Shown: positions 1 to 64,000 of the stretch, piece by piece | Layout: each line of letters opens with the position of its first letter | Position numbering within the stretch: position 1 is the first letter of the stretch | Origin: a virus | Length of the DNA stretch: 64,000 nucleotides | IMG/VR virus record: IMGVR_UViG_3300044712_001570 | Span: 24,122 to 88,121 of that record | Strand: one strand, 5' to 3' | Position numbers and translations under genes: made by a program | Notes under the pieces: model-generated | Told to the model about the DNA's origin: nothing | Databases searched by the model: none | Seen by the model: the letters and a program-made list of their open reading frames with translations, nothing else

Positions 1-54
1 TCCCACCATGCGCCCTGTCGCAGTTTTTAGCGACTATTAAAGGAGAATCATATC

Positions 55-801
55 ATGGCACGAAAGTCAAAAGCACCTACACAAGAACAAATTAATGCAG
101 TCCTTGCAGAAGAAGGTCTAATGCTTGCTCGTAAGGACGAGCAGGGGGCTTTCCAAACAGAAGTCCTAGGCACCGTGTATTGGGTCAAAAGTGATATATC
201 AAAGGAAGATGAGGATGGTATTGAGGATGAAGATGTAGATGGGGAAGAAGAAGATGAAGTGGAAGTGGAAGCTCCCCCACCAGTTGTCCCTATTGCAGCA
301 CCCGCTCCTACTTCTACTTCCAATAAGAATGCATACACTAAGGACTTTCTAAAGCGTAAAGCGAAAGTTCTTAAGGACCTAGGGTACTTCCATGGCTGGT
401 GTCCGGGAGTATATGTCTCATATGCTAAGCGTCTTAGAGACGATATGAATCTAGTATCAGGTTCCCACCAGACAGACGTAGGGAAAAAACTGGCTGGAGA
501 TCTGTTAGCAGCTGTAAAGGCTATTGATACCGCTATTGAAACAATGCGATCGTTACCAGCAGGTTGGAAGCCAGAAAAGACTGAGCAAGCTAAAAAGTCC
601 AGTGGCCCCTCTGCTTTACAAGTAGGGGATAGGGTAGCCCTCACAGATAAGGCTCGCAAGAGTGGGGGATATGATGGCTTGCTGACAGATTGTAATGAGA
701 CATTCAGAGTTCTCCTTGCAACGTCATCTATTACCCGCGTTCAAAGCGAGCACGATGGGGTGTTGACACTACCACGAAAGGACCTTGAACTAGCTAAGTA
801 G
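55..801 (+). CDS. Hypothetical protein with acidic/Pro-rich linker and possible C-terminal SH3-like barrel
   Basis: SD AAGGAG upstream; EDEDGIEDEDVDGEEEDE tract; C-terminal LQVGDRV...LPRKDLEL pattern. Confidence 0.75.
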   Translation: MARKSKAPTQEQINAVLAEEGLMLARKDEQGAFQTEVLGTVYWVKSDISKEDEDGIEDEDVDGEEEDEVEVEAPPPVVPIAAPAPTSTSNKNAYTKDFLKRKAKVLKDLGYFHGWCPGVYVSYAKRLRDDMNLVSGSHQTDVGKKLAGDLLAAVKAIDTAIETMRSLPAGWKPEKTEQAKKSSGPSALQVGDRVALTDKARKSGGYDGLLTDCNETFRVLLATSSITRVQSEHDGVLTLPRKDLELAK

Positions 802-859
802 ACCTATTGTTCTTAGCTTATGGATTTGCTTAATACTCCCACCCTATTAGGAGTTAGGT

Positions 860-2038
860 ATGAGACAAGATCGGTTAATGCACGCAGCATTCTTCACCCC
901 ACTTAGTGGGGGGAGATGGGGATTACCCATAGTGTTTGAGGGTATCCCGGGTATTGCAAAGTCTTCACTAGTTAGGGACTTCGCAGCTAAATGCGAGGTA
1001 CCACTGCACATATTAGATGCATCATCAGGTGAGGGTGCATACGGGGTTATCCCTATGCCTATGGACCATAAGGGGGTTCTATCCACCCGGTATCCTATCC
1101 CTGAGTGGGCAGTAGATATGCTAACGAATGACGTTGGTGTAGTTTTCGTGGATGAACTAACATCCACACCACCACTCATTCAAGCTGCTCAGATGGCGCT
1201 TATTCTTGATCGTCGAATAGGTGGTCACACGCTACCTCAACGCGTTAGAATATTAGGAGCTTGTAACCCCACTGACCAAGCGACTTATGGACACGAGATA
1301 GCTGCTCCTTTAGCTAATAGATGTGTATGGGTGCATGTTGACCCTCCTTCAGTGGAGGAGCATGCATCCTATATGATGGGGCTAACTTCTGACAAGTCCC
1401 AAGAAAAGGTTAGCGCTTCCCAAGAGGAAGCACGCGTACTAGCAGAATGGCCCAAAGCATGGGCTACTGCTGTAGGTTTAGAGATAGGGTTCCTTTCAAG
1501 GAACCAGGGCTATAAAAACGGTGTACCTACAGACACATCAGGACAGCAGAAGAAAGGGAGTGATATAGGTATAGGTATTAAGTCATTCCCCTCGGATAGA
1601 TCATGGGAGGCGGCCACAAGAGCCATTGCCACAGGTATAGTACATAACCTCTCAACAGAAGAAACCAACGACCTTATTGCTGGGTGTATAGGGTCCACTG
1701 CAATGAACTTAGTACGAACATATCAGGCAGAGTGCGATCTACCTGATACATCCAACCTATTAGATGGTAAGGTATCATTCACGCATTCACAGATAAGACC
1801 AGATAGAAGTGCAGCGGTCATATCATCATGTACTGCATTAGTTATCCCAAAGAGTTGCCCTAATCGAGAGAAGAGGGCAAGCGCTCTATGGAAGCTCCTG
1901 GAGTCACTTCAACTCATAATGAAAGACCTAGCTATACCAGCTACTAAGGCTTTGGTAGATAATGGTCTAGTAAGGCCTGAAGGAGTAAAGGTACTCGCCT
2001 CAGTAGAACCTATCCTGTCAGCAAGTAAGGTAAGATAG
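860..2038 (+). CDS. MoxR-family AAA+ ATPase
   Basis: Walker A GIPGIAKS, Walker B VVFVDEL, sensor GACNP, arginine finger PLANR, later PSDRSW motif. Confidence 0.9.
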   Translation: MRQDRLMHAAFFTPLSGGRWGLPIVFEGIPGIAKSSLVRDFAAKCEVPLHILDASSGEGAYGVIPMPMDHKGVLSTRYPIPEWAVDMLTNDVGVVFVDELTSTPPLIQAAQMALILDRRIGGHTLPQRVRILGACNPTDQATYGHEIAAPLANRCVWVHVDPPSVEEHASYMMGLTSDKSQEKVSASQEEARVLAEWPKAWATAVGLEIGFLSRNQGYKNGVPTDTSGQQKKGSDIGIGIKSFPSDRSWEAATRAIATGIVHNLSTEETNDLIAGCIGSTAMNLVRTYQAECDLPDTSNLLDGKVSFTHSQIRPDRSAAVISSCTALVIPKSCPNREKRASALWKLLESLQLIMKDLAIPATKALVDNGLVRPEGVKVLASVEPILSASKVR

Positions 2039-2059
2039 TTTATCCTAAGGGGTATATCC

Positions 2060-2335
2060 ATGATCAAAACTGGAACAGGTTGGTTAGTGATAGAGGAACC
2101 AGCAACCGGCGTAGTTGACATATGTAAGGTCGACTACAACAATGGGTGGTCAAATAATAATCCTGGTGGGTGGACGTACCAGGATTATTGTCACTCACAT
2201 GGTCGTGTTTCACTTGAAACCATAGATCGCCTTGAGGCAGAAGAGTTCGCCAATAAAGCGGTGCAGTATTACAGATCCTGTGGGTTTGAGGATAGTCGAG
2301 TTTTCCATAACTATGACTGTAAGGAAAATATCTAA
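2060..2335 (+). CDS. Hypothetical protein
   Basis: SD AAGGGG; fills gap in operon; TAATG overlap with next gene. Confidence 0.65.
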   Translation: MIKTGTGWLVIEEPATGVVDICKVDYNNGWSNNNPGGWTYQDYCHSHGRVSLETIDRLEAEEFANKAVQYYRSCGFEDSRVFHNYDCKENI

Positions 2336-3564
2336 TGGCAAGCAGCCCTGACATTAACTTCGCATCCGCAATGCGCATAGCTAAAACAGCTATGCCATAT
2401 ATGACTGGAATGCTTATTAGATTCCAACTAATAATGCGCCCAGGTATGGGGACTATGGGAGTCGATTCTAAGTTCCGACTCTACATGGACCCTGCGGTAT
2501 TAACTCAGTGGTCGGTACATGAGATAGCAGGTGTACTCATTCATGAGTGTATGCACCTGTTCCTAGACCATCCTGGGAGGTGCGGAAGTAGAGACACAGG
2601 GCTATTCAATATTGCAGGTGACTTAGCTATTAATCCAGGTCTCAAAGCTGCAAGGCTACAGTTACCAGAGAAAGGGGTAATGCCCTCGGATTATGGGTTA
2701 CCAGATAATCTAACAGCTGACGAATATTACGTTAAGTTATTAGAGATTGGAGGTGGGGGTATCACTAATCCCAACCCTAATGGTAAACCAGGTACTGGTA
2801 ACTGCGGAGGGTGCGCTCATTCTAAAGATGATAATGACCAGACACAACAAGCCCAAAGCCTTGGAGCGGAGGGGGTAGATTCCTCTACTAAGCATCGAGT
2901 AGCTAAGGCTATGGCGGAAGAGATGCTCGCACATGCTAATGGTAAAGGGCGGGGTAGTGTGCCCGCCGGATGGTTAAGAGAAGCAGAACTACTATGCAAA
3001 CCTGCTACCATTCCGTGGGAGCGGGAACTTCAACGAATACTATTGACAGCCTGTGATTATAAGGCAGGTGCAGTAGTTCATACATTCAATAATCCTAGCC
3101 GTAGACAAGCAGGGTTAGGATATGGGGTTGGTAGCCCACGACTACCATATACCAGATGCCCTATTCCCGAAGTATGTATCTTCTTCGATACATCCGGCTC
3201 TATGAGCAAAGAGAACGTAGAGACAGGGTTGATTGAAGTGCAGTCAATCCTGAAAAGAGTTGGTGCTAATATAACGTTCATGTGCTGCGACCATGCAGTG
3301 CATGCTATTGTGAAAACTAATGATATTAATGTTATACTAAAGAACCTAAAGGGTGGTGGAGGTTCAAGCTTCACACCTGCTTTTGATGCCATAAAAACCC
3401 TAAAGAATGCCCCGAATATTGTGGTAGCATTCACCGACGGTGACATAGGAGTTCCGGAAGAGTGTCCTCCTGGGCTCACAGTTATATGGTGCCTAGTTGA
3501 GAGACACCATACCCCACCTACCGAGGCATGGGGCAGAGCCGTATGGTGCGTTAATAAGGATTGA
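2335..3564 (+). CDS. DUF2201-type HExxH metallopeptidase-VWA protein (MoxR partner)
   Basis: IHECMH, NIAGDLAIN, MIDAS DTSGS, GGGSSF and FTDG motifs. Confidence 0.88.
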   Translation: MASSPDINFASAMRIAKTAMPYMTGMLIRFQLIMRPGMGTMGVDSKFRLYMDPAVLTQWSVHEIAGVLIHECMHLFLDHPGRCGSRDTGLFNIAGDLAINPGLKAARLQLPEKGVMPSDYGLPDNLTADEYYVKLLEIGGGGITNPNPNGKPGTGNCGGCAHSKDDNDQTQQAQSLGAEGVDSSTKHRVAKAMAEEMLAHANGKGRGSVPAGWLREAELLCKPATIPWERELQRILLTACDYKAGAVVHTFNNPSRRQAGLGYGVGSPRLPYTRCPIPEVCIFFDTSGSMSKENVETGLIEVQSILKRVGANITFMCCDHAVHAIVKTNDINVILKNLKGGGGSSFTPAFDAIKTLKNAPNIVVAFTDGDIGVPEECPPGLTVIWCLVERHHTPPTEAWGRAVWCVNKD

Positions 3565-3636
3565 TAACCGTGCCGACCTATGGCACCCTAGCCAAGCTAT
3601 TACCCACAATAGCTATTTACTAGCGGAGATTCGAAC

Positions 3637-4497
3637 ATGACTAACCCAGGTCTTGTAAGCGTCATGGACGCTCAAAATGCAGGTGCAATCGTTTGGTGGA
3701 CCCTTGAAGGGCAATGCTCCTTAGCAGAGCTAACGACCAAGTTCGATGAGCTTGGACTGCCAAGCGATTGGCTTCCTAGTGCCCCTTCACCAGCGCAATC
3801 ACTCAAGAGGGCGATCGATAGTGTAAGACAGCCTAAACAACTACTAGCTGCACATCCTAGTGGTGGTTACGCCGTCTATCAACAAGCGGAGATAGATATA
3901 GATGGAGACCCAGAACTTAGGGTTGTCCTTCATGCATACCTAAACGAGGAGGGTGCTTTCTGTATCCGAAAGACTACCAACGAGGAGCTAAAGGATAAGC
4001 TCCTTGATGCATACAATAGAGAGTGCACTATTCTAGCTGCTCAAGATATTAGCCATTGGCTAATCAATGTGTTAGCCAAGAAGCTGTTTGCCTTATCATT
4101 ACGAGATAGGGGTGGAGTGTACTTTATTACATCATCAGCTGTAGAACGATACAGCTCACTTGTTAGTGTATTATCAAGCCTTCAAGCAAGCTATAAGCTG
4201 TATCAGATACCAGCTATGAAGAGCAAAGATGCCATAGCTGCTATTATTGATGCTATAACATCCGAGACTAATAAGTATTCCGAAACTGTATTCTCCCATC
4301 TATGCGAAGAAAAGATGGGGAAACGAGCATTAGAAACACAACTAAAGGAGTCTACCAACTACCTCAATAAGATTAAGATCTATGAGGAAGTTGTAGGAGA
4401 GAACCTGGATAAGCTAAGGGCTCAACTAACAAACCTTCAAGCTTGTGTTAGTGCATCTATCCTTTCCCTTGAGCCATCGGAAGAAGAAGCACAATGA
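3637..4497 (+). CDS. Conserved phage/ICE protein (DUF3150-like) associated with AAA/VWA modules
   Basis: GAIVWW and LRDRGGVYFI motifs, C-terminal coiled coil; SD GGAG. Confidence 0.6.
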   Translation: MTNPGLVSVMDAQNAGAIVWWTLEGQCSLAELTTKFDELGLPSDWLPSAPSPAQSLKRAIDSVRQPKQLLAAHPSGGYAVYQQAEIDIDGDPELRVVLHAYLNEEGAFCIRKTTNEELKDKLLDAYNRECTILAAQDISHWLINVLAKKLFALSLRDRGGVYFITSSAVERYSSLVSVLSSLQASYKLYQIPAMKSKDAIAAIIDAITSETNKYSETVFSHLCEEKMGKRALETQLKESTNYLNKIKIYEEVVGENLDKLRAQLTNLQACVSASILSLEPSEEEAQ

Positions 4498-5126
4498 CAC
4501 AGCTAAAGACTACAATCGCACTAAAGCATGCGGATAATGTAGCAACTGCGGTTGCTGCTAGATATTATAAATCAAACCCAAGTGTGGTCTCCTTTGAAGA
4601 CCTAAAACAAGAAGCTTGGTTGACTATAGTTGATATAGACCATAGAGGCGGTTTCAATGCTACCAAAGGCGTAGAGTTTAGATACTACGCCTTTCAAGGT
4701 TGCGTTCGAATGCTGCAACGCATGATGTGGTCCAATAGCTCCCCAGTATCAGGGGTACATGCATCTAAATCCGATGCTAGGGATTATGCATGTAAAGGTC
4801 TAGCGTTTGATGATATAGCGGACCCAAGTAAAGTAAGGATGGCTAGTACTAGCAAACGTTTTTATGTATCGTTTAGCGAAGAAACATCAACCCTACCAAG
4901 CCAAGAAGAGGACTATCACTCCAATCAAATAAGAGCTGCACTAATAGATGCAGCTATGAGAGCTAGCATACCAATAGTAGCTGTTAGTGTTTTATTAGGT
5001 GAGGCTTCTATTGAGGAAGCTTCTAATGCATTAGGATGTACACCTAAACAGATGGAGGGTCACGCTAAGTACCTACAATCGATTCTCAAGTTTGATCCAA
5101 CCCTTTGGAGACTATGGAAAGAATGA
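4494..5126 (+). CDS. Phage sigma70-family (region 2 + region 4) sigma factor
   Basis: FEDLKQEAWL...FNATKGVEFRYYA resembles region 2; SIEEASNALGCTPKQM is an HTH. Confidence 0.75.
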   Translation: MTQLKTTIALKHADNVATAVAARYYKSNPSVVSFEDLKQEAWLTIVDIDHRGGFNATKGVEFRYYAFQGCVRMLQRMMWSNSSPVSGVHASKSDARDYACKGLAFDDIADPSKVRMASTSKRFYVSFSEETSTLPSQEEDYHSNQIRAALIDAAMRASIPIVAVSVLLGEASIEEASNALGCTPKQMEGHAKYLQSILKFDPTLWRLWKE

Positions 5127-5980
5127 AAGCTAATAAAAAAACCGCATCTGTATCCGCATTAGCAACGCAGTCCATCGTTATGGATTCTATTGTTGAATCA
5201 GGCCTTAACCCTAACTCAATGGGTAAAGATGCCTATCGACAACTGGTTGCTAATATACGCTTGAAAGGATTCCTTCAAGCAATTCTTGTTAGACTTGTAA
5301 AGCCAGAAACAGGTGGTAGCTATTACCAACTCATAGATGGCGCACATCGTATCAAAGCGATGAAGGAGATAGGTGAAACCAACATTCCTGCAATGATATT
5401 GGAATGCTCCGAGCCGGAAGCTATTGCACTTCGCATAGCTATGAATAGGCTTCGTGGTCAGGTTGATTTGGGTATTGCTAAGCAGCAACTCGAAGACCTA
5501 TTGAAAACACATCTATGGACCGCAGACCAAGTAGAGATAACAGGCTTTAGTGCTCAAGAGATTGCAGACCTTATACAACCTGTATTACCAGACCCGGAGC
5601 CTAATAACTCCATCCTAACATCACCAGATGATACAGGGGATGCACCTGCTACAGAACTCTCTGATGTATCGTTTACATTAGAGGTTGGAGGATTCGAATC
5701 CAAGTCTGCACTCAATACCATTCGAAAGAAACTGGTATCACTATCTACGGTTTCCCCTAAGCCCACCCTTGCAAGTGCATTGCGTTATCTTATTGATAAT
5801 GCTAACCCATCAATCTTCCCCATCAAGAAGAAGTCATCGAAGCCGAAGTTCCTCTACCAGGTATGGGGGAGGGACAATGCAAACCAGCCAGAGCTAATCC
5901 AAACCTATAAGAATAAAAAGCAAGCAGACGAGGAAGCTGCACTGGTTGGTGGTACGGTTACCGAAGTGCTAGATGACTGA
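5105..5980 (+). CDS. ParB/Sulfiredoxin-like N-terminal domain protein (start possibly 5123)
   Basis: NPN...GFLQAILVR...LIDGAHRIKA...MNRLRG motifs. Confidence 0.85.
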   Translation: METMERMKANKKTASVSALATQSIVMDSIVESGLNPNSMGKDAYRQLVANIRLKGFLQAILVRLVKPETGGSYYQLIDGAHRIKAMKEIGETNIPAMILECSEPEAIALRIAMNRLRGQVDLGIAKQQLEDLLKTHLWTADQVEITGFSAQEIADLIQPVLPDPEPNNSILTSPDDTGDAPATELSDVSFTLEVGGFESKSALNTIRKKLVSLSTVSPKPTLASALRYLIDNANPSIFPIKKKSSKPKFLYQVWGRDNANQPELIQTYKNKKQADEEAALVGGTVTEVLDD

Positions 5981-5988
5981 AAGGAATA

Positions 5989-6192
5989 ATGAACTACACG
6001 TTAGAGACTAAGAGGCTACATAGCTCCAACTACGCAATGAAGTTAGTTATTAGTATTAATGGTACCATAGTTAAAACATTAGATGCTGTGGTACCATCGT
6101 TTGATGCAGCACTTCGTACAACGGAGGCAATAGTACATGGCCAGCGTGAATACCCTATATGTATCGAGTCATGTAAACATTGCAATGCTTAG
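5989..6192 (+). CDS. Small hypothetical protein
   Basis: SD AAGGA; in operon. Confidence 0.55.
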   Translation: MNYTLETKRLHSSNYAMKLVISINGTIVKTLDAVVPSFDAALRTTEAIVHGQREYPICIESCKHCNA

Positions 6193-6436
6193 ACGTGGCC
6201 TTATAACTACAACCATACTTGCACAAGCTATTGCCAGACCAACTCGCTATATCCGAAGATTAATAACAAGGCGCAATGTAATAGCCATAAGGGATGGGTA
6301 CTCTTACTATATAGACCTTCTATCAGTAGAGGTCTATTATAGGACCTGTCGCAATACCATTGTACTACAACAGCTATCGGAGCTACGTAGGCAAATTCAA
6401 CAGTACCTATTAAGCAGGGATACCAAATGCTATTGA
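6185..6436 (+). CDS. Small excisionase/MerR-like winged-HTH protein (ORF track start 6137)
   Basis: ITTTILAQAIARPTRYIRRLI...AIRDGYSYYID pattern. Confidence 0.5.
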   Translation: MLRRGLITTTILAQAIARPTRYIRRLITRRNVIAIRDGYSYYIDLLSVEVYYRTCRNTIVLQQLSELRRQIQQYLLSRDTKCY

Positions 6437-7848
6437 ACATGCATAATACGACATGCGCTATTGTTAGTGCAACAGAAGCCGAGATGAAGTGGATAAGTGG
6501 GTACTTATCCTTTAGCAACTCGAAGGCATACTTTAGTGGGGGACCATCTAAGATAGGTCTTGTTAATGAGTTCAATAGGTCATTCCCCACAGGGTTCCTC
6601 CCTATGATTCGAAAGGCTGCTGCTACCGAGAATATTGAGATTCTTGCCCACGATAAAAGGATTGCACCAGCGACCTTTGATGCTGACGCGGAGATCACTT
6701 ATTTAAGAGACTATCAGCTAGATGCATTAGATGCAGTAGACTATCATAAGCGGGGTATACTCAATCACGCCACTGGAGCTGGAAAAACTCTGCTCACTGT
6801 AGCACTAACACAAGCCTATCAATGTCCTTGGGTTCTACTAACTCATAGAGGAAACCTAGCAGAGCAGACAGAGGATGAATACAATAGTCGAACCGGACTA
6901 ACATGTTCCACCCTTCGTAAGGGGGATAACTGGGTTAATGGTACCGGTAACCTAACCATATTCACATTCCAGTCTATTGCTCATAGAGTGCATGAACCTG
7001 TTATTAAAAACATACTTCTACAAGCTGGTGGGCTTATGATTGAGGAAGCCCATGTTCTACCCGCTGCAACGTTCTATAAAACGGCCCAAGCGTGCCCGGC
7101 CTACTTCCGGGTAGGTCTTTCTGCAACCCCGCTTGTACGGGGCGATAGACGGTCCATAATGGCCATTGCATCCCTTGGGCCGGTGATTCATAAAGTCTCT
7201 GCAGAAGAACTCATAAATAGAAACATATTAGCTAGGGCTAATATAACTATGTATGAGTACATGCATACTAAGCAAAGGTCTACAGACTATGCAGAAGTAA
7301 GGGAGGAGGAGATTGTAGATAGCGATGAACGTAACGAGTTGCTAATAGATATAATCCGAAAGGCAGAGAAACCATGCCTAGCCTTTATAACTATCAAAGA
7401 CCACGGCTTTAAGCTTAATAGGTTATTAGAACGTGCTGGGTTCAAGTCCTTGTTTGTGTATGGTACCAGCTCCCTATCATATAGAAAGAGGGTATGTAAG
7501 GACCTTAATAATGGGAAGCTAGATGTATTAGTAGCATCTAAGATACTTGATACGGGGCAAAACATACCTGAACTTCGTAGTGTTGTTAACTGCTCTGGAG
7601 GTAAGAGTGTTATAGAAGTAGTGCAGAAGTTAGGTCGTGGTATGCGACGCACTACTACTAAGACTGAGTTCGATATGTATGATGTATATGATAAGGGCTG
7701 TGGATGTGACCTAGCAGCTAAAGAGATGTTAGGTGAAAGGAGGTATGCACATAAGGCATGCGAATGGTTGGAACGTCACACCAAGATGAGGTGGAAGGCG
7801 TATACAGTAGAGAAACATTCTGTCAAGGTTGAGCCATTTACCCGTTGA
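6427..7848 (+). CDS. SF2 DNA helicase (UvsW/ResIII-like)
   Basis: LRDYQ Q-motif, ATGAGKT, variant motif II IEEAH, SATP, QKLGRGMR. Confidence 0.92.
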   Translation: MLLNMHNTTCAIVSATEAEMKWISGYLSFSNSKAYFSGGPSKIGLVNEFNRSFPTGFLPMIRKAAATENIEILAHDKRIAPATFDADAEITYLRDYQLDALDAVDYHKRGILNHATGAGKTLLTVALTQAYQCPWVLLTHRGNLAEQTEDEYNSRTGLTCSTLRKGDNWVNGTGNLTIFTFQSIAHRVHEPVIKNILLQAGGLMIEEAHVLPAATFYKTAQACPAYFRVGLSATPLVRGDRRSIMAIASLGPVIHKVSAEELINRNILARANITMYEYMHTKQRSTDYAEVREEEIVDSDERNELLIDIIRKAEKPCLAFITIKDHGFKLNRLLERAGFKSLFVYGTSSLSYRKRVCKDLNNGKLDVLVASKILDTGQNIPELRSVVNCSGGKSVIEVVQKLGRGMRRTTTKTEFDMYDVYDKGCGCDLAAKEMLGERRYAHKACEWLERHTKMRWKAYTVEKHSVKVEPFTR

Positions 7849-7873
7849 CTTGCGCCAAAGAGCGGCGCAATCT
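7845..7873 (+). promoter_or_regulatory. Putative promoter with an overlapping palindromic operator
   Basis: TTGACT-N17-CAATCT; TTGCGCC-N7-GGCGCAA at 7850-7870. Confidence 0.45.
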
Positions 7874-7900
7874 TTTCTTCTCCCCTATGGAAGGTGACCC

Positions 7901-8038
7901 ATGACTATACTGGATGAGATGCATAGTAGAAGGCTGAATGGACCCATACAGCAACTAGTGAATGCGCTAGGCTGTGGGTGGTCTAGCGAACAACCATTTG
8001 CTAGCATCTCCGCTGTTGTGTGGGTCCCTTCAGCCTAG
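7901..8038 (+). CDS. Putative 45-aa leader peptide (MTILDEMHSRRLNGP...VVWVPSA)
   Basis: SD GGAAGGT upstream; open frame traverses the long hairpin and stops 9 nt before the 8048 ATG. Confidence 0.55.
   Translation: MTILDEMHSRRLNGPIQQLVNALGCGWSSEQPFASISAVVWVPSA
7931..8036 (+). promoter_or_regulatory. Long structured RNA element upstream of the initiator-like gene
   Basis: 23-nt arms 7931-7953 and 8014-8036 pair with two G-U pairs and one mismatch; inner CGCTAG/CTAGCG hairpin. Confidence 0.7.
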
Positions 8039-8047
8039 CTTAATAAC

Positions 8048-9286
8048 ATGTATACTACTCAACTATCACGTAGTAAGGCGAAGCCACATTCGCTTAGTGC
8101 TAAAGAGCTGGAGAGACGTATAGGCTCTACTACCTATATGGTATGGCAGGGTATATATGATGCTCGCAACGTATGGACTGGCACTACTCTTATATCTCGT
8201 GATGAACTAGCTACCGAGTTAGGTATATCCCCTCATACTGTTAAAGACTGTTTATCCCGTTTACATAAGCTGCAACTCGTTAGGACTGTAGGTCGCATGC
8301 AGGGCGGGAGAGTATGGCGACATATAGTTGGTTCCATATGGCATGGTCAGCTATGCCTACCTGTCAAGGTCTATGATGCACTCATGCTCAACAAGGGTCG
8401 TGGAGGGTTCCGTGCGAACGCCGGACGACCAAGAAAAGATGGAAATCCACCTATGCGAAGAAGCTCTTCCCTACCCCCTCAAGATAGCTCTGCATTGATA
8501 ATCAAAACACCCCCGTGTTTTAAGATCTTAAATATTAAAGATCTTAAGATCTCTGTTTCTCTTTCTGAAGAAAGAGAAAGGCAAGCTGGTGCTTGCGTCG
8601 ATTCTAAAACTTTAGTCGGGAGGGATATAGCTCAACGCTTACCGGGTGTACCGAAGTTCATAAGCGTTAGTACTCTCTCGAATGTATATACACCCGATCC
8701 GCCAAGGCTAGACCCTAAAGCACACCCGCATGTTCATACCCGACTGATAGTGAAGTGGATTGAGGGTTGCTATAAAGCATACCTAGGTAAGCGCTGTTGG
8801 ATGTTTATATCCGAGAAGAAACCACTCGAACAGTCTAAGCGGTTTCCGCTATTGTTAGATGCAGCTAAAGCTTTTATTGAGAATGATATATCACCCGCGC
8901 TTTGGTTTGCATGGTCATTCAACTTCTGGAATCAGAATAAGACTAAGAAGGCTATGCCACCACTTGCATGGTTATTATCTCCTAAGCGTATGGCAGAACG
9001 TAGTGGATGGTTTCATTCAGAAGCTGCATTCACTATGGGATGCCGTATGCAGTACAATGATACTGAGCGCAAGTTCATGCTATTGCAGCATCGTATGATT
9101 ACTGAACTTTCTTTATTAACCGTTGAGGAGTGTACTGATTACAAGGTGCAATCTATTGTTCATAAATACTTTCCGAAAGGGTTATATGACAACATTGTTC
9201 AAGAGATAAAGTCGGATGCTATTATGAGACAGATGGAACTCAGTGATGCAGTTGCAAGAGGAGAATGGTTATGGGGAGCCCTATAG
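8048..9286 (+). CDS. HTH replication initiator-like protein
   Basis: N-terminal wHTH (SRDELATELGISPHTVKDCLSRL), AT-hook-like RGGFRANAGRPRK; directly upstream of DnaB; internal repeats. Confidence 0.65.
   Translation: MYTTQLSRSKAKPHSLSAKELERRIGSTTYMVWQGIYDARNVWTGTTLISRDELATELGISPHTVKDCLSRLHKLQLVRTVGRMQGGRVWRHIVGSIWHGQLCLPVKVYDALMLNKGRGGFRANAGRPRKDGNPPMRRSSSLPPQDSSALIIKTPPCFKILNIKDLKISVSLSEERERQAGACVDSKTLVGRDIAQRLPGVPKFISVSTLSNVYTPDPPRLDPKAHPHVHTRLIVKWIEGCYKAYLGKRCWMFISEKKPLEQSKRFPLLLDAAKAFIENDISPALWFAWSFNFWNQNKTKKAMPPLAWLLSPKRMAERSGWFHSEAAFTMGCRMQYNDTERKFMLLQHRMITELSLLTVEECTDYKVQSIVHKYFPKGLYDNIVQEIKSDAIMRQMELSDAVARGEWLWGAL
8519..8579. repeat. Putative replication origin: palindromic AGATCT repeats and an inverted repeat
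   Basis: TTTAAGATCTTAAA (8519-8532), AGATCTTAAGATCT (8539-8552), TTTCTCTTTC-TGAA-GAAAGAGAAA (8556-8579). Confidence 0.55.
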
Positions 9287-10644
9287 TTCATGCAAACGTT
9301 CCCATGGGTGTTACACCCTACGGGTTTGATAGTAACTACGAAAGAGCAGTTGTTTATTATCTAGCATCTAATCCTAAGTTCTTCGGTCGTATAGGTAGTG
9401 CTATTGAACCTGATTGTTTAGCAGATGAAACAGCTCGCAGTATTACTAGGGCTGCACAATCGATAGCACATGACTGTGGTACCGGTCCTGATAGTACAAC
9501 CCTTATTCTTCAGCGTATGCGTGGATGGTTCAAAGAGGGTAAGATATTAGAAGAAACTGTTTATAACGCAGTTGAATACTTTGATGCTGTAGAAGCAGAT
9601 ATGTCAAAGCTTCCATCATGGGAGAAGTGCTTACCCGATCTTATAGCTATCATTAAACGCCGTATGGAGTGGACAGCACTTCAAACAGGTCTAAAAGAAT
9701 ACTCACATCGTGGTGATACTAGTCGTGTAGTTGATATATTCAATAAGGCTAAAAGACTAGGTACAACCGATGATGGAGTAGGCTCCCGCATAGGCAGAGC
9801 GTCCCTACAAGGTATTAAGGTCTTAGCAGAAGCTGATAAGGTGCAAACAGGTATCTTAGAGCTTGACGACTATCTTCGAGGTGGAAGAATGCGGGGTACC
9901 CTTTGGATGTGGATGGGTAGACCTGGAAGCGGTAAGTCTATGGGTTTAGTAGGGGATGCATGTGCAGCAGCCTATCAAGGCCACCTAGTATGCGCTGCGA
10001 CATGTGAGTTAGCTCAAAGTCTATGGGAAGCTCGAATCAATGCTCACCTAACGGGTATCTCGATCGATGAGATATTAGCTAACCCAATGTGCATTGAGGA
10101 GCAGATAGATACTATAACAACCGCACCAGGCTTTGGTGGTATCATAGTTAAAGCTTTTCAGTCTGGGGTATCAACAGTAGAAGATGTATTTGATTGGACT
10201 AAGCATTGTGAAGATATGTATGGGTGTAAATGCTCTACCCTTGTTGTTGATTATCTTGATAAGCTAAAATCAAGGGAGAGGATTAAAGATAGATACGAGG
10301 AGCTAGGGGTTATATCAGATAAGCTTTTCTATTATGCAAGGGATGGTGAACGTTGGTCCACTACAGCTACACAAGCTAGGAGAGGTGATAAGAATAAAAA
10401 AGGTAAGTCCTCCAGATTAGAGCAGGAGGATATGGGCGACAGCGATCTTAAGTCTCGTAATACCGATTACCTATGTACTATCAATCCAGAGGATGATGGG
10501 TATAATAGTCTATTCATTGCAAAGAACAGGGTTGGTCCTGCTGGTAAATCCGTAGGACCCTTCCCGACAGACTTCTCCATAGCCAGGCTTGCACCTACTG
10601 TATTCCTTCCCCCTTGGAGTGGTAACACACCATGCCCACAATAA
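9265..10644 (+). CDS. dnaB: DnaB-like replicative helicase
   Basis: Walker A GRPGSGKS, catalytic TCE, VVDYLD, ATQ, AKNRVG. Confidence 0.9.
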   Translation: MVMGSPIVHANVPMGVTPYGFDSNYERAVVYYLASNPKFFGRIGSAIEPDCLADETARSITRAAQSIAHDCGTGPDSTTLILQRMRGWFKEGKILEETVYNAVEYFDAVEADMSKLPSWEKCLPDLIAIIKRRMEWTALQTGLKEYSHRGDTSRVVDIFNKAKRLGTTDDGVGSRIGRASLQGIKVLAEADKVQTGILELDDYLRGGRMRGTLWMWMGRPGSGKSMGLVGDACAAAYQGHLVCAATCELAQSLWEARINAHLTGISIDEILANPMCIEEQIDTITTAPGFGGIIVKAFQSGVSTVEDVFDWTKHCEDMYGCKCSTLVVDYLDKLKSRERIKDRYEELGVISDKLFYYARDGERWSTTATQARRGDKNKKGKSSRLEQEDMGDSDLKSRNTDYLCTINPEDDGYNSLFIAKNRVGPAGKSVGPFPTDFSIARLAPTVFLPPWSGNTPCPQ

Positions 10645-10865
10645 TAATAAGATGGGCTATTAGATGCCATATATTAGGTTCGAAGGTTATACTATGGGTT
10701 AAGCGTACCAACCATGATTGGTGGCCTGGATGGACTCCTAATAAATCCGAACGGTGGTTACTACGAAGTAAAAAGGAAGCTAAGAAGATTGTAAAGTATC
10801 GTAGGTATTATTCCGCTCCTCAAAGGCTAAAGGTAACCTTAGTAAAGGTTCGGGTACATGCGTGA
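10632..10865 (+). CDS. Small basic hypothetical protein
   Basis: Fills the gap between helicase and primase, overlapping both. Confidence 0.55.
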   Translation: MPTIIIRWAIRCHILGSKVILWVKRTNHDWWPGWTPNKSERWLLRSKKEAKKIVKYRRYYSAPQRLKVTLVKVRVHA

Positions 10866-11736
10866 TAGCCACGTTATTATACAGACCCAGCTATTATCTA
10901 AACGTCCTAACTCAAAAGGTTGGGTACGTGTTAATTGTCCACTATGTGTAGAGCGTGGTGAACCTACGCCAGATAAAAAGCTATCGCTAGGTGTACAGGT
11001 TAATAGTGGTTGGTTTCATTGCTGGAGATGCGATGCGAAAGGGTTCCTAGATGGTACCGATCGAACAGACTTTGAAAAGCGAGCACCTAAAGATGGATTC
11101 AAATCCATTGACCTACCAGAAGGTTTCTTCCTTCTTGATGAAAATAAATGCGAATCTTTGCAACCAGCATGGGACTATCTGACCAATCATCGCAATCTAT
11201 CAGAGGACGAGATAAGGCTGCATTGTATTGGTGCATGCCTAACAGGTAGGTTTGCAGGTAGAGTAGTTATACCAGTGTACTCTAACGATGACCGTATAGT
11301 CTATTGGGTCACCAGAAAGTGGGTAAGAAAATGTAGTAAACCCTATTTAAATCCTTCTCATGAAAGGGAAGGGCTATTCTTTGGTGAGGAGTTATTAGTA
11401 GAAGAGAGTAGTATTCCCCTCTTATGTGTTGAGGGGGTGTTTGATGCAATAGCACACTATCCCCATGCAGTTGCAACCTTAGGTAAGGTAACAGAACCCC
11501 ATCTCGAACGATTAATGAAGGTTAGGAGACCAGTGGTATTCGTTCGAGATGGGGATGCAAGAGATGAGGGAATATGCTGTGCACTACGTATGCAGATGAA
11601 TGGATTTGCATATGGAACAGGGTCAGTAGACCTAGGCGCAAAGGTAGACCCGGATGAAATAACACATGAAGTATTAATGTACGAAGCAGAGTTATCTCTA
11701 ACAACATGGAAAGCCATCATGGAGCAAAGACAATGA
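10858..11736 (+). CDS. DNA primase (zinc finger + TOPRIM)
   Basis: CPLC...CWRC zinc finger; VEGVFDAIA and DGD TOPRIM motifs. Confidence 0.9.
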   Translation: MRDSHVIIQTQLLSKRPNSKGWVRVNCPLCVERGEPTPDKKLSLGVQVNSGWFHCWRCDAKGFLDGTDRTDFEKRAPKDGFKSIDLPEGFFLLDENKCESLQPAWDYLTNHRNLSEDEIRLHCIGACLTGRFAGRVVIPVYSNDDRIVYWVTRKWVRKCSKPYLNPSHEREGLFFGEELLVEESSIPLLCVEGVFDAIAHYPHAVATLGKVTEPHLERLMKVRRPVVFVRDGDARDEGICCALRMQMNGFAYGTGSVDLGAKVDPDEITHEVLMYEAELSLTTWKAIMEQRQ

Positions 11737-12488
11737 ACGAACGTATCAGTATCGTAGGTCATACAACAAATCTGGTTGATCTAATCAATGGTGAAAAAAC
11801 AGGGGAACCTTATTATGAGGTATCCATTCGTATGAGGGTAAAAGACCATGGGATAGTGCTAGGGGTTCTATCCTCCATAGCTGTTATGGTTAGTCATACC
11901 AATGCACTCAACCCATGCCCATCACCTGCAGTACCAGTAGAGGTTCCACCTCGTATAGGTAAAGAAGCCCTTGAGGACCTAAAGGCTGTAAATAGCCCCA
12001 CTACTTCCGAGCCTATTGCAGAACCAACCCCAGAAAGAAAAACCCGTACGAGGGCCGCTAAAGTAGTTTCCGAGGCATCCCCAGAGATGGAGGCACAAGC
12101 TAAAAAGAACTTTGAAGCTGCATCCGCTAAGGTTGAAACAGTAGCATCCAAAACAGTGACAGAGGATGATGCCTTATTGAAAGATGAGGAACCACCACAG
12201 GAACAACAACCATACCCTATGGAGAATGCAACAACTCCATTAGTTGAAGCCAAGGTGGAGCCTAAAGACTTAGGTCCTAAGTCCTCTTCTAATCTCAATA
12301 TGGATGTTATCCGTAAAGCCACCAAGCTCGTTGAGATATTCAAGCATGCTATCGAGTGTGGGAACAAGACTATTGACACATGCTTTGAAGCTGTCAATGC
12401 AGTCAAAGATGAGAACGCGATACTTACCAGAACACCTTCTCTCAAGCAGAGGGTAAAGCAGCACTTCGAAGTATTCGGGGTTGACTGA
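11733..12488 (+). CDS. Hypothetical protein with low-complexity Pro/Glu/Ala linker (ORF track start 11706)
   Basis: ATGA overlap with primase; SD GGAG. Confidence 0.7.
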   Translation: MNERISIVGHTTNLVDLINGEKTGEPYYEVSIRMRVKDHGIVLGVLSSIAVMVSHTNALNPCPSPAVPVEVPPRIGKEALEDLKAVNSPTTSEPIAEPTPERKTRTRAAKVVSEASPEMEAQAKKNFEAASAKVETVASKTVTEDDALLKDEEPPQEQQPYPMENATTPLVEAKVEPKDLGPKSSSNLNMDVIRKATKLVEIFKHAIECGNKTIDTCFEAVNAVKDENAILTRTPSLKQRVKQHFEVFGVD

Positions 12489-12490
12489 TT

Positions 12491-15058
12491 ATGCGAACTA
12501 TTCCTCTCTACCCTAGCAAACCCAAGCTTGCAGTCTGCGATAACTATCCAGCCTTTAGGTGCAACAAAGATTGTGCTAACTGCGATTTATCTACAGGTAC
12601 AACGAATGTATGTTCTCCTCCGGAAGGGGATGCAGGTGGTTTGCTAGTGGTGGGAGGATTCCCATCGATTGAGGATTCAAGAGCAGGTCGACCGTTTACG
12701 AATGCTAATGGTCGACTTGTTAGGACTGCAATAACCAAACACTGGAAAGGTAGGGTGGCATTAGATAATGCTATCAAGTGTCCTCCACCTAGGAAGGATG
12801 GAAAGGTAAAGATCAAGCCCACTTATATAACCTGTTGCAGGCCTTATCTATATTCTACCTTTCAAGATGTTAAACCTACGAGGGTTATCGTGTTAGGTAA
12901 TGATGCAGCAAAGAGTGTAGTTGGTAGGGGAGTACCATCCATAACAGTTCGAAAAGGTTATACATGGTCATTCGAATATGGATGCCCTGTATTCTTTGTT
13001 ATGGACCCAGCATTCGCTATGCATAATGACAGCTACAGGGAGTGGTTCGAGGAGGATATGCAACATGCCTTGACCTGGGCACCACCACCACCTGTATGGG
13101 ATGCACGTGCTGGCTTAGTGGAATCGGAGCAGGATGCCAAAGAAGCACTCGAGGTTCTAGCGACAGCAGATTGGGTATCGTTCGACGTAGAAGCTGCTGG
13201 ACTAATGTTCAACGCTAGCTATCGGCTATTGAGTGCAAGCTTTACTGCAAAGGTTGATAATAACCTTGAGACATTCGTCTGGACTAGCAGAGGACTTAAT
13301 ACCGCATTCAATGCGTATAAAAAGATTCTAGAAAGTAGTATACCTAAAGTAGGAGCTAACATTAGGTACGATGGGTTAGCAAACCAAGTACTATATGGTA
13401 TACATCTTAATAACATTATTAGTGATGTTAGGTTGGAAGCTAAGCTACTTGATGCAGAGTGTAGTGGTAAGCTCGAAGCTTTAGCAGAACGAGTAGGAAT
13501 GGGAGGCTGTAAAGAAGAACAAGAAGCTGCAATGCTAGCAGGTGTAAATAAAGTAAACGCTATACTTCGTTCTGTTAGAACTAAAGGCGCTAATGAGTTT
13601 AACTTAGGTTTACTTAGAGCCCAAGGTATAGATGATAAGCTTTATCCAGTAGTAAATGGACCTTATGATTATGAAGCCGAAAGATGGTCATATGCAGTAG
13701 TAGAAAAGAATCAACTGTATTCCTATAATGCGAGGGATACCTTAGCTACTGCTTTGGTAAAGGATTCAATCCAACCTCAGATGGAAGCTAATGAAGCTCT
13801 TAGTACTGTATGGAATGATATAGTACTACCAGCTAATGAAGCTTTCCAATGGGTTGAGTACTGGGGCTTTGGTGTATCTATACCTGATATCATGGCCTTT
13901 AGCGCTTCACTGGACAATGATATAGCACAGGCGGAAGAAAAGCTTAATGAGATTGCTAATCGTATAGGCTGCCGTAATGTGAACTGGAGGAGTGCAGCAC
14001 AGGTAGGGCCTATACTATTCGATAAGCTTAAGTTACCTGTTATTGAATATACCAATGATAATGAAGATACGTATGCTACAGGTGGTGATGTATTAGAAGC
14101 GTTAGTAGGTAAGCACGCTATTATAGAGCATCTATTAGCCTTTCGTAAGGCAGATAAGCTTCAATACTTTGGTTCTGGTATGCTACCTCATGTCAGAGAG
14201 GATAGTAGGATACATACAAGCATCTTATTGGATGGTGCCCGTAGTGGCCGTTCCTCTTCTATTAAGCCAAACCTTCAAAATATTCCTAAGATTGCAAGGA
14301 AGTACTTCGTAGCCTCCCCAGGTAATCTATTAGTACAGCTTGACTATAAGCAACTCGAACTAGTCATAGCCGCTATGGTTTCTGGTGACCCTGAGATGTG
14401 TCGAATCTTTAGGGAGGGGATAGACTTCCATAGGTTTACTGCAAACGTTGTTAGTCAGCTTATGTGGGGTATTCCACCAGAAGCCGTAACAGGAGACCAT
14501 CGAAGTAAGGTCAAGCCAGTAGTATTCGGTAAGTTATACGGCAAGACAGATGAAACCCTAGCTAAAGACCTTGGGTGTTCTGTTGCAACGGCTAGAAAGG
14601 TTATAGGTAGTATATTCGATAAGTTCAGTATCCTTAACCGATGGTGCAAGGACATTCAAAGGGAGGCTACACGAACAGGGGTTACTCATACCTATTGGAA
14701 TAAAAAGAAAGCTCGTATGAGGTGCTTGCCACATATAACAAGCAATATGAAGGGGTTAAGGATAACAGCGGAGAACGGTAGCTATAATACTCCTATTCAA
14801 GGTACTGCTAACGACTTCCTATTAGTAAGCCTTGTACAGATAATAAGACGCATATTGCAGGATAAACTACCTGCTAGGGTATGCATAACGGTGCATGACT
14901 CTATAGTGATGGAGGTGGAGCAGTCGCAAGCTTATGATGTAGCTCGCATGGCTAAGAAGATTATGGAATCACAACCAAGTGCAGGAGCAGATGTCCCTTT
15001 GACAGCAGAAGTTGAGATAGGTCAAAGCTGGGGTCAACTAGTAAAGGTAAACCTATAA
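12491..15058 (+). CDS. polA: Family A DNA polymerase with N-terminal family-4 UDG-like domain and 3'-5' exonuclease
   Basis: CANCDL/KCPPP/CCRPYL Fe-S Cys pattern; exo FDVE, NIRYD, YNARD; pol NLQNIP, DYKQLE, KPVVFGKLYG, IQGTA, VHDS. Confidence 0.93.
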   Translation: MRTIPLYPSKPKLAVCDNYPAFRCNKDCANCDLSTGTTNVCSPPEGDAGGLLVVGGFPSIEDSRAGRPFTNANGRLVRTAITKHWKGRVALDNAIKCPPPRKDGKVKIKPTYITCCRPYLYSTFQDVKPTRVIVLGNDAAKSVVGRGVPSITVRKGYTWSFEYGCPVFFVMDPAFAMHNDSYREWFEEDMQHALTWAPPPPVWDARAGLVESEQDAKEALEVLATADWVSFDVEAAGLMFNASYRLLSASFTAKVDNNLETFVWTSRGLNTAFNAYKKILESSIPKVGANIRYDGLANQVLYGIHLNNIISDVRLEAKLLDAECSGKLEALAERVGMGGCKEEQEAAMLAGVNKVNAILRSVRTKGANEFNLGLLRAQGIDDKLYPVVNGPYDYEAERWSYAVVEKNQLYSYNARDTLATALVKDSIQPQMEANEALSTVWNDIVLPANEAFQWVEYWGFGVSIPDIMAFSASLDNDIAQAEEKLNEIANRIGCRNVNWRSAAQVGPILFDKLKLPVIEYTNDNEDTYATGGDVLEALVGKHAIIEHLLAFRKADKLQYFGSGMLPHVREDSRIHTSILLDGARSGRSSSIKPNLQNIPKIARKYFVASPGNLLVQLDYKQLELVIAAMVSGDPEMCRIFREGIDFHRFTANVVSQLMWGIPPEAVTGDHRSKVKPVVFGKLYGKTDETLAKDLGCSVATARKVIGSIFDKFSILNRWCKDIQREATRTGVTHTYWNKKKARMRCLPHITSNMKGLRITAENGSYNTPIQGTANDFLLVSLVQIIRRILQDKLPARVCITVHDSIVMEVEQSQAYDVARMAKKIMESQPSAGADVPLTAEVEIGQSWGQLVKVNL

Positions 15059-15327
15059 TGTATAAGATATGCATCCTATTATTAGTATTACAAGCATGTG
15101 GAGGTAATGTATCCCATGAATGCTTGCAGTTAGGTAACCCTCATGGCTTAGCAGAAGGTTGTCAAGCTAGGGCTTGGGTTATTGATGAAAACCTTCCTGC
15201 CCCATCATGTATCGAAGTAAAGGGGCAATCTCTACTTGTAGAGCGAATGGATAATGCTCCTTTATATACTGGTACTTGTTCCCTTTGGTCCTATCCACAA
15301 TCAATAGTAGTTGAGGTTAAACCATGA
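15058..15327 (+). CDS. Small putative lipoprotein
   Basis: MYKICILLLVLQAC lipobox-like signal; TAATG coupling. Confidence 0.6.
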   Translation: MYKICILLLVLQACGGNVSHECLQLGNPHGLAEGCQARAWVIDENLPAPSCIEVKGQSLLVERMDNAPLYTGTCSLWSYPQSIVVEVKP

Positions 15328-15770
15328 ATCATATCGAAGAAGTAGTCACAGTAAAGGAAGCAACCTCTATTGATAATAACCAACTAAACGAAGAGTTTAT
15401 ACGTTTACCATCCGATCTATCCTACTTCTCTAACCTATATGCAGAAGCATGTGATGCATCTGCAAGGGCTAAGCTTTTGAAGGAGATGGCAGAAGCAGCT
15501 GTAGTACAAGAGCTACGTAGTACTAATGATAAGATAAATGTGGATATGGTTAAAGCTCTTGTTACTTTAGATGAAACAGTAGAAGCAAGTCGGCGCAATC
15601 TTATAACAGCAGAAACAAATGAAGTTCGATTGAAAGGAGTATGTGACGCTATACGAGCTAAGAAGGATATGTTAGTCTCTATTGGTGCAAACATTAGAGC
15701 GGAGTCTGAAGGTAGTCCACTAATAAGACAACAATCCCGTGCAATGCGGGAGAGTGAATCGGATAGGTAG
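15324..15770 (+). CDS. UvsY-like recombination mediator
   Basis: Helical; IDNNQLNEE...DAIRAKKDML resembles the T4 UvsY pattern; next to gp32-like SSB. Confidence 0.6.
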   Translation: MNHIEEVVTVKEATSIDNNQLNEEFIRLPSDLSYFSNLYAEACDASARAKLLKEMAEAAVVQELRSTNDKINVDMVKALVTLDETVEASRRNLITAETNEVRLKGVCDAIRAKKDMLVSIGANIRAESEGSPLIRQQSRAMRESESDR

Positions 15771-15837
15771 CCCAATAGGTTAGGGTCCTCGGCTCATAAC
15801 CGAGTTAGTGCGGGTTCGAGTCCCGCCCTATCCACCA
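15761..15837 (+). tRNA. tRNA with CAT anticodon (Ile2 or elongator Met)
   Basis: Cloverleaf: GGATAGG/CCTATCC, D arm GCCC/GGGT, CTCGG-CTCATAA-CCGAG, GCGGG-TTCGAGT-CCCGC, ACCA end; G1:C72 is paired, so not initiator. Confidence 0.95.
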
Positions 15838-15877
15838 CCCATTGAAGGGTGCATGAAAGTAGAAAGTAGGTCGTATA

Positions 15878-16666
15878 ATGGCAAGTAATCTAGTTAAATG
15901 GGGTTCGTTTGATATTGGTGTTGCAGAGGAAGAACGCAAAGCTGTTGATGCAGAAACAGCCTCAACCAGTGTATACATTACCCTAAAGGAGGGGGATACT
16001 ACTGTTAGGTTTCTTCCACCTCCTGTTGGGGTACAGAATCCCTTTATGCGAACGCATAGACACTTTATCCGTCTAGCTAACCTTGAGCATCCAGTGGTCT
16101 TTAACTGCCCCCGTATGCTAGCCAAACAACCCTGCCCCGTATGTGAGCAGGTAGATAAGCTAAAAGCTTCTGGTAATCGTGCGGATTACAAGAAGGCAGG
16201 TAGTTTCCTCCCTCGGTTATATATCTTTGCCAATGTCATTGATAGAGCCCAGGAAGAACGGGGGCCTCTTATTCTTCGGTTTGGAAAGACTATATTCGAT
16301 CAACTCATGGAGATTCGTACTGACCTCAAGAAGGGTGGTGACTATACTAATCCAGAAGAGGAAGGGTTTGATATTATCATTACTCGCAAGGGTAGTGGGA
16401 TGCAGGATACCGAATACTCGGTATATCCATGCAAACGCAACTCCGAGCTAGGTGATCTATCTTGGATTGATAAGCAACACAATCTAGTCAAGGAACGTGA
16501 AGTCCTTACCTATGACGAGATTGTGGATATGCTTAAGGGTGAAAATAATGACAATGAACGTTCATCTAATAGGCGTGAAGCTGCGGGTGGACGAGGAAGA
16601 GGAGGTGGTAGAGGACGAAGTGTTCAGGATGATGCACAAGATGCTGAAGTTTGGGATGCAGATTAA
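15878..16666 (+). CDS. gp32-like single-stranded DNA-binding protein
   Basis: VRFLPP, CP...CPVCE zinc motif, GFDIIITRKG, RGG tract, acidic C-terminus. Confidence 0.85.
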   Translation: MASNLVKWGSFDIGVAEEERKAVDAETASTSVYITLKEGDTTVRFLPPPVGVQNPFMRTHRHFIRLANLEHPVVFNCPRMLAKQPCPVCEQVDKLKASGNRADYKKAGSFLPRLYIFANVIDRAQEERGPLILRFGKTIFDQLMEIRTDLKKGGDYTNPEEEGFDIIITRKGSGMQDTEYSVYPCKRNSELGDLSWIDKQHNLVKEREVLTYDEIVDMLKGENNDNERSSNRREAAGGRGRGGGRGRSVQDDAQDAEVWDAD

Positions 16667-16680
16667 CTAGTTTTTTAGCC

Positions 16681-16703
16681 GTCTCCTCTGCTCGAGAGGA
16701 GAC
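16681..16703 (+). other. Perfect 9-bp hairpin after the SSB gene
   Basis: GTCTCCTCT-GCTCG-AGAGGAGAC; no downstream U tract. Confidence 0.5.
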
Positions 16704-16720
16704 AATGGAAGGAATATAAC

Positions 16721-16834
16721 ATGTACAGAATGTTGAAAGCATTGCACGCTATAATGTATAAACCAACAATAAGTTGGTATACCGTTATAGTGGTATGCGT
16801 AGTTCATGAGTTCATATCATTATATAAAACATAG
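16721..16834 (+). CDS. Putative 37-aa hydrophobic peptide
   Basis: SD GGAAGGA; MYRMLKALHAIMYKPTISWYTVIVVCVVHEFISLYKT. Confidence 0.45.
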   Translation: MYRMLKALHAIMYKPTISWYTVIVVCVVHEFISLYKT

Positions 16835-16860
16835 GTAGTTGGCCGGTGAGAGCCGGCTTA

Positions 16861-16986
16861 GGAGTGGCTTGGTGCACAGATAGTTTGGCTAGCATGAACA
16901 TGACATGGATTCCCCACACGCCCTTCCCCACCCGTGTGGCCTAGCTAAACATCTGATAGAGGGTTCGATTCCTTCTCACTCCACGA
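16861..16986 (+). ncRNA. tRNA-like / minimal tmRNA-like RNA
   Basis: Acceptor GGAGTGG/TCACTCC-A, stemless D-loop with GG, 5+10-bp helix, 3-nt linker, T arm GAGGG-TTCGATT-CCTTC. Confidence 0.8.
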
Positions 16987-16995
16987 GGTAAATAC

Positions 16996-17262
16996 ATGGG
17001 TAATCCACTCAAAAGATACGTAAAGGTTGAAGTCCTTGTTAGCGCATCTGGTAAGGGTAAGAAGTGCCACGAATCTTGCCCTTACCTAAACCGAATGATA
17101 GATGAGTTAGAAGGTACTCGTTCAAAGAGTTGTTTATTATTTGATTCACCTTTATCTATATCCGGTAATAATAGTGACATTATGCGTTGTCCAGAATGTG
17201 TACAAGAAGCAGTAATAATAGATGTTAATAGATTAAAAACAGAATCAAAGGAAAAGCCATGA
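16996..17262 (+). CDS. Small Cys-rich protein
   Basis: CHESCPYL...CLLFD...RCPEC; SD GAGGT. Confidence 0.7.
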   Translation: MGNPLKRYVKVEVLVSASGKGKKCHESCPYLNRMIDELEGTRSKSCLLFDSPLSISGNNSDIMRCPECVQEAVIIDVNRLKTESKEKP

Positions 17263-18392
17263 AGATTGCATTCTTTGGTGACGTTCACCTAGGCAACCAT
17301 AAAAGGGCAGGAGGAGAGATACTTGCGGGGCTCAATGCAAGGTGCCTGCAAAGCCTTCGAGCCTTTAGGAAAGCTATAACCCTATGTATTGACCAGGGTT
17401 GTAAGATAGCGGTTATTACAGGTGACCTATTCGATTATGATAGGCCAGAGGCTCAACTTATAACCAAGGTGCAAGAGATACTTGCTAGCATTCCACCTGA
17501 CTTCGTTATCTATTGTATGGTAGGTAACCACGACCAAAGAAGCGAGCTTATAGGGGACCATGCACTTGGTCCTATAAGTGGGTTAGTACAGGTTATAGAT
17601 CAACCCTATTCAACCTTGATCACAGTTGATACTGTTAATGGTAAACCATTTAATGCAGTATTAGATATTATACCTTTTACATCTAAGCCTGCTATAGATG
17701 CTTTGCAGGAGTACCAAGTAGCAAGGAGTAAGTCTCCTTACCCTGCTAACCTCCCTAGGGTACTTGCAATGCACTTTGGTTTACAAACGAAAGATATAAC
17801 ACCACCTTGGCTATTAGATGCAAAGGATGGTGTTAATGTAGAACGAGTACTTCTACCAATGTGTCAGAAGTATAACATAGCAGCAGTCTTTGCTGGTCAT
17901 TACCATTCAGGGGGTCAGCATACTATTCCTGATAGTTTACCTATAGCTACTCAATGTGGTGCTTTGGTACCAACCGGATGGGACAACCCAGGTGCAGGCT
18001 ATGGTAATGTATGGATACTGGATATACAAGGGGAAGGTATAGATGCAACTCTCCATAGAGTACCAGGTCCTAGGTTTCTATCTGATATGGATGATGTTAG
18101 GTTATGTAATGAGGATGATAATATCTATCTATCAGTTATAGGTGAGAACCAAGATAGTATTCGAGATATGGTTAGTACTGGTAAACTAGCTTATGGTGAA
18201 GTTCTACCAGCGGTATCTAAGACTAAGCTACAGGATGGTCTTAATAAGACTAAAGGTCTTGTTACTATTGATATAGCCATAAAAGACTTTATCGAACGAT
18301 GGTATGGCGATACCACCACTCTTCCACCAGGAATAACCAAGGAAGCTATAACCAGTAGGGTACGTAAATACCTAGCAGGAGCACAGTCATGA
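17259..18392 (+). CDS. sbcD: SbcD/Mre11-like metallophosphoesterase nuclease
   Basis: GDVHLG, TGDLFD, GNHD, AGHYH motifs. Confidence 0.92.
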   Translation: MKIAFFGDVHLGNHKRAGGEILAGLNARCLQSLRAFRKAITLCIDQGCKIAVITGDLFDYDRPEAQLITKVQEILASIPPDFVIYCMVGNHDQRSELIGDHALGPISGLVQVIDQPYSTLITVDTVNGKPFNAVLDIIPFTSKPAIDALQEYQVARSKSPYPANLPRVLAMHFGLQTKDITPPWLLDAKDGVNVERVLLPMCQKYNIAAVFAGHYHSGGQHTIPDSLPIATQCGALVPTGWDNPGAGYGNVWILDIQGEGIDATLHRVPGPRFLSDMDDVRLCNEDDNIYLSVIGENQDSIRDMVSTGKLAYGEVLPAVSKTKLQDGLNKTKGLVTIDIAIKDFIERWYGDTTTLPPGITKEAITSRVRKYLAGAQS

Positions 18393-20050
18393 TAACTGTA
18401 TCGAAGGTGGTCATTGAGAAGTTTATGAATCATAAGAAGACCACTCTTACCTTTCCATCAACAGGTCTAATAGTAATAACAGGGCCTAATGGAGCAGGAA
18501 AGAGTTCCTGCCTGGAAGCTATATCCTTTTGCTTATGGGGAAAGACCCTACGGGGTACAGACCCATGGCCTAGTGATGATGGTGGAAGAATATTGGTACA
18601 GTTAGCTAATGGTATGTGGGTAGAGAGAAACCAGACTAAAAGCATTAAGGGTAGGGTGCTCTTTGCAGGAGGAAGAAACGAAGACCCTATATCCTTTGCT
18701 ACTATGACTAAGGCTCAAGAAACCCTTGATTCAAAGCTATGTAGTTTTGATTGCTGGAGTAAGTCCAGTATCTTTTCCTCTGCAGATGCAGCTACCTATT
18801 CCGATGCTACTGACATGGAGCGAAAGCTTCTCCTGGAGGGTATCATAGGTTTGGATGGTTGCTCCAATGCCCATGAGTTATGTAAGGCAGACCTTAAGAG
18901 TACCAGGCCTCAACTCATGTCTGCCGATAGTAGGGTTGCATTGGTGCAATCTAAGATTGACCTAGCTAATCAACAAGTTAGGGCAGCAAGTACTAGATTA
19001 GAGGAATGTTCGAGAAGTGCACCACAATCTGCAACATTGGAAGCTACTAAGGCCAAACTTGCAAAGCAACAGGAATCTATGCGCAAGTTAGAGCGACAGA
19101 TTGAACATGACACTAACGTTCATTCAGAGATGCAAGCTAGGGTATACAAGGCTCAGTTTCTAGTTAAGAACACTAAAGCTTCTTTAGATGCAGCAACCAA
19201 ACAACAGTGTGAAGCTTGTGGGCAAACCATAGTAACCGATAGTACTAAGATAAAGAACTTACAGGATGCACTTGCTGCTAGTACTTCAGAGCTTGAATCT
19301 CTTCTAGTATTAGAGCAGGAGATTAAAGGTGAGATACCCTATAACAAGGAGCTTCGTGCAGAACTAAAGGTATCGATCGATAAGCTATTGGTTGATTACT
19401 ATAAGCTTTCAGAGTTGGAAGCTGTTAGTTCAAGTGCGAAGGCAGAACACCAAGCTGCACTCGATAGGGCTAATATTCTTCTCTTAGAGAGTCAAGAGGC
19501 CTTAAAGATTGCTCAAGAGGATGTAGAGCGGGTAAAGGCAGAGATAGCCTTGATTGAGTGTGCGGAAAAGGTATTAGGGATAAAGGGGGTACGAGCTACA
19601 ATACTAAGCAATGCCCTGCCTGGTTTGGAGGAGGTAACCAATACATGGCTATCTCAGTTGAACCCAGGTGTAAGTGTTAGGCTAACTCCTACTGAGAAGA
19701 ATGGAGTTATAGAGGCGGTACCATTAGATATTAATGGTGTTAATGGTAAAGGCTATAAGAGCACATCCGGCGGTGAAAGGAGAAGGTTAGATGTAGCCTT
19801 AGTGCTAGGGCTAGCAGAGATGGCTAGTGGTGTAACTATTAGGGATACCAATAGCACTCTATTCTTCGATGAGGTTGCAGACTCCCTAGACAAGGACGGT
19901 CTCATAGCAACTGCTCGAATATTCCATGCATTAGCTACTACAAGGTGCGTTGTATTGATAACCCACAGGGAAGAGTTATTGGACCAGTTGCAACCTAAAG
20001 AGCACTGGAAAGTTATGAACGGCTCTGTAACAGTTGAAAGGAAGTGGTAA
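18389..20050 (+). CDS. sbcC: SbcC/Rad50-like ATPase
   Basis: GPNGAGKS, coiled coil with CEAC zinc hook, SGGE signature, FFDE, ITH. Confidence 0.93.
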   Translation: MITVSKVVIEKFMNHKKTTLTFPSTGLIVITGPNGAGKSSCLEAISFCLWGKTLRGTDPWPSDDGGRILVQLANGMWVERNQTKSIKGRVLFAGGRNEDPISFATMTKAQETLDSKLCSFDCWSKSSIFSSADAATYSDATDMERKLLLEGIIGLDGCSNAHELCKADLKSTRPQLMSADSRVALVQSKIDLANQQVRAASTRLEECSRSAPQSATLEATKAKLAKQQESMRKLERQIEHDTNVHSEMQARVYKAQFLVKNTKASLDAATKQQCEACGQTIVTDSTKIKNLQDALAASTSELESLLVLEQEIKGEIPYNKELRAELKVSIDKLLVDYYKLSELEAVSSSAKAEHQAALDRANILLLESQEALKIAQEDVERVKAEIALIECAEKVLGIKGVRATILSNALPGLEEVTNTWLSQLNPGVSVRLTPTEKNGVIEAVPLDINGVNGKGYKSTSGGERRRLDVALVLGLAEMASGVTIRDTNSTLFFDEVADSLDKDGLIATARIFHALATTRCVVLITHREELLDQLQPKEHWKVMNGSVTVERKW

Positions 20051-20052
20051 CC

Positions 20053-20583
20053 ATGTTATCCGATATTTTATTGTATGTAGTTGTATTTGGATTAATTATT
20101 GTTGCGTATATATCAGGGAGGAGCTGTGTACGCCCTATAAAGGATGGTTTTGATAAAAGCCATCTATATCAACACGCCAAAGCTGAACTAAAAGACTATA
20201 GTATTGAGTCTAATAACGAGGTGCTTGAGCTTTTGAGGGTATTTTATAACCAAGGCCATTCTGGTTGTTCTGCGTCATTTGTAACGGAACAGTTTTATAA
20301 ACTCGCAAAATTCCAGCCGTTGCGCCCATTAACTGGTGAAGATAGTGAATGGATTGATGTAACTCCTGACCATTTTCAAAATAATCGATGCAGTGGTGTG
20401 TTTAAAAATAAAAAGACAGGCATTGCGTACTTTTTAGATGGTAGGGTGTTCAAAGATAAAACAGGAGCATCCTATACTTGCTCTGCATCGAAAACCCCAA
20501 TTACATTCCCATGTTATCCAAAAACTGAGTATATGGATCGCGAGGCAACAGAAGAGGAAAGAATCGAAGGTTGTAAGCTATAA
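20053..20583 (+). CDS. Hypothetical protein with N-terminal TM helix (ORF track start 20044)
   Basis: GHSGCSA, PLTGEDSEW and FQNNRCS motifs recognised from other phage hypotheticals. Confidence 0.7.
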   Translation: MLSDILLYVVVFGLIIVAYISGRSCVRPIKDGFDKSHLYQHAKAELKDYSIESNNEVLELLRVFYNQGHSGCSASFVTEQFYKLAKFQPLRPLTGEDSEWIDVTPDHFQNNRCSGVFKNKKTGIAYFLDGRVFKDKTGASYTCSASKTPITFPCYPKTEYMDREATEEERIEGCKL

Positions 20584-20605
20584 ACACCCTAGTTAGTCAT
20601 AGCTA

Positions 20606-21499
20606 TTGAAAGGAAGTGGTAAGATGATACCCATTTATATACAAGTGATTGCTTTTATTATCTATGGTATTCTATGGTACTCAATAGGGTTTACTAATGG
20701 TAACCGGGTTCTTCGTATGCTTGAGAGAAAAGCTAATTCAAGCGGGTATACTTCGTTTACCGAATACATTACTGATAACCTAGTTAAAGCTAAGTATCCA
20801 GGCCTACATTATGTAGCTAAGACATTGCTAGGTATTGATGTAGATATGGAGGGCTTTAGGAAAGAAATAGCTAAAGAGAGGGAAAGAGTAAGAGAGTTTT
20901 CTAAACTAAATAAAGAGTACCTTGAAAAGATATCTAAGCTTGAAGAGGAGGTATGTAATCTTCAGCAGAAGCCACCACAACCAAAGAAGGACACATTAGA
21001 TATTCAGCACCTATACGGGTTCTACTTAATAGGTGTAAACCATTTAGAACTTAAAGGTGATAGCAATAGAGGGGATAGTTCTAGTACATGTGAAAGGCCT
21101 AGCATAACCCTCAATGAGTTGATTGCATATACATGGGGCAATAAGTTATCAAAACCTAATACAATGATGTCCTATACAGACTTTGAAGAGGAGATGAAAA
21201 AGGAGCTGCATAGTGTCTATTATAAAGACGAGGACACACCACCTGTAATATTACCAACATATATCATACGTATCCACGATAAAGATGGGTATACAAATGG
21301 TTATGTAGGTAGTAATACCAATATATGCTTTGATAGATTGAATGCAGCTACATTCCAAAGCATTCTATTAGCTGAGAATCATCTTAATAAATTTAAAACT
21401 ACCTACCCACAGTTCAATCCAGTTCTGTGTACAATAGATAAGGATGATAAGATTACTCCCATCGAGGCAAACGATAACGTATCGCAACCCGGTCTCTAA
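20606..21499 (+). CDS. Hypothetical protein, N-terminal TM helix and coiled coil
   Basis: Long ORF, last on the + arm; start probably ATG 20624. Confidence 0.7.
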   Translation: MKGSGKMIPIYIQVIAFIIYGILWYSIGFTNGNRVLRMLERKANSSGYTSFTEYITDNLVKAKYPGLHYVAKTLLGIDVDMEGFRKEIAKERERVREFSKLNKEYLEKISKLEEEVCNLQQKPPQPKKDTLDIQHLYGFYLIGVNHLELKGDSNRGDSSSTCERPSITLNELIAYTWGNKLSKPNTMMSYTDFEEEMKKELHSVYYKDEDTPPVILPTYIIRIHDKDGYTNGYVGSNTNICFDRLNAATFQSILLAENHLNKFKTTYPQFNPVLCTIDKDDKITPIEANDNVSQPGL

Positions 21500-21743
21500 C
21501 TCCCTTTGCAAATCCTAATAGCCCTAGCTTCCTAAGCTGACTAAAGAAGTTTCGCTTAGTACAAGCTAGGGCTTTTGCTACTCCCTCATGGGTCACATAC
21601 TTAGCATACCATTCCACTATATTAGCTTTAAGAACCTCTATCCCCCTAGCCTTAGCCACTTCGGCTAGCCACCCGGAGGCTTTCCTGCCCTTATAAACGC
21701 AGGGGCGAGGGGGGCTGGTGAATAGAGGGCGAAAGGTAATCAT
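21453..21743 (-). CDS. Fis-like HTH protein
   Basis: VAKALACTKRNFFSQLRKLGL resembles the Fis/NtrC C-terminal HTH. Confidence 0.55.
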   Translation of the reverse strand: MITFRPLFTSPPRPCVYKGRKASGWLAEVAKARGIEVLKANIVEWYAKYVTHEGVAKALACTKRNFFSQLRKLGLLGFAKGVRDRVAIRYRLPRWE

Positions 21744-22060
21744 TGTGTTTTATTCGGGTCCTGGGGTTCCTCCTTGGGTAAATAAACCGCCAAGGCGGGA
21801 ACCTTCCGGAGGTGAATAAAGACCGCTCGCATAAGCCTTATAAATAGGGCAAGCCTTGGCTTTTCCTTCTGCAGCTTGGACCATTCTGCTGGAGTCCTTT
21901 GCCACATGACCCAGTTGAATAAAGCCCCTACTAATGGGATGACTATAAAGATAACCGTTAGGGGGTTATTAGCAGCCCATAGTTGCATAGCAATAATCCA
22001 TTTATCCATAGGTAGTATCTCCTGGTCTATCGTAAAGCTTAAAACAATCCAGTTATCCAT
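21740..22060 (-). CDS. Small membrane protein, holin candidate
   Basis: TM helix plus amphipathic helix, charged C-terminus, two possible Met starts. Confidence 0.45.
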   Translation of the reverse strand: MDNWIVLSFTIDQEILPMDKWIIAMQLWAANNPLTVIFIVIPLVGALFNWVMWQRTPAEWSKLQKEKPRLALFIRLMRAVFIHLRKVPALAVYLPKEEPQDPNKTQ

Positions 22061-22247
22061 TTGCTACACACCTAGCATGAGACTTTGCATAGTTCTGCAC
22101 ATGCCTTCGCCATAAGCCAGACTCGCAGAACGCAAAGTGTGTTTGACCACAATGGGTGCACTTTAGAAGAATCTTTATGGGATGACTACCCTCTGGTGTA
22201 CCTACAACATGCTTAGCCCATGGAGGGCTATAGTCATTTGGTCCCAT
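22053..22247 (-). CDS. Small zinc-finger-like protein
   Basis: CTHC...C...H..C; overlaps both neighbours. Confidence 0.55.
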   Translation of the reverse strand: MGPNDYSPPWAKHVVGTPEGSHPIKILLKCTHCGQTHFAFCESGLWRRHVQNYAKSHARCVANG

Positions 22248-22425
22248 TGGCTTTCATCTCCATAAGTTCCTTTTCAAGCCTTTGCACTTGTTGGGATAGT
22301 GCAGCCTTCTCTTGCACTAAGACTTCCATCTCAGATAGAAGAGATGCTACTTGGGAGGACATTAGTTCATGTACTGCACCAATAGCATTGGTTGCAGATG
22401 CAACTAGATTCTTTACGTTTTTCAT
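22234..22425 (-). CDS. Small coiled-coil protein
   Basis: Heptad pattern; ATGA overlap. Confidence 0.6.
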   Translation of the reverse strand: MKNVKNLVASATNAIGAVHELMSSQVASLLSEMEVLVQEKAALSQQVQRLEKELMEMKANGTK

Positions 22426-22865
22426 CGGATAACCTGTGGGTGGTGCTTTCCGTTATGTAATGCAACCAAGAGATAATCCTTGGTTTCTCTTGTTGATCTA
22501 ATATCCCTAGGGTCTACACCTCGTATTCGAGTAGGTGGAGCAGGAGGCTCTGGAGTAATAACATTCACATCATCCATATGGGTATCCCTCCACCCATCCA
22601 TTACCCTATCGGCATAAACATCAGGTGCTATTGAAGGAGCTTCAAAACATCTTTCGGATGCTTCATAGCCTCTTGTATATCCACTTCGATAGCATTCGTT
22701 TGCAAATGAAATAGCCATAGCCTCCCATTCGTCTGCAGAGGCATTCGGATGGGAGGCTCTAAACAACTGGATTATCTTGGCTAATCTAGGGGGTGGTTGT
22801 GGTCCTTCATACCAAACACCAAACAACCACTCTATCCACTTCCGCAAGTGTTTTATGAGTGCCAT
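22422..22865 (-). CDS. Hypothetical protein
   Basis: ORF in - arm operon. Confidence 0.7.
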   Translation of the reverse strand: MALIKHLRKWIEWLFGVWYEGPQPPPRLAKIIQLFRASHPNASADEWEAMAISFANECYRSGYTRGYEASERCFEAPSIAPDVYADRVMDGWRDTHMDDVNVITPEPPAPPTRIRGVDPRDIRSTRETKDYLLVALHNGKHHPQVIR

Positions 22866-22872
22866 TCACCAA

Positions 22873-24630
22873 CTATACACCATAGCCAACGATGTATCCA
22901 TAGTTTCGGTAGGCTACTCCTGTGTAGTTAGCAGTCGATACCATCTTGCTCATAAAGATCTTGATTCGAGTAGAGCTAGTTCCGTAACCAGCTGCATCAG
23001 GAGACGGTTGCAGATAAACTCTAATGCGCTTCTCATAAATAGATGCAGGTGGGTCACCTAGGTATGGTGTTTGGCTTACGATGTAGGCTCTATCAATAAT
23101 AGAGTTTTCTGCCTGCACATCAACTTCGTTAGCTCCACCTAGCGTATCACTAACAGCTGCTACGTTTACTAATATATCAACATATTTAGCATTAGCAGGT
23201 ATTGCTGATGCCCCCGCAGTTGTAATATTAGTTCCGGAAGGTGTTAGGGTTGTTTCCCACTGGTACCAGGACGACGAATCAGTTGTCTCGGTAAATACGA
23301 GGGAATGCGCTATAGTTCCTCGCCATGGGAAGGATAGACCAGGTGAAACCCAACCTGCAGAAGCAGGTTCGATATGAGTACCTAATATATTGATAGGGCA
23401 ATAAGCTGCAGTACCTGAACTCGAATAGGTAAACTCTGCAACTTGAACACCTAACCATGGGGCATTACCAAACCCCATAGAAGCTTTGAGACTTGTAGTA
23501 GGAGTAATATAACCACTTCTCACAACACCTATTGCGGATTTAGCAGCCGTTGCAAAGACTCCATTAGGACCCTTTGGAAACCTGCCCGTTATAGCTGCTG
23601 TTGCATAGGTATCCGCAGCAACTACAGATTCCAGTGCCCTTGCATATCGAACGAATCTAGTAGGGAACTGGTATGGTATAAAGCAGCAAAGTACATTTAG
23701 ATGTCCTGCTGTTAGGTCTAATGCCCTACAGTTATTATTAGCACTTGCTATATCAACGTAGTCAATATCGGTACCAAAGCTTCCCTCAGATAAAGTTGGG
23801 AACATTAGCCCACCAAGCTCTACCCCGGAAACCTTAGCTTTCCAAACTCCATACTCCCTAGTCTCTGCTGCTCCCGATCGAACACCCCATACGTTGTTTT
23901 CGTTAGAATATTCGATATGTACCGAGCTAGCCGCTCCACCTTCATACGTTGGATTAGGTGCATCCGCAAAGTATCTAACATCGTAGAAGTCGCAGCTAGC
24001 GAAGTTAGTACTTGATGGGTATACAAGAATAACCGCTAGGGGAATCCAGTCAGGGTCGATGGTAGGAGCTACACCAACGGTACCAACTCGAATGCGCCAA
24101 TCAAATATAGCTTCACTTACCTTGGTAACCGGGTTGGGTACGAACTTTCGTGTGGTCTGGTTATAGATATCCCTACTGACACCTGTCTCGGTTGCAGTGT
24201 CTACCGGACGGCATTCAACTATATCCACCCGGGTATTACCACCACTATTAGGTGTAAATACCAACGTAGTTATATCTGTTAGCCCTGGAGTACTTGCAGA
24301 TATAATATCAGAATCATCTGTACTGCCAGTGGGTCCAGTCCAATAAAGAACTGTACCAGGGTCTACTAATAAGTAGCTTGGTGCATCTGGACGAACCATA
24401 AGACCACCAATAATGCGATGGTGACTAGGTGCAGACGCATGAACAGGGTCTGCACTCCATTCTGCATCGACACCAGGATAGGCACCATTAGAACCAATCT
24501 TTCTTCTTTGCCCTTGATGCTTCTGCGCAGTAGTTCTTGCCTTCGCAATAAAGGCTTGCATCCGCATAAAGTCATCGGAGACTAGCCGTTCGCGTGTATT
24601 GAATACTTCTCTCTTTTCGCCGTTTGCCAT
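22873..24630 (-). CDS. Baseplate-anchored tail fibre/receptor-binding protein
   Basis: Follows wedge genes; NTRVDIVEC...WIPLAVI...DVR fibre-anchor-like motif; SD AGGAG. Confidence 0.65.
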   Translation of the reverse strand: MANGEKREVFNTRERLVSDDFMRMQAFIAKARTTAQKHQGQRRKIGSNGAYPGVDAEWSADPVHASAPSHHRIIGGLMVRPDAPSYLLVDPGTVLYWTGPTGSTDDSDIISASTPGLTDITTLVFTPNSGGNTRVDIVECRPVDTATETGVSRDIYNQTTRKFVPNPVTKVSEAIFDWRIRVGTVGVAPTIDPDWIPLAVILVYPSSTNFASCDFYDVRYFADAPNPTYEGGAASSVHIEYSNENNVWGVRSGAAETREYGVWKAKVSGVELGGLMFPTLSEGSFGTDIDYVDIASANNNCRALDLTAGHLNVLCCFIPYQFPTRFVRYARALESVVAADTYATAAITGRFPKGPNGVFATAAKSAIGVVRSGYITPTTSLKASMGFGNAPWLGVQVAEFTYSSSGTAAYCPINILGTHIEPASAGWVSPGLSFPWRGTIAHSLVFTETTDSSSWYQWETTLTPSGTNITTAGASAIPANAKYVDILVNVAAVSDTLGGANEVDVQAENSIIDRAYIVSQTPYLGDPPASIYEKRIRVYLQPSPDAAGYGTSSTRIKIFMSKMVSTANYTGVAYRNYGYIVGYGV

Positions 24631-24642
24631 GTTCGTAGTCTC

Positions 24643-26298
24643 CTATACGCAGCCATTAGATTCTATGTAAATATCGAACGATACACCACCTGCTTTGCAC
24701 CTGTCGAGTGCAGCCCAGATGCTTGCATAGACTTCACTTTGGTTATTATTCTCACCATCAAAGCATGCAAACTGTTCGTCTACTGCCGTTGTATCAAGCG
24801 CATTTTCTATTGGAAAGATATCGCCAATAGCTCCATCAAAGGCTGCACCAAATATGTTTTGAGACATATCCGGTACACCCATAAGAAAGAAGCCCCTCAT
24901 CTCCCTAACCGAAAAGAGTACCTTCCATTCATCAGTAGGGGTTAGGGTAGGGTCGATATCGAATGCAAAGTTGGTAGCAGGGTCTTGTACTGCATCTTGA
25001 CTAGAACCTGCATCGAAGTATAGACCAGCCAACTTATTCATGTCCCCTGCTTCTCTAAAGCAGGCTCTTGAACCTAATGGGGCTAATATTCGATTAACAG
25101 CTCTAATCAAAGCATTAGGGGCAACTACATCAGCTATCTCAGCTACCCTAGTTCGATAGCTTGCATCTAGTTCACCGCCTGCCCTATCTATTCCTCTTCC
25201 TCTGCCTATCTCGTCCAGCCATGCATTATCACCACCAGTAGGTGATAATGTATTGGTAACAACTAGCCCATAACCAGTTGTAAAGCTAACTACTTCCCAG
25301 TCTGGTACAGCTTGGGTTGTTATGGTGGATGCGTATGCAATACGACCTACTATTGCGCTAGCACCTGATGTTAAACCCATAACTGCATCTGTTAGTGCAG
25401 CAGGTGTACCAGATATTAGTTGGTACACCATAAGGCTTTCCCCATGAACACTAGTAGGACCTAATAGTAATATTCCTGTTCCTTGTATAGCTCCGCCAGT
25501 CCCACCTGTTCGAATCTCAATAGCTTCACCATCGGTAAAGGTTCCGGTAGGGGTTACAGCAGGTGAGAAAGGGGTATCGAGTAGAATCTCCCCACCATGA
25601 ACACCTACACTAGGTGGTGCATACCCTATAATCCTAGATGCTTTATTATCATTAGCACCATTAGTGAACTGAATATAATACCCAAGCTGAGACGGTAATA
25701 ATACGTCAGGCTCCATTCCAAGCGTTAGCAAGGATTGAATACCTGATGTAACGGATATAGCAGTATTATTAAAGTCTGCTCCGAACTCTACTACCCCTGT
25801 CAGACTATCCGGTAGGGGGTTATTATACCCATACCCATCCTTCTCTGCTATGGCCCATACAGTCTTTGGTCCCATCTCACCAGGTGCAAAGACTAGGGGT
25901 TGCTCAAGCAAGAATATTCTTCCTGTTTCCGCAACTACTCCACCATTCTCACCCCAGTCTATTTGCTCCTCTTGGACTTGGAATCCTGTCTCTAATACGA
26001 GTGGTTCTTGTAGCCGAAGGGTTCTTGAGAAGGTTAGTTCCACCCTAGCCCTAGCTCCACCACTTGCTGGCAGGTCACTTTGGCCACTCCAGGGGGATAT
26101 AAACATGGACTGAAAGGTTCGATTGATAGCACCACTTACACGAGCAGCTTGCTCACATGCTTGGGTAATAACCTCCAAGCCATTACCAGAGCCAGCCTTC
26201 TCAAGTGCTTGTGCATACCGTTCATCTACTGACGAACGCCATATGGCATACATATCCGCAAGAGTGTATGCCCCTATTTTGGATGAACCTTTTTTCAT
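24643..26298 (-). CDS. Baseplate wedge protein (P2 gpI/Mu gp48-like, with insertions)
   Basis: WLDEIGRGRGIDRAGGELDASYRTR and C-terminal KAGGV motifs; follows J-like gene. Confidence 0.7.
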   Translation of the reverse strand: MKKGSSKIGAYTLADMYAIWRSSVDERYAQALEKAGSGNGLEVITQACEQAARVSGAINRTFQSMFISPWSGQSDLPASGGARARVELTFSRTLRLQEPLVLETGFQVQEEQIDWGENGGVVAETGRIFLLEQPLVFAPGEMGPKTVWAIAEKDGYGYNNPLPDSLTGVVEFGADFNNTAISVTSGIQSLLTLGMEPDVLLPSQLGYYIQFTNGANDNKASRIIGYAPPSVGVHGGEILLDTPFSPAVTPTGTFTDGEAIEIRTGGTGGAIQGTGILLLGPTSVHGESLMVYQLISGTPAALTDAVMGLTSGASAIVGRIAYASTITTQAVPDWEVVSFTTGYGLVVTNTLSPTGGDNAWLDEIGRGRGIDRAGGELDASYRTRVAEIADVVAPNALIRAVNRILAPLGSRACFREAGDMNKLAGLYFDAGSSQDAVQDPATNFAFDIDPTLTPTDEWKVLFSVREMRGFFLMGVPDMSQNIFGAAFDGAIGDIFPIENALDTTAVDEQFACFDGENNNQSEVYASIWAALDRCKAGGVSFDIYIESNGCV

Positions 26299-27428
26299 TA
26301 CTGGATAACCACTAGGTCAGTTGTTGTTCTAATGGTTTGCCCTGGTGTTGGTATAATATCCCCTACAGGTGCTACTACACTATTCTGGTCTATTATTAGA
26401 CCATCCTCTTTATATCTACTCAATACAACTAATATATCTGCAACTGTTAGTTTTGCATTAACAGGTAGACTATTAATGTATTCAACTACAGAGGATTGAA
26501 CATTACCCGCCAAGGCAACTGTATCTACATTAGCTCTAAAGGCTAACTTCAATAGTATACTCACTAGCTGTGGTTTACTTGTCATTACTATAACAGCTAT
26601 ACCACCTGCCCTATATTCTAGTAGTTGAGTCTCGACTTTCTTAGCCAATGCAGCAGACGCAACTCCTGAGGAGTCCGAGATGTATAGGATAACAACCCTC
26701 GCCGGTAGCGTAAGAATGACACCATTGAGGTTGAGAGTTTCAGTAACTTCGACGGCTTGTGCAGATACAACACCCGGCACCTCCCTAGCACCGAACTCGA
26801 TAGCACCCAAAGTTCCACGCCTAGCAGAAGGCCAAAAATCACGACCACGTTCTCTAAAGTCATCGTTACCCTCCGCATCCTCTCCACCAGCCGCAGCCTC
26901 GTCGTTATTGACTTGAATCGTAGGATCAAAGAGTGCCCCAGGAGTCACAATCGATCGGATAGTGTTTGCACCTGCTTGTGTAGCTTTGCCTGCTTCTGCA
27001 GCTCGTACATCTGCAATAGATGTTAGGTCTGTTGTTCCAAAGCTTGCAGCACTGGTTGTTATGTACACCGCACCAGACAAGGTTCTTATCTGGGTATCTT
27101 TAGGGATAACGCCAGACGTCCCACTTGTTGCTCGATAGAACCTAACCGTTCCAACTGCACTAGATGCCCCCTTTCGAAGCATCTTGTATTCATCATATAA
27201 CCATCGGTCTAGGTCTTGGTCTTCGCAACCATCAAGTGTTTTCTTGGCTACTTCATACCCTAGTTGGTCGACAACGCGCTTTAGCATTACCGATACAGAC
27301 CCAACAAAGATATTAGCATCGGAGCCAAGTACATCGACTTGCGTAGGGTCAATGCGCTTTGCACGTTGCACTAGATGGTCTCTACCAAGTGCATACAAAT
27401 CGAGTCTAGTGGGCATATCGAGAGGCAT
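26298..27428 (-). CDS. Baseplate J/gp47 family protein
   Basis: GGEDAEGNDDFRER, RGTLGAIE, VPGV, YRAGGI motifs. Confidence 0.9.
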   Translation of the reverse strand: MPLDMPTRLDLYALGRDHLVQRAKRIDPTQVDVLGSDANIFVGSVSVMLKRVVDQLGYEVAKKTLDGCEDQDLDRWLYDEYKMLRKGASSAVGTVRFYRATSGTSGVIPKDTQIRTLSGAVYITTSAASFGTTDLTSIADVRAAEAGKATQAGANTIRSIVTPGALFDPTIQVNNDEAAAGGEDAEGNDDFRERGRDFWPSARRGTLGAIEFGAREVPGVVSAQAVEVTETLNLNGVILTLPARVVILYISDSSGVASAALAKKVETQLLEYRAGGIAVIVMTSKPQLVSILLKLAFRANVDTVALAGNVQSSVVEYINSLPVNAKLTVADILVVLSRYKEDGLIIDQNSVVAPVGDIIPTPGQTIRTTTDLVVIQ

Positions 27429-27435
27429 GCGGATA

Positions 27436-27444
27436 ATAGTAACA
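27436..27444 (-). promoter_or_regulatory. Extended -10 element, putative leaderless promoter of baseplate J
   Basis: TGTTACTAT-N7-ATG, no SD. Confidence 0.55.
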
Positions 27445-27487
27445 CTACAAGAGTCTCGGAGCCATTACGGCTTTTGGTGCAATCTCT

Positions 27488-28240
27488 ATGATAAGAATGG
27501 AATCACTAAAAACCACGCAGGATACGTTTATCGAGATAGTGAATACCTACACTGCTTGCCCTCATTGTGTAGCCACTACTACCAACCCTAATAAATTAAC
27601 TAGGGTGCTTGAGATTCGTAGTTGCCATGAAAGGTATGCAGTAGAGAACATCACTAGAAACCCTTTATTCGTAGGTAGTAGTGATGGGAGTCGTGACTAT
27701 AGTATTCATTCCTTATCCGAAGTTAATAGACGAAGAGCACGTTCTAAAAGTGCAATAGAACCACAATCCAACTGGGTTCTAGGTATGTGTGCTGTTTCAT
27801 CGTTTAAGATATGTGGTGTAGAATACATACCTAAATGGGTTCAAAACCTATTTGATCTACATCCAACTGCAGATGATACTCGACGTATTAAGTCCATGCT
27901 TGCAAAGCGAAACATAGAGCTATTCAAGAGCCTTCTTGATAAAGATGAAACGATTCTTAAGAAGGAAGTTACTAATCCCACAACCATAACAGCTCTTACA
28001 CATAGGCCGGTTTCGATTCTTGCGGATACCTTATGGTCTACAGCTAGTATCGAACAGCTTACTGCATTCAATAGTGTTTTCTCATTATCTATGGGGGATA
28101 CAACGAACGTATGGCCAAAGAGAAACATAAAACCAGTCCTAGACTTTATCAATAATGTACTTCTTGAAAACCCTACTGTTCCGGAAGTGCTAGCTCATAT
28201 TTTGACGGTGACCCTTCGAAAGGTTCAACCAGTACGATAA
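27488..28240 (+). CDS. Opposite-strand hypothetical protein (moron-like)
   Basis: 250-aa ORF filling the gap between two baseplate genes; CPHC motif. Confidence 0.75.
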   Translation: MIRMESLKTTQDTFIEIVNTYTACPHCVATTTNPNKLTRVLEIRSCHERYAVENITRNPLFVGSSDGSRDYSIHSLSEVNRRRARSKSAIEPQSNWVLGMCAVSSFKICGVEYIPKWVQNLFDLHPTADDTRRIKSMLAKRNIELFKSLLDKDETILKKEVTNPTTITALTHRPVSILADTLWSTASIEQLTAFNSVFSLSMGDTTNVWPKRNIKPVLDFINNVLLENPTVPEVLAHILTVTLRKVQPVR

Positions 28241-29039
28241 TGGTTGCAAGACCATTCGTAGTAGTTCGCATCTGCACTTTACCCTTCTTAACACCCGGGT
28301 CTTGCGTTATCTGCTTTTCATAGTCTGCTATCTTGGTCTGTCGCTCCGAAGCAGTTAGCAACCTTTTACCAAGGTCATAGATACCAACACCCCATCCAGG
28401 TAGATGAGCAAAGCCATCTTTCTTGGTTATACCTATGCGAAGTACTCTCTTCTGCAATCCTATAGCACCGTCATCATATGCATAATCACCTGTATCATCT
28501 GCTCTGTAGGTACCTAGGTATTCATCGACATTAGGTAACCCAAGTAAAGACTTTGCTGTTTGCGGATTAGCAAAGTCTCTTCCACTAGCTTCTAATGCAC
28601 TGTTAGCAGGTTCTACCTTCTGGTGCATTGATGGGATGCTAGCAGTTGTTACAGTGAATACATATGCAAGGTTATTGGTCCATAGCCAATCTGCTTGAAG
28701 GGAATATTGGGCAGGCCATGGAGTCATAGGACGGTCTAGGTATAAGTCAATAATACTTTGACCTAAGGCATCGGTACCAACTTCAACAACGCTAACAACC
28801 GTCACAGGCCATACCGTGGACCCCTCTAGCCCTGTTGTATTAGCTACGGGTGAAACAACCCACTTAGCAGGGTAGGAAGCGTCCTCTGCATCTAAAAGGC
28901 CTGTAAAGTAGGCCGCAAAGGGCAATGTCACCCGGATCACATTCTCCCGTAATGCAATAGCATCTGCGGTACCTGTCATAGGGGTGATAGAACTTCCATC
29001 ACCCCATGGAGTGCTTCCCCATAGTGTTCCATAAGGCAT
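28173..29039 (-). CDS. gp25-like baseplate wedge/sheath initiator with N-terminal extension
   Basis: TGDY...LQKRV...T.K..FAHLPGWGVG...QDPGV pattern. Confidence 0.75.
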   Translation of the reverse strand: MPYGTLWGSTPWGDGSSITPMTGTADAIALRENVIRVTLPFAAYFTGLLDAEDASYPAKWVVSPVANTTGLEGSTVWPVTVVSVVEVGTDALGQSIIDLYLDRPMTPWPAQYSLQADWLWTNNLAYVFTVTTASIPSMHQKVEPANSALEASGRDFANPQTAKSLLGLPNVDEYLGTYRADDTGDYAYDDGAIGLQKRVLRIGITKKDGFAHLPGWGVGIYDLGKRLLTASERQTKIADYEKQITQDPGVKKGKVQMRTTTNGLATIIVLVEPFEGSPSKYELALPEQ

Positions 29040-29563
29040 TAGGGGTTCCTCGCTGTATGGCTAGACTGTTGATGCTCCGTCTTTAAAGCGTTCACCATAT
29101 TGGTATACATGTTCCACTGAGCCCATGCGACACCAGCTATTCCAACTAGTATTCCAACTAGCATAGGAACAATCCACGCTTCCCTGCTTAGCTTGGTTTT
29201 TATTCGTACAGATGCATCCTTCTCTGCAACCTTTTCTCTTTCAGCTCGTTGTGTTTCAAACTGTATGAGCTGCTTGAGATCAGTCGATTGCTCTTTGAGC
29301 ATACCTTCATGACCTTGGAGCTTGGTATCGACTGCGGATGTATGGCGTTCCCATGCCCGGAAGGTTGTTTGCATCTCGTGTTCACTCCTATCACTGACTG
29401 TCTTGGCTTCTAGCGCTTGGTCCTGTGCCCGCTTTACCTCACTACGCACATGATTCACTTCATTCGTAAGAGTATTAATGGAACTATGAAGCAGACGCAC
29501 ATCCTCCGATAAGGATTGGATTGCGTGCTGCATCTGGCATGGTTGGTCGTGATTAGGCGGCAT
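29039..29563 (-). CDS. Coiled-coil protein with C-terminal TM helix (possible lysis/holin-like)
   Basis: Coiled coil, then WIVPMLVGILVGIAGVAW. Confidence 0.6.
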   Translation of the reverse strand: MPPNHDQPCQMQHAIQSLSEDVRLLHSSINTLTNEVNHVRSEVKRAQDQALEAKTVSDRSEHEMQTTFRAWERHTSAVDTKLQGHEGMLKEQSTDLKQLIQFETQRAEREKVAEKDASVRIKTKLSREAWIVPMLVGILVGIAGVAWAQWNMYTNMVNALKTEHQQSSHTARNP

Positions 29564-29574
29564 ATGTCACCTCA

Positions 29575-32500
29575 TTATCCAAGGTCTGTTGGAGTTCCAC
29601 CACGTTTTAACCGATAGTGAATACCGCAGTTACCTATAGCGAAGTTCGCTTGTGATGTATTTAACGTCTTGGATGTTTTGAAGGTATCGCTCAGGTTAGT
29701 ACCCAAGCGAGCTAACAAAACCTTCAACCATAAACCTGCACCTGGTGTAGCTGGTGGGGCTATTGTGGCTAATGCCTTGTACTTATACTTAAATAAGTCC
29801 GCACCTGAGAATGGAATAGTTACGGATATATTCGTACTAGTCCAACCAGTGTCAGCAGGTATCTCATCACCATTCTTTGTGTAGCAATACTTTAGTAAAA
29901 AGTAGGCTACTAAATCAGTACTAGGTGGGGGTGTAGCACAAGGTGCATAATGCATATGCAACATGAGGTTCGATAGCTGGTCCCATGCATGTGGAAGTTC
30001 AAAGTTATAGGATAGATAAACATCCCTATCATGCCTTAAGTATGCAGATATTGACCCTGCTACATCTCTCCATGGTTCATAAGTTATCACGCTACTTCCA
30101 GTAGCTGCGACGAATGGGCTGACGTTATAATCTTCCCATACAGATTGAGTATTGTTTAGTATTATCCACTTAGCTAATGTTACATCATAATACAACCTAG
30201 CGGATGCATATGGGCCTAATACAATATCAGAACCTGCTGGATTAACGATTCGATTTGCGGCAGCAGAACTGGAACTAGAATGGCTTAATGTGATTGAGTA
30301 CGTAGAGTCTACATTGATGATATCTTTATAATGAAGTTTGAATCCGGTCTTTGGGTTGTAATCTTGTGGGGTAACCGCTAATAGACCTGTAATTGTTCTA
30401 TCAGCACCGTTAGTAGATACCCTAACAAGAGCAGCTGTATTCCAATCGGTGGGAGCATAATCGTTCTGATTAGCAGCAAGTGCAGTTGGAGTAATAACAG
30501 GATGCTCAGATGCAGGGTCGACCCGAGCCCTAGGGCAGCTTGCACTCCAGTTAGATGCGTTTGGTTGGCTTGGTTCTATATAAGACGAATCATCACAATA
30601 AACGGATATAACACCAGCACCGGATAGACAATCCGCACCTATTCTTGACCCATCAAGAAGATAGATACGAAGGTCTGCTGTACCTGCAGACGAAAACATA
30701 TTGGGTCCATAAAACTCGCTGCGTCTACATATGATAACAGTTCGAGCACCTGATGTAGTACTACAGTCAAAGGTTATGCGCTTATTATCTAGCTGCAAGA
30801 AGTAGCAGTTTTCAATCTCACATTCTTGTGCCATTAGATTGAAGTTGAATAACCCGCGACCATCTGGTGTAACTAGGTTATCCCTGTTAATATATAGGTT
30901 TTTAATTCCTTTAGGATTTACAAATTGTGTTGAGGAAGTACTACTAGATACTTGCTGAAACCCTAAGGTTCTATTGTTTATAGAGTTCCCACCTACAGCA
31001 CCACTAGTGGCAGACCGAACATCACCAACTAAAACACCACGTGCTTGTAGGTCCCATGTTCCAAAAGGTATCTTATATTCATCTGGTGATGGGTACATAG
31101 CACCACCATCACTTATTAGTATTTGTTGAATACCTGTAGTGGAGTTACTAAATACTGACATCAGGTTAGACCAGCTCTTATAGCTAGCACCTAGGTCGGA
31201 GTTACCAAATGTTAAATGGCTTGTAGACCAATCGTAGATAGCACCGGGTTGAAAGTACTGTTCACTATCGAACTTACTATGGCACGTCTTTTCAAGGGTA
31301 TAATACCCCATCATATCTGAGTTGATAATAGCATTAGAGTTAATAGTAGAGAATGGTTCCATTCGTATGGTGGAGCCACTACCACTACCGAGAACATCTA
31401 TACTAGATGCACTAGCAGCAGAACTTGTAGTTGGGGAACCTTGAATGGTTGTTCCTTCACCTACTACTAATGTACCTGATGTTCTTAGTCTAACTACAGG
31501 AACAATCTTAGCATCTGCTGGATTAGTTAAAAGAACACATTGTTCGAGTTTAGTAACCCCATATACATCTATAATAGGTGTGGGGGATAAGTCATCCCTA
31601 TATAGGAATAGACGTTTTACTACTATAGGGTCTCTGAATGTAGTTCTACCTTGAAGAATAGAAAGGCTAGATTCTGCACCTACTAAGGAACCCCTACTTG
31701 CAAGATTTACCGTCTCTATGGGTAAAGGAACAGTATTGGTGGATGCAGCTCCCGCACTAAATGCAATAGTTACAGGTCCATTGCTATATGTGAAAGCTCT
31801 TTTAACCTGGTTCCAATCGGAGTACTCCCCTATAGCTTGTGTAGGACAAACATTCTCCCCTACAGTGCTACTAGGTTTATATGTAACTACGGATTCAGGT
31901 ATACCCCTCATAATAGTGAGGTATCCATCTATTACACTATTCTCTGTATATATCTCACACCCACCGGGAACTGGTGAATATATACCTGTTTGCTCTATAG
32001 TTGATTTGTCACAGTATACTACTAGGGAAGGACCTTGTGGTAACCATGAGTTATTGTAATCGACCTGAACTGAATGGTCTGTAATAAGAGACCCATCTAA
32101 TACATACATCTCCATATCGTTACGGGTACCAGGATAGCCCGGGTTTTCTACCCATATCATTGGAGTATTGCCATCACTATCGATGGTAGCATTTACCATA
32201 AAGAACTTAGAGAATGGGTCAAAGACCATACGTCTTTGAGGTGTGCTTCCCCAGTCATATGCACTAGTGTTCTTAAGTACCATATTCTCAAGAACAGCTA
32301 GATTCTTAATAACAGTTAGTACGCTTACATCTAGTGTTAGTGTTGGAGAGCCTAGCTTTACCTTATCAGATATGAGCCTTACCCTCGATTCAAAATCTAA
32401 TACAATAGGCCCTGCTGTTAGGTCACCTACTGGTAGTGCTTCTGTTGCAATGGAAAAGTCTACATAGATATCGACTTGGCCATTGGTTTGGGTAAATGCA

Positions 32501-33045
32501 TCCCATACCTTCGCAAAGGTGGAGAACTGATTAAAGGTTTCAGGTTTACCAGGTGCCCATATAATAACATGTGCTCCAAACCCAGCGTATAAGTCCCTTA
32601 GTATACTATCGATAGCGGGTTTCCATCCTTGGGTTTGCCCACCATAGTTGAAGGTACTAGTTGTGGATAGGTAGCTTGGAAGCTTCCATCCTGCCCCTGG
32701 ACCCTCAATAATAAAGTCCCTATCATCATAGATAGTTGTTAGAGGATTAAATATGGGACTATCAGTATTATTTAGTATTAGTCGTATCTGAGTAGTACCA
32801 TATACTGCTAAAGGCCAGGTGAATGATGCATACGGTGTAGACCCATTAGCATCAACCAATACCTGACCTGGTGTTAGCCCACTACCAACAGGAGCATCCA
32901 TTACGATTATCTTGTAATGGGTAATATCTGTCGAAGTATCATTCTCAATCTCGACAAGGCCTCCAGCGACAGTCCCAACTAAAGCCCGCCCAGCGACTCC
33001 AATGATTGCACCTTGTTTGAACTTGATCTTTGCTATGGCTGTCAT
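29575..33045 (-). CDS. Large tail spike/fibre protein with three beta-helix-like repeats
   Basis: 1156 aa, beta-rich, internal repeats, within baseplate cluster; SD AAGGAG. Confidence 0.7.
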   Translation of the reverse strand: MTAIAKIKFKQGAIIGVAGRALVGTVAGGLVEIENDTSTDITHYKIIVMDAPVGSGLTPGQVLVDANGSTPYASFTWPLAVYGTTQIRLILNNTDSPIFNPLTTIYDDRDFIIEGPGAGWKLPSYLSTTSTFNYGGQTQGWKPAIDSILRDLYAGFGAHVIIWAPGKPETFNQFSTFAKVWDAFTQTNGQVDIYVDFSIATEALPVGDLTAGPIVLDFESRVRLISDKVKLGSPTLTLDVSVLTVIKNLAVLENMVLKNTSAYDWGSTPQRRMVFDPFSKFFMVNATIDSDGNTPMIWVENPGYPGTRNDMEMYVLDGSLITDHSVQVDYNNSWLPQGPSLVVYCDKSTIEQTGIYSPVPGGCEIYTENSVIDGYLTIMRGIPESVVTYKPSSTVGENVCPTQAIGEYSDWNQVKRAFTYSNGPVTIAFSAGAASTNTVPLPIETVNLASRGSLVGAESSLSILQGRTTFRDPIVVKRLFLYRDDLSPTPIIDVYGVTKLEQCVLLTNPADAKIVPVVRLRTSGTLVVGEGTTIQGSPTTSSAASASSIDVLGSGSGSTIRMEPFSTINSNAIINSDMMGYYTLEKTCHSKFDSEQYFQPGAIYDWSTSHLTFGNSDLGASYKSWSNLMSVFSNSTTGIQQILISDGGAMYPSPDEYKIPFGTWDLQARGVLVGDVRSATSGAVGGNSINNRTLGFQQVSSSTSSTQFVNPKGIKNLYINRDNLVTPDGRGLFNFNLMAQECEIENCYFLQLDNKRITFDCSTTSGARTVIICRRSEFYGPNMFSSAGTADLRIYLLDGSRIGADCLSGAGVISVYCDDSSYIEPSQPNASNWSASCPRARVDPASEHPVITPTALAANQNDYAPTDWNTAALVRVSTNGADRTITGLLAVTPQDYNPKTGFKLHYKDIINVDSTYSITLSHSSSSSAAANRIVNPAGSDIVLGPYASARLYYDVTLAKWIILNNTQSVWEDYNVSPFVAATGSSVITYEPWRDVAGSISAYLRHDRDVYLSYNFELPHAWDQLSNLMLHMHYAPCATPPPSTDLVAYFLLKYCYTKNGDEIPADTGWTSTNISVTIPFSGADLFKYKYKALATIAPPATPGAGLWLKVLLARLGTNLSDTFKTSKTLNTSQANFAIGNCGIHYRLKRGGTPTDLG

Positions 33046-33054
33046 CGCTACTCC

Positions 33055-33354
33055 TTAACCAAAGTTTTGGTAGTCATCATCAGGGTCCGGGTCTTGTTTA
33101 GATACTCTGCCACCACCGGGTGGAACATCTTTAGCTATATCTGTGGGGCTACTCTTTGAGCAATCCAAACCCAAGGGCATGGAAGGCATAGAAGGAAGCA
33201 CTGGTATTGGTGGAACGCTTGTAGGGGGTATTGGAAGACCAACAGGCAGCATTCCAAGACCTGGTGGAAAAGCAATACCGCAAAGCAATGACGTAGGTGT
33301 CAAGCTACTGGTTGCAGTAGAGGGGGCAGGAGCGTCCGCTATTGGTGCACTCAT
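33055..33354 (-). CDS. Pro-rich small protein after the spike gene
   Basis: Pro-rich with two Cys; in operon. Confidence 0.6.
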   Translation of the reverse strand: MSAPIADAPAPSTATSSLTPTSLLCGIAFPPGLGMLPVGLPIPPTSVPPIPVLPSMPSMPLGLDCSKSSPTDIAKDVPPGGGRVSKQDPDPDDDYQNFG

Positions 33355-33361
33355 GCAAAAG

Positions 33362-33370
33362 AGTGTAACA
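33362..33370 (-). promoter_or_regulatory. Extended -10 element, putative leaderless promoter
   Basis: TGTTACACT-N7-ATG, no SD. Confidence 0.55.
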
Positions 33371-33371
33371 G

Positions 33372-34361
33372 CTAGCCACCTAAGAGGCTAGGGCATCCAA
33401 CCCCATAGAGTCTGTTCTGTGCATTGATAGGTACTGTCAATGCAGTAGATAGGGCGGGTATTGCAAGTGTAGCTAAAGGTGATAGCCCCGTTGTGGATGC
33501 TGTCATAAACCCCGTAGCTACATCTTGGTCTATAAGGTTTGGGAGAAGAAGTGCAGCAAGCGAGGAACCAGTCAATGGTGCTGTAAGAGTGCTTATGCGG
33601 TATGCAAAAGCAAATAGTGCACCCTGCACAATATTATAGAGTTGTTCTGTCGTTAGAACATGTTGAACAGGCGCTGCGCCCTTAGCACTGAATTGAATCT
33701 CCCCATCTGTATAAAGGGTTGTTGCATTACCGTTCTTCCCTATTTGAAGCTGGCTTTTACCTGCTTGGAGAAGAACGTTTCCGCTATCGGTGGGTATCTG
33801 TATAACGGATTCACCATCTGCAGATTGAAGACCTATAACATCTGCATTCAATATAAGCAGAGCGTTATCACTATTAGATACAGTTACATTACCAGTACTA
33901 TCGAATGATATGTAAGACTTAACCTTAGAGTTTCTAATCATATAGGATTGATCGAACTCGACTACGAACGGGGCTATGTGCTTTCTAAATCCAATACGAT
34001 TCTCCTTAACCTGGATACCCGCTACCTCTTTAGGAAAAGCATCAATCTCGTTATTCAATCGACCTATAATGCAACAGTTCTTTTCATCCCCTTGTGGAAT
34101 GACGACAAGAACCTCATCACCAGAAACGAATGGGTACCATTCCCCTTCACCAAGACCAGCTAGGGAACTGCTAACCCTACATAACACTTCTAAACCAGAT
34201 GGTTGCAGTGTTACCGCAACCAGCGGTTGACCATATTGTTCATCAAAGTTTAGAGGCTCTTGACCTTCAGTAGTACGGGATACAGTCCCATAGCTAACCC
34301 ACTGCCTAGGGTCTACTCCTGGACCACCTGCCATATCGAAGATATCGTTTGCATCAATCAT
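33372..34361 (-). CDS. Baseplate central spike (gpV/gp5 OB-fold-like)
   Basis: GEWYPFVSGDEVLVVIPQGD...IIGRL motif followed by beta-strand repeats. Confidence 0.85.
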   Translation of the reverse strand: MIDANDIFDMAGGPGVDPRQWVSYGTVSRTTEGQEPLNFDEQYGQPLVAVTLQPSGLEVLCRVSSSLAGLGEGEWYPFVSGDEVLVVIPQGDEKNCCIIGRLNNEIDAFPKEVAGIQVKENRIGFRKHIAPFVVEFDQSYMIRNSKVKSYISFDSTGNVTVSNSDNALLILNADVIGLQSADGESVIQIPTDSGNVLLQAGKSQLQIGKNGNATTLYTDGEIQFSAKGAAPVQHVLTTEQLYNIVQGALFAFAYRISTLTAPLTGSSLAALLLPNLIDQDVATGFMTASTTGLSPLATLAIPALSTALTVPINAQNRLYGVGCPSLLGG

Positions 34362-36205
34362 TGGCGTTCGTCCTCTGCGAGTATTCCTGCTTTTATTGGG
34401 TCTGCTCTTACCTCGATATAGTTGATACCTTCTAGGTCAATAGAGACTTCCCCCTCTTCCCAACCAATAGAGATAGCCCTACTTTTATAGATATTTTGAA
34501 AGCCTAGGTCAGTAAATGTTTTCGTATAGGCTTGAGCTAAATCCCCATGAAACCCAAGGCTTTTCATGAAGGCTTCTCCTTGGGATTGAGATTGTAAGAA
34601 GGTATCAATCTTTGATGGTTCTGTTCCACCTTCCTTATCGTCATAGTAGGTAGAACGTACTTCGAATGTATCCCCTGCCTTCATATCAAGAATATCTGGG
34701 TCACCATTCCCACCACCTAATGAGCATAAGGAATGAGTCTTAATCTTGACGGATAGTTCTGCCCTACCAAGCATCTCATAAATAGTTTGGGCTATCACTC
34801 GTAGTGTTTTCTCGTTCTCTATTCCAGATACTCTCCATACAAGCCACTTCTCTTCCGCTCCACCATCACCGGGTACGGATGACTGGATACCTTTACCAGT
34901 GATGCGAGTGGGGAACCTTCCAACGATGGTATTCTTTCTTCGAGGTGAGTAGCACCTAACCTCAATATTAGTAGGTGCACTTCGAACGAAACTTCTTTCA
35001 ATCTTTAGGTCTTCTATGTTTCTTCCATAAAGGAAGCGCCTAAACTTCTGCCCATCGAATCTAGGCTCGAATGGGTCATCGGCACGCTTAACAGGTCTAC
35101 TTTCATCACTATAGATAGAGCGACCTCTTTGGATGATAACTGTAGTGTCGTCTACTCTACATAGTAGACCTAATGCACCACATACATCTGTCATATAATC
35201 CCAAACACTAAGCCCAGTATTAGCCCCTAATGCAAGGCTCGGAGGTGGTCCTAAGTTAGGTCTAAATGCTGTTTTAGATAGTGCATCTACAAGGCCAGGC
35301 GGTGTTTCACCATAGGGTCTATATTCAACTTTCAATCCTTGGAACTGCGGAAAGTGGCTTAGGTATTGTGCTATCGCGTAGTCGATAGGAACTCCATTCC
35401 CACCACCTATGCTTCCTGTTACTTGACCATTCTCACCATAGATTTGTATAGGTGTAGTGAGTCTTGAACCTGCTATGACCAGCTTTGCGGGAGCCTCCTG
35501 GTCAATAAGAAGCTGTGTATTATCCCTACAATCCAATCTAATAAGTGGTTCGTCTTCATTAGCCATATCGACAGCCCACTTATCCACCCAACCTATAAAC
35601 CTTCGATTCGATCGAACTACTCCGTTACCATCGGTATATGCATCAGGAACTACATTCAAAGGTTCGGATGCTCTTGTTTGACCATCCTTATTTAGCTGTC
35701 TCATCTCACCCCGAAGACCTTTTGCAAAGTCATCTGGTGAGACAGTCCCTAGGTAGTATTCAACCGCACAACTTCGAACTGTACGAGGGTCGATAGGGCA
35801 ATCAAGATAGCGAAGGGTGAGGGATAATGTATCTGCAGTCCTAATACCATTCTGTGACCAGGATGCAGAGCGAGGAATGATTCCTTCAATCTCATGGGTT
35901 AATCCGTCTTTACTTTTAACTTGTTTTTCTGGTCCTACACCTGGAAGGGGACGATTAGCATCTTGAAGAATATACCTACTCACACCTGTGGGAGCATTGG
36001 CATCTTGAACCACTTTAAGCGGTGCTCTTTTATCTTTTATACCACTTAGAACTTTAGTTGGTCGTGGTGGTACGGGGTTATCTGGGGTTGAAAAAACCCT
36101 ACGTGCTAGTTCGTCAAAACGAACAATAAGGCGCACCTTCGCACTTGGATAAAAAGATTCATCATACTCGGCGTCTGCGAGTAGTGGCGCCACCCTTTGA
36201 GACAT
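34358..36205 (-). CDS. Baseplate hub protein (gpD/gp27-like)
   Basis: FIGWVD, LDCRDNTQLLID, SVWDY, YGRNI motifs; between LysM and spike genes. Confidence 0.8.
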   Translation of the reverse strand: MSQRVAPLLADAEYDESFYPSAKVRLIVRFDELARRVFSTPDNPVPPRPTKVLSGIKDKRAPLKVVQDANAPTGVSRYILQDANRPLPGVGPEKQVKSKDGLTHEIEGIIPRSASWSQNGIRTADTLSLTLRYLDCPIDPRTVRSCAVEYYLGTVSPDDFAKGLRGEMRQLNKDGQTRASEPLNVVPDAYTDGNGVVRSNRRFIGWVDKWAVDMANEDEPLIRLDCRDNTQLLIDQEAPAKLVIAGSRLTTPIQIYGENGQVTGSIGGGNGVPIDYAIAQYLSHFPQFQGLKVEYRPYGETPPGLVDALSKTAFRPNLGPPPSLALGANTGLSVWDYMTDVCGALGLLCRVDDTTVIIQRGRSIYSDESRPVKRADDPFEPRFDGQKFRRFLYGRNIEDLKIERSFVRSAPTNIEVRCYSPRRKNTIVGRFPTRITGKGIQSSVPGDGGAEEKWLVWRVSGIENEKTLRVIAQTIYEMLGRAELSVKIKTHSLCSLGGGNGDPDILDMKAGDTFEVRSTYYDDKEGGTEPSKIDTFLQSQSQGEAFMKSLGFHGDLAQAYTKTFTDLGFQNIYKSRAISIGWEEGEVSIDLEGINYIEVRADPIKAGILAEDERQ

Positions 36206-36207
36206 GT

Positions 36208-37449
36208 TTAGGACCTCCCGCCAACCAATGCAGTATCGGCAAGCTTTGGAATAATAAGGTGCGTTCCCTCGGTCAAATCAGTCTGTGTCCATGGAAGTCG
36301 ATTGGTCTTTAGAATATCAACTACATGGTCTGGAGTCTTATAGTAGTAGACAGATAAAGAGATTGGAGTGTCCCCTTTGCGAACAGTATGGACCGCCAGG
36401 AAGGTCCCATCTGCACTATTAGAGTAGGAATCTGCATTCTCCTGTCGGAGCCCACCAACGCGGCCACGGGGGGCTTTAAAGCGGCTTTTCATCTCGGTTG
36501 CGCGCTTTGCTATCTCCACGTTTGCAGAATGTACATCAGCAAAATAGTTTGCAGCTCTAAGAAGAGAGCTAATGTTGGTCTTAGTAGAAAGCATCTCTGG
36601 AGGTACTTGGCTCACTTGGTCCCTCCAAGTGTTTGCACTATTCACAATATTAGTAGCTGTAGATATTAGCGTATTAGCAACACTTACAGGTGTTGTTGCA
36701 CCCTTGCGAGCTATATCCAGAAACCTAGTTATGCTTTGGGTTTGCCCTGTTATCTTTCGGCTAACAGCTTGTGCATACTTATCGGGTATGGAAACCATAG
36801 CCTCAAGTTGACCAAGACTCGAAAAGCTAGTTGATAGGGGAATACTAGGATTCTTAGTCTTAAGGGTTCGAAGAATACTGGTTGTATTGATTAGCTTTTG
36901 CTGCGCTACATCTAAGGCAGCAGCTGATGCATCTGCACTATCGCTACTACTAATAACAGGTGTCTTGCGAGGTTGACCCCTACTTACCCACTCAAATTCA
37001 ACATTCCAGCGTATATCGGTTATCTTTTCTGGAATGTATCCAAAGGACTTCATTCGTCCCTCACGAACAGTCCTAACAATCTCATCTGCGTTGTAGGGTA
37101 AGGCTGCACTCCATACTACTCGAAGTAATGAACCACTTATTCGTAGTGATTCCATAGCTTCAACTAGCAGGTGAGGTTCTACAATATCGGCTGTTCTTTT
37201 ACTTTCTTTCCACTTTGCAGGAGTGGATGGAAGCATGGTTCTTCGCCATACCCCTTCCCAAGTTTGGGTATGCTCCATAGGTCCCAACACTTGTTGAGTA
37301 CCTACTCCATAACCTGGGTACCATTTAGTAACTAAGCGTGTCTCACCCTTCCATTCTACTGTAGGAAAAGGCAACCCCGCACCAGTCAAAACCAGTGTGC
37401 GGGGGGAGGTAACTCCAATCTCCTCGATAGTGATAACGCTTAGGGACAT
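36208..37449 (-). CDS. Tail tube initiator/baseplate protein with C-terminal LysM
   Basis: HTVRKGDTPISLSVYYY...ILKTN...GTHLIIP LysM. Confidence 0.85.
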   Translation of the reverse strand: MSLSVITIEEIGVTSPRTLVLTGAGLPFPTVEWKGETRLVTKWYPGYGVGTQQVLGPMEHTQTWEGVWRRTMLPSTPAKWKESKRTADIVEPHLLVEAMESLRISGSLLRVVWSAALPYNADEIVRTVREGRMKSFGYIPEKITDIRWNVEFEWVSRGQPRKTPVISSSDSADASAAALDVAQQKLINTTSILRTLKTKNPSIPLSTSFSSLGQLEAMVSIPDKYAQAVSRKITGQTQSITRFLDIARKGATTPVSVANTLISTATNIVNSANTWRDQVSQVPPEMLSTKTNISSLLRAANYFADVHSANVEIAKRATEMKSRFKAPRGRVGGLRQENADSYSNSADGTFLAVHTVRKGDTPISLSVYYYKTPDHVVDILKTNRLPWTQTDLTEGTHLIIPKLADTALVGGRS

Positions 37450-38157
37450 TTATTTATAACTAGCAACAAAATCCGCTAACGACTTGGAGATAGCTTCTTT
37501 TTCTTTAGTTTTCTTTTCAGCTTCTTCCTTAGCCTTTTTCTTTTCCTTAGCATCCATCTCTGCATCAATAACAGGCTCTTCTTCGGTATCTAATGTGGAT
37601 GCATCGGTATCTAAAGACTCAAGAAACTTATCAATACCATCCCCAACCTTTTCAAGTACTTCATCAACCACTTCACTACCTAAAGAATTAATATCTTGGA
37701 GTAGCGAGGATGCTTCTTGAATAGCGGATATGACTTCATCCGCTGCTGCTGGAGTCTCAAGTGTAGGTGGAGCTTCTTCATCATCGTGTAGCTCAGTACC
37801 TAGCTCCTCCTCTGCATCTTGTACTTCAGGGGATTCATTTTGCATATCTTCGGGGGACTCTATGAGTTCTTCCTCTTTAGCAGTATCTACGAGATCGGAT
37901 TCCTCCCTCGTAAGTTCACCACCACCCGCTAGTTTTTCTACAAGGTCAGGAAGTGCTTCATGTCCGGGTGAACCTTCATCTGTCAAAGGAAGTCCGTCCT
38001 CTTCCTCTGCATCCTCTTCATCCTTCTTTTTCTTTTTATCTTCTTCTTCGTCAGCCTCTTCCTCTTCGTCCTCTTCGAGGTCCTTCTTATCTTCTTCGTC
38101 TTCGTCGAGTTCACCTTTGGCTTTTTTGCTGACGTATTGTGCGAGTGCTTTGGGCAT
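37450..38157 (-). CDS. Highly acidic hypothetical protein (ORF track start 38169)
   Basis: SD GGAGG before ATG 38157; long Asp/Glu runs. Confidence 0.8.
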   Translation of the reverse strand: MPKALAQYVSKKAKGELDEDEEDKKDLEEDEEEEADEEEDKKKKKDEEDAEEEDGLPLTDEGSPGHEALPDLVEKLAGGGELTREESDLVDTAKEEELIESPEDMQNESPEVQDAEEELGTELHDDEEAPPTLETPAAADEVISAIQEASSLLQDINSLGSEVVDEVLEKVGDGIDKFLESLDTDASTLDTEEEPVIDAEMDAKEKKKAKEEAEKKTKEKEAISKSLADFVASYK

Positions 38158-38213
38158 ATTAACCTCCAAGAGAGTTTGTCTATATTAGTAGCAAATCTTA
38201 GTCTGCGCCATAT

Positions 38214-40073
38214 CTACGATCTACCTACACTACCCATACCATAAGGGGATTGAACTCTATTAGTAGATGATCGTCTTATATCTCTCTCGAATACCATCAT
38301 AACCCTATCAGGGTCTTGGTCTCTAAAGTCCTGCTTAATGTTAAAGGTGTTTCCATTAAAGTTTATCTGTGGAGCTAACGCTTTATTAGCTCCGTCACCT
38401 CGAATGGACTTACGAACGTTATCAAGGAAGTTCGAGTCACCTACATCTTTAGCGAAGGTTTCAAGCGCTGTCTTAACCTCACCACCCTTATCAATAAAGG
38501 ATTGAGCTAATGTTGCATTACCCTTAACCAAGCTTTGCATATAGTTCATCATCCCCTCGTTATGAGCAGCCTTAGCCTCTTCATATAGGCTCATAAACTG
38601 GGATACGCTTTGAGCACCACCTTCACCACCAATAGAACCAGTGAGCTTATTTACCTGCTCACTCATCTCATGAAACTTCTTAACTGCTGTATCGAACTGG
38701 TCAACCATACCTTGACTAGCCCAGGTGTCGGCACCCGCTATGGTTTCCCTTGCACCAGTCTTTCCATGGATACCACCACGCTTAAATGCAGCTTCATAAG
38801 CACCGCCTTGTGCTTCTTTAATAATCCTTGCCATCTCTGCATCGGCATCTTCTTGTTTATTACCGCCGACACGTTTACCAGATGCAGCAGCAGCCTTTGC
38901 GAGTAGAGCCGCTGCACCCTCAATAGCGCTGATTATAACATCGAATACATCTTTGAATGTCTTTGCTAAGGGCTCTGCATTCTCAACAATCCAACTAAAT
39001 GCTTTTTCTGCATACGAGAATGCATCCTTTATCCACCCGGCAACTTTACCACCATCTTGTGCAAACACATTATAGAAGGTACCTACAATCTTAGACACAC
39101 CTTGTATAAAGCCACCTATGTATTTACCAACTCTATTAGCTGTAATCTCAATAGCTGTAGCATTATGACTAAACCAGTTTTTTACATCGGTAAGAACTGG
39201 AAGTAGTTCATTGACTATGGGTTGTCCTATGCTTGTAGATGCAAGGTCATAAACTTCTGCAAGCGAGTTCTTTAGGCCATCGAATCCCATAGGAATATCT
39301 TTGGCTTGCTTAGCCATTCGACGCATGCCTTCCTCGGCAACTGTCATACGTTGAACATCTGTCATACGAGCCATCTGTCTTGCTACTTCGGTAGATTCAC
39401 CCTTTAGAACCTTAGTAGCTGTAACCATTCCAACTATGGCCCCTGTGCTGGAGAAGGTACCAGTTTTCATACCTTCGTATTCAGCTGTTAGCTTTGACAG
39501 TCCTCCTGGAACTACCTTCGCAGCTTGAGCCATAGACTCGGTAATAGCTTCCGATTGTGCTCGTGTAAGCCTAGCCCTATATGTTCCTCTTATACCTTCA
39601 GCTACAGCATTAAATGCAGCTTGTACATCATCCCTTGTAGCTCCTGCACTTATAGCAATTCTTCTAAACTGCGCGTCATATGCATTAGCTAATGTGCGAG
39701 CATCACCTAAAGGCATATTGGCTTTTCCACTAAGCGCAATCATCTCGAAGGTTGTAGCCTTCATCTTTTCAAGTCGACTATTGGCTGCAAACATAGATGC
39801 AGTAATGGCCGCTATACCAGCACCAGCGGCTACTCCAGCAGCTACTCCGATAGCGCTCATAGCTGCACTACCCATAGCCCCGAAAGCCTTAAATTTAGCC
39901 CCCATAGCGCTTATATTGCTATTAAGGGAGAACATTCCTTCTCCCTTAGAGTTCATGTGCTTGGAAGCTTCAACACTACCCGCAGCCAAGGCATCAGACA
40001 TAGCCTTGGCCATCTCGTCAGGTTTATTCGACAGAACGAGTCTTACCTTTACATCTGCGCTCTCGTCTGCCAT
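38214..40073 (-). CDS. Tape measure protein
   Basis: Ala/Gly-rich helical 619 aa directly after the tail chaperones. Confidence 0.85.
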   Translation of the reverse strand: MADESADVKVRLVLSNKPDEMAKAMSDALAAGSVEASKHMNSKGEGMFSLNSNISAMGAKFKAFGAMGSAAMSAIGVAAGVAAGAGIAAITASMFAANSRLEKMKATTFEMIALSGKANMPLGDARTLANAYDAQFRRIAISAGATRDDVQAAFNAVAEGIRGTYRARLTRAQSEAITESMAQAAKVVPGGLSKLTAEYEGMKTGTFSSTGAIVGMVTATKVLKGESTEVARQMARMTDVQRMTVAEEGMRRMAKQAKDIPMGFDGLKNSLAEVYDLASTSIGQPIVNELLPVLTDVKNWFSHNATAIEITANRVGKYIGGFIQGVSKIVGTFYNVFAQDGGKVAGWIKDAFSYAEKAFSWIVENAEPLAKTFKDVFDVIISAIEGAAALLAKAAAASGKRVGGNKQEDADAEMARIIKEAQGGAYEAAFKRGGIHGKTGARETIAGADTWASQGMVDQFDTAVKKFHEMSEQVNKLTGSIGGEGGAQSVSQFMSLYEEAKAAHNEGMMNYMQSLVKGNATLAQSFIDKGGEVKTALETFAKDVGDSNFLDNVRKSIRGDGANKALAPQINFNGNTFNIKQDFRDQDPDRVMMVFERDIRRSSTNRVQSPYGMGSVGRS

Positions 40074-40433
40074 CTAAACCTCGCTCATTGCTAACGTTGC
40101 GGACTCTTGCTCTATCCAATACCCAATCGCTCCCATAAGGGAGCGAAGCTCGAACCACTCAAGCTCCAATAGTTTAGCATAGTCCTGTCTACCATAACGG
40201 CAAAGCCATGCGACATCCCGGATACGGTTGGTTTCCCGCTCTGCGATATCAACATGGAGTGAATATACAACAGCCCACGCAGTATCCATGACAGAACCAG
40301 GTCGATATGGATGCGCCTGATTTTGTCTATAGGTTGTAATGAATAACGAATCCTCTACATGCAGAGGGTCAAGCGCCTGACCACGCGCTAGGCGGGCTGT
40401 GCGTCTAGCGAGACCATGCAAGTGGCGAAAAAA
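40074..40433 (-). CDS. C-terminal part of frameshifted tail assembly chaperone (gpGT-like)
   Basis: -1 frame opens at slippery T TTT TTC (40433-40427) and runs to 40074. Confidence 0.75.
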   Translation of the reverse strand, partial: FFRHLHGLARRTARLARGQALDPLHVEDSLFITTYRQNQAHPYRPGSVMDTAWAVVYSLHVDIAERETNRIRDVAWLCRYGRQDYAKLLELEWFELRSLMGAIGYWIEQESATLAMSEV

Positions 40434-40990
40434 TCCACGCGCTCCTCGGGTGTCAACGAATGGAGCTTGTTATATACAGTCATAAGTATCTCACGGCCCT
40501 TATACCCTATTTGATCCATAAAGATATCCGGGTTGAATAGCCTTCCGTCCTTATTTGGGTCAGCTACCCAGTTAGGAAGTTTCCCATCGACACATCGAAT
40601 CATTTGTTTGGTGTGTTCGAGAATAAATCTAGATGCATCACCACGCATACGAGAGGCAGCAAGTCTTTCTTCCTGCAATGATAGGGACCATACAACACAC
40701 CACCTATCACCCAAGTCTGTTCGTTCTGTTATATGAGGGGGAAAGCGAAGGAATATAACTTTTCTTCCAGGAGGAGGAAGCTTGAACCCTTCTGGTAAGA
40801 TAGCCCAGGGTGGAACACCAGGCGCTTGTTCTGGTTCCATAGTAGGTGATTCTTCTTGCTCTTCTTCGGATTGTGCGAGCAGTTGACGCTCTTCCTCTGT
40901 CATTGGAACTTCTTTAATTGCACTAGCAGTTTCTACAGCGGAAACAGCCTTTGAAAGGTTGGTTTCCACTTTCTGTTTGATCTTAGCCAT
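40388..40990 (-). CDS. Tail assembly chaperone (gpG-like)
   Basis: Between tube and tape measure; slippery site near 3' end; SD AGGAG. Confidence 0.8.
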   Translation of the reverse strand: MAKIKQKVETNLSKAVSAVETASAIKEVPMTEEERQLLAQSEEEQEESPTMEPEQAPGVPPWAILPEGFKLPPPGRKVIFLRFPPHITERTDLGDRWCVVWSLSLQEERLAASRMRGDASRFILEHTKQMIRCVDGKLPNWVADPNKDGRLFNPDIFMDQIGYKGREILMTVYNKLHSLTPEERVDFFATCMVSLDAQPA

Positions 40991-41007
40991 GGTGGGTGTC
41001 TCCTAAT

Positions 41008-41043
41008 AAAAAACCCTATGGAGTTTTGTAGCACTCCATAGGG
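41008..41043 (-). terminator. Intrinsic terminator after tail tube
   Basis: CCCTATGGAGT-N8-ACTCCATAGGG followed by TTTTTT. Confidence 0.85.
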
Positions 41044-41080
41044 GAATAACCATACAGCGATATGAGGTCGATTACATCTT

Positions 41081-41524
41081 CTACATCTTCTGTGGATCGA
41101 TATTCGAGCAGATACCTTGCAGCTTGGTCTTTACATATTCTGTTCGTCCACCAACATTTAGTGGAATAGGACCAAAGGCAACGTCTGCAAATATGAGGTT
41201 AGTTACCTCACCCGTTCCAGGAAACGTAATCAATCCGGATAGATTGAACACTACATCAGGTGTTCGTCTTTGAGCCTTGTTCTTAATAGACATGGCAAAG
41301 TCGAAGTAGAGTGCAGTGTGTATTTGAAGCTCAAAATCAAACTTCGCAGCTTCATATACAAAGTCCGTTCGGTCTGCGAACTCTCCAAGGAACCCTTGTT
41401 GAAGGGTTTTGAAGGTCATCTCCCCATTGAAGTTTGTAATGTCGGTAAGAGGGTCAATGACTAACTCAGTGCCTCTACTTACCAACAGGGTCAAATCCTG
41501 ACCTAGAATACGTTGTGAAGGCAT
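41081..41524 (-). CDS. Tail tube protein
   Basis: 147 aa, beta-rich, directly after sheath. Confidence 0.8.
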   Translation of the reverse strand: MPSQRILGQDLTLLVSRGTELVIDPLTDITNFNGEMTFKTLQQGFLGEFADRTDFVYEAAKFDFELQIHTALYFDFAMSIKNKAQRRTPDVVFNLSGLITFPGTGEVTNLIFADVAFGPIPLNVGGRTEYVKTKLQGICSNIDPQKM

Positions 41525-41536
41525 ATCAGCACCTCA

Positions 41537-43738
41537 TTATTCCATTGACTCGGTTACTGTTACATTGGTTCCAACGTATGTAGTTAGAACAATAGACTTC
41601 AGGGATGATAGCTGTTTGCAGCTAACAATAACGGCATATAACCCTCGTGCGAGTAGATCAGCAGTGTTACCTGTGACTGCATCAACATCGTACCCGGCTA
41701 TACGCTGATTAGCAGGTTGGTCCTTCGATAGAAGGTCTGCCATAAACTTTCGAATCTCTGTAACCATTGCAGCTCGACGAGCTTGGGTTGACAGCTTCTT
41801 TCCAAAGGCTTTCCCTCTTCTGGAGAGTGAATCCTGGATATAGTCTGCCAAGCGTCGACGATTGATATCAGTCCGGTTTGGTAGAACCAATGGGTCTACA
41901 GAAGTGATACCGCTTTGATATATAGCAACACCTTCATCTATGCGAGGTGCGCATATACCAGCTGCTTTGAAGGCTATATAGTCCTCCATTACAAAGTTTT
42001 GAACGTTTGCACCACTCTCAAGACCAACTACTGCATCTAGCAATCCAGTATCTTGACCAGGGTCTTCTTCTACTGCGAGTTGTGAAAGAATTGATGCTAG
42101 GAATCCATCTGCTCCCACATCGACAATACCATCTGCAGTAAATCCGACACCACCCGCTGTTCCTCTACTAGCAATAAGAGGAACATTGGTTCTCCAGTTC
42201 GGGTAACACATAACCAACCGTTCTGCTCGGTTGAGAGTAACCATAGTTAGTGCAGTAGCTTTCAAGGTATTCATAGGAGCGCGTGTTATAAACATGCGAC
42301 CATAAAACCCTTGGTTACTAGCGGTCTTAGCGTTTATTCGACCCATCTGCCGAATAGCATTCGACTGTCTTGCGGAAACAATAATGTTCGCAGTACGAGC
42401 GATAGAGCTTTGACTCAATGTTGAATCAAAGGCTAGTTGGTATGCTGCATCTATCTGTGCCTCGGTAAGAGCAGCATTTAGAGGAAGTGGGTTGTATACA
42501 GCCCATGCAGAATCCTCAGCGGGGGTTGTTATCTTCGTGATTGCACCACCTAGTGCAGATACCCCAGTACCATCATCAACTGCATGTCGAACCTTGCTTG
42601 TATAAGGTCCCGCAGTAGATGCAGTTACAGTAATAGACTTCATAGTAACTACTGCATTAGTACCACCACTATTATTGAGGACCGTACCAGCAGGGATAGT
42701 AGTAGCTACACCAGCAGCAGCGGTTCCTGTCGCACCAACTGTGAACCCTAGGTTGACAGCAGTAGTAGCAGCCCCAACAGCTATTGTTCCAGTCGTAGGA
42801 GTTGCGAGGTTGGATGCTCGAAGTCTCCCTGAAGGAGTTGTTTCAACTAATGCGCCAGTTACCGCAAGTTCCACAATGGTTTTAACTTCTGCAGGTGTAA
42901 CGTTATCAATATCAACAACGTTTCCAGTTCCAGAAGTAGTAGCAGCAGTGAAACCAAGCTTAGTCAAAACACCAGTTGAACCAGAAACAATACGAATCTT
43001 GCTCCCAGTTCCACCCTGTCTAGCTGTTAGCTTGATTTGGCCGGTACTATTACTGGCCATTGTGTATCCAGCAAAACTATTGATTCGAGCTATACAATCC
43101 GCGATAGCTTGGTCAGCTGTTAGGAATACAACAGTGAAGTCAGGTTGTCCGTCGTATCCAATGACCAGGGTTTCACCGCCGACAAATGAAGTTGGGTAAC
43201 TCCCACCTGCTGCAGTGACATTAGCAACTGTTCCTGTAAATGTTGCACTTACGGAGCCGCCACCGATATCAAGCGCAAGAATTTGACCAGTTGTTAGCTT
43301 AAATCTGGTGTTACTTGAACCATATACAGAGGCCAGTCGAGAGAAGGTGACGCTACCCACACTAGTATCTACTCGTACTAGCTGCAGAGCGCGAAAGCGC
43401 TTCCCGCTAAGCTGTACGAACATGTTACCGTTCCAATATTCGGGGGAGATGGCACTATCTGCATATCGAACTTTGGCGCATGGGTAGTTACCTACTAAAC
43501 CATTATAGGTATAACCAAGACCACCAAATGTACCTAGTAGATCACTAGATGACGAGATAGCAGTAGGAGTGTTGAAAGGCCCATCTTCGGACTCTCCAAC
43601 CATAATCACTGTACCAGTTCCTATAGCCGTTATCTGAGCGGCTGGATCAAGGTCCAGGATATTATATGACTCGATGTTTAGTAGAACATCGCTTCCGGGA
43701 TTCGCATCCCAACGTCTAATAAAAATGGGCATGTTCAC
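41537..43738 (-). CDS. Tail sheath protein
   Basis: VGESEDGPFNTP...FGG N-terminus; INRRRLADYI C-terminal motif; SD GAGGAGGT. Confidence 0.92.
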   Translation of the reverse strand: MNMPIFIRRWDANPGSDVLLNIESYNILDLDPAAQITAIGTGTVIMVGESEDGPFNTPTAISSSSDLLGTFGGLGYTYNGLVGNYPCAKVRYADSAISPEYWNGNMFVQLSGKRFRALQLVRVDTSVGSVTFSRLASVYGSSNTRFKLTTGQILALDIGGGSVSATFTGTVANVTAAGGSYPTSFVGGETLVIGYDGQPDFTVVFLTADQAIADCIARINSFAGYTMASNSTGQIKLTARQGGTGSKIRIVSGSTGVLTKLGFTAATTSGTGNVVDIDNVTPAEVKTIVELAVTGALVETTPSGRLRASNLATPTTGTIAVGAATTAVNLGFTVGATGTAAAGVATTIPAGTVLNNSGGTNAVVTMKSITVTASTAGPYTSKVRHAVDDGTGVSALGGAITKITTPAEDSAWAVYNPLPLNAALTEAQIDAAYQLAFDSTLSQSSIARTANIIVSARQSNAIRQMGRINAKTASNQGFYGRMFITRAPMNTLKATALTMVTLNRAERLVMCYPNWRTNVPLIASRGTAGGVGFTADGIVDVGADGFLASILSQLAVEEDPGQDTGLLDAVVGLESGANVQNFVMEDYIAFKAAGICAPRIDEGVAIYQSGITSVDPLVLPNRTDINRRRLADYIQDSLSRRGKAFGKKLSTQARRAAMVTEIRKFMADLLSKDQPANQRIAGYDVDAVTGNTADLLARGLYAVIVSCKQLSSLKSIVLTTYVGTNVTVTESME

Positions 43739-43775
43739 CTCCTCGCGGCAAAGGCAGCTAGGTAGTAATAGAGTA

Positions 43776-44492
43776 TCACGAGATGCTACCTTCCGGTAGC
43801 TCTTCGTCTGGCGTTAATACACTCACACTTGCAGTTGGCATAAGTCGGTTGTACCTACCTAGCCTCAAAATCTCATAGCGCATACGAACACGCATTAATG
43901 CCCTTCTGCGCTCTTTCGCTGCATCCCCGTCCTCTACTCGAATAGCTCCAAGTAAAGTAAAGCATGCACTTGTGCCAAAGTAGTTATCCATTCGAAGTCG
44001 TAGGTTACTAACGTTCTCGGATGGGCTTAATGCTAGTTCGATACCTTGAACCATAGCTGCACGCTCAGCGGGACTTGATGCCCATAGTTCAAGTTGGAGG
44101 TCTTCTTGATATTCCCAAAGTCTCCAAAGAACAGTACCCATTCCATAAGTGTCGATTGTTGTTTCATCAATAGCTGGTGAAAGACCTATAGGAATATGTT
44201 GACCTTCCCCTGGTAAGATACCAATCGCAGGAAATGTTAATACTTCATCTGCATTTTGCGGCCATTGTATATGCATATCCGAATATGGAATCCTCATAGC
44301 AATAGGCGCACGACCAGTCCCATTGCTTCGATATATTGTAATCTCGGATAGGTATTCAAAGAGTGTTCGAAGTGCTTCTGTTCGACCATCCACCCATGGT
44401 GGTACTTGGTTTCGTGCAGGTAGCGGCGAATCCCCTATGGACCCAAACACAAGACTTTGTATTGTGCTCTTAACATTATCGAGAAACGCCAT
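43776..44492 (-). CDS. Tail terminator/completion protein
   Basis: FPAIGI...LQLELWA...ER pattern; position before sheath. Confidence 0.65.
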   Translation of the reverse strand: MAFLDNVKSTIQSLVFGSIGDSPLPARNQVPPWVDGRTEALRTLFEYLSEITIYRSNGTGRAPIAMRIPYSDMHIQWPQNADEVLTFPAIGILPGEGQHIPIGLSPAIDETTIDTYGMGTVLWRLWEYQEDLQLELWASSPAERAAMVQGIELALSPSENVSNLRLRMDNYFGTSACFTLLGAIRVEDGDAAKERRRALMRVRMRYEILRLGRYNRLMPTASVSVLTPDEELPEGSIS

Positions 44493-44502
44493 TGACTATA
44501 CC

Positions 44503-45297
44503 TTAGCCGCCCCTCACAGCCTTAGCAACTTCACGCTGCATCTCTTGCTGTAAGTATTCTTTGACTAATACCTTTTTAGCCTTCTCAAGAACCCTAAGAC
44601 CCTTACCACCATTAAAGATTCCTACCTTCTGCATATGCATAGCGATAGCCCATGCAATAGCCATAGCTTCATCATCTGTTGCTGTAGTCTTAGTAATACT
44701 TTCAGATTCTACATAGCCAGCTTCATGTCGAATGCGAGCTATCAACATACCCCCACCAATGCGCATACGCTTCATGAAAGCTTTGATGTCTTTTATAAGC
44801 TTTGCAATCTTTCGAGCTGTTTTCTTATCCAAAATAGAAGGTGATTTATGGCCCTTTTTAGCAGCCTTTGCGGGCTTTGCCTTATCCCCTAAGCTTCCCT
44901 TTTCCTTTGCGGGAAGGGAAGCTTTCTTGGCCGCTTTGCGGCCTCCGGTAAGCCCTTTTCTTTGAGCCCACTCGGCCAGGGCTGTAAGCATTGCTCTACC
45001 TATTTTGATATTGGATGCACGTGCTCCATATTCGATGATAGGTGCATAAGGCACCTTATTAGATATTATCAAAGGTGTTGTTACCAGGTCACCATGCACT
45101 TGCCATCCTGCTCTATACAATCCTCTATCGACAGGTGGATGTGGTTGGCATTCTTGTATGAGCTTGCCTTGTATAAGCTGAAGTGTTCTTTGACCTGCAC
45201 TGAGAGCACCCTTCCTAACACCCATTCTTATACGAGCGGTTATGTTAGACCTAAACTTAGCTAGGTCTGCTACATCTATCTTTATGTTTAGAGCCAT
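44503..45297 (-). CDS. HK97 gp10-like neck protein with Lys/Ala-rich insertion
   Basis: PVDRGLYRAGW, NKVPYAPIIEYG motifs. Confidence 0.8.
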   Translation of the reverse strand: MALNIKIDVADLAKFRSNITARIRMGVRKGALSAGQRTLQLIQGKLIQECQPHPPVDRGLYRAGWQVHGDLVTTPLIISNKVPYAPIIEYGARASNIKIGRAMLTALAEWAQRKGLTGGRKAAKKASLPAKEKGSLGDKAKPAKAAKKGHKSPSILDKKTARKIAKLIKDIKAFMKRMRIGGGMLIARIRHEAGYVESESITKTTATDDEAMAIAWAIAMHMQKVGIFNGGKGLRVLEKAKKVLVKEYLQQEMQREVAKAVRGG

Positions 45298-45965
45298 TAT
45301 CTCTTCTTTCGAAGAGGGGGTATCACTGGTGTGGGTTGAATATCATCTGTAGATATCTGGCTCTCACCAAAGCGATCCATATCTTCACTCATGCGTTCAA
45401 GTCCTAATATCCACCCAAAGGACTTTCTTTCGGGTTGCATACTAAGCCTGTACTTCTGTCGTATAGATATAAAGGGAACAGTAACAACAGCAGGTACTTT
45501 GCATATACCTAGTTGAGGTGGGGATGTTCTTCCATCCTCGTGCACTTCATAAAAAAAGTCTACTTGTGGTGGTCTAATAGGTTCTTTGAATGTTTGTATA
45601 AAAGGTTGAGGAAGTACTCGACCTGTTAAGAAGTCATGATCATATCTAGCGCTTATCTTTGATACTCGAATGCTACCAACAGGTAGAGCACCAGCAGAAT
45701 AAGGATTGATAGCTACACCACCTAATCCCTCTATGCGTGGAGTGGGTAGCAGTTCCTCCCGGTAGTAAATCTCTTCCAGTCCTTGACCACGTTCATCACC
45801 AGTTGAATAGGTCCAGGTGAGTAATATTCGATACGGTCTTAACCCTATATCCACCTTTGCTTGTCGAGCCCTATCCAATGAAGTTGAAATCCTATTAGCC
45901 AAGCTGTTGCTAGCTTGGTCTGGTGTTATTGGGTGCAACTCATTAGTTGTAGGGCATTTAGCCAT
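45297..45965 (-). CDS. Head closure/neck protein
   Basis: Position after adaptor; TAATG coupling. Confidence 0.55.
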   Translation of the reverse strand: MAKCPTTNELHPITPDQASNSLANRISTSLDRARQAKVDIGLRPYRILLTWTYSTGDERGQGLEEIYYREELLPTPRIEGLGGVAINPYSAGALPVGSIRVSKISARYDHDFLTGRVLPQPFIQTFKEPIRPPQVDFFYEVHEDGRTSPPQLGICKVPAVVTVPFISIRQKYRLSMQPERKSFGWILGLERMSEDMDRFGESQISTDDIQPTPVIPPLRKKR

Positions 45966-46375
45966 TAGTGGACCACAGAGATGTTAATACCTGGATTAGC
46001 AGCGTTAGCTCCAACAAATCTTTGATCATAGGGGTTTGGGTATACTCCCAAAGCATTTGCAAGTTCTGTTCTAAAGAACTGGTATCGCTTTAGTACTTGA
46101 GCGAACGCATCCCCTCTAAATGTTACATCTTCAACTTGTACAAATTCGGCATTGCCAGTGTTCTTAAATAGTTGGTCATGGATAGTATCGAGTATGCATA
46201 TAGTCTCTCGAATAGATGCTTCCCCTTCGGGTCGAATCTTATCCATAGCACCTTCAATAACGAACTGTGTCTGAACACCAGCAGGCAAACCGAGAATGAA
46301 TGTTTGCGATAAGGCAACATTCAAATACCCAAGGTGCCTTCGCACTCGCATCTTTTCGTCCTCGGTTAATGCCAT
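45965..46375 (-). CDS. Head-tail adaptor protein
   Basis: LTEDEKMRVRRHLGY...LANALGV pattern; position. Confidence 0.65.
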   Translation of the reverse strand: MALTEDEKMRVRRHLGYLNVALSQTFILGLPAGVQTQFVIEGAMDKIRPEGEASIRETICILDTIHDQLFKNTGNAEFVQVEDVTFRGDAFAQVLKRYQFFRTELANALGVYPNPYDQRFVGANAANPGINISVVH

Positions 46376-46385
46376 AGTGAATCTC

Positions 46386-46760
46386 CTAAGCTGTTACTTC
46401 TTCAGCAACGGCGGGTGGTGCAGCTTCAATAGGAACTATCTCGTCAAGCAGTACTCCTTGCTGAAGTAAGGCTTGAATATTGTATTGTGCATCGGAAACC
46501 GTTCGACCCTTGCGAAGCATAGCTCGCATGCCATCGGTTGTTATATAAGCCCCCTCTACTACTCGATACTCTTTAGCTTTGACCTCTACACGAGGAGGTC
46601 TCACAGCAGTTTGAGGAATAAAATTTGGGTCAACGTTTCGTTCGTTACCACTAGGTTGGAGGATTACTCCAAGGGGTACATCACTATTTTGGGAAGGCGA
46701 AGTGGTAGCCTGTTGTGGCTGACCAACTCTTGTTGTGGGTGCGGGATTGTTTCGAGCCAC
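46386..46760 (-). CDS. Small head-associated protein
   Basis: SD AAGGAG, GTG start, follows capsid gene. Confidence 0.65.
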   Translation of the reverse strand: MARNNPAPTTRVGQPQQATTSPSQNSDVPLGVILQPSGNERNVDPNFIPQTAVRPPRVEVKAKEYRVVEGAYITTDGMRAMLRKGRTVSDAQYNIQALLQQGVLLDEIVPIEAAPPAVAEEVTA

Positions 46761-46794
46761 TTATTTATCTCCTTGTAGGAACTAGATACATCAT

Positions 46795-46832
46795 AAAACA
46801 AGAATGCACGCGGAGCAAAGCCACGTGCATTC
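46795..46832 (-). terminator. Intrinsic terminator after major capsid gene
   Basis: GAATGCACGTGG-CTTTGCT-CCGCGTGCATTC then TTGTTTT. Confidence 0.8.
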
Positions 46833-46855
46833 AATACTATATACTGCCTATATTA

Positions 46856-48241
46856 TTATATTGCGTGCTCAAGGATGACAGCGCGACGATAGCGAGCAGT
46901 GCCACCGGGTGCTGTAATATCAGAGGGAGCTCCGAATCCTGTTGAGATGGACCATGCAGCGGAAACCATCTGTTGCAAGCGATCCATTGGTGCGCGGAGT
47001 ATTAGACGAATACGTTCGGTAAGAACTGCGACATTGTTATTAACAATATCGAACTCTCCAATCTTACCCATTGTTCCGGCTTCCGTCACATAACCACCTT
47101 CATTTAGGTAGCGTTCATAGAGGCAACCTTTACCAGTCACAATGACACGACCGATATTGACACCAAGTTCATTGGTCGTCTCTGCTCCAATTTCAGGTGA
47201 GTATGCAGCATTAACACCTGTTGCGGTACGAGTACCAGAGTTGGAGAAGATGGGAACCTCATTATTCATGAAGAACATAAGACCACTTATGGTTCCAATG
47301 AATCCCTCTTTATAGATGACATGCTCGGGTAGGGACTGGTTCAATCTTTGGAACACGGGGTCAGCAAAGACTTGAGCGTTTGCCATTGGAGAGATGTGCA
47401 CATGGTAGAACCCATCCTCATGGGGTTGCACATTACTCTGTCGAAGAACTGCAGTAGCATTGATGCATTGCTGAAGAGTGAGAATATCACCAGCAGTAAT
47501 AGCATCGACACTAAGACCAGCAGCCGAACGAACGACTGTAGGTGCATAAACACTTCGAACAGGTGAACGGTTTGCAAGGTTACCTGCAAGTGCTGCTGAC
47601 AACAGCAAGGTTCCTGGTCCAGTAGGGTCTGTAATCTGGTCGGGTGTAAACCCAATAACAGTAGCGGTAACAGCACCAGTTCCAAGTCGAACTGTTAGTG
47701 GAGATGTCTGCGAGACAGGGAGAGGTCTTGCATTGGTACCTGGAATAACAACATCGGTAAACCCATTGAGAGATGCAACTCGAATGGTAAAGTCACCAGC
47801 GGTTGCAGCAGCAATGAGAACAGTATTGCCAGATGCATAAGGGGTATAAAGGTTATTACGAGCAATACGGTTGATAGACTGACCAGCCTGCAAACCTAAC
47901 TGGTGAATGTTTCGAAGAAACAAATCAGCAGCAGCAGTAACACTGGTAGGCATATGAGTATCGATTGCTCCAGTATATTGACCAATGGAGAGACCCCATT
48001 GCTCATAAGGCACTGCTTGAGGTTGTGGGTCTTGACCGGGGGCAATAGCTGTTACAACTGGTGCAAGCAAACCAGGTCGGGTTTGAAATACCTCAGTACC
48101 ACTATTAGCTGGCCACTCTTCAGCGAGGGCTTCAGCTCGAAACGCTAGGTTAGGGAACAACCCATCATGGAATGCACGTTCCAGAAGGTTTTCTTGTTTT
48201 AGTTGTAGAAGAATGGGGGGTACACCGAGTGCGATAGGCAT
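46856..48241 (-). CDS. Major capsid protein (with inserted domain)
   Basis: Follows scaffold; LGLQAGQSINRIAR, YHVHISP, GFIGTISGLMF and DRLQQ motifs; own SD and terminator. Confidence 0.88.
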   Translation of the reverse strand: MPIALGVPPILLQLKQENLLERAFHDGLFPNLAFRAEALAEEWPANSGTEVFQTRPGLLAPVVTAIAPGQDPQPQAVPYEQWGLSIGQYTGAIDTHMPTSVTAAADLFLRNIHQLGLQAGQSINRIARNNLYTPYASGNTVLIAAATAGDFTIRVASLNGFTDVVIPGTNARPLPVSQTSPLTVRLGTGAVTATVIGFTPDQITDPTGPGTLLLSAALAGNLANRSPVRSVYAPTVVRSAAGLSVDAITAGDILTLQQCINATAVLRQSNVQPHEDGFYHVHISPMANAQVFADPVFQRLNQSLPEHVIYKEGFIGTISGLMFFMNNEVPIFSNSGTRTATGVNAAYSPEIGAETTNELGVNIGRVIVTGKGCLYERYLNEGGYVTEAGTMGKIGEFDIVNNNVAVLTERIRLILRAPMDRLQQMVSAAWSISTGFGAPSDITAPGGTARYRRAVILEHAI

Positions 48242-48279
48242 AGTTAGCTCCTAATGGTTACATCCATCAACGATTCGAA

Positions 48280-48397
48280 TGTACGCATTGGGGGTGCCTT
48301 ACCTATTCCACCTGTTAACCGTCGGTGTGCCACGTATAGGTTTATGCACTTCATTGCGTCACACTTATTACCCTATCAGCCAGATGTATTTGCACAA
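48280..48397 (-). promoter_or_regulatory. Capsid promoter and structured 5' leader
   Basis: TTGTGC-N16-TAGGGT with TGn extension; nested stems ACGCA/TGCGT, GTGC/GCAC, ACCTAT/ATAGGT. Confidence 0.6.
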
Positions 48398-48401
48398 GTA
48401 C

Positions 48402-48437
48402 AAAAATAAAAACATCCCACCATTAGATGAGATGTTT
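48402..48437 (-). terminator. Intrinsic terminator after scaffold gene
   Basis: AAACATCTCATC-TAAT-GGTGGGATGTTT then TTATTTTT. Confidence 0.75.
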
Positions 48438-48458
48438 GAAGGCTTATAAACCTCAACT

Positions 48459-49241
48459 TTACCAGCTATAACCGTACTTCTGACGAACTTGAGCCTTTGA
48501 CATTGTATTCTTTTGGCCTGGCTTTGCAGTCATAGGTTCTGCACTTCCTGGAGGCATAGGAGGGGGAGCAACTCCACCAGGTGTACCATTCGTAACTGGT
48601 TGAGTGGTTGTAGGAGGGGTTTCAACTGGTGCTGCCTTCCCACCTTTTCTAAATGCAGTATTAGTTTTTGCAAACTTTATAAACCATGCCTCTTGTTGTT
48701 GTGGAGTCATGGCCGCTATCTGCTTCGGAGTGAGGTTTGCTCGTAATGATTTAGCAAACTTAGTTATTGCGAAGTCTACATATTCAGCAGCTATATGCTT
48801 TGCAGCTAGGTTACTAAGCCTGCGCTCTTCCCTATCCATAACCCTAGCTTTGCGTAGGGTTTCAACTTCTTTTTCTTTTTGTGTACGAGCTGCACGTTCC
48901 TTATCTAAGTCTTCTTTAAGTCGAGTGGTTTCATCTAGCTTCTCTCGACGCTGCTTTTCCGCTTCAGCATCCGCTTCTTGAGCCTTCTTCAATAAAGCTT
49001 TGATTGCTTCAGGGTCATCAATACCAAACTGCTTTTTTAGTTGAGCGGCTGTATGTCTTTGCAAGCGCTCATTAAGTTGTTCGGGTGTTAGTTTAATTGC
49101 ACCATCAGATTCTTCAGCTTTAGCTGGAGGTACAACAGGCGTTGTGGGGGCAGTAGCAGCAGCTGGTGTAGTACTAACATTAGTATCTGCACTATGAGGA
49201 GTGGCAGGTACGACGGTCGTGGGTGTGGTCTCGTCAGCCAT
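48459..49241 (-). CDS. Capsid scaffolding protein (ORF track start 49280)
   Basis: TPEQLNERL, charged coiled coil, Pro/Thr termini; SD AAAGGA before ATG 49241. Confidence 0.85.
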   Translation of the reverse strand: MADETTPTTVVPATPHSADTNVSTTPAAATAPTTPVVPPAKAEESDGAIKLTPEQLNERLQRHTAAQLKKQFGIDDPEAIKALLKKAQEADAEAEKQRREKLDETTRLKEDLDKERAARTQKEKEVETLRKARVMDREERRLSNLAAKHIAAEYVDFAITKFAKSLRANLTPKQIAAMTPQQQEAWFIKFAKTNTAFRKGGKAAPVETPPTTTQPVTNGTPGGVAPPPMPPGSAEPMTAKPGQKNTMSKAQVRQKYGYSW

Positions 49242-49262
49242 GATAATCAGAGTCCTTTCAAT

Positions 49263-49295
49263 AAAAAGGGCACTATGCACAAATGCATAATGCCC
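49263..49295 (-). terminator. Intrinsic terminator before scaffold gene
   Basis: GGGCATTATGCA-TTTG-TGCATAGTGCCC then TTTTT. Confidence 0.85.
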
Positions 49296-49311
49296 GATAT
49301 ACTACAATAAA

Positions 49312-49980
49312 CTAAACAGTTGCAGTTGCTTCGAGCACTGCATCAATATCTACAGCGGGTGATACTGCTAGTGTAACAGTACCCTCTGTAACTGCATCCG
49401 TTGCAAAGTTGAATAGCACCTGGGTCTTAGCTGCATTCAAGTTTGCCTTAGTGGTTGCAGGAGTTGTACTAGGTACAAGAATAATCTTCTTTCCTAGATT
49501 GGTTCCCTTAGTTGCAGTTGCAGCTAAGAGTTGAAGAACACCACGATTGGCAATCGCTGTTGGTATAGTCAGCACACCAGCAGGTGCGGGTAGCGTTAGG
49601 GTAATGAGGTCATACTTGAGCGGTTGATAGATAATATCAACTGTCAAGGGAACGTCTGCAGCAGCAAACGCGATATCACCATTAGGGGTAACAGCGCATT
49701 CTGTAGTCGATGGAGTTGCACCATATGCAATCGGTGTAACTTCACCAACACCACCTGTGCCTGTAATAATCTGGGCACGAAGAATTCGTGCAGCTTTTGC
49801 ATCCATAGGAAGCTGCACGACATAAAGCGCTGCAACGTTGTAATCAACACCAGCAGCAGGAGCTTTGCGGGGGAGTTGGGTAGGTAGCGCGCGGAGCACA
49901 TCACCAAACTTCAGCGCATTCATGTATGTGCTGAATGTGTTTGGTGTTGCGATATTAATCATCTCTTTGATTGTAGGCAT
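49312..49980 (-). CDS. Probable abundant virion (decoration) protein
   Basis: Ala/Thr-rich; strong SD AAGGAGG; own terminator. Confidence 0.6.
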   Translation of the reverse strand: MPTIKEMINIATPNTFSTYMNALKFGDVLRALPTQLPRKAPAAGVDYNVAALYVVQLPMDAKAARILRAQIITGTGGVGEVTPIAYGATPSTTECAVTPNGDIAFAAADVPLTVDIIYQPLKYDLITLTLPAPAGVLTIPTAIANRGVLQLLAATATKGTNLGKKIILVPSTTPATTKANLNAAKTQVLFNFATDAVTEGTVTLAVSPAVDIDAVLEATATV

Positions 49981-50013
49981 GTGGGCCTCCTTTTCGCATA
50001 ACAGGGTGTATGG

Positions 50014-50421
50014 TTATACTAACCCTGCTATTAGATACTCTATCGTTGCTACCCCTTTAGCTTCGACCGATACCAAGGGTTTGGAAGGGTCAATATCAAG
50101 TAGCAGCAGACCGTTCACTGGAATCTCTGAAACTATATCTGCAGGGGTAGTATCAAATGTAAGTCGAACTAATATGGGATCGCTTGAACGAAGATATAAC
50201 TGCAAACCATTTGTAACATCATCACTAGTACCAACACCGGATAAAGTTACATACACACTTGCGCTATTGAGTGCGCGTTGCTTTAGTCCTGAATGAACAG
50301 TTGCAACTTTATCAAGTGCAAATGGTGCAGTGGTCGTACCGCTCGGAACACTCGTATCAACTACAGCTTGAGGTCCAACGACAAGTGTTCCCGTTATTGA
50401 GAGTTCCGGGCAGGTAGACAT
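50014..50421 (-). CDS. Hypothetical beta-rich virion protein
   Basis: In head operon. Confidence 0.65.
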   Translation of the reverse strand: MSTCPELSITGTLVVGPQAVVDTSVPSGTTTAPFALDKVATVHSGLKQRALNSASVYVTLSGVGTSDDVTNGLQLYLRSSDPILVRLTFDTTPADIVSEIPVNGLLLLDIDPSKPLVSVEAKGVATIEYLIAGLV

Positions 50422-50423
50422 CT

Positions 50424-50732
50424 TTATTCAACGTCCTCTTCTGGTTCACCACCACTCGCACCACCAGAAAGCTTGAACGGCTTTCGAACGGCAGCAACAG
50501 GAGTCAATGGAGATAATCCACCAGCAGGAATAGAGGATTTGTTTACCTCTGATTTACCCATCTTCTGTGGTCGGTTTTGAAAGAGTTTATTGTGGTCCAT
50601 GGCCACCTTTCTTCCGTTTCCAGTGGGGTTCTCGGTAAAATCGTTTGCACCACTAGATGCACCGGATTCATTTGTAGCACCTTGGCCGTTGCCGAAGGGC
50701 GAAGTCATTCCATCACCAGGGGGTGTAGGCAT
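50424..50732 (-). CDS. Small disordered Gly/Pro protein with KPFKLSGG motif
   Basis: SD AAGGA; low complexity. Confidence 0.65.
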   Translation of the reverse strand: MPTPPGDGMTSPFGNGQGATNESGASSGANDFTENPTGNGRKVAMDHNKLFQNRPQKMGKSEVNKSSIPAGGLSPLTPVAAVRKPFKLSGGASGGEPEEDVE

Positions 50733-50736
50733 TGGC

Positions 50737-51015
50737 TTATTCCTTTCCGCCTAATAGCTTAAATGGTTTTTTTCTCGTTGCCGAAGCAGGAGTATAGCCT
50801 ATAGCCGGACCGCGCATTTGCGCAATGCCACCCTGTGGAGTGGGTCCTGGTACTAAAGGTGGAGGAAGTGGTGACATAATAGCAGGGGGAGGGTTCTCAA
50901 TAGCACCGTTGGGAACTGGTAAGCTCCCTTGCTCGATGGGAGAACCACCTGTTATTCGAAAAGGTTTACCGTTGGACATGCTCTTGAGTCTGCGCTTAGT
51001 CTGCATAAGCGTCAA
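50737..51015 (-). CDS. Small Pro-rich protein with two KPF[KR][LI]xGG motifs
   Basis: KPFRITGG, KPFKLLGG; true start may be a downstream Met. Confidence 0.6.
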   Translation of the reverse strand: MTLMQTKRRLKSMSNGKPFRITGGSPIEQGSLPVPNGAIENPPPAIMSPLPPPLVPGPTPQGGIAQMRGPAIGYTPASATRKKPFKLLGGKE

Positions 51016-51419
51016 GTGATCTCCAACGTTTCATCTATGCTAAGTGTTATCGTTCCTATCTGCACTGTAGATACTATATTAGATGTATCCTTAATCTGAA
51101 TATCATATCGAAGAGTAGTTACCGATGAGGGAAGCTTGTTAGTAGCACTAGCAGGCATAGTTACTTTTATCTTACCTGTTAAAGCATCAATAACAGTTAT
51201 CAAAGATGTAGGGGTATCATCGCTTCTTGCTTCAACTAAGTAGTGTTGCGGACAATCACCAATATAAGCCCGAACGGTAAACCATATAAGGTAGCCAGTA
51301 ATATTAAGAGGTAAACAGTTGGATAGTACTTGTACAGTAGATACGAATGTATCACCACGCACCATGCTATAGTTTGTAGCTTCAAGAGTACTTGTATTAT
51401 CCAACTGTCTTGTATTCAT
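51012..51419 (-). CDS. BppU N-terminal-like Ig-fold structural protein
   Basis: RGDT...PLNITGY...G.I.V...AT..L...YDIQI...GTITL pattern. Confidence 0.7.
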   Translation of the reverse strand: MNTRQLDNTSTLEATNYSMVRGDTFVSTVQVLSNCLPLNITGYLIWFTVRAYIGDCPQHYLVEARSDDTPTSLITVIDALTGKIKVTMPASATNKLPSSVTTLRYDIQIKDTSNIVSTVQIGTITLSIDETLEIT

Positions 51420-52141
51420 TATGCAGTCCTCATAACACGAATGAATAGCTCACCTGCACAAGCTCTATCGCTGCGACGAGCATATACAGAACCATTAGCT
51501 GCAACAGTAGGTGAACCCGTTGCAACTCCTGCATCCCTTACCTTACCAGTTGCATTGACGCTTAGATCACTTGTCAATGCAGTACCACTACCGCCCGCTG
51601 TATCGCGAAGTGTTAGGGTTGCAGAACCTTTTGCTGTAGTAACGCACATAATCACATCAACAATACGAACCTTATATGGGCAGTTTGCATTAAATATCTC
51701 AACATCATCTGCTGCACCGGTAACACCAGCAGTAAATACCTTTCGGAATATGTGCATTGACCCTATCTCAACTGCTGCCGTCGGGTCACCTGTAGAGATA
51801 CCTTGCTTTACTGGTGTTAGAGTAGCGTCAGCTATTTGTGCACCTGTAATGGATAAGGCAGCAATACCCGTTCCAGCAAGAGCGCTATCTGCTTTAGTTT
51901 GGTTAGCTAGCTCCCATGCAGCTTGCATAATGGATGTTCGTAATGATTCATCCATACCAGCTTTTAGGGATGCCGCTGCTGCTGCAACTTGTGCCACCGT
52001 TGATACTGCCATAGGTACACCAGCAGCGGATAGTAATGAATAGGTGGCACTAGTTGAATCTAATGCTGTACCGGCAGGAATAAAGTCAGGTCCAGTATCC
52101 GTAGCTACTGTATAACCCATGATTGTATAGTATGTTGCCAT
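51419..52141 (-). CDS. Virion structural protein (head fibre/decoration candidate)
   Basis: Ala/Thr-rich; N-terminal module shared with the 56670 ORF; SD GAGGT. Confidence 0.65.
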   Translation of the reverse strand: MATYYTIMGYTVATDTGPDFIPAGTALDSTSATYSLLSAAGVPMAVSTVAQVAAAAASLKAGMDESLRTSIMQAAWELANQTKADSALAGTGIAALSITGAQIADATLTPVKQGISTGDPTAAVEIGSMHIFRKVFTAGVTGAADDVEIFNANCPYKVRIVDVIMCVTTAKGSATLTLRDTAGGSGTALTSDLSVNATGKVRDAGVATGSPTVAANGSVYARRSDRACAGELFIRVMRTA

Positions 52142-52164
52142 TCGTACCTCTTTTCTTTAGCTAA

Positions 52165-52662
52165 CTATAGCTCTAACACTAATCTTTGGTTTGGGTTTCG
52201 CACAATAGGCGCCGTTGGATTTGCTTCCGTTGGTCCAGATATGATCTTGGTCCATTGTTCTGGCCAAGCGGCTTTTGCTAATACAGATTCCGCAGATGTA
52301 TCGTTTTTCAGTGCTGTAGGACCAGCCCACCGTGTCCAGATAACGCCGTCTCTATTTAGAGCAGCCCAGAATTGTTTCAACACTGCGTTCCCCGCAGTAT
52401 CAGGGTCAGCGTCATCTTGAGGGGCATAAATCCAGTAAAGCACATATTCCGATGCTGGAATACGAGCCACTCGAATAACTAAGACGTAAACCCCTTGAGG
52501 GGTATGCGCAGGTCGATATGACCAGCCTTTGAGACCATCTTGGTCAAACTCTAATGCATGCCTTCGCCACCCTGGTAGCTTACCGATAGGCGGTCCTTCA
52601 TCGTTCTCATCTGGCCTACACAGAAGGATTCTAGATTGATTGACGATGGCCATCTTAGGCAC
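52165..52662 (-). CDS. Hypothetical protein coupled to the large repeat protein
   Basis: SD AAGGAG, GTG start overlapping the upstream stop. Confidence 0.65.
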   Translation of the reverse strand: MPKMAIVNQSRILLCRPDENDEGPPIGKLPGWRRHALEFDQDGLKGWSYRPAHTPQGVYVLVIRVARIPASEYVLYWIYAPQDDADPDTAGNAVLKQFWAALNRDGVIWTRWAGPTALKNDTSAESVLAKAAWPEQWTKIISGPTEANPTAPIVRNPNQRLVLEL

Positions 52663-55600
52663 TCCTTACCCAATCCGGCATCTGACCTGCCGAATAGGTT
52701 GTCACTTGCTCATACACCGCTTCAAGTTGGCTTGTAGTTACCGTTGGAGGTACGCACCCAATACCTACTGAAAGATTAGGCACTGATGCAATGTGGGTGA
52801 GAGTTGAACCTTGATTTGTTAGGGCAGTGCAAACCGGGTTATAAACCAACACAGAACGCGATGTACCTGTATAGCTAGCAGTCGATCCTGCCGCATCCAT
52901 CATATAGATGTAGAACCCACTTGCTATAGGTCCTGTGAGAGTGATCGTGCACCAACCATCTCCAGACCGTTCAACTGTTGCATAAACGCTACCCGTTGTA
53001 GCCGTTATAACGCCGGTTTGTACGTTGACGGATACTGAGTTAGTCGTTCCACTATCAGCTATTCGGATATAAGGACAATCGACATACTTAGCTTTGATTA
53101 CTGCCCTAGTTGTACCAACCGTCGAAACGGATGTATAAGCACGATGCAACCCCATTGAGGTATCTTCCGTGATCTTATACGCACCTAGAGTACCATCAGG
53201 TGCTACTTGACTACCCACTACAGCTACACCACCAAGTGTCCACGCGCTAATATCCTTGCTAGTAATATAATCAGTAGACGCACTATTCCTTCGAGCAAAT
53301 ATCCTGGTACCAGTTACACCACCGACTGCGATCCACAGTTCGATTAGATCACCACGATTCCACGTGAGACCCGCTGTTGTCGAATAACTAACGCTGTTGA
53401 TAACGATGGCAATCACGCCAGTCGTGGCATTGATAAATCCATAGTTATTTGCATCGAAATAGAACAATCTCGGGTTGTAGGTCCAGTCGTTGGTCCCGCC
53501 GATGCTGCCTTTGGGCCTAAACCGCATATAGAGACCAAGACGACCGCCTGACAATGCAGCGGAACTTAGGGCGTAAGAAGAACCTAGTCGAGGAGTTCCA
53601 CCATGATATTCGTGCGCAATGTTGCCAGATTCAACTTGCACGAAGTCAAACCAACCACTCGCAGCTTCTGCCCCCGCATACCCAACCGCCCGACCTTCAA
53701 CCAACATAGCCTGTGCGGTATTACCTGAAACAACTGATTTTGAAATTGAGTTGAAGGCCCAATCAACTGACATAGTACCAGTTTCAATCGTATAGGTTGG
53801 TGCAGTTGTGTCTACCGCTTTCGCTCGTTTATTATCGTGAGACTTCTTTTTACGCCAGAAGCCTAAAGTTAGATTCAACCCTGTGAAACCAGCCTGTTGA
53901 TAGAAGTTTGAATACTGCGTGTTTGTAGCTTCAAACCCAGCAGCATTGTAATCACCAGCCGGCGAGTTATTGCCAGTACTTTGCGCTGTAAACGTTGAAG
54001 TTCCGGTTGTCCAAGAACCACCTGTCAGTAATCGACCTTCACCTGCGAGGTTATTTACCGGCCCTTCGAGAACCATACCTAGACTATGTGCACTTGCCAT
54101 CCTACCGATCTTCACAGTATCGGCAGCTATATTGATAACCACTTGAGTATCAGATATTTTGACCGACTGACTATTAGAAGCACTCAGATAGGTCGAACCA
54201 GCAGGTGCAGTTCCCGCACCACCTGCTTGGACGGTAAAGTCCGCATTGAACGTAGGAACAGGGGTAACGATAGGAGCAAACCCAGTCAGGTAGGTTCCGG
54301 GCTCGTAGAAGGTTATGTTCTCAACCCAAGATTCGAGCTGCCCCGTAGTTACATCCGCTGCATTACACAAGGTACTTATGGTACCTGTATTAGCTAATGC
54401 TGCATAGGCTCCCATCGACTGACCAAGGTCGATAATGGTTCCACCATTGATCCTAATCACCGCACGATTGTAGCCGTTACCGCATTCAACCCACAGTTCT
54501 AATACATCGAGTCTTGATGCAATAATACCTAGCGGTGTAGTCCACGAGATACCATTGACGGTAAATGTGATAACACCCGTTGCAGCAGTGATTTTGCAGT
54601 TGTTATTGGCATCTTGGTAGAATACCCATGGGTCCCAACGATACAAATTAGTTGTAGTTGTTATTGAACCCTTAAGTCGAATCTTGCTGTACATCTGGAT
54701 TCGACCGTTATAGACATTGGTGCTTGCCTGAACTGCTCCAGACGAACCGAGCTTAGTACCAATAACGAAATCGTGAGGGATTAGACCTAACTCAAATTGA
54801 GGCATGTCCACAATGGCATCTGTTTCGGTAGTCTCAGCTGTTGTATACCCAGAATACGCGTAGTTACCCTGCGGCATGAACGCAGTCGTCCCCACCGTTG
54901 CTGCCGTTTGACCTGTTTGTACAGACATGGACCAAGCCGCTGTCATAGCGATGTGACCGGCTTCGCCGGGGTCATAACAAATGGCGGGTCCCGTAGCCTT
55001 ATACGATAAACCACGGAAGTATGCTGTCGCAGCAGTGCGACCCCAGTTTGACATACAGTAATTAGTCGAACCCGTTACCGTTAGTACGGTGTACTTAGAC
55101 CTACCGGCGGGAGGTGTGTCAAACTCCCGCCAAGCCGTATTTGCAGCCCCATCTGGCCCAGTCTGATCTTGTGTCTCAACAAGATTCGCTTCTGCGGTCC
55201 ACCCAGTTCTTGTACGTGGGTTAGGAACGATATTAGCTACAGGCCCTTCGAAGCTCCAACCGTAGTTGTGAGCGTCTATCCACTTACCGATTGTCAGTAT
55301 ATCAGCAGCAACGTTTGGTTTGACTGTGCTTGTACCTGTCTTCACAAATCTACCGACAGTAGCGCAAACCGAAGTAAAGCCCGCAGGTGTGGCGGGATTT
55401 ACCGGGTCTATAATTGTGAAGTCGATACCGTACAATATGACAGCACCATCAGGCCTGAAATCAGGTGGGTATGCCCCTGTTTTATAGGTTTGAATCAACT
55501 CTACCCATGATTCTAGTTGACCTGTAGTTGCAACATCATGTCGACATAACAACCCAAGAGTTCCCGAAGAACTTATTGCAGCTCTAGTTGTCAGGTCTTG

Positions 55601-56668
55601 ACCTAGCTCAATAATACTTCCAGAGTTCTTCCGAACAGAAACCCGAGTTGTACCGTTTCCACACTCTGTCCAAATCTCCAATAAATCCGCACGAGCAACC
55701 GCAATACCCATAGGGGTAGTCCATGTTGCACCTGCCAAACAAACAGTTACTTGCCCGGTAGTCGTTGAGATCAAACAATAGTTATTGGCATCTATGTACC
55801 AAACGTACGGGTTATAGGTCCAATTGTTGGTACCGTTGAATGAACCTTTAGGGCGAAGTTTGGTATAGAAGTTGAGTCTTCCGACTGACAATGCAGCCGA
55901 AACTGGTACTGACATCACAGTACCAAGACGATTTCCATCGTAGAACTCGTGGGATATTGATGTCCCAGTTTCTACCATATGGAAGTCGAACTTACCGCTA
56001 CATGCCTCATTTGCGTATGGTGCACCACGTGGATACGCGTTACCACCGTACAGGGGTATAAAGTACATACCACCAGCAGGTGCTGAAAACGTATTAGCTA
56101 AAACTACTTTTTCCCACGTTACTGGCACAACTCCAGTTTCTTTTAGTCCGTTTCCCGCCGCATCTGTACATGTAACAGCCGCCCGTCTATTCGAAGCGCT
56201 AAGCTGTTTTCTCCAAAATGAGTACGATGCGCGAGCATACACAGTACCAGCGACGAGATGATAACGTCCGAAACCAGCACTCAACGCACTAATTTCACAA
56301 GCATTGACATCTCCAGCCGGAGAATCAGTTCCTGGGGATTGTGCTACAAATGTCTCATTTGTACCAGCGCCCCAACCGCTAGCCATAGTCCGGGGATTAC
56401 TTCGTGCATTGACCGCTGGCCCCTCGAATACAACCGCATTATTCCAGGAGTTGACAGCCTTACCGACAAGCAAAGTGTCAGTACCAATTCCGCTTCGAAT
56501 AGTGGTTTCACTTGTCTGAACACTCCTACCCGTAGAAGCGCAAGTCGATGTCAACCCTAAAGGGGTTACAGGGGAAACTATAGGTAGAACAGTGAAGTTT
56601 AAGTTGAGTAAGGTGGGAGCACCGCCATACCAACACTTTGGGCCTAATCCAAATAGAGTGCGTGCCAT
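52655..56668 (-). CDS. Large head spike/fibre-like protein with three tandem ~400-aa repeats
   Basis: Repeated EGPxxN, SPAG/GPDG, GRxxxYxxxRxKGS, DANN and QLE motifs. Confidence 0.8.
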   Translation of the reverse strand: MARTLFGLGPKCWYGGAPTLLNLNFTVLPIVSPVTPLGLTSTCASTGRSVQTSETTIRSGIGTDTLLVGKAVNSWNNAVVFEGPAVNARSNPRTMASGWGAGTNETFVAQSPGTDSPAGDVNACEISALSAGFGRYHLVAGTVYARASYSFWRKQLSASNRRAAVTCTDAAGNGLKETGVVPVTWEKVVLANTFSAPAGGMYFIPLYGGNAYPRGAPYANEACSGKFDFHMVETGTSISHEFYDGNRLGTVMSVPVSAALSVGRLNFYTKLRPKGSFNGTNNWTYNPYVWYIDANNYCLISTTTGQVTVCLAGATWTTPMGIAVARADLLEIWTECGNGTTRVSVRKNSGSIIELGQDLTTRAAISSSGTLGLLCRHDVATTGQLESWVELIQTYKTGAYPPDFRPDGAVILYGIDFTIIDPVNPATPAGFTSVCATVGRFVKTGTSTVKPNVAADILTIGKWIDAHNYGWSFEGPVANIVPNPRTRTGWTAEANLVETQDQTGPDGAANTAWREFDTPPAGRSKYTVLTVTGSTNYCMSNWGRTAATAYFRGLSYKATGPAICYDPGEAGHIAMTAAWSMSVQTGQTAATVGTTAFMPQGNYAYSGYTTAETTETDAIVDMPQFELGLIPHDFVIGTKLGSSGAVQASTNVYNGRIQMYSKIRLKGSITTTTNLYRWDPWVFYQDANNNCKITAATGVITFTVNGISWTTPLGIIASRLDVLELWVECGNGYNRAVIRINGGTIIDLGQSMGAYAALANTGTISTLCNAADVTTGQLESWVENITFYEPGTYLTGFAPIVTPVPTFNADFTVQAGGAGTAPAGSTYLSASNSQSVKISDTQVVINIAADTVKIGRMASAHSLGMVLEGPVNNLAGEGRLLTGGSWTTGTSTFTAQSTGNNSPAGDYNAAGFEATNTQYSNFYQQAGFTGLNLTLGFWRKKKSHDNKRAKAVDTTAPTYTIETGTMSVDWAFNSISKSVVSGNTAQAMLVEGRAVGYAGAEAASGWFDFVQVESGNIAHEYHGGTPRLGSSYALSSAALSGGRLGLYMRFRPKGSIGGTNDWTYNPRLFYFDANNYGFINATTGVIAIVINSVSYSTTAGLTWNRGDLIELWIAVGGVTGTRIFARRNSASTDYITSKDISAWTLGGVAVVGSQVAPDGTLGAYKITEDTSMGLHRAYTSVSTVGTTRAVIKAKYVDCPYIRIADSGTTNSVSVNVQTGVITATTGSVYATVERSGDGWCTITLTGPIASGFYIYMMDAAGSTASYTGTSRSVLVYNPVCTALTNQGSTLTHIASVPNLSVGIGCVPPTVTTSQLEAVYEQVTTYSAGQMPDWVRSA

Positions 56669-56669
56669 T

Positions 56670-57395
56670 TTACACCAATCTCAACTGAAGTTGACCGCTT
56701 ACATGCCATTTAATCGTGGTAGCAGCTACACCGGAGACTGTTAGTTTTACAGTAGAACCGGAAGTTTCAATAGTTGATGTACAAGTGGATAAGGTAGGGT
56801 CACAGTCTATATTTTGTGGAGTAGGTGTTGAACCAGTCATACTAACAGCGGTTGATATGGTCTTAGATGTACCGGCCATATCTGCAGCCCATACAATACC
56901 GGGCGCTGTTATTCCCTCTAATGTAGCATTCCATCTGCATATTGATATCTCGGTTGCAGGTGGTGCCCATATTAGTACATCTGTTTTAGTTGCATCTGTA
57001 GTTTCAAACTCTCTCTTAAAAGAGATTACTTGTGTCTTTTCCCCTCTACCATAAACAACATCTGCATCACCAATAGTTATCTTAGTAGTCCATTCTGCTC
57101 CACCACCAGTTGGGCCAAGTGCCCTATTAATAGCACCTGCTAGTTTAGTCGCATCTGGTTGGTAGCTTCCGTTTCCTGCTCCATTACTTGTAAAGGTTGA
57201 CCCTATAGGCGCAAGACCAGTAGCGGATGAGAATGCTGCTAGGAATGAAAAAGGTAAGAACAGAGCCTCACCACTCGCAACTAGCGCATTGTATGTATAT
57301 GCCTGATCTACAGTATCGATAAAGGTACCAGCTGCATAAGTCTTGGCACCAGTGGAGTCTGCTAGTTGAACGGTGTTGAGCAACAGATATTGCAT
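56670..57395 (-). CDS. Virion structural protein (ORF track start 57416)
   Basis: Thr-rich; C-terminal V.G.AATTIKW motif; probable leaderless ATG 57395. Confidence 0.65.
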   Translation of the reverse strand: MQYLLLNTVQLADSTGAKTYAAGTFIDTVDQAYTYNALVASGEALFLPFSFLAAFSSATGLAPIGSTFTSNGAGNGSYQPDATKLAGAINRALGPTGGGAEWTTKITIGDADVVYGRGEKTQVISFKREFETTDATKTDVLIWAPPATEISICRWNATLEGITAPGIVWAADMAGTSKTISTAVSMTGSTPTPQNIDCDPTLSTCTSTIETSGSTVKLTVSGVAATTIKWHVSGQLQLRLV

Positions 57396-57402
57396 AACAA
57401 GA

Positions 57403-57411
57403 ATGGTATCA
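57403..57411 (-). promoter_or_regulatory. Extended -10 element, putative leaderless promoter
   Basis: TGATACCAT-N7-ATG, no SD. Confidence 0.55.
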
Positions 57412-58440
57412 CCCAAACTGGTTACGGTCCACTGTCGACATTAAAGGTCTTGGTGGTGGGCTTCCTTTGCGCTTTTCTTTGCGCCATCTAGCTATTACCT
57501 CACCATCCGACCTAGGGGATAAAAAGTCTGGAATAGGCCATACCATTCGATGAGGTACTACAACTTCTCGATCGTTAGGTCTGTTAGGTGGGTGCATGTA
57601 TAAACCTTCCCACCATGCGAATGGTTCATCTGGTCTTCTAATCTGTCCGTGAACTGCAATGGAATCACTACCTGTTCTATCGTCGAAGGTTGCAGATAGT
57701 ATCTTAACCATATCACCAAGTTGACTATTGGCTTCCTGCATAGAGAGCATAGAACCCTTGTTATATGCAGCCATGGTTTCGGTTCTTACAATGCGTTCTG
57801 CCCAATATGCAGGTGCACCTTGTAAAAACGGACTTTGACCTATCAAGTCTGCACGAACTTCGTTCCAGGGCTTTCGAGAAAGCAACCCTACCTGCAATGT
57901 TTCTTCGAAGTGAGATACAACCCTAGCACCATAGCGAGCAAGTATACCTTCACTAGCAAAGGAGGCTTTAGCAGGGTCGGCTATATACATACTAGCTGGA
58001 TTACCAGTTAACCTATGCAGTATAGATGATTCGGTATTAACTACAGCACGATCAAGCATTGCAGCTTCACGCAATGCAAGTGGTTGTGTACCTACTCCTC
58101 GATATGCAGAATCAAGTCTTCCTAGGTACTCTGCTACATCACCAGTTGCACTAGTTGCAGCACTCTTTGCATTGCTTAAAGTGGCCTTTAAAAGCCCTTT
58201 CCCAAGTTCCCTAGATACTGCATCAACTTGAAGCAAAGTGGCCCTTATTTGGGCTGCAGAAAAGCTTTCTGGGCCTACTCCCGCTTCTATTCTGGAGAGC
58301 CTTTTGGTAAGGCTAATGGTTGCTTTTGCGAGAAGTTGTTGTGTTGCACTAAGACCTTTAGATGATGCAAAAGCATAAGCATCCTTCTTAGCCTCACTAA
58401 GTAGAATACCTGCTTGTTTGACGGCTTTCATAGAAGCCAT
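57409..58440 (-). CDS. Minor head morphogenesis protein (SPP1 gp7/Mu gpF family)
   Basis: AERIVRTETMAAYN, DDRT, HGQ, PPNRPNDR motifs; follows portal. Confidence 0.88.
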   Translation of the reverse strand: MASMKAVKQAGILLSEAKKDAYAFASSKGLSATQQLLAKATISLTKRLSRIEAGVGPESFSAAQIRATLLQVDAVSRELGKGLLKATLSNAKSAATSATGDVAEYLGRLDSAYRGVGTQPLALREAAMLDRAVVNTESSILHRLTGNPASMYIADPAKASFASEGILARYGARVVSHFEETLQVGLLSRKPWNEVRADLIGQSPFLQGAPAYWAERIVRTETMAAYNKGSMLSMQEANSQLGDMVKILSATFDDRTGSDSIAVHGQIRRPDEPFAWWEGLYMHPPNRPNDREVVVPHRMVWPIPDFLSPRSDGEVIARWRKEKRKGSPPPRPLMSTVDRNQFG

Positions 58441-60287
58441 TAGTCACCATCGATAGGGTTCACATCTTCGTCTTCAATGTTCATATCACCAGCTAATACT
58501 GGTTGAGACATGTCATCCGAATCTATCTCGGTAGATTCATCGTCATCCTCTGGTTTGACTCTACCGCCCATAGAACCATCGACATCTGCAAACATATCCT
58601 TATCTAGTTCATTCTCTTTTGCTGCAGCTTCTTGTGCTGCTAGCTGCATTCGTTTCCATTCTTCTTCTGGGTCGTTACCCATTGTTTTCGCAAACAACTC
58701 TGTTGCGCTACGAGGTGACAAGAAAGGTTTACCTCCAGATGCAACTTGAAGAGTTCCTGCCAGTTCATGCTTATCCAAAGATGTAGCTACGAAGTATTCA
58801 CCCCATGCTAAATCAACTTCAGAAGAGTTACCGGGAGTACGAGCTACAAGTTTTGTATTAGTTACTATTGACCCATCCTCTTGCTCTTCAACTACGTGTT
58901 CAACTCTTGGTTGCACGCTAATAGTTTCTTGGAGAACAGTTCCATTTGGTAGCATAATGCGCTTATTCATTCGAGCGCGAGCTACCTCCAACATGCACTG
59001 CATTAGGTATTGAATAGGTGGGCCATACTGGTCTCTATAAATATTACACTTTGATAGCATAGGTGTGTAGACGACCTTCAATGCAATGCTACTTGTTCCA
59101 CTTGCTGCAATAGTGTTTGGGTCTGGAATGACACACTCTGCTTCTTCTAATAGTGAACGCCTAAGTTCTGCTAGTACGCTCATACCGCTAGCAACACCAC
59201 TCCCAGCCATCTCCATGTAGCTAGCACCACCATCGGTTCCTACATAAAGAGCATTTTCACTTCCCTTGCGAACACCTGCTCGTGGAGCAATATCAGGGTC
59301 CATCTTAAGAACAAGTGTTGGGTCAAGATTGAGAATAGTTCCCTTACCTGCAGTAGACCCAAGAAGGTCAATCATATCCATCTTATCGTAGAGACCGTGG
59401 TAGTCCTCTTCCCCATCAATATCTTCTTCAGATGGGGTATTTTGAATCCATAATAGATGGCATATACCATCGTTATGTATGACAGTCCTTGACTCGTCTG
59501 GATACCATACAGGGTCTACTTTGCTATCGTATGGAACTTCGTGAAAGATAATGTCTGCGTTAGGGGTCCAGTCTCTTCTAAACCAATAGTAGTTTTTAAC
59601 TATGCGCTGTTCCTTCTGATCGTATTCATCTTTATCGAATAGAAGTACTTGGGATGCATGTCGAATAAGCAAGTCATCCCTATCTACCCAAGCATGTACA
59701 TGAATGTTCTTAGCGTTATGAACTCGAATCTTTGGCTTACCATTATAAAAGCACCACGATAGACATACACTTCCTGTAGACCCACCAAGGTTTCTAGCAT
59801 GCACCATTCGAGTAGGTAGCTTCGACTCTTTAACTAATGCGGATGCAAAGTCCGATGCTTCAAAGTCCCCTAGTACATCAAGTTCAGGGAATCGCTTATC
59901 ACCAAATAGCATTCCAGTGAATGCTCGAACTATAACCCTACCTATACGATAAGGGAGGGAAGGTCTTCTGTCTTTGAGTGGTGTGTACCAAGGAAGTTGC
60001 TCACCAGTTATCAATGGCTGTGAAGCCATTCGAACACCAGCCGTCGAGATATATCGTCCTTCAAAGTCGACCTTTTTATAGTCATGCTGTCTACATCTAA
60101 AGAAGGATTCCCTACGATCAAGCTCTACGTATCTATCGGAGCTAAGAAGAGATGTAACACCAAATGTAGCACCAAACCCATATGACCCTGGTACGCACCC
60201 AAGGGAGTCAACAACATTGGGCGAAGTGAAACTAGTGCCATTATTCATTGGTGCTATCCGTTCTTTTGCGCTTGTTGCAAGCGCCAT
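58440..60287 (-). CDS. Portal protein (start possibly 60248)
   Basis: Size, position before gpF-like gene, SSIALKV helix, acidic tail. Confidence 0.85.
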   Translation of the reverse strand: MALATSAKERIAPMNNGTSFTSPNVVDSLGCVPGSYGFGATFGVTSLLSSDRYVELDRRESFFRCRQHDYKKVDFEGRYISTAGVRMASQPLITGEQLPWYTPLKDRRPSLPYRIGRVIVRAFTGMLFGDKRFPELDVLGDFEASDFASALVKESKLPTRMVHARNLGGSTGSVCLSWCFYNGKPKIRVHNAKNIHVHAWVDRDDLLIRHASQVLLFDKDEYDQKEQRIVKNYYWFRRDWTPNADIIFHEVPYDSKVDPVWYPDESRTVIHNDGICHLLWIQNTPSEEDIDGEEDYHGLYDKMDMIDLLGSTAGKGTILNLDPTLVLKMDPDIAPRAGVRKGSENALYVGTDGGASYMEMAGSGVASGMSVLAELRRSLLEEAECVIPDPNTIAASGTSSIALKVVYTPMLSKCNIYRDQYGPPIQYLMQCMLEVARARMNKRIMLPNGTVLQETISVQPRVEHVVEEQEDGSIVTNTKLVARTPGNSSEVDLAWGEYFVATSLDKHELAGTLQVASGGKPFLSPRSATELFAKTMGNDPEEEWKRMQLAAQEAAAKENELDKDMFADVDGSMGGRVKPEDDDESTEIDSDDMSQPVLAGDMNIEDEDVNPIDGD

Positions 60288-60448
60288 TGAAGGCTACCCA
60301 CAAGGGGTTCTTCTTTTTCGTCTTTTTCTTCTACCAATGGTTTTGCTGTTTGCATCTCATATGCTTTAGCACTTGGTTCTATCCAAACAGTAGCAGGAAT
60401 ATCTTCCTCTACCTTTGGCTTAAACCAGTTAAACAGCTTCGATAGCAT
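60254..60448 (-). CDS. Small hypothetical protein (MLSKLFNW...; ORF track start 60478)
   Basis: TAATG coupling to upstream gene. Confidence 0.5.
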   Translation of the reverse strand: MLSKLFNWFKPKVEEDIPATVWIEPSAKAYEMQTAKPLVEEKDEKEEPLVGSLQWRLQQAQKNG

Positions 60449-60939
60449 TACAGAATACCGGTTGTAAGGTCTGCACAAAACGCAAACACATACTCACCAT
60501 CTGGTGTCGTGGGAGTATTGTGGTCTGCTTGAATGTATATAGTTTCAGACCCTGCAACATGACCAAGCGCGGAGGCTCCACCACTGGAACTACTGAGATC
60601 AACAGGCCCGATAGTGTCATAAAAGTTAACGCTACCTACTGCAATGGTACCTGAAAAAAGCTTATGCCATGCACCAGTAGAACTTTCCCAAAGCCATAGG
60701 ATTATGGGGAGTGTACTGGGTGCAGTACCGGAGCCTATGTACCTAACGACACCTGCAATACGATGACATGGCCATCCCGTGGTATCTCTTATTCGATGTG
60801 AAAATAGATTAGTAAGAGGACCAGAGGATGATAATCCGGCGGGGTCAGTGGTACCAGGGTCGGTATCACTCCCTAGCTCTATTTGCTCTGGTGCTAAAGA
60901 GGTACCGACCCATCTGGAGAACTTAAACGGAAATTGCAT
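60448..60939 (-). CDS. Hypothetical beta-rich protein
   Basis: ORF in operon. Confidence 0.7.
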   Translation of the reverse strand: MQFPFKFSRWVGTSLAPEQIELGSDTDPGTTDPAGLSSSGPLTNLFSHRIRDTTGWPCHRIAGVVRYIGSGTAPSTLPIILWLWESSTGAWHKLFSGTIAVGSVNFYDTIGPVDLSSSSGGASALGHVAGSETIYIQADHNTPTTPDGEYVFAFCADLTTGIL

Positions 60940-60948
60940 ACACCTATC

Positions 60949-61476
60949 TTACACTATCGATGCCGCAAGCCAAGCAACTGCAATATTTTGCCCTGACCCA
61001 TAGATACCAAACCCTAGATATCCAGGTACAGCGGCTATATTCAACCGAGCCTCACCCCTCATTAACCAACTACCATCCTCCTCTTGCAGGCTTTCAAGAC
61101 TTGTAGCAGGTGAACCATTATATGTAATAGCTGCACTGCTATTACATAGCTGCTTAGTATCCGCAGTGAACTGTAGTCTTCCTGTTGCAGGTTCATTTTT
61201 AGTCAGTTTTCTAAGCTTAATAGCCCAATGTATAGATGATGCATTACTATCAACGAAGATAGTTATAGGGGATATATGGGTTGGAATACCTATTGGTAAT
61301 GGGTAACCACCACCAAAGCTTCGCTTGGTGTATCCACCTATACCACTACGAACAATCATATCAGGATTAACAGGTAGGATTATGGTTCCATCTAGTTGAG
61401 AGTTTGGAGCCCTATCCATATCGATGAGGGCTCCTTCTGGTAGAGTAGGTGACTCGATAACAACTCCGTGTTTCAT
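60949..61476 (-). CDS. Hypothetical protein
   Basis: ATGA overlap with endolysin. Confidence 0.7.
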   Translation of the reverse strand: MKHGVVIESPTLPEGALIDMDRAPNSQLDGTIILPVNPDMIVRSGIGGYTKRSFGGGYPLPIGIPTHISPITIFVDSNASSIHWAIKLRKLTKNEPATGRLQFTADTKQLCNSSAAITYNGSPATSLESLQEEDGSWLMRGEARLNIAAVPGYLGFGIYGSGQNIAVAWLAASIV

Positions 61477-62255
61477 GTTTTTGCCTTTTTCAATGCTGCG
61501 TCTTGTATCAACTTCTTTAGTTCTATGGAGGATTTACCATCCATAGGAACAGATTGATCTCTTTGGAAGAGCTTAATAGCAGCTCTTGTTTTAGGTCCAA
61601 CGATACCGTCGATAGGACCTGGGTCATACCCTAGCAAGCGCAATAAACGCTGCATCTCCTTATCAGGTATGTTGCCGTCTTGAACTGGCCACTTTCTCAT
61701 AAACTCTTTATATATCTGAACTAGTTGCGTTAGATATCCTCTTGATACCTTTCCATCTGCATCTTGTTCATCGTAAAGATTAGCTGTGAAATAACCACAT
61801 GACTTAGCGGCTATTGCATAAGCTTCTGGAGTTGGTTTCTCACTAGAAAGAACAGCCCATGCTTTCGAGTAGTCCTTGCTAGATAGCAAGCTAACTAGGT
61901 CCCTTACACCATCAATAGGGTCTAGGTATGCTCTAAACCTTTGGTCTGCTGGTGAATACCTCTCACCATTCTTTTTTCGCTCCCAAGCTTTGACTAGTAT
62001 CGTATAGAGACCATCTTTGGAAACGCCTCGAATATTACCAACGTTTCCACACCAGCAAGATATACCCTCGACATCCCCAGAACGACCGCATTCGAGAACA
62101 GTCTTAGCATGCAGTATAGTAATGACTTCATGGCAAGGTTCTCTACCTAGCTTTTCTTTGAGTGCAACTCGAAGCCATTCCCTAATCTGTTCGTGTCTCC
62201 AAGGGGTTGCCTTAGGTGGTGTGTAAGCTTCTTCAGTCACAACGCACGCTCCCAC
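61473..62255 (-). CDS. Endolysin: glucosaminidase/FlgJ-like catalytic domain plus peptidoglycan-binding domain
   Basis: LE.G, NVGNI, FRAY, GYFTA motifs; C-terminal LGYDPGPIDGIVGPKTRAAIKLFQ. Confidence 0.88.
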   Translation of the reverse strand: MGACVVTEEAYTPPKATPWRHEQIREWLRVALKEKLGREPCHEVITILHAKTVLECGRSGDVEGISCWCGNVGNIRGVSKDGLYTILVKAWERKKNGERYSPADQRFRAYLDPIDGVRDLVSLLSSKDYSKAWAVLSSEKPTPEAYAIAAKSCGYFTANLYDEQDADGKVSRGYLTQLVQIYKEFMRKWPVQDGNIPDKEMQRLLRLLGYDPGPIDGIVGPKTRAAIKLFQRDQSVPMDGKSSIELKKLIQDAALKKAKT

Positions 62256-62520
62256 ACTTGCGTGCTTCTTCTTGAGTCCTAGCGCTTGCTAGACATGCAG
62301 GGTTTAGATTTGTTATGCGTTCCTCTTGTACCCGCTTACAAGTCTCAACGCATTTTGGGTCGCTCCCTACACTACACTCTAACCACTCCAACGTTTTGCA
62401 TGCATCAAAGCATAAGTCACCAGATGCATTAGGAGGATTAGGTTTAGGAGGACACCCAAGCAAGATGGCACATGCAAGGGTAACTACAAATATCGATTGT
62501 GTGGGTGTAGATGCTTTCAT
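62233..62520 (-). CDS. Cys-rich lipoprotein
   Basis: LLGC lipobox, Pro-rich linker, eight further Cys. Confidence 0.75.
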   Translation of the reverse strand: MKASTPTQSIFVVTLACAILLGCPPKPNPPNASGDLCFDACKTLEWLECSVGSDPKCVETCKRVQEERITNLNPACLASARTQEEARKCGSVRCD

Positions 62521-63332
62521 GGTTTTAACGATAGCACTCTAATATTCAAAATAGAGGCAATGAAGGATTCGTTGCCAATACCGTTTCCATCTTGGCCCCA
62601 GTCTTGTCCCCAAGAGTTTCTAAACTTCAATAACATCTCTCCTGTATCAGGGTCAGTGGTATAGCCATATGCACATAACCAATGACCACCGGCAAGACGA
62701 TAGGGGTCAGGCTTACCAGATGGACCCATAGAGGGTTTCCAATCAAGGAACTGTTCATCACACATAATCCCAAAGCAAGGGATGTGCTTATTCATGAGAG
62801 CAATACCAATAGCTGCTACTCGTTCCTCTAATGATATACCCACCTCTATTTGCTCTACATTCACTTTATTGAGAGCAACTAGGTCTTCCAATATTGGTTC
62901 GTTATTAATGGTTTCAACTTCACAGTCGGAGTTATGGCCATGGCGATTAGGTCCTCGCATAGGTCTAACACCCCATCGTGTGATCACATCCATTACAGCC
63001 CAGGGATAGGTGCCATTATCTTGTAATGGTGGAAGAAGTTCACGCTGTGTCATATCTGCTCGAACAATAGAACGAGCTAACGAATAGATTCCATTAGGCG
63101 ATGGTACATAGGGTAGAGGGTTTCCTGCAGCCTTATGCAAAGCATAAATAGCAGAACTTGTTCCATGGCCAGTACATGAACCAGTTTGGTTTTGATCCAT
63201 TACAGATGGAAGGTATTGCTCCAAGTCAATCGACTTAAGCAAGTATGGTGCATCCCCCTTATAATGAGGAACTGCACTCTCCATCGCTATAGGGTCTTGA
63301 ATCCACCCAAACCTTCTTTGTGTAGACATCAC
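62517..63332 (-). CDS. Papain-family (C1) cysteine peptidase
   Basis: DQNQTGSCTG (Gln/Cys), GGHWL (His), RNSWG..WG..G (Asn). Confidence 0.93.
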   Translation of the reverse strand: MMSTQRRFGWIQDPIAMESAVPHYKGDAPYLLKSIDLEQYLPSVMDQNQTGSCTGHGTSSAIYALHKAAGNPLPYVPSPNGIYSLARSIVRADMTQRELLPPLQDNGTYPWAVMDVITRWGVRPMRGPNRHGHNSDCEVETINNEPILEDLVALNKVNVEQIEVGISLEERVAAIGIALMNKHIPCFGIMCDEQFLDWKPSMGPSGKPDPYRLAGGHWLCAYGYTTDPDTGEMLLKFRNSWGQDWGQDGNGIGNESFIASILNIRVLSLKP

Positions 63333-63808
63333 TTCTTACCATATGTGAGTATATAGTTTTGAATGAAGGGGTCATCTATTCGAGTAGCAGATAGTGAAGG
63401 GGAATGAGATTGAACTGCAGGATGTACCTTAAATATATTAACTATATTTATAATATTCTGAACTGCGGTAACTACGTCAGTAATAAGTCTACCGAAGTTC
63501 GGGGTACTCTCCTGAGCTGCTACAGCAGCATCAACACCACTATGCAAGGCTTTCTCTGCCTCGGATAAAGCTTGAATACCCTTCTGCCATTCGATACGGG
63601 CCTTTGCCGCTTCCTCTGGTGGAAGGAAAGCTAGTACTCCGTCAAAGGTAACTGATAGACCTTGAACAATGACATTAGTTTTCGACATGAAGTCGTCAAC
63701 ATATGCAACAGGGTTTTTCTTGAACTGGTCATACCAACCAGCGCACCCTGAGGTTAAAACAACGAGTGACATCATGACACATACAAATAACAATCGAATG
63801 TGTTTCAT
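63329..63808 (-). CDS. Helical lipoprotein
   Basis: Signal peptide with TSGC lipobox; amphipathic helices. Confidence 0.75.
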   Translation of the reverse strand: MKHIRLLFVCVMMSLVVLTSGCAGWYDQFKKNPVAYVDDFMSKTNVIVQGLSVTFDGVLAFLPPEEAAKARIEWQKGIQALSEAEKALHSGVDAAVAAQESTPNFGRLITDVVTAVQNIINIVNIFKVHPAVQSHSPSLSATRIDDPFIQNYILTYGKK

Positions 63809-64000
63809 TTGCGTTTTCCCTTTTCAGTTAATAAACGTAATACTGTTAGCCCTGTAGGCTCTTTAGGCTTTCTATTCTTATTTATTATCTCTGCAAGCTC
63901 TTGTTGCTTTTCCTCTGTATCAAAGCCTAACTGTAATGTTGGAAGAGCAAAGCTCTATAGACACCTCCTGCTGTGTAGGCGCCTCAATAGCTGTAAACTT

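Follow-up and report, generated by a model that had tools for sequence, protein, structure and literature searches.

A 45-codon leader frame and a branched hairpin form a candidate translational control region before the putative replication initiator gene of a soil phage

In the window analysed here, a stretch of 64,000 nucleotides of phage DNA, a 45-codon open reading frame that runs through a 106-nt branched hairpin ends 9 nt before a putative replication initiator gene. We propose, with a probability of about 0.45, that this region is a translational control region heading the phage replication operon, in which the leader frame would be translated and terminating ribosomes would reinitiate at the initiator ATG. 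The arrangement of leader and hairpin most likely sets the amount of initiator that is made.

The source of the DNA is an uncultured 88-kb soil phage, and the stretch was found in two rhizosphere studies. Three genes of the + strand frame the region. The upstream gene (6427-7848) encodes an SF2 (ResIII/Helicase_C) DNA helicase of 473 aa, which matches Pfam ResIII (E 2.6e-17) and Helicase_C (E 3.4e-13) as well as the DNA helicase family phrog_16 (E 8.9e-58). The last gene (9265-10644) encodes a DnaB-like replicative helicase (Pfam DnaB_C, E 3.2e-10; phrog_19, E 4.9e-37) and overlaps the end of the gene before it by 22 nt. That middle gene (8048-9286) encodes a protein of 412 aa composed of a winged helix (about 14-114), a disordered linker (about 137-184) and an all-helical C-terminal domain (about 195-410). 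The winged helix, a weak match to the O-like phrog_678 (E 2.4e-4), the overlap with the DnaB-like gene and iteron-like repeats plausibly identify it as the initiator gene. The C-terminal domain is conserved, with 644 representative homologues and no Pfam family. The AlphaFold model reached a pLDDT of 85 for the whole protein and 94 for the C-terminal domain alone. A fold search with the whole protein gave generic winged-helix matches only, and the C-terminal domain alone gave no fold match (best Z 5.7, generic helical bundles). The protein sequence had no match in the PDB, and the Atlas search returned unnamed clusters only, besides one weak T4 gp59-like row at 0.91.

The candidate origin lies within this gene. 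Iteron-like repeats of the TTAAGATCTTAA type, in 2-3 copies, occupy positions 8519-8552 in the DNA that encodes the linker, and direct repeats stand at the equivalent place in two related loci (L003, 3405-3467, three of 18 nt; L008, 2805-2931, four of 19 nt). Iteron-like direct repeats are the usual origin signature. Since they are found in the initiator gene, here and in two relatives, we argue that the origin lies there rather than in the hairpin, with initiator binding and origin function both as candidates. The O protein of phage lambda consists of a DNA-binding domain at the N-terminus, a linker and a C-terminal domain, and the origin is inside the O gene. The present gene likewise combines an N-terminal DNA-binding domain with repeats in linker-coding DNA, and it directly precedes a helicase/loader gene. 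The differences are that the sequence relation is limited to the weak O-like PHROG match (E 2.4e-4), that the C-terminal domain family is unannotated, and that the next gene encodes the phage's own DnaB-like helicase, whereas in lambda it encodes the P-like loader.

The leader frame (7901-8038, + strand) comprises 45 codons and ends with TAG. As the preliminary description had claimed, it is preceded by a strong Shine-Dalgarno (SD) sequence, GGAAGGTGA (7889-7897, + strand), which ends 3 nt before the ATG and whose core, AGGTGA, matches the anti-SD complement exactly over 6 nt (duplex -11.2 kcal/mol). Matches of at least 6 nt precede only 2.2% of the ATG triplets in the genome, and GAGGTGA at equal spacing serves a bona fide gene elsewhere in the window (29039-29563, - strand). 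A reading frame that starts before the hairpin, crosses it and ends no more than 12 nt from the initiator start arose in 4.2% of dinucleotide shuffles. The joint chance of open frame and SD is therefore about 0.042 x 0.022, which makes the combination unlikely to be accidental. Opening the leader start costs 7.8 kcal/mol, so that it is accessible; a second ATG in the leader frame lies at 7919.

A candidate promoter or expression signal, TTGACT-N17-CAATCT (7846-7874, + strand), is situated further upstream; the TGA stop of the helicase gene falls within its hexamer TTGACT. It contains the motif GCGCAATC (7865-7872), which occurs eight times on the + strand of the 88-kb record and never on the - strand, where base composition predicts about one copy per strand. 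Five of the eight copies have an SD and the ATG of an ORF 19-28 nt downstream: the distance to the leader is 28 nt, and four other ORF starts with SD and ATG lie at 19-26 nt. A second such site, TTGAGT-N17-CAATCT, is present at genome position 19459. The signal at 7846-7874 scored under the threshold of our consensus promoter scan, which listed no site on the + strand between 6989 and 9029, and a sigma-54 reading of the region was rejected on account of the GG-to-GC spacing. At 7850-7880 on the + strand, directly after the helicase stop, the terminator scan detected a hairpin resembling a terminator, with a stem of 7 bp, a loop of 7 nt and a T-rich run behind it; the 3' arm of this hairpin falls within the GCGCAATC motif. 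With its SD, its open frame through a 106-nt structure and its upstream motif, the 45-codon frame looks like a real translation unit.

The hairpin (7931-8036, + strand) lies wholly within this frame and is predicted to fold as a three-way junction. The basal stem pairs 7931-7953 with 8014-8036 and carries inner hairpins at 7955-7970 and 7974-8013. The arms of 23 nt are 87% complementary and differ at one U/C mismatch and two positions that form G-U pairs on the + strand, so that the branched fold and the G-U compatible differences reported earlier were both reproduced. The minimum free energy for 7925-8045 is -61.6 kcal/mol (z = -6.8 against dinucleotide shuffles), and no other 120-nt window on either strand of the 88-kb record is as stable (GC-corrected residual z -5.3). 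The - strand folds at only -47.5 kcal/mol; the + strand has the advantage because its seven G-U pairs become A-C mismatches on the other strand. The structure is thus favoured on the sense strand, by 14 kcal/mol, in agreement with the earlier suggestion of selection on RNA structure. A contig from the second rhizosphere study is identical over 7871-8370, so an assembly error can account for neither the TAG nor the hairpin. The stretch is present in two DNA sequencing runs and in no listed RNA run, and since the non-source run is also identical over 7871-8370, there is no micro-variation from which covariation could be read. At the gathering score, Rfam recognised tRNA only, and a search of 7700-8200 at E values up to 10 gave chance-level snoRNA rows only. 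An 11-nt complementarity between the loop at 7991-8001 and positions 7760-7770 was judged to be at chance level.

The same sequence could act as DNA: as an origin, as a cruciform or operator to which the initiator binds, or as a signal for initiation on a single strand. The repeat adjoins the initiator gene, the CTAG density of the window peaks at the hairpin (five in 120 nt), and the two inner palindromes have CTAG(T/C)G arms in common. We nevertheless consider a DNA element highly improbable, given the 14 kcal/mol gained on the + strand through the seven G-U pairs, a stem that covaries in relatives and keeps no binding sequence, a region that is not A+T-rich, and iteron-like repeats placed within the initiator gene of this phage and of L003 and L008. 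It is also very unlikely that the 45-codon frame is an ordinary small phage gene with a protein function of its own, on which the hairpin is superimposed. Copies of GCGCAATC do stand before other small ORFs, of 25, 61 and 69 codons, and the SD of the frame is good, but none of 5.8 billion clusters contains a homologue of its peptide, which also lacks Pfam and PHROG matches, and the frames over the hairpins of relatives yield unrelated peptides. Moreover, as 106 of the 135 coding bases are tied up in one structure, little freedom is left for a selected protein sequence.

At the junction, the TAG (8036-8038) consists of the last base of the stem and the two bases that follow. It is separated from the initiator ATG at 8048 by an A/U-rich spacer of 9 nt (CTTAATAAC, 8039-8047, + strand), which contains no SD and is predicted to be unpaired. 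The initiator start has a duplex energy of -0.3 kcal/mol, and the placement of a stop at the hairpin base, 9 nt before an SD-less ATG, stands as first described. Such a start is not unusual in this phage, since about one third of the window's long ORFs are without an SD. The preliminary description had further spoken of a hairpin gating the initiator, and gating by sequestration is not supported by our calculations: the stem ends at -12, and the region from -12 to +13 around the ATG opens for 6.0 kcal/mol (rank 90 among 107 gene starts). From -20 to +13, the cost is 16.0 kcal/mol (rank 16). Because the hairpin leaves the initiator start uncovered, de novo SD-independent initiation is possible there. 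An IncI-type pseudoknot between a loop and the ribosome-binding site was not found, as the loops AAUG and CAACCA gave -0.2 and +0.3 kcal/mol against 8037-8075. As for an antisense RNA, the consensus scan, which an unusual promoter could escape, listed nothing promoter-like from 7589 to 10000 on the - strand, and a T-run after the hairpin is likewise missing from that strand. The predicted leader stop is positioned for termination and reinitiation at the SD-less initiator ATG.

Leader and initiator are in one common frame (8048 - 7901 = 147), with the TAG and three codons between them, and read-through of the TAG might produce an N-terminally extended initiator isoform; L003 too has an in-frame TAG upstream of the initiator frame. 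However, the two frames would coincide by chance in one case out of three, TAG serves this genome as a normal stop (31 of 107 ORFs), and the N-terminal extensions of homologues are unrelated low-complexity sequences. No suppressor tRNA was found, the only tRNA of the genome being tRNA-Met. Recoding TAG throughout the genome yielded no gain in coding density and was rejected. Read-through is therefore extremely improbable.

Evidence for the hairpin as an RNA element comes from three distant high-GC relatives of equal gene order, L002, L003 and L004, each of which has a long hairpin ending at the initiator start (L002, 164-281; L003, 2769-2902; L004, 2149-2263). Their hairpins end 0-8 nt before that start and have z values of -4.3 to -8.2. 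In the window as in these three relatives, a hairpin of 105-140 nt stands behind the SF2 helicase gene, with its 3' end 0-12 nt before the initiator start. In the alignment of the three relatives (32 pairs), 92.5% of the cells are paired, compared with 36-46% in slid controls, and 12 of the 32 pairs show compensatory changes. In L002 and L004, the 3' arm includes an SD-like GGAG or GAGG. The covariation asked for in the preliminary description is thus present among the relatives, although the covariance model built from them does not extend to the window hairpin. This model, R1, rests on 1.7 effective sequences, all of high GC; it scores 106-116 bits on its own members and found no match in the window at E values up to 10. 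We therefore make no claim of homology between the window hairpin and those of the relatives, and as the model is narrow, its lack of a match lowers the case for membership, not that for analogy.

Close relatives were found neither in the INPHARED phages (DNA or protein), nor in IMG/VR (with the initiator and the DnaB-like protein), nor in metagenome contigs; protein queries from L003 and L004 returned their own contigs alone. The divergence in alignments A1 and A4 was too great for pattern scans. A degenerate two-arm pattern derived from the three hairpins retrieved L002 and L004 again from IMG/VR and nothing else, and two matches in Myxococcales MAGs, which have no homologue of the initiator, the helicase or the DnaB-like protein, were dismissed as chance. 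The word TGCATAGT is common to the window (7920), L003 (2672) and L005 (2552), and was considered as a -10 box or conserved 'MHS' start; neither reading explains it, because it shows only mild genome enrichment and its distance to the hairpin varies by locus.

The leader frame fares differently in the relatives. In L002, L003 and L004, reading frames run across the hairpin to an NTGA at the initiator start, with a chance of 33-39% each when the fourth base is fixed as A; they sit differently on the aligned stem, and their peptides are unrelated. L003 and L004 each have one sigma-70-like promoter-like site (0.0 expected in shuffles) between the candidate leader start and the hairpin. It ends 10 to 16 nt before the hairpin. 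In the window, 55-58 nt separate the GCGCAATC signal from the stem, against 9-15 nt in the relatives. With such a site directly before it, the hairpin of L003 and L004 probably stands at the 5' end of the mRNA; and since the site follows the candidate leader start, the conserved element appears to be the hairpin and not the leader. In the relative L010, the initiator start overlaps the stop of the upstream helicase gene (ATGA), which indicates that coupling to an upstream ORF occurs in this initiator family. The coupling to a leader peptide put forward earlier is thus favoured by the features of a translation unit and by the placement of the stop, and weakened by a peptide that is not conserved and a hairpin that recurs in relatives with no demonstrable leader.

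These comparisons bear on the chief competing explanation, namely that the hairpin is a structured 5' leader acting without a translated ORF, the 45-codon frame and its SD being incidental and the initiator being translated de novo from an A/U-rich start free of structure. Such a leader could be a stabiliser against RNase E/J, an RNase III site that frees a short leader with no structure, or a brake on 30S loading. The position of the hairpin at the mRNA 5' end in L003 and L004 speaks for it, as do covariation that lies in the hairpin and not in the ORF, an accessible initiator start in a phage where SD-less starts are common, and basal stems of 22-28 bp. RNase III needs a minimum stem length, which stems of 22-28 bp attain. 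Against it stands the small joint chance of open frame and SD given above. In addition, GCGCAATC precedes the leader SD, just as it does at other gene starts, and is not adjacent to the hairpin, and the extra stretch between signal and stem in the window contains exactly the SD and the ATG. On balance, we regard a structured leader without translation as somewhat unlikely. A broader idea, which we consider doubtful, is that the hairpin is an undescribed cis-regulatory RNA of a widespread unannotated initiator family, opened differently by lineage: by the leader ORF here, in L010 by the overlap with the helicase gene, and in the high-GC lineages perhaps by RNase III or the initiator.

The proposal of a translated leader with reinitiation has precedents in plasmids. 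In plasmid R1 (IncFII), translation of a leader of 24 codons is needed for the initiator, the leader product is functionless and its stop is near the initiator start; the antisense RNA CopA blocks translation of tap, and RNase III cuts the duplex. The phage region likewise has its leader stop close to the initiator start, whereas the R1 leader lacks a branched hairpin of 106 nt, and an antisense promoter or terminator was not found here by the consensus scan. In the repY-repZ systems of IncI-alpha, IncB and IncL/M plasmids, a coupled leader ORF is also used and the leader ribosome opens an RNA structure at the junction, but these systems depend on an antisense RNA and on a pseudoknot that joins an upstream loop to bases adjacent to the ribosome-binding site. 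Leader ORF and junction structure are alike here, while the loop-to-tail complementarity is nil. The RNase III hairpins of phage mRNAs, in the T7 early region and the lambda N leader, are long stems between genes, and cleavage alters translation of the downstream gene in some cases. They share with the present hairpin a long near-perfect stem with an internal or branched top, but they lie outside translated ORFs, whereas this hairpin lies inside one.

A close likeness is to S004-repA of SGI1 and related leader-coupled rep genes of the IncN2/N3 type. In SGI1, Rep is made only if ribosomes translate a leader ORF through or into a stem-loop (PMC7826253); the same paper cites R1 tap-repA (Blomberg et al. 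1992) and IncB (Praszkier et al. 1992). Both arrangements have a short leader ORF upstream, a long inverted-repeat stem-loop at the junction and a leader stop near the initiator start, and for SGI1, too, melting by the ribosome followed by reinitiation was proposed (PMC7826253). In SGI1, however, both the SD and the start of repA are hidden in the stem-loop and the two ORFs have four codons in common (PMC7826253), whereas here the stem ends 12 nt before a predicted-open, SD-less ATG, the ORFs are 9 nt apart and the entire hairpin is within the leader. The region has two features of the leader-coupled class, a short ORF with its own ribosome site upstream of the initiator on the + strand and a leader stop within a few bases (9 nt) of the initiator start, and by this analogy its control would be of a kind already known from plasmids, here in a phage, and no new principle. 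Leader-ORF coupling is textbook knowledge for plasmid Rep genes; in the replication modules of large lytic-type phages it has, to our knowledge, been little described.

Taken together, the following mechanism may be envisaged for leader-coupled reinitiation. The transcript would start near 7880, after the GCGCAATCT signal, and ribosomes would enter at the strong SD and translate the 45 codons of the leader, unwinding the 106-nt hairpin that lies within it. Termination would take place at the TAG, at the base of the stem, and a fraction of the ribosomes would reinitiate 9 nt further on at the SD-less initiator ATG. The leader peptide would be without function: the act of translation would bring ribosomes to the initiator start and prevent the hairpin from closing. 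Without leader translation, it would re-form, with a stem of about 22 bp placed 12 nt before the initiator start, which might hinder standby binding of the 30S subunit and offer a substrate of RNase III length; this is the least supported step of the scheme. The net effect would be a low, fixed ratio of initiator to leader translation and thus a control of dose or timing, a more cautious wording than the copy-number control first suggested, which is an analogy to plasmids. The hairpin would be the older, conserved part, as in distant relatives it stands directly behind a promoter with no demonstrable leader.

If the hairpin is indeed a regulatory RNA that different lineages open in different ways, it would be an evolvable switch tying the initiator dose to translation or RNA processing. 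If leader-coupled reinitiation is confirmed, phages with their own replisome would also limit the dose of their initiator post-transcriptionally, and an uncharacterised group of soil phages would gain a defined RNA element together with a candidate origin.

Every element that the preliminary description reported at the start of the putative replication initiator gene was confirmed. The initiator ATG lacks an SD, a trait shared by roughly one in three of the window's long ORFs. A 45-codon leader ORF (7901–8038) with a strong, well-spaced 6-nt SD precedes it and runs through a hairpin whose 23-nt arms (7931–7953 and 8014–8036) are 87% complementary. The three arm differences consist of two G-U pairs and one U/C mismatch, and two inner hairpins give the branched fold a three-way junction. 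A 121-nt region containing it has a folding energy of −61.6 kcal/mol (z = −6.8), and when the 88-kb record was scanned in 120-nt segments on either strand, none was more stable. Seven G-U pairs favor the sense strand over the antisense strand by 14 kcal/mol, and this asymmetry argues for a role of the sense-strand RNA rather than of the duplex DNA. The leader and the initiator share one reading frame, which we take as chance, since this genome uses TAG as an ordinary stop codon and encodes no recognizable suppressor tRNA. Our favored interpretation, with a probability of roughly 0.45, is termination–reinitiation, in which ribosomes that have translated the leader go on to start at the SD-less initiator ATG.

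The genomic setting is a replication module on the + strand, which contains genes for a ParB_N-domain protein (5105–5980), an SF2 helicase (6427–7848), the 412-aa winged-helix initiator (8048–9286), a DnaB-like helicase (9265–10644, overlapping the initiator gene) and a primase-like product (10858–11736). The leader and the hairpin occupy the 199-nt gap (7849–8047) between the SF2 helicase and initiator genes. The window belongs to an 88,121-bp IMG/VR virus record from a rhizosphere metagenome, and positions 7871–8370 are identical in a contig from a second rhizosphere study; one phage genotype is thus present in both.

The identity of the initiator is well supported, and rests on context rather than on family membership. 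At its N-terminus, a winged helix of generic type (Z about 8) weakly matches an O-like PHROG, and a homologue, P0030, has weak hits to DnaD-like loader and initiator PHROGs. The C-terminal domain (residues 193–412; 8624–9283) is modeled as all-helical with a pLDDT of 94; it belongs to no Pfam family, and the PDB contains neither a sequence match nor a convincing fold relative. Within the DNA encoding the disordered linker, two to three copies of a TTAAGATCTTAA-type palindrome (8519–8552) are followed by an inverted repeat (about 8556–8580). These palindromes lie in a genome strongly depleted of GATC, TTAA and AATT; the observed versus expected counts over the whole window are 76 vs 244, 191 vs 382 and 36 vs 382, respectively, with CGCG (36 vs 156) and ACGT (111 vs 244) also depleted and TGCA over-represented (556 vs 244). 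Such biases suggest restriction-site avoidance or a host signature. The equivalent linker-coding place holds three 18-nt iterons in locus L003 (3405–3467) and four 19-nt iterons in L008 (2805–2931). The iteron-like repeats within the initiator gene, seen in these three lineages, are a likely candidate for the replication origin. Their position in the linker-coding DNA is lambda-like, and it supports both the initiator identity and an origin in the gene, not in the hairpin.

No close relative was found in any collection searched (INPHARED phages, IMG/VR and metagenome contigs). An exhaustive profile-free search with the C-terminal domain yielded 644 representatives, many of them stand-alone proteins of 180–280 aa, and pattern scans derived from an alignment of these homologues retrieved a few syntenic loci with 23–37% protein identity. 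L003, L004 (identical to L007) and L008 share the arrangement of an SF2 helicase gene followed by a gap, an initiator homologue and a DnaB-like gene; the L002 contig begins shortly before the initiator gene and shows only the initiator-to-DnaB order. In L010 (46% GC), the initiator ATG and the stop codon of the helicase gene before it share bases (ATGA, 1171–1174), leaving no gap and no hairpin between the genes, and the initiator is predicted to be coupled directly to the helicase gene. L005, L006 and L009 have a split initiator (L005 2545–3576), in which a 67-codon gene (in L005, ATG 2597 and TAG 2797, with a strong SD) occupies the place expected for the winged-helix domain, and a 244-aa protein consisting of the C-domain only comes next in that frame. 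Downstream of the helicase gene, the gap contains the 8-mer TGCATAGT in the window (7920–7927), L003 (2672–2679), L005 (2552–2559), L006 and L009, lineages whose GC content differs by 20%; the 8-mer is in frame as (A/T)TG CAT AGT at each locus; the 9-mer ATGCATAGT is common to the window and L003.

L002, L003 and L004 (65–71% GC) each carry a 115–135-nt hairpin (z −4.3 to −8.2) with its 3′ end 0–8 nt from the initiator start; the sense strand is more stable in two of the three. These hairpins can be aligned, retaining a 28-bp basal stem and four further pairs. Across these 32 pairs, 92.5% of cells are paired, as compared with 36–46% when the partners are slid, and compensatory double changes occur in 12 of the pairs versus 1–3 in the slid controls. 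By this alignment, the hairpin is conserved among the three loci. A covariance model built from them did not find the window hairpin, and the likeness is therefore limited to place, size and orientation, with shared descent unsupported by the model.

The leader is not demonstrably conserved when the same three loci are compared. Each has an ORF across the hairpin whose terminal NTGA falls on the initiator start; with A given as the fourth base, 33–39% of shuffles at their GC content produce such an ORF. The crossing frames differ relative to the aligned stem and encode unrelated peptides. L003 and L004 each have a single promoter-like site (0.0 expected in shuffles), downstream of the candidate leader start and ahead of the hairpin, and the main transcript there probably begins with the hairpin. 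The main rival, which we consider less likely than reinitiation, is that the hairpin alone functions, as in these relatives, and the leader ORF is incidental. In the window, an SD as good as that of the leader precedes only 2.2% of the genome's ATG triplets, and only 4.2% of dinucleotide shuffles of the gap contain an ORF that opens upstream of the hairpin, reads through it and terminates no more than 12 nt from the initiator ATG. The −10-like signal lies 55–58 nt from the stem in the window versus 9–15 nt in the relatives, and the extra stretch comprises exactly the SD, the ATG and ten codons. The simplest history would be that the hairpin is old, and that the leader was added or kept by the window's lineage.

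Transcription of the leader may depend on an unusual signal. Consensus scans revealed a terminator-like hairpin at 7850–7870 and no sigma-70-like promoter near the leader. The 3′ arm of this hairpin is part of the word GCGCAATC, which occurs eight times on the + strand of the 88-kb record (window 3793, 7865–7872, 15593 and 39734; upstream of it, genome 8088, 13711, 15822 and 19479) and never on the − strand, with about one expected per strand. Five of the eight copies, including that of the leader, are followed 19–28 nt downstream by the SD and ATG of a 25–158-codon ORF, and TTGA(C/G)T stands exactly 17 nt before CAATCT at two, the leader's and one at genome 19459. GCGCAATC is probably a phage-specific expression signal, and the simplest reading would be a promoter whose −10 region is atypical; the mRNA would then start near 7880 and include the leader SD and ATG.

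The interpretation given in the preliminary description is partly supported. A leader ORF with its own RBS and a stop adjoining the start are features shared with plasmid rep control, but gating of the start by sequestration in the hairpin is not plausible in the window: the stem ends at −12, and the opening cost of −12 to +13 is 6.0 kcal/mol (rank 90 among 107 gene starts), against 16.0 kcal/mol (rank 16) for −20 to +13. Since the start opens cheaply, no hairpin loop can pair with the initiator start region, and a sequence scan detected no antisense promoter or terminator opposite the hairpin region, the masked RBS and pseudoknot of the plasmids have no counterpart here, and an antisense RNA is unsupported. 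In L002 and L004, sequestration is plausible, because an SD-like GGAG or GAGG sits within the 3′ arm.

Under the termination–reinitiation reading, ribosomes would translate the leader, terminate and reinitiate at the SD-less initiator ATG. The hairpin inside the leader would make this reinitiation dependent on active translation, and may double as a processing or stability element. Leader-coupled translation of an initiator is well established for plasmids and SGI1 (PMC7826253); the kind of control proposed here is thus already known, and that of the window would be its variant in a phage.

What the first reader, a model, noticed from the sequence alone, without database searches (positions are those of the whole stretch)
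16861..16986. ~125-nt minimal tmRNA-like RNA whose loop is exactly filled by a 16-codon tag-like frame
Seen: acceptor stem GGAGTGG(16861-67)/TCACTCC(16976-82) with discriminator A; a 9-nt stemless D-loop containing GG; helix CAGAT-(A bulge)-GTTTGGCTAG paired with CTAGCTAAAC-ATCTG; a 3-nt linker; and a canonical T arm with TTCGATT. Established: a D-stemless tRNA-like domain with a long helix replacing the anticodon arm is the tmRNA architecture. Seen: the enclosed loop holds an open frame 16894-16944 (MNMTWIPHTPFPTRVA-stop) that starts at one helix strand, stops in the other, and folds into a CCACACG/CGTGTGG hairpin with a C-rich loop. It differs from tmRNA in being about one third the size, with no pseudoknots, A3-U70 instead of G3:U70, and CGA in place of CCA (the GA begins the next gene's SD). 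Inference: a phage-encoded ribosome-rescue RNA, an SmpB decoy, or a tRNA-mimic sRNA whose CCUUCC loop could pair with GGAAGG SD sequences.
Basis: partly seen in the sequence, partly recalled or inferred. Interest (0 to 1): 0.9.

Follow-up and report, generated by a model that had tools for sequence, protein, structure and literature searches.

The report
Anticodon-less tRNA-shaped RNA in a phage
A soil phage carries a 123-base gene-like element that keeps the upper half of a tyrosine tRNA but has a long branched hairpin where the anticodon should be; it resembles the unexplained "tRNA-like stable RNAs" of phages T4 and T5 more than the ribosome-rescue RNA tmRNA, and it has no relatives in the databases.

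Summary
The described fold is in the sequence at 16861-16983(+), and it is not chance. A descriptor for "T arm abutting a 7-bp acceptor stem" hits only this element and the phage's tRNA-Met in 88 kb, against 0.023 expected. The tmRNA reading fails where it could be tested. The element has A3-U70, not G3-U70. ARAGORN does not call it, and no tmRNA or tRNA model in Rfam matches. No pseudoknots are seen, and the 16-codon frame is not statistically notable. Its last 22 bases match exactly only two tRNA-Tyr(GUA) genes among 185,579 species genomes, and GGAGTG plus the TGGTGC D-loop are shared as well. It is therefore most likely a tRNA-Tyr derivative that lost its D stem and whose anticodon and variable arms were replaced by a 79-nt, strongly structured branched arm. 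My best reading is a tRNA-framed small RNA, cut from the SSB/nuclease operon transcript by RNase P and RNase Z. That is inference only: no homolog, covariation or RNA data could be obtained. The closest known kind is the set of phage tRNA-like stable RNAs (T4 rnaC, T5 RNA1). Unchecked notes from this scan describe similar anticodon-less tRNA-framed phage RNAs on other DNA, but none is similar in sequence. Interest is moderate.

The parts
16841..16858 (+). Short G+C hairpin in the 5' leader, ending 2 nt before G1 of the element
   Evidence: MFE fold of 16840-16989
16861..16867 (+). Acceptor stem, 5' strand (GGAGTGG)
   Evidence: Pairs with 16976-16982. GGAGTG is shared with two tRNA-Tyr genes.
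16868..16876 (+). 9-nt D-replacement loop CTTGGTGCA. It has no D stem but keeps a GG. TGGTGC equals the D-loop/3' D-stem of the L096 tRNA-Tyr.
16877..16955 (+). 79-nt branched arm replacing the anticodon and variable arms. It comprises a 5-bp helix, a bulged A16882 and a 10-bp helix (16883-92/16941-50), then hairpin 1 (16893-16907, 7-nt loop AACAUGA) and hairpin 2 (16914-16939, 7 bp, 12-nt C-rich loop 16921-16932).
   Evidence: z -4.58 alone
16894..16944 (+). It lies in the same frame as a longer ORF starting at GTG 16846, and I do not consider it a gene.
16956..16958 (+). 3-nt linker ATA in the variable-region position
16959..16975 (+). T arm GAGGG-TTCGATT-CCTTC, with a canonical T loop and G53-C61
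16976..16983 (+). Acceptor stem 3' strand TCACTCC plus discriminator A. Bases 16962-16983 are identical to the 3' end of two tRNA-Tyr(GUA) genes.
16984..16998 (+). CGA in place of CCA, overlapping the SD (GAGG) and followed by the ATG of the 88-aa ORF 16996-17262
15761..15837 (+). Genuine tRNA-Met(CAU) with encoded CCA. Its 5' end overlaps the stop codon of ORF 15324-15770. Together with the element it brackets the gp32-like SSB gene (15878-16666).

Best explanation
This is a phage gene for a tRNA-framed small RNA descended from a tRNA-Tyr gene. The acceptor stem, T arm and a GG-containing D-replacement loop are kept intact. These form the tRNA 'top half', which is all that RNase P, RNase Z and the CCA-adding enzyme need to recognise a substrate (established knowledge). 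The D stem is lost, and the anticodon and variable arms are replaced by a 79-nt branched arm ending in a 7-bp hairpin with a 12-nt C-rich loop.

The element has no promoter or terminator of its own. It is probably transcribed with the SSB gene upstream and the 88-aa, Mre11-like and Rad50-like genes downstream. Host tRNA-processing enzymes would then cut it out at G16861 and after A16983, releasing a stable RNA of about 123 nt whose working part is the branched arm. The same cuts would separate the SSB message from the nuclease operon and leave the downstream mRNA starting 2 nt before its SD.

Shown: the fold, its non-randomness, and its tRNA-Tyr ancestry. Inferred: transcription, processing, stability and any trans-acting role.
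For: - The anatomy and thermodynamics are confirmed.
- The top-half descriptor hits only the true tRNA-Met and this element in 88 kb, against 0.023 expected.
- The 22-nt 3' end matches exactly only two tRNA-Tyr(GUA) genes among 185,579 species genomes. GGAGTG and TGGTGC are shared at the 5' side.
- The differences from those tRNAs in the acceptor and T stems are all A-U/G-U exchanges that keep pairing.
- The interior is far more stable than shuffles (z -4.6), which is not expected of random decay.
- The element is 53% G+C in a 44% G+C genome.
- It is on the same strand as all neighbouring genes. No sigma-70-like promoter or terminator lies between the SSB gene and the next ORF.
- Precedents exist in annotated tRNA-like stable RNAs of unknown function. 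T4 rnaC has a T arm (CCGGG-UUCGAAU-CCCGG) with long hairpins instead of a cloverleaf. T5 RNA1 is annotated as 'tRNA-like stable RNA'.
- Engineered tRNA scaffolds show that an RNA placed in a tRNA anticodon stem is processed and stabilised in E. coli (PMC3753655).
Against: - There is a single instance and no homolog anywhere searched, so no covariation and no evidence of selection beyond the intact pairing.
- There are no RNA data.
- The hairpin 2 nt upstream of G1 could hinder RNase P.
- CCA is not encoded here, although the phage's real tRNA-Met encodes it.
- No target for the C-rich loop was found.
- Ten related whole phage records and 80 related loci lack anything similar. The element is therefore dispensable for this phage group.
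Confidence: 0.4

Rival explanations
1. It is a decaying tRNA-Tyr pseudogene. A phage-borne tRNA-Tyr lost its D stem and took up a small palindromic insertion. The structure is a leftover with no function of its own.
For: - It is an orphan with no homologs.
- It cannot decode: there is no 7-nt U33 anticodon loop, and ARAGORN does not call it and no Rfam tRNA match is found.
- The long helix arms read as a 15/16-nt inverted repeat, as a small palindromic insert would.
- A second tRNA-like scrap, a T-arm-like hairpin, lies at genome 22459-22527 on the minus strand.
Against: - All 12 top-half pairs are intact, and the 3' 22 nt are identical to functional tRNA-Tyr genes.
- The interior is a branched three-helix fold with z -4.6, not one simple palindrome.
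- Phage genomes rarely keep about 125 nt of dead sequence. That last point is inference.
Confidence: 0.25
2. It is purely a cis-acting processing signal. The tRNA-like fold exists only to direct RNase P and RNase Z cuts that, together with the tRNA-Met, release the SSB mRNA and set the 5' end of the nuclease operon mRNA. This would be tRNA punctuation as in mitochondria, and the excised RNA would be a by-product.
For: - The tRNA-Met (15761-15837) and the element bracket the gp32-like gene.
- The tRNA-Met overlaps the stop codon of the upstream ORF.
- The element ends 2 nt before the next SD.
- There is no promoter or terminator in between.
Against: A plain tRNA or a minimal acceptor/T-arm hairpin would be enough for that role. 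This reading does not explain the elaborate 79-nt arm. Relatives with the same gene neighbourhood manage without it.
Confidence: 0.15
3. It is a decoy. The tRNA-Tyr-like top half would titrate a host factor that reads tRNA top halves. Candidates are SmpB (as proposed for TLD-only tmRNA fragments) or a defence nuclease or toxin aimed at tRNA-Tyr or at acceptor stems.
For: - The TLD-like layout.
- The tmRNA sequence of mycobacteriophage DS6A is little more than the TLD, and such molecules inhibit tmRNA, perhaps by titrating SmpB (PMC4131195).
- Retron Ec78 defence acts through tRNA-Tyr, and T5 counters it with its own tRNA-Tyr (bioRxiv 10.1101/2023.03.15.532788).
- A toxin that selects tRNAs by the acceptor stem is known (PMC11559606).
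- An anti-Thoeris Tad3 homolog lies 3 kb downstream.
Against: - No sequence signature of the tmRNA TLD is present: no Rfam hit at E<=10.
- The host and its defences are unknown.
- No partner protein was identified. The neighbouring 88-aa and 37-aa ORFs have no family.
Confidence: 0.12
4. It is a minimal tmRNA. It would be aminoacylated, enter stalled ribosomes and template the tag ...PTRVA.
For: It has a TLD-like architecture, and an open frame whose stop lies in the 3' strand of the helix.
Against: - A3-U70 rules out the universal alanine identity.
- No tmRNA model matches.
- No pseudoknots are seen, and nearly the whole frame is base-paired.
- The frame extends upstream to 16846 and is not statistically notable.
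- The tag does not end in the usual ...AA.
- Ancestry is tRNA-Tyr, not ssrA.
- It is one third the size of any working tmRNA.
Confidence: 0.03

Closest known systems
Phage T4 species 1 RNA (rnaC), and species 2 RNA (rnaD)
   Same: It is a phage-encoded RNA of about 120-140 nt. In rnaC, a canonical T arm and paired termini frame long hairpins instead of a cloverleaf. The function is unknown.
   Different: There is no sequence similarity: model R1 finds nothing in the T4 locus. The T4 RNAs sit at the end of an eight-tRNA cluster, whereas this element lies between an SSB gene and a nuclease operon, 1 kb from a single tRNA. The acceptor stem here is perfect, while rnaC's is imperfect.
Phage T5 RNA1 (annotated 'tRNA-like stable RNA with unknown functions')
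   Same: It has a tRNA-like frame (T arm GAAGG-UUCAACU-CCUUC plus paired ends) around a large structured insert with no anticodon.
   Different: T5 RNA1 keeps a D arm and sits inside a tRNA cluster. R1 does not match it.
tmRNA tRNA-like domain, including the TLD-only sequence of mycobacteriophage DS6A (PMC4131195)
   Same: It has an acceptor stem plus T arm, no D stem, and a long helix leaving where the anticodon stem would be. DS6A shows that phages can carry such a reduced molecule.
   Different: It has A3-U70 rather than G3-U70 and no tmRNA sequence signature. Its ancestry is tRNA-Tyr. It has no pseudoknots and no convincing tag frame.
Bacterial tRNA-Tyr(GUA), as in two Sandaracinaceae MAG tRNA arrays (L095 1469-1547; L096 6986-7068 minus)
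   Same: The 22 nt from the T loop to the discriminator are identical, and GGAGTG at the 5' end, the TGGTGC D-loop segment and A73 are shared. CCA is not encoded in either.
   Different: Here there is no D stem, no GUA anticodon loop and no long variable arm. A 79-nt branched arm stands in their place. The phage is 44% G+C and those contigs about 60%, so the host link is unproven.
Engineered tRNA scaffolds for recombinant RNA (PMC3753655)
   Same: A foreign structured RNA is placed on the anticodon stem of a tRNA, so that cellular tRNA enzymes process it and it is stabilised.
   Different: That is an artificial design that keeps the D arm. Here the arrangement is natural and has no D arm.

Membership tests
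tmRNA (SsrA; Rfam RF00023 and clan) | G3-U70 pair in the acceptor stem (alanine identity) | tested here: not met
   A3-U70
tmRNA (SsrA; Rfam RF00023 and clan) | Recognised by tmRNA covariance models or ARAGORN | tested here: not met
   No Rfam match at the gathering score or at E<=10. ARAGORN gives no tmRNA call at default settings, and only noise across the genome at a lowered threshold.
tmRNA (SsrA; Rfam RF00023 and clan) | tRNA-like domain: acceptor plus T arm, stemless D loop, long helix in place of the anticodon arm | tested here: met
tmRNA (SsrA; Rfam RF00023 and clan) | mRNA-like domain with an accessible resume codon, flanking pseudoknot(s), and a tag ending in a hydrophobic ...AA-type signal | tested here: not met
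   The 79-nt interior is fully taken up by nested helices. The fold program cannot predict pseudoknots, and none was seen by eye. The frame starts at AUG, ends in RVA, and continues upstream to 16846. Conservation of the frame could not be tested because there are no homologs.
tmRNA (SsrA; Rfam RF00023 and clan) | Aminoacylation, SmpB binding, trans-translation | not testable with these tools
   No SmpB gene in the record; the host is unknown.
Canonical tRNA (Rfam RF00005) | 7-bp acceptor stem, discriminator, and a 5-bp T stem with a T-loop TTCRANN abutting the acceptor | tested here: met
Canonical tRNA (Rfam RF00005) | D arm and a 5-bp anticodon stem with a 7-nt loop carrying U33 and an anticodon | tested here: not met
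   A 9-nt linker stands in place of the D arm. The helix continues for 15 bp and branches. The only 7-nt loop is AACAUGA, with A at position 33.
Canonical tRNA (Rfam RF00005) | Called by ARAGORN or the Rfam tRNA model | tested here: not met
   (also not called with introns allowed or in D-armless mode)
Phage tRNA-like stable RNAs (T4 rnaC, T5 RNA1) | tRNA-like ends and T arm framing a structured core that is not a cloverleaf and has no anticodon | tested here: met
   This element. T4 rnaC and T5 RNA1 folds.
Phage tRNA-like stable RNAs (T4 rnaC, T5 RNA1) | Sequence or profile similarity to a known member | tested here: not met
   R1 matches neither. This is a resemblance of kind, not a homologous family.
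Phage tRNA-like stable RNAs (T4 rnaC, T5 RNA1) | Accumulates as a discrete stable RNA in infected cells | not testable with these tools
   No RNA run holds the sequence.
tRNA-gene fragment / attP core of an integrating element | Only the 3' part of a tRNA is present, next to an integrase gene | tested here: not met
   Both acceptor strands are present. No Phage_integrase match in the 88-kb record, which is 77% complete.

The most novel reading that the evidence does not exclude
The element is an RNA counter-measure. It would be a tRNA-Tyr-mimicking decoy, cut out by the host's own tRNA enzymes, that soaks up a host factor which reads tRNA top halves. That factor could be SmpB in ribosome rescue, or a defence effector aimed at tRNA-Tyr or at acceptor stems. 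The C-rich arm would add a second binding surface.
Probability: 0.1. Interest if true: 0.75.

Novelty: new variant of a known kind. Interest (0 to 1): 0.4.

Why it matters
Phages T4 and T5 have carried "tRNA-like stable RNAs" of unknown function for fifty years. This element shows the same design in an unrelated soil phage: a tRNA top half framing a foreign structured arm. Its origin is clear (tRNA-Tyr), and it sits inside a replication/recombination operon rather than a tRNA cluster. If it is expressed, it would be a natural version of the laboratory "tRNA scaffold" and one more hint that phages repeatedly turn tRNA genes into non-decoding RNAs. As a single orphan copy with no expression data, it is a lead and not a discovery.

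Tried and rejected
**Homolog searches, all empty**
- blastn of 16600-17300 against GenBank phages.
- Four patterns in IMG/VR. The 13 matches were ordinary tRNAs.
- Two patterns in JGI metagenomes. The 6 matches were chance.
- Covariance model R1 over 80 loci encoding Mre11-like relatives and over 10 whole related phage records.
- Close-relative searches with the Mre11-like and gp32-like proteins.
- The best Mre11-like relative among 5.8 billion protein clusters is only 37% identical, so no close kin of this phage is on record.

- Sequencing runs: two rhizosphere DNA runs hold the stretch, both possible sources. No RNA holder is listed, and no variant letters were seen.

**Readings considered and dropped**
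- ARRPOF: a partial Rfam match at 16726-16884 (18.4 bits against a gathering score of 127, E 0.027). ARRPOF is a 255-nt plasmid RNA with a different fold (PMC12990946, PMC5737381), so I treat the match as chance.
- Small ribozymes, introns and Y RNA: no Rfam match. ARAGORN with introns allowed does not call the element.
- Anti-SD idea: 6- and 7-mers complementary to the C-rich loop are scattered, with only a few ahead of plausible starts. No formal enrichment test was made, because the gene starts are uncertain.
- attP: rejected, with no integrase and both tRNA halves present.
- Host assignment to Sandaracinaceae: not accepted. The phage is 44% G+C and its tRNA-Met is unrelated to the Met genes in those arrays.

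Full report
**Where the window comes from.** The window is bases 24122-88121 of an 88,121-bp IMG/VR virus record, about 77% complete. It is held by two rhizosphere metagenome runs and is 43.9% G+C.

**Gene neighbourhood.** All the following lie on the + strand:
- a family A DNA polymerase (12491-15058);
- two small ORFs;
- a tRNA-Met(CAU) at 15761-15837;
- a gp32-like SSB (15878-16666);
- a possible 37-aa ORF with a GGAAGG SD (16721-16834);
- the element itself;
- an 88-aa Cys-rich ORF (16996-17262);
- Mre11-like (17259-18392) and Rad50-like (18389-20050) genes;
- a Tad3 anti-Thoeris homolog (20044-20583).

**Checking the observation.** These are a 7-bp acceptor stem, a 9-nt stemless linker CTTGGTGCA, a helix of 5 bp, a bulged A and 10 bp, the ATA linker, a T arm with the loop TTCGATT, and discriminator A followed by CGA.

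The MFE fold reproduces this structure at -44.9 kcal/mol, with z -3.4. The 79-nt interior alone has z -4.6, with 0 of 200 shuffles as stable. The interior is branched. Besides the CCACACG/CGUGUGG hairpin with its 12-nt C-rich loop, there is a 4-bp hairpin with the 7-nt loop AACAUGA.

I wrote a descriptor for the tRNA top half: T loop TTCRANN, a 5-bp T stem with G53-C61, directly abutting a 7-bp acceptor stem with at most one G-U, over a span of 60-220 nt. It finds exactly two sites in the whole record, the genuine tRNA-Met and this element. In 300 first-order Markov simulations of the genome, the mean was 0.023 sites. The tRNA-like frame is therefore not chance.

**The 16-codon frame.** The frame is real but carries little weight. 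It is in frame with a longer ORF from GTG 16846. A stop-free run of 16 codons has a prior of about 0.46.

**What the detectors say.**
- ARAGORN does not call the element as a tRNA or tmRNA. This holds with introns allowed and in the mode that tolerates missing D arms.
- Rfam 15 gives only the tRNA-Met at gathering scores.
- At E<=10 on a 451-nt slice, Rfam gives no tRNA, tmRNA, Y RNA, ribozyme or intron match.
- The only oddity is a partial ARRPOF match upstream (18.4 bits against a gathering score of 127). ARRPOF is a 255-nt plasmid RNA with eight helices and four pseudoknots (PMC12990946), so I regard this match as chance.

**Ancestry.** The last 22 bases, from the T loop through the discriminator, have exact matches in only two of 185,579 species genomes.
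- One match is a tRNA-Tyr(GUA) called by ARAGORN in a tRNA array of a Sandaracinaceae MAG (L095 1469-1547).
- The other is the orthologous gene in a second Sandaracinaceae MAG (L096 6986-7068 minus). It reads as a type II tRNA-Tyr(GUA) by eye but has C33, and ARAGORN does not call it.
- Both begin GGAGTGA, against GGAGTGG here. The change turns A7-U66 into G7-U66.
- L096 has the D arm GCCGC-TGGT-GCGGC. The element has TGGTGC, as if the 5' D-stem strand and part of the 3' strand were deleted.
- The three T-stem 5' strands (GAGGG, GAAGG, GGAGG) differ only by A/G changes opposite U, so pairing is always kept.
- Model R1 scores these two genes at 30 and 27 bits, above any other tRNA seen.

The frame therefore derives from a tRNA-Tyr of this type, not from ssrA. 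I do not infer the host from this. The phage is 44% G+C and those contigs about 60%, and the phage tRNA-Met is unrelated to the Met genes of those arrays.

**Search for relatives.** None was found.
- The closest Mre11-like protein in 5.8 billion clusters is 37% identical.
- Eighty IMG/VR loci encoding such relatives, with 4 kb of upstream flank, contain no match to R1 beyond ordinary tRNAs, and almost no tRNAs at all.
- Ten whole related phage records give nothing.
- Pattern scans of IMG/VR and of JGI metagenomes give nothing real. They covered the ends, the D-loop plus T-loop, the long-helix arms and the C-rich hairpin.
- The two DNA runs that hold the stretch show no variant letters, and no RNA run is listed.

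**Testing the tmRNA reading.** The layout is that of a tmRNA tRNA-like domain. The defining features that can be read from sequence are not met.
- A3-U70 stands in place of G3-U70.
- No tmRNA model matches.
- Nested helices use up the interior, and no pseudoknot is seen.
- The frame starts at AUG, is almost wholly paired, and ends in RVA.
- The record has no SmpB, no CCA-adding enzyme and no integrase.

A decoy role stays conceivable. Hudson et al. report that the tmRNA sequence of mycobacteriophage DS6A is little more than the TLD, and that such molecules inhibit tmRNA, perhaps by titrating SmpB (PMC4131195). Nothing here specifically points to SmpB, however.

**What it most resembles.** The annotated T4 rnaC (species 1 RNA, 139 nt) folds with a canonical T arm (CCGGG-UUCGAAU-CCCGG) and paired ends around long hairpins. 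T5 RNA1 (144 nt, annotated 'tRNA-like stable RNA with unknown functions') likewise has a T arm and paired ends around a large insert. Neither is similar in sequence to this element. The resemblance is one of kind: phage-encoded, non-decoding, tRNA-framed RNAs.

The design also mirrors engineered tRNA scaffolds, in which an RNA mounted on a tRNA anticodon stem is processed and stabilised by the cell (PMC3753655). Unchecked notes from this scan describe several other anticodon-less tRNA-framed phage RNAs on other DNA. None shares sequence words with this one.

**Most likely mechanism.**
- Shown: an intact tRNA top half of tRNA-Tyr origin, with the bottom half replaced by a stable branched arm.
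- Established: RNase P, RNase Z and the CCA-adding enzyme recognise the acceptor/T-arm half and the elbow.
- Inferred: the element is co-transcribed with its neighbours, since no sigma-70-like promoter or terminator lies between the SSB gene and the next ORF. It is then cut out at G16861 and after A16983, giving a stable RNA of about 123 nt.

These cuts, together with those at the tRNA-Met that overlaps the upstream stop codon, would also release the SSB message and leave the nuclease operon mRNA starting 2 nt before its SD. What the free RNA does is open. The C-rich loop (CCCUUCCCCACC) could pair with G-rich sites, but its complements are not visibly concentrated at gene starts.

**Odds.**
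- Processed tRNA-framed small RNA: 0.40.
- Decaying pseudogene with a palindromic insert: 0.25.
- Purely cis-acting punctuation signal: 0.15.
- Decoy: 0.12.
- True mini-tmRNA: 0.03.

**Verdict.** This is a new variant of a known but unexplained kind, not a new class. Interest is moderate (0.4). The structure and ancestry are clean, but it is a single orphan copy with no expression or covariation evidence.

Noticed in passing
L105:2459-2527 (minus strand; genome 22459-22527, about 1.6 kb before the window start): A second tRNA-like scrap: a long hairpin capped by a perfect T-arm look-alike (GGGGG-TTCGAAT-CCCCC), preceded by ATTGGTG. It lies just upstream of an SD and ATG on the minus strand. 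ARAGORN in D-armless mode calls it 'mtRNA-Tyr(gta)', and R1 gives 13.2 bits (E 0.06). Its acceptor stem is poor.
   Followed up: partly
window 15761-15837 and 15324-15770: The 5' end of the genuine tRNA-Met(CAU), which encodes its CCA, overlaps the last 10 nt and the stop codon of the upstream 148-aa ORF. RNase P cleavage at G1 would therefore remove that ORF's stop codon from its mRNA.
   Followed up: partly
genome 23459-24136 (window -662 to 15): With introns allowed, ARAGORN calls a tRNA-Arg(tct) with a 589-nt intron. Rfam finds no tRNA or group I intron there at gathering scores, so it is probably a false positive.
   Followed up: partly
window 20044-20583: A 179-aa ORF matches Pfam Tad3, the type I Thoeris inhibitor (E 3.7e-30). 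This places an anti-defence gene directly after the Rad50-like gene.
   Followed up: no
window 16721-16834: A possible 37-aa ORF with a strong GGAAGG SD 7 nt before its ATG, lying between the SSB gene and the element. It matches no family in PHROGs.
   Followed up: partly
window 16726-16884: A partial Rfam ARRPOF match (18.4 bits, E 0.027) caused by the stretch GGUGAGAGCCGGCUUAGGAGUGGCUUGGUG. The score is far below gathering, and I treat it as chance.
   Followed up: partly
L096:6986-7068 (minus strand): The tRNA-Tyr(GUA) in this Sandaracinaceae MAG tRNA array has C33 instead of U33 and a 5-bp D stem with a 4-nt loop. ARAGORN does not call it.
   Followed up: no
L086:4532-4590, L087:4026-4084, L089:5687-5745, L092:7293-7351 (minus strands): Four IMG/VR contigs share an identical 59-nt mini tRNA-like sequence, with an acceptor-like stem and a canonical T arm but a very short body.
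   Followed up: no
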